Positions 1 through 10,793 of a stretch of 10,793 bases of DNA are shown piece after piece; the stretch's first letter is position 1, and the number at the start of each line of letters is the position of its first letter. Both the position numbers and the translations under genes were made by a program. The DNA comes from Promethearchaeota archaeon (GTDB lineage Archaea; Asgardarchaeota; Lokiarchaeia; Sigyniarchaeales; SOKP01). The DNA is taken from contig JBHLMP010000078.1 in the NCBI GenBank assembly GCA_048938025.1, positions 1-10,793 of the forward strand, in the 5' to 3' direction. The notes under the pieces were generated by a model, which saw only the letters and a program-made list of their open reading frames with translations, was not told where the DNA came from and made no database searches.

Positions 1-792
1 TGGGCTGAAAGTAGTGCTGTTTGTTATGCTAACTCAGTTATTGGAGCTCGGACTAATCGTGAGGGGGGACCAAGCGCATTAGCAGCAGCTTTAATTGGAA
101 AAACTCCTAAATACGGTTATCATTTGGATGAAAATCGTCATGCTCAAGTTCTCTTTAAGATAAATGCACCAGTTAAAGGTACTGACGAATTTGGCGTATT
201 GGGAAAAATAATTGGCGATAAATTGGTCGAATTAGGAAAAAAAATACCTTATATCACGGGAATTCCTTCCGCTACTGTTGAAGAACTTAAGTCATTTTGT
301 GCTTCCGTTGCTACTTATGGTGGAACAGCATTATTCCATATGGAAGAAATAACTCCAGAGTACAATAAATACCCTAAACCTAGCAATATTGTGTTTGAAA
401 TTAATCAAGATGACTTAGATAAAACTCGTGCTGAACTAACTGATGACGATATTGAAATAGATTTTGTAAGTATTGGTTGTCCTCACGCTTCAATTCACGA
501 AATTGCGAAAATAGCGAATTTATTAAGAGGAAAAACAGTAAAAAAAGAATTTTGGATAACAACTGCTCGACCTACAAAAAAAATTGCAGATGAAGTTGGT
601 TATTCTAAAATTATTGAAGATGCAGGAGCAAAGTTTGCAGCGGATACTTGTTGTGTTGTAGCCCCAATTAAGGAACGCTTCAAGGGAATAATGGTGGATT
701 CTGCAAAGGCATGTTATTATGGACGTGCAAAGAATAAATTTAAAGTAAAAATTGGATCAATTGAAGCTTGTGTTGAAGAGGCGATAAAATGA
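1..792 (+). CDS. Phosphomevalonate (mevalonate 5-phosphate) dehydratase large subunit / aconitase X catalytic domain (DUF521), 5'-truncated by the window edge
   Basis: Frame +1 is open from base 1 (WAESSAVCYANSVIGARTNREGGPSALAAALIGKTPKYGYHL...), which is the AcnX signature block, so the ORF-track start at 124 is not the real start. Fe-S ligand motifs GCPH (475-486) and DTC (643-651) are present. It is coupled to a DUF126 small subunit and mevalonate kinase, which favours the MVA5P dehydratase function over hydroxyproline dehydratase. Confidence 0.9.
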   Translation, partial: WAESSAVCYANSVIGARTNREGGPSALAAALIGKTPKYGYHLDENRHAQVLFKINAPVKGTDEFGVLGKIIGDKLVELGKKIPYITGIPSATVEELKSFCASVATYGGTALFHMEEITPEYNKYPKPSNIVFEINQDDLDKTRAELTDDDIEIDFVSIGCPHASIHEIAKIANLLRGKTVKKEFWITTARPTKKIADEVGYSKIIEDAGAKFAADTCCVVAPIKERFKGIMVDSAKACYYGRAKNKFKVKIGSIEACVEEAIK

Positions 793-1178
793 AGTTAGAG
801 GGGAGAAAAATATATAAAGGAACTGCTGAAGCAGAAGCTATTGTAACTAAAGATGCTATTTCGTTTTATGGGGGTGTTGATCCTGATACTGGTAAAGTTG
901 TTGAGATTGGACATGAACTTGAAGGTCAATCTATAACTGGAAAAGTTTTAATATTTCCAACTGGTAAAGGTTCAACAGTTGGATCATACACAATGTATAG
1001 AATGAAGAAGAACAATACGGCTCCAGTAGCTATTGTAAATAACCAAATTGACACAATCGTGGCAGTAGGATGTATAATTAGTGAAATTCCCTGTGTAGAT
1101 AAAATTGATATTAGTAATATTCACACTGGACAAAAAGTAATTGTTAATGGTTCTGAAGGGATCGTAGAGGTAAGATGA
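789..1178 (+). CDS. Phosphomevalonate dehydratase small subunit / aconitase X swivel domain (DUF126)
   Basis: 129 aa with ISFYGGVDPDTG, HELEGQSITGKVLIFP and GKGSTVGSY (catalytic Ser motif). It has a 4-bp ATGA overlap with the large-subunit stop codon. Confidence 0.92.
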   Translation: MKLEGRKIYKGTAEAEAIVTKDAISFYGGVDPDTGKVVEIGHELEGQSITGKVLIFPTGKGSTVGSYTMYRMKKNNTAPVAIVNNQIDTIVAVGCIISEIPCVDKIDISNIHTGQKVIVNGSEGIVEVR

Positions 1179-2114
1179 ATGGGATCTGGTAAGGGATATG
1201 GAAAAACAATATTATTCGGAGAACATTTTGTAGTGTATGGATTACCAGCAATTGCATCGGCTTTAGGATCCTATACAATTGCCAATGTTAAAGTTGTCGA
1301 TGGTAAGGGTTGGTCTGTCGATGATCAGAGACCTGCTACTCCTGGCTACAAAAAAAAGAAATATAACGAGGCAATGCAATCAATTACAAATATAATTGAA
1401 CACCTAAAGGTGGATATAGAAAGTCAAAAGCTTGATATAACTTTTTCCGGAGATTTAATTGCGGCAAGCGGAGTGGGTGCTTCAGCAGCTCAATGTACTT
1501 CACTTGCTCGTGCTTTGAATGATGTATTTAAGCTAGATTTAGATGATGAAAAGATTAATGAAGCAGCATATGAAGGAGAGAAAGCTTATCATGGAACACC
1601 TTCTGGAATCGATAATACTGCATCAACTTATGGTGGATTGATTTGGTTTATTAAAAATTTAAACGGTGGAAAAAATACAATGGATCTTCTTCAATCACCA
1701 AAAAAGATGCCATTAGTAATTGCCAATTCGGGAATCACAGCTTCAACAGCAGAAGTAGTTGCTGATGTTAGACGATTAAAAGAAGAAAATCCAAAAAAAT
1801 TTGATAAAATATTTAGTAAATATAACAATTTAGCAGAGGAAGCAAAAAAAGCCTTAATTAACGGAGATATAGTGGTTATTGGCAATTTGATGAATCAAAA
1901 TCACAAATTGCTACAAGAGATCATGGTTTCTGGAGAGATAAATGATAAATTGGTTAAGATAGCTCTTAAAAACGGGGCAATTGGAGCTAAAATAACTGGA
2001 ACTGGACGAGGTGGCTTAGTTATTGCTTTAGCTGAAAATGAAGAAATTCAAGAACAAATAGCTAAGGCTATTGAAAAAGAAGGATTTGATGCTTGGAGAA
2101 CAATGATCGGATGA
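1179..2114 (+). CDS. mvk: Mevalonate kinase (GHMP kinase family)
   Basis: Motifs GKTILFGEHFVVYG, ATP loop SGVGASAA, EKAYHGTPSGIDN and GAKITGTGRGG. The ATG directly abuts the upstream TGA (1176-1178) and is preceded by GAGGTAAG (1167-1174). Confidence 0.95.
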   Translation: MGSGKGYGKTILFGEHFVVYGLPAIASALGSYTIANVKVVDGKGWSVDDQRPATPGYKKKKYNEAMQSITNIIEHLKVDIESQKLDITFSGDLIAASGVGASAAQCTSLARALNDVFKLDLDDEKINEAAYEGEKAYHGTPSGIDNTASTYGGLIWFIKNLNGGKNTMDLLQSPKKMPLVIANSGITASTAEVVADVRRLKEENPKKFDKIFSKYNNLAEEAKKALINGDIVVIGNLMNQNHKLLQEIMVSGEINDKLVKIALKNGAIGAKITGTGRGGLVIALAENEEIQEQIAKAIEKEGFDAWRTMIG

Positions 2115-2127
2115 GAGTGATAGGAAA

Positions 2128-4020
2128 TTGAAAAATAGTAATGAAATAATTCTCTTAAAATTAGGTGGAAGTATATTAACTGATAAAAATAAACCTTTTT
2201 CTATTAGAGAAGATGTTGTAAGAAGCGTAGTTCAGCAAATAATTGATGCTAATAAAAAAATAATATTAATTCATGGAGGAGGATCATTTGGTCATCCACT
2301 TGCTAAAAAATATAATATTTCTACAGGAATTGATTCATCTATCTCAAATCAAATTCTTGGACTTTCAGAAATTCACCAATCAATGAATAAATTTAATTCT
2401 TATATAATTAATTTATTTTTAGAACATAAATATCCTGCCTTATCTGTTCAAACTTCCAGTATTTTTATCAAAGATTCTCAAATTATCTCAACATATTCTA
2501 TTGATATTATTGAAACTGCCTTGGATCTTAATATATTACCTATTCTATATGGTGATATTATTCTTGATAAGCAAGGTTCATTTTCAATAATTTCCGGAGA
2601 TAGGATTATTTTTGAATTATGTGAAAATTTAAATAAGTACAGTGTTTCAAAAGTCATATTTACGATGGAAACTGATGGTTTATATATTCAAGATAATGAT
2701 AAGAAAAGTATATTGGTTATAGAATGCAATTCCAACGAATTAGAAAGTTTAGAATTAGCAGCTCTGGGACAAAAAATTGATGTTACTGGAGGTATTAGAG
2801 GAAAAATAAATACTATAAAAGAAATATGTAAATATAATATTCCTGTTCAAATTATTAATGGTTTAGAAAATGGAAATATAATAAAGGCTTTAAAAGGTCA
2901 AAAAATTAAATGTACAGAAATTAATCCATCAAGACATGATGAAAATCAAATTATCAGTAATAGAAAGATAGAACATCTCAAAATACCCATCAAATATAAT
3001 GTTCAACATTTCAAAAATTATTTTAGATATATAGAGTTAATTCATCATTCATTACCTGAAGTTGATCTTAATGAAATTGACCTATCTGTAAACTTTTTTA
3101 ATAAAATTGTATCAGCACCAATATGTATCGCCGCAATAACTGGAGGGCATCCCTTATCAAAAGATTTGAATGAGATCCTCGCAACCTCAGCTGAGAAAGA
3201 AAATATAATCATGAGTGTTGGAAGTCAACGTGCTGGATTAATTAATCCTGAGAATCAAGAATCATTTCAAATTGTAAGAAAAGTAGCTCCTAATATCCCT
3301 ATTATTGGAAATATTGGTATTGGCCAAGTTGGAAGTCCAGATTTTAAACTAGAGGATTTCACAGGATGTATTGATATGATAAATGCTGATGTTATGGCGA
3401 TTCATTTTAATGCTTTACATGAATTGGTTCAGGATAAAGGAGATATATCTTTTAAACTGTTTAAAGATAATTTTAAGAAAATTCGTGAATCTACTAATAT
3501 TCCAATAATAGCAAAAGAAGTGGGATCAGGATTCAACAAGGAACTTGCTAAATCTCTAGATGACCTTGGTTTTGATGGATTTGATGTTGGAGGTGCAGGA
3601 GGTACTAGTTTTGCAGCCATTGAATCCTATCGTAATAAAAATGGCAGTAATATATTTAATCGAAAATTATCAGATGTTTTTAGAGAATGGGGTATCCCTA
3701 CACCTGTTAGTGTGCTAAATGTTAGAAATGTATCTAAAAAACTAATAATTGCTACAGGAGGGTTAAGAACTGGAGTAGATATTGCAAAAAGTATTGTATT
3801 GGGTGCTGATATCGGAGGATTTGCATTTAAATTTTTAAAATCTTCATTAATTGATCAACAACAAGGATCCATTTCTAATACTATAAAAGAAATAAAGACT
3901 CTCAAAAATGAGTTAAAATCTTCTCTCTGGCTCTTAAACCTAAAAGACATTAATGCTTTAAAGGGGAACAAAAATAAAAGAGTAATTACTGGAAAACTTT
4001 CTCAGTGGATAAATCAATAG
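2128..4020 (+). CDS. fni: Bifunctional fusion: N-terminal isopentenyl phosphate kinase (amino-acid kinase fold, ~aa 1-267) + C-terminal type 2 FMN-dependent isopentenyl-diphosphate delta-isomerase (~aa 276-630)
   Basis: IPK motifs KLGGSILTDK, IHGGGSFGH, GDIILD...SIISGD and DVTGG. IDI-2 motifs RKIEH, ITGG, GSQR, NIG, HFNALHELVQDKGD, KEVGSG, GAGGTSF, WGIPT and ATGGLRTGVDIAKSIVLGA. One uninterrupted frame with a TTG start, preceded by GAGTGA (2115-2120). Confidence 0.92.
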   Translation: MKNSNEIILLKLGGSILTDKNKPFSIREDVVRSVVQQIIDANKKIILIHGGGSFGHPLAKKYNISTGIDSSISNQILGLSEIHQSMNKFNSYIINLFLEHKYPALSVQTSSIFIKDSQIISTYSIDIIETALDLNILPILYGDIILDKQGSFSIISGDRIIFELCENLNKYSVSKVIFTMETDGLYIQDNDKKSILVIECNSNELESLELAALGQKIDVTGGIRGKINTIKEICKYNIPVQIINGLENGNIIKALKGQKIKCTEINPSRHDENQIISNRKIEHLKIPIKYNVQHFKNYFRYIELIHHSLPEVDLNEIDLSVNFFNKIVSAPICIAAITGGHPLSKDLNEILATSAEKENIIMSVGSQRAGLINPENQESFQIVRKVAPNIPIIGNIGIGQVGSPDFKLEDFTGCIDMINADVMAIHFNALHELVQDKGDISFKLFKDNFKKIRESTNIPIIAKEVGSGFNKELAKSLDDLGFDGFDVGGAGGTSFAAIESYRNKNGSNIFNRKLSDVFREWGIPTPVSVLNVRNVSKKLIIATGGLRTGVDIAKSIVLGADIGGFAFKFLKSSLIDQQQGSISNTIKEIKTLKNELKSSLWLLNLKDINALKGNKNKRVITGKLSQWINQ

Positions 4021-4075
4021 GTTTATAGAATTATCCTTTTTAATATTTAGTATCAAAAATTTTGTTATATACAAC

Positions 4076-4633
4076 TTACTTATTTCCCCATCTTTTTATA
4101 TCACTTTCTATACCCATCTGATCTAATAACCTTCCAACAGTGTATTCAATTAAATCATCCACACTTTTAGGTTTGATGTAATAGGAAGGAACTGGTGGTG
4201 CTATTACAACCCCAATTTTTGCTAATTTAAGCATGTTTTCAAGATGGATTGCACTTAGAGGACTTTCCCTTACTACAAGAACAAGTTTTCTTTTTTCCTT
4301 AATCATTACATCTGCAGCTCTAGTTATCAAATTATCTGCAAAACCATTAGCTATGGCAGCTAATGTTTTCATGGAGCAGGGGACAATCATCATTGTATCT
4401 ATCTTATACGACCCACTCGCTGGAGGTGCTGTAAGATCTTCTACATCATAGTTTTTATCAGCTAATTTACGTATATCAGAGAGATTATAATTCGTTTCAA
4501 TATTGATTATTTCCTCAGCTATTTTTGAAATGATTAGTTCGGTCATGATCTCTTTTTCTTTCAGCTTTTCTAATAACTTGATAGCTATTTGAACTCCAGT
4601 TGCACCTGTAATTGCAATTAACACTTGATTCAA
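4076..4633 (-). CDS. ubiX: Flavin prenyltransferase UbiX (prenylated-FMN synthesis)
   Basis: 185 aa with ITGATG, ASGSY, PCSMKTLAAIANGFADNLITRAADVMIKEKRKLVLVVRESPL, PPVPSYY.KP and a C-terminal RW. The TTG start gives the usual spacing to the ITG motif. Confidence 0.95.
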   Translation of the reverse strand: MNQVLIAITGATGVQIAIKLLEKLKEKEIMTELIISKIAEEIINIETNYNLSDIRKLADKNYDVEDLTAPPASGSYKIDTMMIVPCSMKTLAAIANGFADNLITRAADVMIKEKRKLVLVVRESPLSAIHLENMLKLAKIGVVIAPPVPSYYIKPKSVDDLIEYTVGRLLDQMGIESDIKRWGNK

Positions 4634-4666
4634 TCACTTCTCTATGTAAAATTTTAATCTTAACTA

Positions 4667-4679
4667 TTTTTAAATTTTC
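4667..4679 (-). promoter_or_regulatory. Putative archaeal BRE + TATA promoter for ubiX
   Basis: The minus strand reads GAAAA-TTTAAAAA (purine-rich BRE-like element then TATA-like box), ending 33 nt upstream of the ubiX TTG. The region is very AT-rich, so a chance match is possible. Confidence 0.4.
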
Positions 4680-4781
4680 AGATTCTTATATTTTTCCAAT
4701 TTAATACAATTAATATCAATCAAAAATCTCTCTTATATGATTTTTTTAGAATGTCTATTTTTAGCTTATTTTATCATAACA

Positions 4782-4789
4782 TTTAAATA
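4782..4789 (+). promoter_or_regulatory. Possible TATA box for the 661-aa surface protein gene
   Basis: TTTAAATA lies about 50 nt upstream of ATG 4838 in the divergent intergenic region. This is weak evidence given the AT background. Confidence 0.25.
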
Positions 4790-4837
4790 TTTTATTTTTA
4801 TTTTTTAATTTAAGCTAATGACAAAATTGTAAAATCT

Positions 4838-6823
4838 ATGAGAAGAACAAAAATTTGGACAATATCAATATTTTTAATCCCATTGCTAATAGTTATTCCA
4901 ATAAATATGATAATTACTCCTTTAACTACTTTAGAAACAGAAAATAAAGACATCAATGAAGAATTAAAAATTTCTACGGAAAGTGGTGGTGGATACCTTA
5001 TGAATACCGATGCTACTTATTCTTGGATCGAAATCCAGAGTACAGGGAATCTTATGACGATATCTGATGAGGATGATGAATCTGAAGGAATATCCTTTAT
5101 TGCTAATGGATGGACTTTTCCTTTTTATGAAACCCTATATGATGCCATTGTTGTTAGTTCTAATGGATGGATGAGTTTTCCTGATTTAGGGGATACTAAT
5201 TGGCTTTGCAATTATATACCTAGTGTTGAAAGTGAAAATATCGATTGTGTTGCTTTATTAGCGGAAGATTTATATCCTGGCTATTCTGGAAACATTTATT
5301 ATCAATTCTTTGATAGTGGACCAAATAGATATTTAGTGATAGAATACAGTCAAATTTACAATCTTGAAGAAGAATTAGTAGGGGATTTTGAAGTCATTTT
5401 TTATGAGAATGGAAACATTAAATTTCAGTACAAGATTATACATGATATTCCATGGTTATATCCGATTATTGGATTAGATCATGGAGATCTAACAAATTAT
5501 AATAGATACGATGTTGAATTACCATTAAGCTCGAAAGCCATTGAATTTACCTTTAATCAAATGATTGAAATTGAATATGGATTTAACTTTAATATAGAAG
5601 ACACTTTTTCTTGGCTTGTATTGGATGTTGATCATACTAAGATGGACCAAGCTTTTGGAATTAATTGGGAAACTGATTTTGGCTTGTATCCAGATATGTT
5701 GATTAACCAGAAAACTAAAATAAATATCTCATCTATCATGGAAAATTCTACACATTGGGAAATTAATTATAATTCATGGGATTGGATTAGTAAATACGAT
5801 ACCTTTAGTAGTAGTTATGATGGCATCGACACCATATCATATCGGAAAGAACCTCTTAATTATACTTCACCCCATCTATTACCAAATTACTATCCATTTC
5901 TATTGCCAAATCATACAATAGTGTACCTCACAAGAGCAAATCTCGATTATTATTATGACCAACTTCAGCTATCTAATTACGGTAATATAATTCTCGAAAG
6001 TCATATTAATATTGGTCCGTTAGAACATATTAATGTTGAAGCTATTTATACATCTTCCGGAATATTAGATGTACTTGAAATTTCAAAATCCATATATATG
6101 CATATTTCAGAATCCATATATAAATCATTCAAAGAAGTTATATTCTTAATGGTTAGATATCTTGAAGGGCCAAAACCCTTTTATGTAGGAGTAAATGAAG
6201 GCGAAGTTTATGAATATGGAGCGTATTACAGTGCTAAGAATGCCCTGCCATATTCTATGCCACCACCAGAAGAATTACCTGATAGAATAAGGATTTCTGT
6301 TGATTTTATTGGTGGAGAGGATCCTGAGTTTAATAGGTCTCTAGTAATTACTACATTATCAGAACGGTGGAATAATACTTGGAGGAATTCAACTATATAT
6401 GAAAACTATCTTTATAGGAATATCGAGAATATAGAATTAGTAGATTATATGCTGAATCAACCTATATATGTTGAACCAACCAATATTGATTGGGATTCTT
6501 ATGCATTAAAGATTCAAGATTGTTTTACCAGAACTGCAATTAGTTTTACTGTAACTGGTTTAAATAATGGTATAAAATTGTCTATTGGTGTACCTGGATA
6601 TACTTCAGAGATAATTGCGACTTATAACTCATCATCAGGCGTTTTAGATATTTTGTCATATAGGGTTAGTGGCAAAGAATTCCTTACATATAGATTAGAT
6701 GATTTTGATTATAAAATCAAGGGAAAGGAAGTTATTCCTGGCATGAATTGTTTCATTCTATATTTAATTCTATTAATGGGAATAATAAGTATAGCATGGC
6801 AGATCAAAAGAAAAATTACCTAA
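4838..6823 (+). CDS. Predicted secreted, C-terminally anchored cell-surface glycoprotein (nidogen/NIDO-like N-terminal domain, two degenerate ~200-aa repeats, Loki-CTERM/PGF-CTERM-like tail)
   Basis: Basic then hydrophobic N-terminus (MRRTKIWTISIFLIPLLIVIPI). The pattern DD..(x)..FPFY...Y..I.VSSNGW.SF and FEVIFYENGNIKFQY is nidogen-like. Eight N-x-S/T sequons are present. The C-terminus is IPG(M) + hydrophobic helix + KRK. Confidence 0.75.
   Translation: MRRTKIWTISIFLIPLLIVIPINMIITPLTTLETENKDINEELKISTESGGGYLMNTDATYSWIEIQSTGNLMTISDEDDESEGISFIANGWTFPFYETLYDAIVVSSNGWMSFPDLGDTNWLCNYIPSVESENIDCVALLAEDLYPGYSGNIYYQFFDSGPNRYLVIEYSQIYNLEEELVGDFEVIFYENGNIKFQYKIIHDIPWLYPIIGLDHGDLTNYNRYDVELPLSSKAIEFTFNQMIEIEYGFNFNIEDTFSWLVLDVDHTKMDQAFGINWETDFGLYPDMLINQKTKINISSIMENSTHWEINYNSWDWISKYDTFSSSYDGIDTISYRKEPLNYTSPHLLPNYYPFLLPNHTIVYLTRANLDYYYDQLQLSNYGNIILESHINIGPLEHINVEAIYTSSGILDVLEISKSIYMHISESIYKSFKEVIFLMVRYLEGPKPFYVGVNEGEVYEYGAYYSAKNALPYSMPPPEELPDRIRISVDFIGGEDPEFNRSLVITTLSERWNNTWRNSTIYENYLYRNIENIELVDYMLNQPIYVEPTNIDWDSYALKIQDCFTRTAISFTVTGLNNGIKLSIGVPGYTSEIIATYNSSSGVLDILSYRVSGKEFLTYRLDDFDYKIKGKEVIPGMNCFILYLILLMGIISIAWQIKRKIT
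6080..6122 (+). repeat. In-frame 24-nt-period direct repeat within the surface protein gene
   Basis: ATTTCAAAATCCATATATA (6080-6098) and ATTTCAGAATCCATATATA (6104-6122) are 18/19 identical and encode ISKSIY-MH-ISESIY. Confidence 0.85.
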
Positions 6824-6848
6824 ATTTTATTTTTTTTATTCTTTTTAA
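6824..6848 (+). terminator. Putative oligo-T (archaeal-type) terminator
   Basis: Long T tracts (ATTTTATTTTTTTTATTCTTTTTAA) follow the 6823 stop directly, in a convergent intergenic region. Confidence 0.4.
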
Positions 6849-6930
6849 TATTAATTGAAATATAAACGAATTATATTATTTGAAATTCTAAAATTTTTTA
6901 CTTATTCTAATTTTATTCAAGATTTATTGA

Positions 6931-7998
6931 TTAGAAATTTCTTTTAATAACAAATGTCAATAAATCTTCAAAAAATTCTGATTCGGATTGATTTATCGTA
7001 GATTTTAATTCATCTAATGCATTTTTAGCTTCAATATAGTAAGAATTTGCTAAATTTTTACAAAAATTTGATACATCTGCTTTTATAAACAAATTTTTAA
7101 CTTCTTGCACTTCACTTTGGGTCATATCAGTCTTTCCAATTAACTCATCTAGATATTTTTTATCATTATTTTTCAATTTATTTAACGCCTCTATCAATAA
7201 ACAAGTCTTCTTACCTTCCCTGATATCTCCATCTGTAGGTTTTCCAGTAACTTTTTCGTCTCCAAATGTTCCTAAAATATCATCAATTATTTGAAATATA
7301 ATTCCAAGATTTTTCCCATAAATGGAAAGATGTTTTAAATAATTTTCATCAACCCTAGCATAATTAGCTCCTATTAATATAGATTTTTCAATTAAAGCTC
7401 CGGTTTTAAGTGAAATCATCTCAATATAATCGGACATTGTTAGATTTTTTTTATTCACCATATCCGTTTCAATTAAAACTCCATTAGCAACTTCAATAAA
7501 TGCCTGTTCATAATAGTTAATTGCTTTTAGGTTAATATCTTTCTCAAAATTATTGTGTAAATATGCCTCTAATCCTAAGAAAAAGGCAGTATCACCCCCA
7601 ATTATTCCTATAGAATTACCAAAATCCACATCCATCATTTTTTTCAGATTATATTTTTTATGGTAATTTCGAAATCTGAAATGAAAAGCTGGTTGACCTC
7701 TCCTGAAATCATCTTTATCAATAATATCGTCATGAATTAATGATGCATTATGAAGAAATTCAATCCCTATACTAGGGAATATAATCCTTTCGTCAACATC
7801 GGTATGAAAAGCGTTATATGTAGCAATACAAATTAAAGGACGTATTCTTTTACCTCCTGATAAAAAGTAGTTCTTCAATTCAGAATAATAATCTTTTAAG
7901 AATTTATTTGTCAGACTACTTAATTTTTTATGATAAATTGATTTGATTGCTTCATTAATCTTAGGTATATATTTTTTTGCATATTCAGTAAATTTCAT
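6931..7998 (-). CDS. Trans-polyprenyl diphosphate synthase (IdsA/GGPP synthase family; product chain length uncertain)
   Basis: Motifs GGKRIRP, first Asp-rich motif HNASLIHDDIIDKDDFRRG, LKTG and GIIFQIIDDILGTFGDEKVTGKPTDGDIREGKKT. An RBS-like AAGTGA lies at 8005-8010 on the minus strand. Confidence 0.92.
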   Translation of the reverse strand: MKFTEYAKKYIPKINEAIKSIYHKKLSSLTNKFLKDYYSELKNYFLSGGKRIRPLICIATYNAFHTDVDERIIFPSIGIEFLHNASLIHDDIIDKDDFRRGQPAFHFRFRNYHKKYNLKKMMDVDFGNSIGIIGGDTAFFLGLEAYLHNNFEKDINLKAINYYEQAFIEVANGVLIETDMVNKKNLTMSDYIEMISLKTGALIEKSILIGANYARVDENYLKHLSIYGKNLGIIFQIIDDILGTFGDEKVTGKPTDGDIREGKKTCLLIEALNKLKNNDKKYLDELIGKTDMTQSEVQEVKNLFIKADVSNFCKNLANSYYIEAKNALDELKSTINQSESEFFEDLLTFVIKRNF

Positions 7999-8202
7999 TA
8001 AAAATCACTTTACTTAATTATAAAAATCTATGTTCTACTCATATTATATTACCTTTATTTTTTTCAATTAAAAGTGAATTCAGATTTTCAATATTCTTAA
8101 CTACTAGAAAATTGATTAAATAAGATCTAGGTATCTCAGCAATTATCTTTATGAATCTAATACTATACATCAAAAAATAAAAAATATCCATGTATCTTTT
8201 AA

Positions 8203-10793
8203 TCACCTTATAAAATTAAACTCAAGTTTAATTGTAGCAATAATATATGGTTCCATTGTAATTGCAAGTTCATTTTGGTAAAATTTATTAATATTTGCCT
8301 TGATTTCATTTTTCGGTCTTTCTTCTAAGAAATTAACTATTTCCGCTTCCTGTATAGAAATATCTTTATAAAAAGTCAATTTAGTTTTTTGTAAAAAAGG
8401 AGATATGTTATAAATCCGAATTATTAAGCAATCACCTTTTTCTGATTTTTTTAAAGCACTTAGCATAATATTTTTATTCTCTATTTCAAGAAAACTTAAT
8501 TCACTTGGTAAACAAGGGACTATACTTTTATCTAGAACTCTATTTGAATCAGTTAATAAACCCATTCGTGTTAACATTAATAATTCTGGGTGGTTTAGGG
8601 TTGAAGATAGCATTAATGGAAATATAGGTTTTAAAGGACAATTAAATTCCTTTCCCTTAATGTGGACTTCTGAATCAAACCAATATCTCTTGTAATCTTC
8701 TACAACTAACGATAACTCAAAAGAATAGTTCCCAATACATTGGGCACCAGGAGTCTTAAGACTTGGTCCAGCATCATTTCTTCTAGAATCTAAATCAGGT
8801 CTTGAAAGCCAACCAATACTGCGTAAAAGCGTTATTGCCACTGTAATTGTTCCATCTTCATTCTTTATTGCCTCATATTCTGGTAATCCTCTATTTAATA
8901 TGGAATAACTTTTTGATTCATCATGTAATGCAATAAAATCCTTTTGATGGCTTGTTTTTGATGGCTTTTGCCTCCATTTTTTACCATTTGGTATAGTAAT
9001 ATTTCTAGGGACAATATAAAAATGTCCATCACAAAATACTTTATCTGATATAATTTTCGAAGGGAACAGAACCCTAATTCTATGATCTTTGCATTTATTC
9101 TCCAAATCTATTTTAAAATCTATGCGATTAATACCTTTATATAAAGAAACATAAAGAGTAATGACATTTTCGAAAAGATTTTTTTCTCTTTTTAAACGAT
9201 CTGGTGTTAATGACTCTGGTAAATTCAGGATCATTTTCATTTTTATAGATTTTTGAGAAGGTCCATTTAGGAAGGGAATTAATTCTACGATTTTAGCATC
9301 ATCGGTAGTATATTTTTTGTCTACTTGGTTACGTGTTGGTCCTGAATAATCATATTCATCTCCCCAATCCGCTATATCCTCGAATTGACATACTTTTTCA
9401 AACCATATGTTTCCTTTTTTATCAAGAATATTAATTTGCCCATCATTTTTTACCTCTACTTTATAAAATTCATTTTCAATTGAGTTTTCGCCCAATATAA
9501 AATTAATTTCATTAATAATGTCTTTTTTAGCTGTTTCTTCAAGATTTATATAATATACTTTATAGCCACATGCTGGAACCTCTGCTAAAAATGAGAATTG
9601 ATAACTAATATCAATTTCTCTAGAAAATCTAGGTTCTCCTTGTATAGGGTAATCCTGATATACAATTTCATTATTATCGGAATCTGTTAATTTAAAGTCT
9701 TTAGGAAATTTTTGCTGTAAATTGTTTGCTTTTGAAATAGCATTGAAAATTACAATATCTTTGCGTTTCCATGGTAATGGATTAAAGATTATTAACGCAA
9801 TTCTATTATTTTCTTGTGGTTTGAAATTAATTAAACCAGAAAGATACATAAATGAGTGATTAAATACTTCAATTCCTATTTGTTCCGCCCAGTCAAACCT
9901 TGTTTTCATTTCATTATGAACTTGGTCGATACTACAGCCACAGATAGAATCATGAGGATGATTTTTAATTAGCCATTTTAACCCATTTTGAATATAGGAA
10001 TAAGGATAATTGAATTTTTGAGATTTATCAAGAACCATAGTAATTGCTGAAATTGGTTCAGTATATTTCTCAAATAAATATTCAATCTTTGTATTTCTCT
10101 GCTTTATCCACATTCTAGCAGACAATACTCCAGAGAGGATAGGTGAGTATTTACTACCTCTGAGTTCACCTTCAAAAGATTTTAATTTTGGATTTACTGA
10201 AAGAACTTTATCAATATAATATTCAAAGTCATTTTGCTCCAATAGTATATCAGGATGCAACTCATTCCATTGCTTAACTATTTCAGGAATTTCTGGATAT
10301 GCCTCTCGATGATCTGAACCATTATTAAGTAATACAATTGGAGTTGCTGTATAAATTTCTATGTCGTTCGCTACTCTCTTTATCTTTTCCATTGCCTTTT
10401 TGTACTTTCCATCCTCTAAAATAGTATCTAGATATACCAAAGAGCTATATCCTCTAATTAAATGAATGGCTAAAACTGAAGCTGCATTTCCCGGAGATTC
10501 CCAGATAAATTCCATGTTCAAATTATTCTCTTCAAATTCATTACCAAAACCTCTTTCAAATATAATTGAGGGAATCTCAAAACCGCTTATAATTTGGGGT
10601 AATTGTGCAATATGCCCAAAGGGATCAGGAATATAGGCTGCCTTCATAACTCTCCCGAATTTTTTAGCAATTTGATTCCCAATTAGTAAATTCCGAATCA
10701 GTAATTCACCACTTATTAAAAACTCATCAGGCAATACGTACATTGGACCTATAGAGAGTCTTCTCTCTCTTATATATTTTTTAAGTTCCTCTT
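8203..10793 (-). CDS. Glycoside hydrolase family 38 alpha-mannosidase (MngB/Ams1-like), 5'-truncated by the window edge
   Basis: The frame stays open past ATG 10743 to the edge (EELKKYIRERRLSIGPMYVLPDEFLISGE...). Motifs include nucleophile YIPDPFGH, NGSDH, middle-domain HPHDSICGCSIDQVH, and C-terminal DHRIRVLFP and ITLLRSIGWLS. Confidence 0.92.
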   Translation of the reverse strand, partial: EELKKYIRERRLSIGPMYVLPDEFLISGELLIRNLLIGNQIAKKFGRVMKAAYIPDPFGHIAQLPQIISGFEIPSIIFERGFGNEFEENNLNMEFIWESPGNAASVLAIHLIRGYSSLVYLDTILEDGKYKKAMEKIKRVANDIEIYTATPIVLLNNGSDHREAYPEIPEIVKQWNELHPDILLEQNDFEYYIDKVLSVNPKLKSFEGELRGSKYSPILSGVLSARMWIKQRNTKIEYLFEKYTEPISAITMVLDKSQKFNYPYSYIQNGLKWLIKNHPHDSICGCSIDQVHNEMKTRFDWAEQIGIEVFNHSFMYLSGLINFKPQENNRIALIIFNPLPWKRKDIVIFNAISKANNLQQKFPKDFKLTDSDNNEIVYQDYPIQGEPRFSREIDISYQFSFLAEVPACGYKVYYINLEETAKKDIINEINFILGENSIENEFYKVEVKNDGQINILDKKGNIWFEKVCQFEDIADWGDEYDYSGPTRNQVDKKYTTDDAKIVELIPFLNGPSQKSIKMKMILNLPESLTPDRLKREKNLFENVITLYVSLYKGINRIDFKIDLENKCKDHRIRVLFPSKIISDKVFCDGHFYIVPRNITIPNGKKWRQKPSKTSHQKDFIALHDESKSYSILNRGLPEYEAIKNEDGTITVAITLLRSIGWLSRPDLDSRRNDAGPSLKTPGAQCIGNYSFELSLVVEDYKRYWFDSEVHIKGKEFNCPLKPIFPLMLSSTLNHPELLMLTRMGLLTDSNRVLDKSIVPCLPSELSFLEIENKNIMLSALKKSEKGDCLIIRIYNISPFLQKTKLTFYKDISIQEAEIVNFLEERPKNEIKANINKFYQNELAITMEPYIIATIKLEFNFIR

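Follow-up and report, generated by a model that had tools for sequence, protein, structure and literature searches.

A natural isopentenyl phosphate kinase-type 2 IPP isomerase fusion in the mevalonate operon of an Asgard archaeon

Introduction

The window, the whole 10,793-nucleotide stretch of Promethearchaeota archaeon DNA that was analysed, contains a gene in which isopentenyl phosphate kinase (IPK) and type 2 IPP isomerase (IDI2) appear to be encoded as one polypeptide. This raises three questions: whether the join is real, whether both halves are likely to be working enzymes, and how the fused state came about. The host is a sediment archaeon. Coordinates are given in Table 1.

Table 1. 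Features of the window, with positions counted from its first nucleotide
Feature	Position	Strand	Basis and remarks
AcnX large subunit, 5' part cut by contig end	1..792	+	PF04412, 309.6 bits; first gene of same-strand run
AcnX small (swivel) subunit	789..1178	+	PF01989; NF003046, 177.6 bits (cut-off 163); 4-nt overlap with AcnX large subunit
Mevalonate kinase	1179..2114	+	TIGR00549, 238.5 bits (cut-off 163); stop 2112-2114; 13 nt 5' of fused gene
SD-like GTGAT	2117..2121	+	Motif scan; 6 nt 5' of TTG start, just past mevalonate kinase stop
Fused ipk-idi2 gene	2128..4020	+	TTG start 2128, TAG stop 4018-4020; two equivalog matches
IPK domain (amino-acid kinase fold), residues 8-265	2149..2922	+	NF040647, alignments to solved IPKs, fold
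IPK/IDI2 junction, residues 266-277 (NPSRHDENQIIS)	2923..2958	+	Junction peptides compared across relatives
Type 2 IPP isomerase domain (FMN TIM-barrel), residues 278-615	2959..3972	+	TIGR02151, 2zru alignment, fold
UbiX-family flavin prenyltransferase	4076..4633	-	TIGR00421, 258.2 bits; convergent with fused gene
Short-chain polyprenyl (GGPP-type) diphosphate synthase	6931..7998	-	PF00348, 192.9 bits; NCBIfam GGPP_syn match below cut-off

Results

A single reading frame spans both domains

Frame analysis resolved the fused gene as a single stop-free open reading frame of 630 codons with a predicted product of approximately 69.8 kDa (computed mass). A first-pass annotation had placed both enzymes in one open frame, with a linker at approximately 2910-2965 and with no stop, in-frame start or ribosome-binding site at the junction. 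These claims were borne out. The frame contains zero internal stops, and the junction peptide (...KCTEINPSRHDENQIISNRKIEH...) was located at approximately nt 2908-2976. No in-frame ATG, GTG or TTG was found between codon 196 (nt 2713) and codon 347 (nt 3166), and a motif scan of 2860-2990 returned no SD-like hexamer. With no canonical start near the junction, a complete IDI2 cannot be initiated there from a canonical codon. The GTGAT upstream of the TTG start is a putative ribosome-binding site of the fused gene.

It is highly improbable that the working form consists of separate IPK and IDI2 proteins, produced by non-canonical internal initiation or by proteolysis of the linker. Translation in archaea can begin at rare codons and linkers may be cut by proteases, but both scans of the junction argue against separate products, as does a linker that is mostly structured in the predicted model described below.

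The join is reproduced in independent assemblies

Contigs from three runs in three studies bridged the junction with 0 gaps (X1, 2268-3225; X5, 2742-2985; X8, 2667-3038; X5 and X8 from other studies) and no indels were listed. One X1 contig joint skipped 2862-2994; its shorter side comprised just 26 letters, and a joint of this kind often originates from another organism. An assembly error at the junction, raised as a concern at first pass, was excluded by these independent contigs, which cross it without a stop or indel. A search for the domain architecture, also proposed at that stage, was run against public collections (NCBI, JGI, ENA and Logan). The best 120 of 880 matches were all proteins of 622-678 aa carrying PF00696 and PF01070. 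At least 120 protein clusters (90% identity) thus carry the IPK-IDI2 architecture, so the fusion is not rare in the data. Source names among the matches listed were only those of type 2 IPP isomerase, with the IPK half unmentioned.

It is almost certain that the single frame was not created from two neighbouring genes by a fault of assembly or sequencing. Same-frame split relatives do exist (26 of 110) and a spacer lost in assembly would mimic a fusion; the short-sided X1 joint also points this way. Against this, the identical architecture was found in 66 independent genome assemblies and across four data sources, the ungapped bridging contigs have three separate origins, and the linkers of fused proteins that are 37-97% identical are conserved at the protein level. 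The artefact reading is effectively refuted. The natural IPK-IDI2 fusion is confirmed as genuine: the frame is single, lacks an internal canonical start and recurs in independent assemblies.

The N-terminal half matches archaeal IPK

The NCBIfam equivalog model IPPK_Arch (NF040647) matched residues 8-265 at 217.3 bits (cut-off 120) over model positions 1-259 of 259. Pfam AA_kinase (PF00696) matched residues 7-244 at 97.6 bits. Residues 6-261 were aligned with residues 20-274 of T. paralvinellae IPK (E = 1e-48), and M. jannaschii IPK also aligned with this half. Residues 6-265 aligned end to end with the solved stand-alone archaeal IPKs (T. paralvinellae 8u0k, M. jannaschii 3k4o, Ca. Methanomethylophilus alvus 7lnt, and 3ll9 and 3lkk; E = 1e-48 to 1e-34), whose GGS and HGGGSFGH motifs and Lys/His/Asp/Lys set are retained. 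K11, H56, D158 and K226 were invariant in 49 fused sequences at identities down to 37%. Of these, K11, H56 and K226 paired with chain residues K12, H66 and K227 of 3k4o. Native numbering is presumably the 3k4o chain numbering minus 6, and we take the M. jannaschii catalytic residue to be His60 and the phosphate-binding residues to be Lys6 and Lys221. Equivalents of this catalytic His and the phosphate-binding Lys residues are present in the IPK half. The solved IPKs are separate chains of approximately 250-290 aa, whereas the C-terminus of the fused IPK continues straight into the isomerase domain.

The C-terminal half matches IDI2 with one substitution

The NCBIfam equivalog model IPP_isom_2 (TIGR02151) matched residues 278-615 at 345.6 bits (cut-off 281.3) over model positions 1-333 of 338, and Pfam FMN_dh (PF01070) covered residues 446-612. 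Residues 276-628 were aligned with residues 4-351 of S. shibatae IDI2 (2zru; E = 4e-68). Judged by these profile and alignment matches, both domain assignments are far beyond chance.

Substrate and FMN site residues of the S. shibatae enzyme were checked by alignment. R279, K280, H283, S366 and R368 correspond to S. shibatae R7, K8, H11, S96 and R98, and H426, N428, E432 and K463 to H155, N157, E161 and K193. All nine, together with E464, which lies outside the paired set, were invariant in the same 49 fused sequences. R7, K8 and H11 are presumably part of the substrate-binding N-terminal segment. The initial description of both motif sets as intact therefore held for every checked residue except the equivalent of Gln160, which we take to be a residue lining the active site. 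This position is occupied by His431. The accessible part of the review PMC3509576 contains nothing on the role of Gln160. Among 131 motif-bearing IDI2 representatives, His was present at the equivalent position in 11, unrelated ones included, and Gln in 115. Within the family, His was found in 116 of the 120 matches listed and also in the split IDI2 P0122. On these counts, His431 reads as a natural minority variant of IDI2.

The site residues of S. shibatae IDI2 (2zru, 2zrw and 3vkj) are thus kept in the fused protein, but with His for Gln160. Solved bacterial IDI-2 structures include 1p0k, 1vcf, 3sr7 and 4n02. Unlike the S. shibatae and bacterial enzymes, the fused IDI2 has no free N-terminus. 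A C-terminal tail of approximately 15 residues, found in other archaeal IDI2s, is missing from the window's family in fused and split forms alike.

Predicted fold of the fused protein

An AlphaFold2 model of the fused protein was obtained with a mean pLDDT of 88.7 and a pTM of 0.69. At the junction, the last IPK strand (residues 263-266) is followed by a loop of approximately 5 residues (267-271) and the first IDI2 helix (272-289), with pLDDT of 74-85 across this region. In Foldseek searches, the IDI2 half matched 2zrw_A (TM 0.90, E = 1.3e-35, rmsd 2.0 over 362 columns). The IPK half matched IPK chains at a target-normalised TM of 0.81-0.89, with 7lnw_B and 8u0k_A at 0.88. No solved chain covering both halves was found by Foldseek (query-normalised TM at most 0.52). 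Complex prediction of the IPK half (1-266) against the IDI2 half (272-630) returned no answer (score 0.00; mark 0.32).

The fused gene lies in a mevalonate operon and is the only copy

The fused gene sits within an archaeal-type mevalonate operon. The AcnX protein at the start of the window is a candidate that we take to be the large subunit of the phosphomevalonate dehydratase of the archaeal mevalonate pathway. UbiX makes the prenyl-FMN required by the UbiD-type decarboxylase of this pathway, and a UbiD homologue was located elsewhere in the same genome, on contig C46. The short-chain polyprenyl diphosphate synthase consumes IPP and DMAPP.

In its own genome, which is 96.7% complete, a single match to the fused protein was found, making it the sole IPK and the sole IDI2. 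No IDI-1 and no diphospho- or phosphomevalonate decarboxylase was detected over cut-off in that genome. Since the organism has no other copy of either enzyme, both halves must work. It is accordingly very unlikely that one half is dead or repurposed, for example that the His431 isomerase is a scaffold or sensor whose activity is supplied elsewhere. The Gln-to-His change, widespread in the family and shared with split P0122, is what would favour this. However, no variation was seen at the other catalytic and binding positions checked, both halves pass equivalog cut-offs, IDI2 clusters unrelated to this family also have His here, and the 96.7% complete genome yielded no second enzyme for either step.

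Fused and split states among relatives

Of the 110 classified family genomes, 66 carry the fusion, and these include 36 of the 49 genomes of the window's genus. Relatives are therefore not all split, an outcome that the first-pass annotation had said would count against a natural fusion. Adjacent split ipk and idi2 genes were found in 38 of the 110. Among 21 loci from beyond the family, 4 were fused (G272 and G297-G299). Split genes in related Asgard genomes (e.g. G080, G013, G036 and G307) share gene order, orientation and the upstream mevalonate kinase, and are up to 73% identical to the window protein. These relatives agree with the earlier expectation that the two genes are normally separate and often adjacent. 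Their stop-bearing spacer of approximately 27 codons, with 1-3 stops and a new ATG, is absent from the window gene. Fused linkers comprise 7-11 residues between alignment ends, mostly 10-11. In the split loci of family f1, the spacer keeps the two genes in one frame in 26 cases and puts them in different frames in 12. Open frames of 674/691 aa in G046, G065 and G268 were considered as long-linker fusions and rejected; their spacers hold 5-7 stops and the loci are hence split.

A search of 1.84 billion representatives gave four full-length fused clusters and one partial cluster among the best 150 of 5362 matches, and all of these fall within the Asgard families f1, f2 or f26. No fusion outside the Asgard phylum was found among those 150, a depth at which weaker fused forms could be missed.

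The fusion was gained or lost repeatedly

Gains and losses were counted on a gene tree of IPK-IDI2 rows. This tree requires at least 7 changes between fused and split states, 4 of which are forced by the starred branches. Constraining all 67 fused rows to one clade was rejected (lnL 463.5 lower, p-AU 6.5e-38). Holding all 37 split rows of the family together, as in a single reversal to split, was not rejected (p-AU 0.435). Several independent fusion or fission events have occurred within the Asgard phylum. The suggestion that the fusion could mark a lineage fared poorly, as fused and split forms coexist within genera and the fusion was gained or lost on several occasions.

The free tree nests the window's five-genome fused clade inside a split clade, with SH-aLRT of only 81-90. 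Secondary re-fusion of this clade was considered and set aside, given the p-AU for the split rows held together and a linker like other fused linkers. Retention of an ancestral fusion is the simpler reading.

Discussion

The approximately 70 kDa polypeptide very probably comprises two archaeal mevalonate-pathway enzymes, both active, and derives from an adjacent ipk-idi2 pair. The N-terminal IPK would make IPP from isopentenyl phosphate and ATP, and the C-terminal FMN-dependent isomerase would interconvert IPP and DMAPP. The fusion would have arisen from the conserved adjacent pair by loss of a spacer of approximately 16 codons that contains, in split relatives, the stop codon of ipk and the start codon of idi2, with the N-terminal tail of IDI2 turned into a linker of 10-11 residues. 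Both enzymes are ordinary. What is certain is that the enzymes of the last two steps are made in an obligatory 1:1 ratio and stay together; there may also be a kinetic benefit.

A more elaborate arrangement can be envisaged, in which IPK dimers bridge tetrameric or octameric IDI2 to form a defined super-assembly. The tethered kinase would sit beside the N-terminal substrate-binding segment of IDI2 and hand IPP over directly, fixing the IPP:DMAPP mix for the neighbouring prenyl synthase, and selection in Asgard archaea would have favoured the arrangement on three or more separate occasions. We consider this unlikely. It is favoured by the very short linker of conserved length, with some five loop residues in the model, and by the tethering of the kinase approximately 12 residues before R279, K280 and H283. 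Repeated gain or loss of the fusion in Asgard lineages and the octameric IDI2 form on record in the PDB (title of 3vkj) are also in its favour. However, a pTM of 0.69 leaves the domain arrangement unfixed and no interface was seen. The reversible IDI2 equilibrium suggests that channelling would add little thermodynamically, and the alternation of split and fused forms among close relatives argues against an indispensable assembly. Were it true, the frequent in-frame split arrangement would be an evolutionary on-ramp to fusion. Two ordinary enzymes on one chain remains the preferred reading. With 38 of 110 family genomes split and a single reversal not rejected, relatives can do without whatever advantage fusion brings, and that advantage may be slight.

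IspDF and MvaE-type proteins are further examples of natural fusions between isoprenoid-precursor enzymes. The DXS-IDI2 protein P0182 (TIGR00204 and TIGR02151) likewise carries two precursor-pathway enzymes on one chain, but DXS and IDI2 do not catalyse consecutive steps, whereas IPK and IDI2 do. All of these differ from IPK-IDI2 in partner and pathway (MEP or upper MVA). The same idea, the joining of consecutive C5-diphosphate enzymes, underlies the engineered choline kinase-IPK fusion ScCK-AtIPK of the isopentenol utilisation pathway, although that protein is artificial, with GS linkers and a different partner. According to the accessible part of its report, it gave less IPP in Chlamydomonas than the separate enzymes (PMC9505001), so joining successive enzymes does not bring a gain by default.

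The first-pass annotation knew of no characterised fusion of this type, and no published description of a natural IPK-IDI2 fusion was found in the literature searched; supplements and most subscription journals lay outside its scope, so one may exist. The terms "fused" and "fusion" have zero occurrences in PMC11052028, a study of mevalonate-pathway evolution that includes Asgard archaea. In PMC13198327 and PMC6775978, "bifunctional" or "fused" is applied to other enzymes. In PMC6107057, as far as its accessible part describes, fusion partners were cut away ahead of the phylogenetic analysis.

For enzymology and engineering, the gene is a ready-made single part predicted to take IP to IPP and to interconvert IPP and DMAPP. 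It also provides a natural test of kinetic gain from fusion, for which the split orthologues can serve as close controls. The locus is a clean, well-sampled case of recurrent fusion or fission of consecutive enzymes, with the intermediates kept in living relatives as genes that are adjacent, often in frame and one short spacer apart. Since these proteins are named only as type 2 IPP isomerase, a reconstruction that allows each gene a single function can overlook the IPK of a large Lokiarchaeia-type family and count it as absent. An IPK missed in this way bears on current arguments about the evolution of the mevalonate pathway in Asgard archaea (e.g. PMC11052028).

Reading frame and junction

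In NCBIfam searches, the isopentenyl phosphate kinase (IPK) half of the fused ipk-idi2 product matched NF040647 over residues 8-265 (217.3 bits, cut-off 120), and the type 2 IPP isomerase (IDI2) half matched TIGR02151 over residues 278-615 (345.6 bits, cut-off 281.3). Pfam was consistent with this, returning AA_kinase and FMN_dh. The junction peptide was ...KCTEI-NPSRHDENQIIS-NRKIEH.... A motif scan found no in-frame ATG, GTG or TTG in nt 2713-3166 of the fused frame and no SD-like hexamer within 2860-2990. The first-pass annotation had described two enzymes in one open frame without a stop, and a junction devoid of an in-frame ATG/GTG/TTG or obvious ribosome-binding site; this observation was correct on all points.

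The junction was checked for a stop or indel. Logan contigs from three sequencing runs of three studies spanned it ungapped, with no insertions or deletions listed (X1 record 3, 2268-3225, one difference; X5 record 19, 2742-2985; X8 record 28, 2667-3038). In a further data set, X4, the two listed pieces ended at 2913 and resumed at 2956, so the junction was not bridged. One X1 contig carried a joint omitting 2862-2994 with 26 letters on one side; joints of this kind are commonly foreign. The protein search was more telling than the bridging contigs: the best 120 of 880 matches in a 5.8-billion-protein collection, drawn from NCBI, JGI, ENA and Logan, were all 622-678 aa long with both Pfam domains.

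Gene neighbourhood

The fused gene was the fourth in a closely spaced run on one strand. The archaeal-type mevalonate route comprises AcnX, a UbiD-type decarboxylase with UbiX, IPK and IDI2. A UbiD homologue was located on a different contig of the source genome (3.52 Mb, 96.7% complete). Searches of this genome returned no IDI-1 and no diphospho- or phosphomevalonate decarboxylase above cut-off. The fused gene was the sole IPK and sole IDI2 found there, since no second match to the fused protein was present.

Features annotated around the fused gene
Feature	Positions	Strand	Remarks
AcnX large subunit	1-792	+	First in run, cut by contig end
AcnX small subunit	789-1178	+	Second in run
Mevalonate kinase	1179-2114	+	Third in run, directly before fused gene
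Fused ipk-idi2	2128-4020	+	Single 630-codon frame, TTG start, TAG stop, no internal stops
UbiX gene	4076-4633	-	Convergent with fused gene
661-aa ORF	4838-6823	+	No Pfam or NCBIfam match; hydrophobic stretch at N-terminus
Polyprenyl synthase	6931-7998	-	Pfam/NCBIfam search
GH38 alpha-mannosidase-like gene	8203-10793	-	Four GH38 Pfam domains; continues past contig end

Atlas structural neighbours of the 661-aa ORF were Ig-like/CARDB-type surface proteins at a TM of only 0.28-0.39; its product is probably secreted or surface-located and without relation to the operon. The GH38 gene scored 393 against the mannosylglycerate hydrolase model, well under the cut-off of 1138.

Conservation and modelling of the two halves

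The IPK half could be aligned with four different solved IPKs. K11, H56, D158 and K226 were invariant in all 49 fused sequences compared, the most distant at 37% identity. K11, H56 and K226 paired with K12, H66 and K227 of the M. jannaschii IPK chain (3k4o), in native numbering Lys6, His60 and Lys221. Residues 276-628 of the IDI2 half aligned with residues 4-351 of S. shibatae IDI2. In the same 49 sequences R279, K280, H283, S366, R368, H426, N428, E432, K463 and E464 were invariant; all except E464 corresponded to the S. shibatae set R7, K8, H11, S96, R98, H155, N157, E161 and K193.

The sole departure among the compared residues was His431 (3418-3420), which is Gln160 in S. shibatae IDI2. 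Histidine occupied this position in 116 of 120 family hits and also in P0122, a split IDI2 of the family. Among 131 motif-bearing representatives, the residue was Gln in 115, His in 11, Met in 2, Leu in 2 and Ser in 1.

An AlphaFold2 model of the fused protein (mean pLDDT 88.7, pTM 0.69) reproduced both folds, with a TM of 0.90 to 2zrw_A and 0.81-0.89 to IPK chains. Structure comparison of the model found no solved chain spanning both halves. The final IPK strand extended to residue 266, with the first IDI2 helix, bearing R279, K280 and H283, following from residue 272.

Distribution of fused and split forms

Searches covered 41 relatives, 121 genomes of the family and 400 of the phylum, and 131 loci were classified by tblastn of both halves and translation through the gap. 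Within the family of the source genome (f1), 110 of 119 genomes with a match were classified. The nine excluded were five of genus g13 (halves on different contigs), G081 (halves divided between two contigs) and three contig-end fragments (G071, G097 and G119). The genes were fused in 66/110 genomes, split in the same frame in 26 and split in different frames in 12; one half was cut at a contig end in three, and the halves lay apart or on opposite strands in three. Nine of 12 sampled genera had fused forms, and within the genus of the source genome 36/49 genomes were fused. Close relatives were thus not all split; had they been, the first-pass annotation would have counted its reading as refuted. 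Many family genomes held a second, unlinked IPK-like gene with 31-36% identity to the IPK half (e.g. G016:C7:57235-58035 and G053:C126:4404-5201); the source genome, unlike those relatives, had no such match.

Outside f1, four of 21 loci were fused, namely G272, from family f2 of the same order, and G297-G299, from f26 of the same phylum. Of the other loci, 16 held split but adjacent genes (in frame in 10) and one was cut at a contig end.

Exhaustive scanning of 1.84 billion cluster representatives with HMMER gave 5362 matches. Full-length fusions among the best 150 were only P0027, P0125, P0126 and P0127, assigned to f1, f26 and f2 (two clusters), plus the truncated protein P0124 (f1), each with both equivalogs. 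As all of these map to f1, f2 or f26, the fusion was observed only in Asgard lineages among the best 150 of 5362 matches.

Other IDI2 joinings were also recorded. P0182 (980 aa) naturally combined DXP synthase (TIGR00204, 813 bits) and type 2 IPP isomerase (TIGR02151, 415 bits) in one chain, and P0221 (472 aa, truncated) was of the same type. This fusion belongs to the MEP pathway and is unrelated to IPK-IDI2; it likewise has His at the Gln160 position. P0123 (529 aa, 3.9-kb contig) joined an N-terminal CDC48 AAA ATPase-like fragment (61.7 bits) to a family-type IDI2, and may reflect chimerism in the assembly or in gene calling, not a true fusion.

Evolutionary history

The two halves were concatenated (120 rows, 622 columns) for a maximum-likelihood tree by IQ-TREE quick search under LG+G4; four rows had been dropped as partial and seven as non-adjacent or half-only. 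At least seven changes between fused and split states were needed, four of them forced by starred branches. A single clade of all 67 fused rows, a group chosen after inspection of the tree, was rejected (lnL 463.5 lower, p-AU 6.5e-38). The f26 fusions adjoined split f28 genes, G272 adjoined split genes of f2 genus g9, and the deepest branches of the f1 clade bore fused forms. The 37 split f1 rows fell in one region, and constraining them to one clade was not rejected (p-AU 0.435). The tree alone cannot separate gain from loss of fusion; the split state was taken as ancestral, since single-domain proteins make up all of the solved homologues and nearly all of those listed. On the simplest reading, fusion took place independently three or more times in the phylum, once early in f1, and was later reversed to the split form at least once. 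The gene tree conflicted with genus assignment (g1 in at least four separate clades; g12 and g16 also scattered), which may reflect genera exchanging the operon or being too coarsely defined.

Measured from one alignment end to the other, fused linkers were 7-11 residues long, mostly 10-11. The split-form spacer was about 27 codons with one to three stops and an ATG, for example ...CTNILINK*F*IMTSSKYREEKMPKPNHSKEIMD-RKLEH..., and the fused linker was similar to its final dozen or so residues. An indel of about 16 codons, deleting or adding the stop and start, would accordingly account for the difference between the two states. Split ipk and idi2 unusually often shared a reading frame (26/38 in f1 and 10/16 outside it, loci L003-L126, these rows being related and not independent), so an in-frame deletion of the short stop-bearing spacer could yield the fusion.

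Naming and significance

Source names, where present among the best 120 matches, were only "(type 2) isopentenyl-diphosphate delta-isomerase". These matches were labelled Lokiarchaeia, Lokiarchaeota or Promethearchaeota, the last being a phylum in NCBI taxonomy, along with a few further names from the Asgard group. The IPK-IDI2 architecture is common in databases and concealed by a single-function name. No description of a natural IPK-IDI2 fusion was found in the largely open-access literature searched, which included two papers devoted to mevalonate-pathway evolution.

The analysis shows a single chain with two apparently intact catalytic domains in an essential pathway position, which arose repeatedly from neighbouring genes. 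The protein would phosphorylate isopentenyl phosphate and then equilibrate IPP with DMAPP, and fusion would ensure 1:1 synthesis and proximity of the two enzymes. It might also channel IPP or build an unusual IPK-IDI2 assembly. The ease with which close relatives alternate between fused and split forms suggests that any benefit is modest. Fusions that join consecutive enzymes are well known and both component enzymes are textbook; the find is sound and testable, and of use to annotation, evolution and enzyme engineering.
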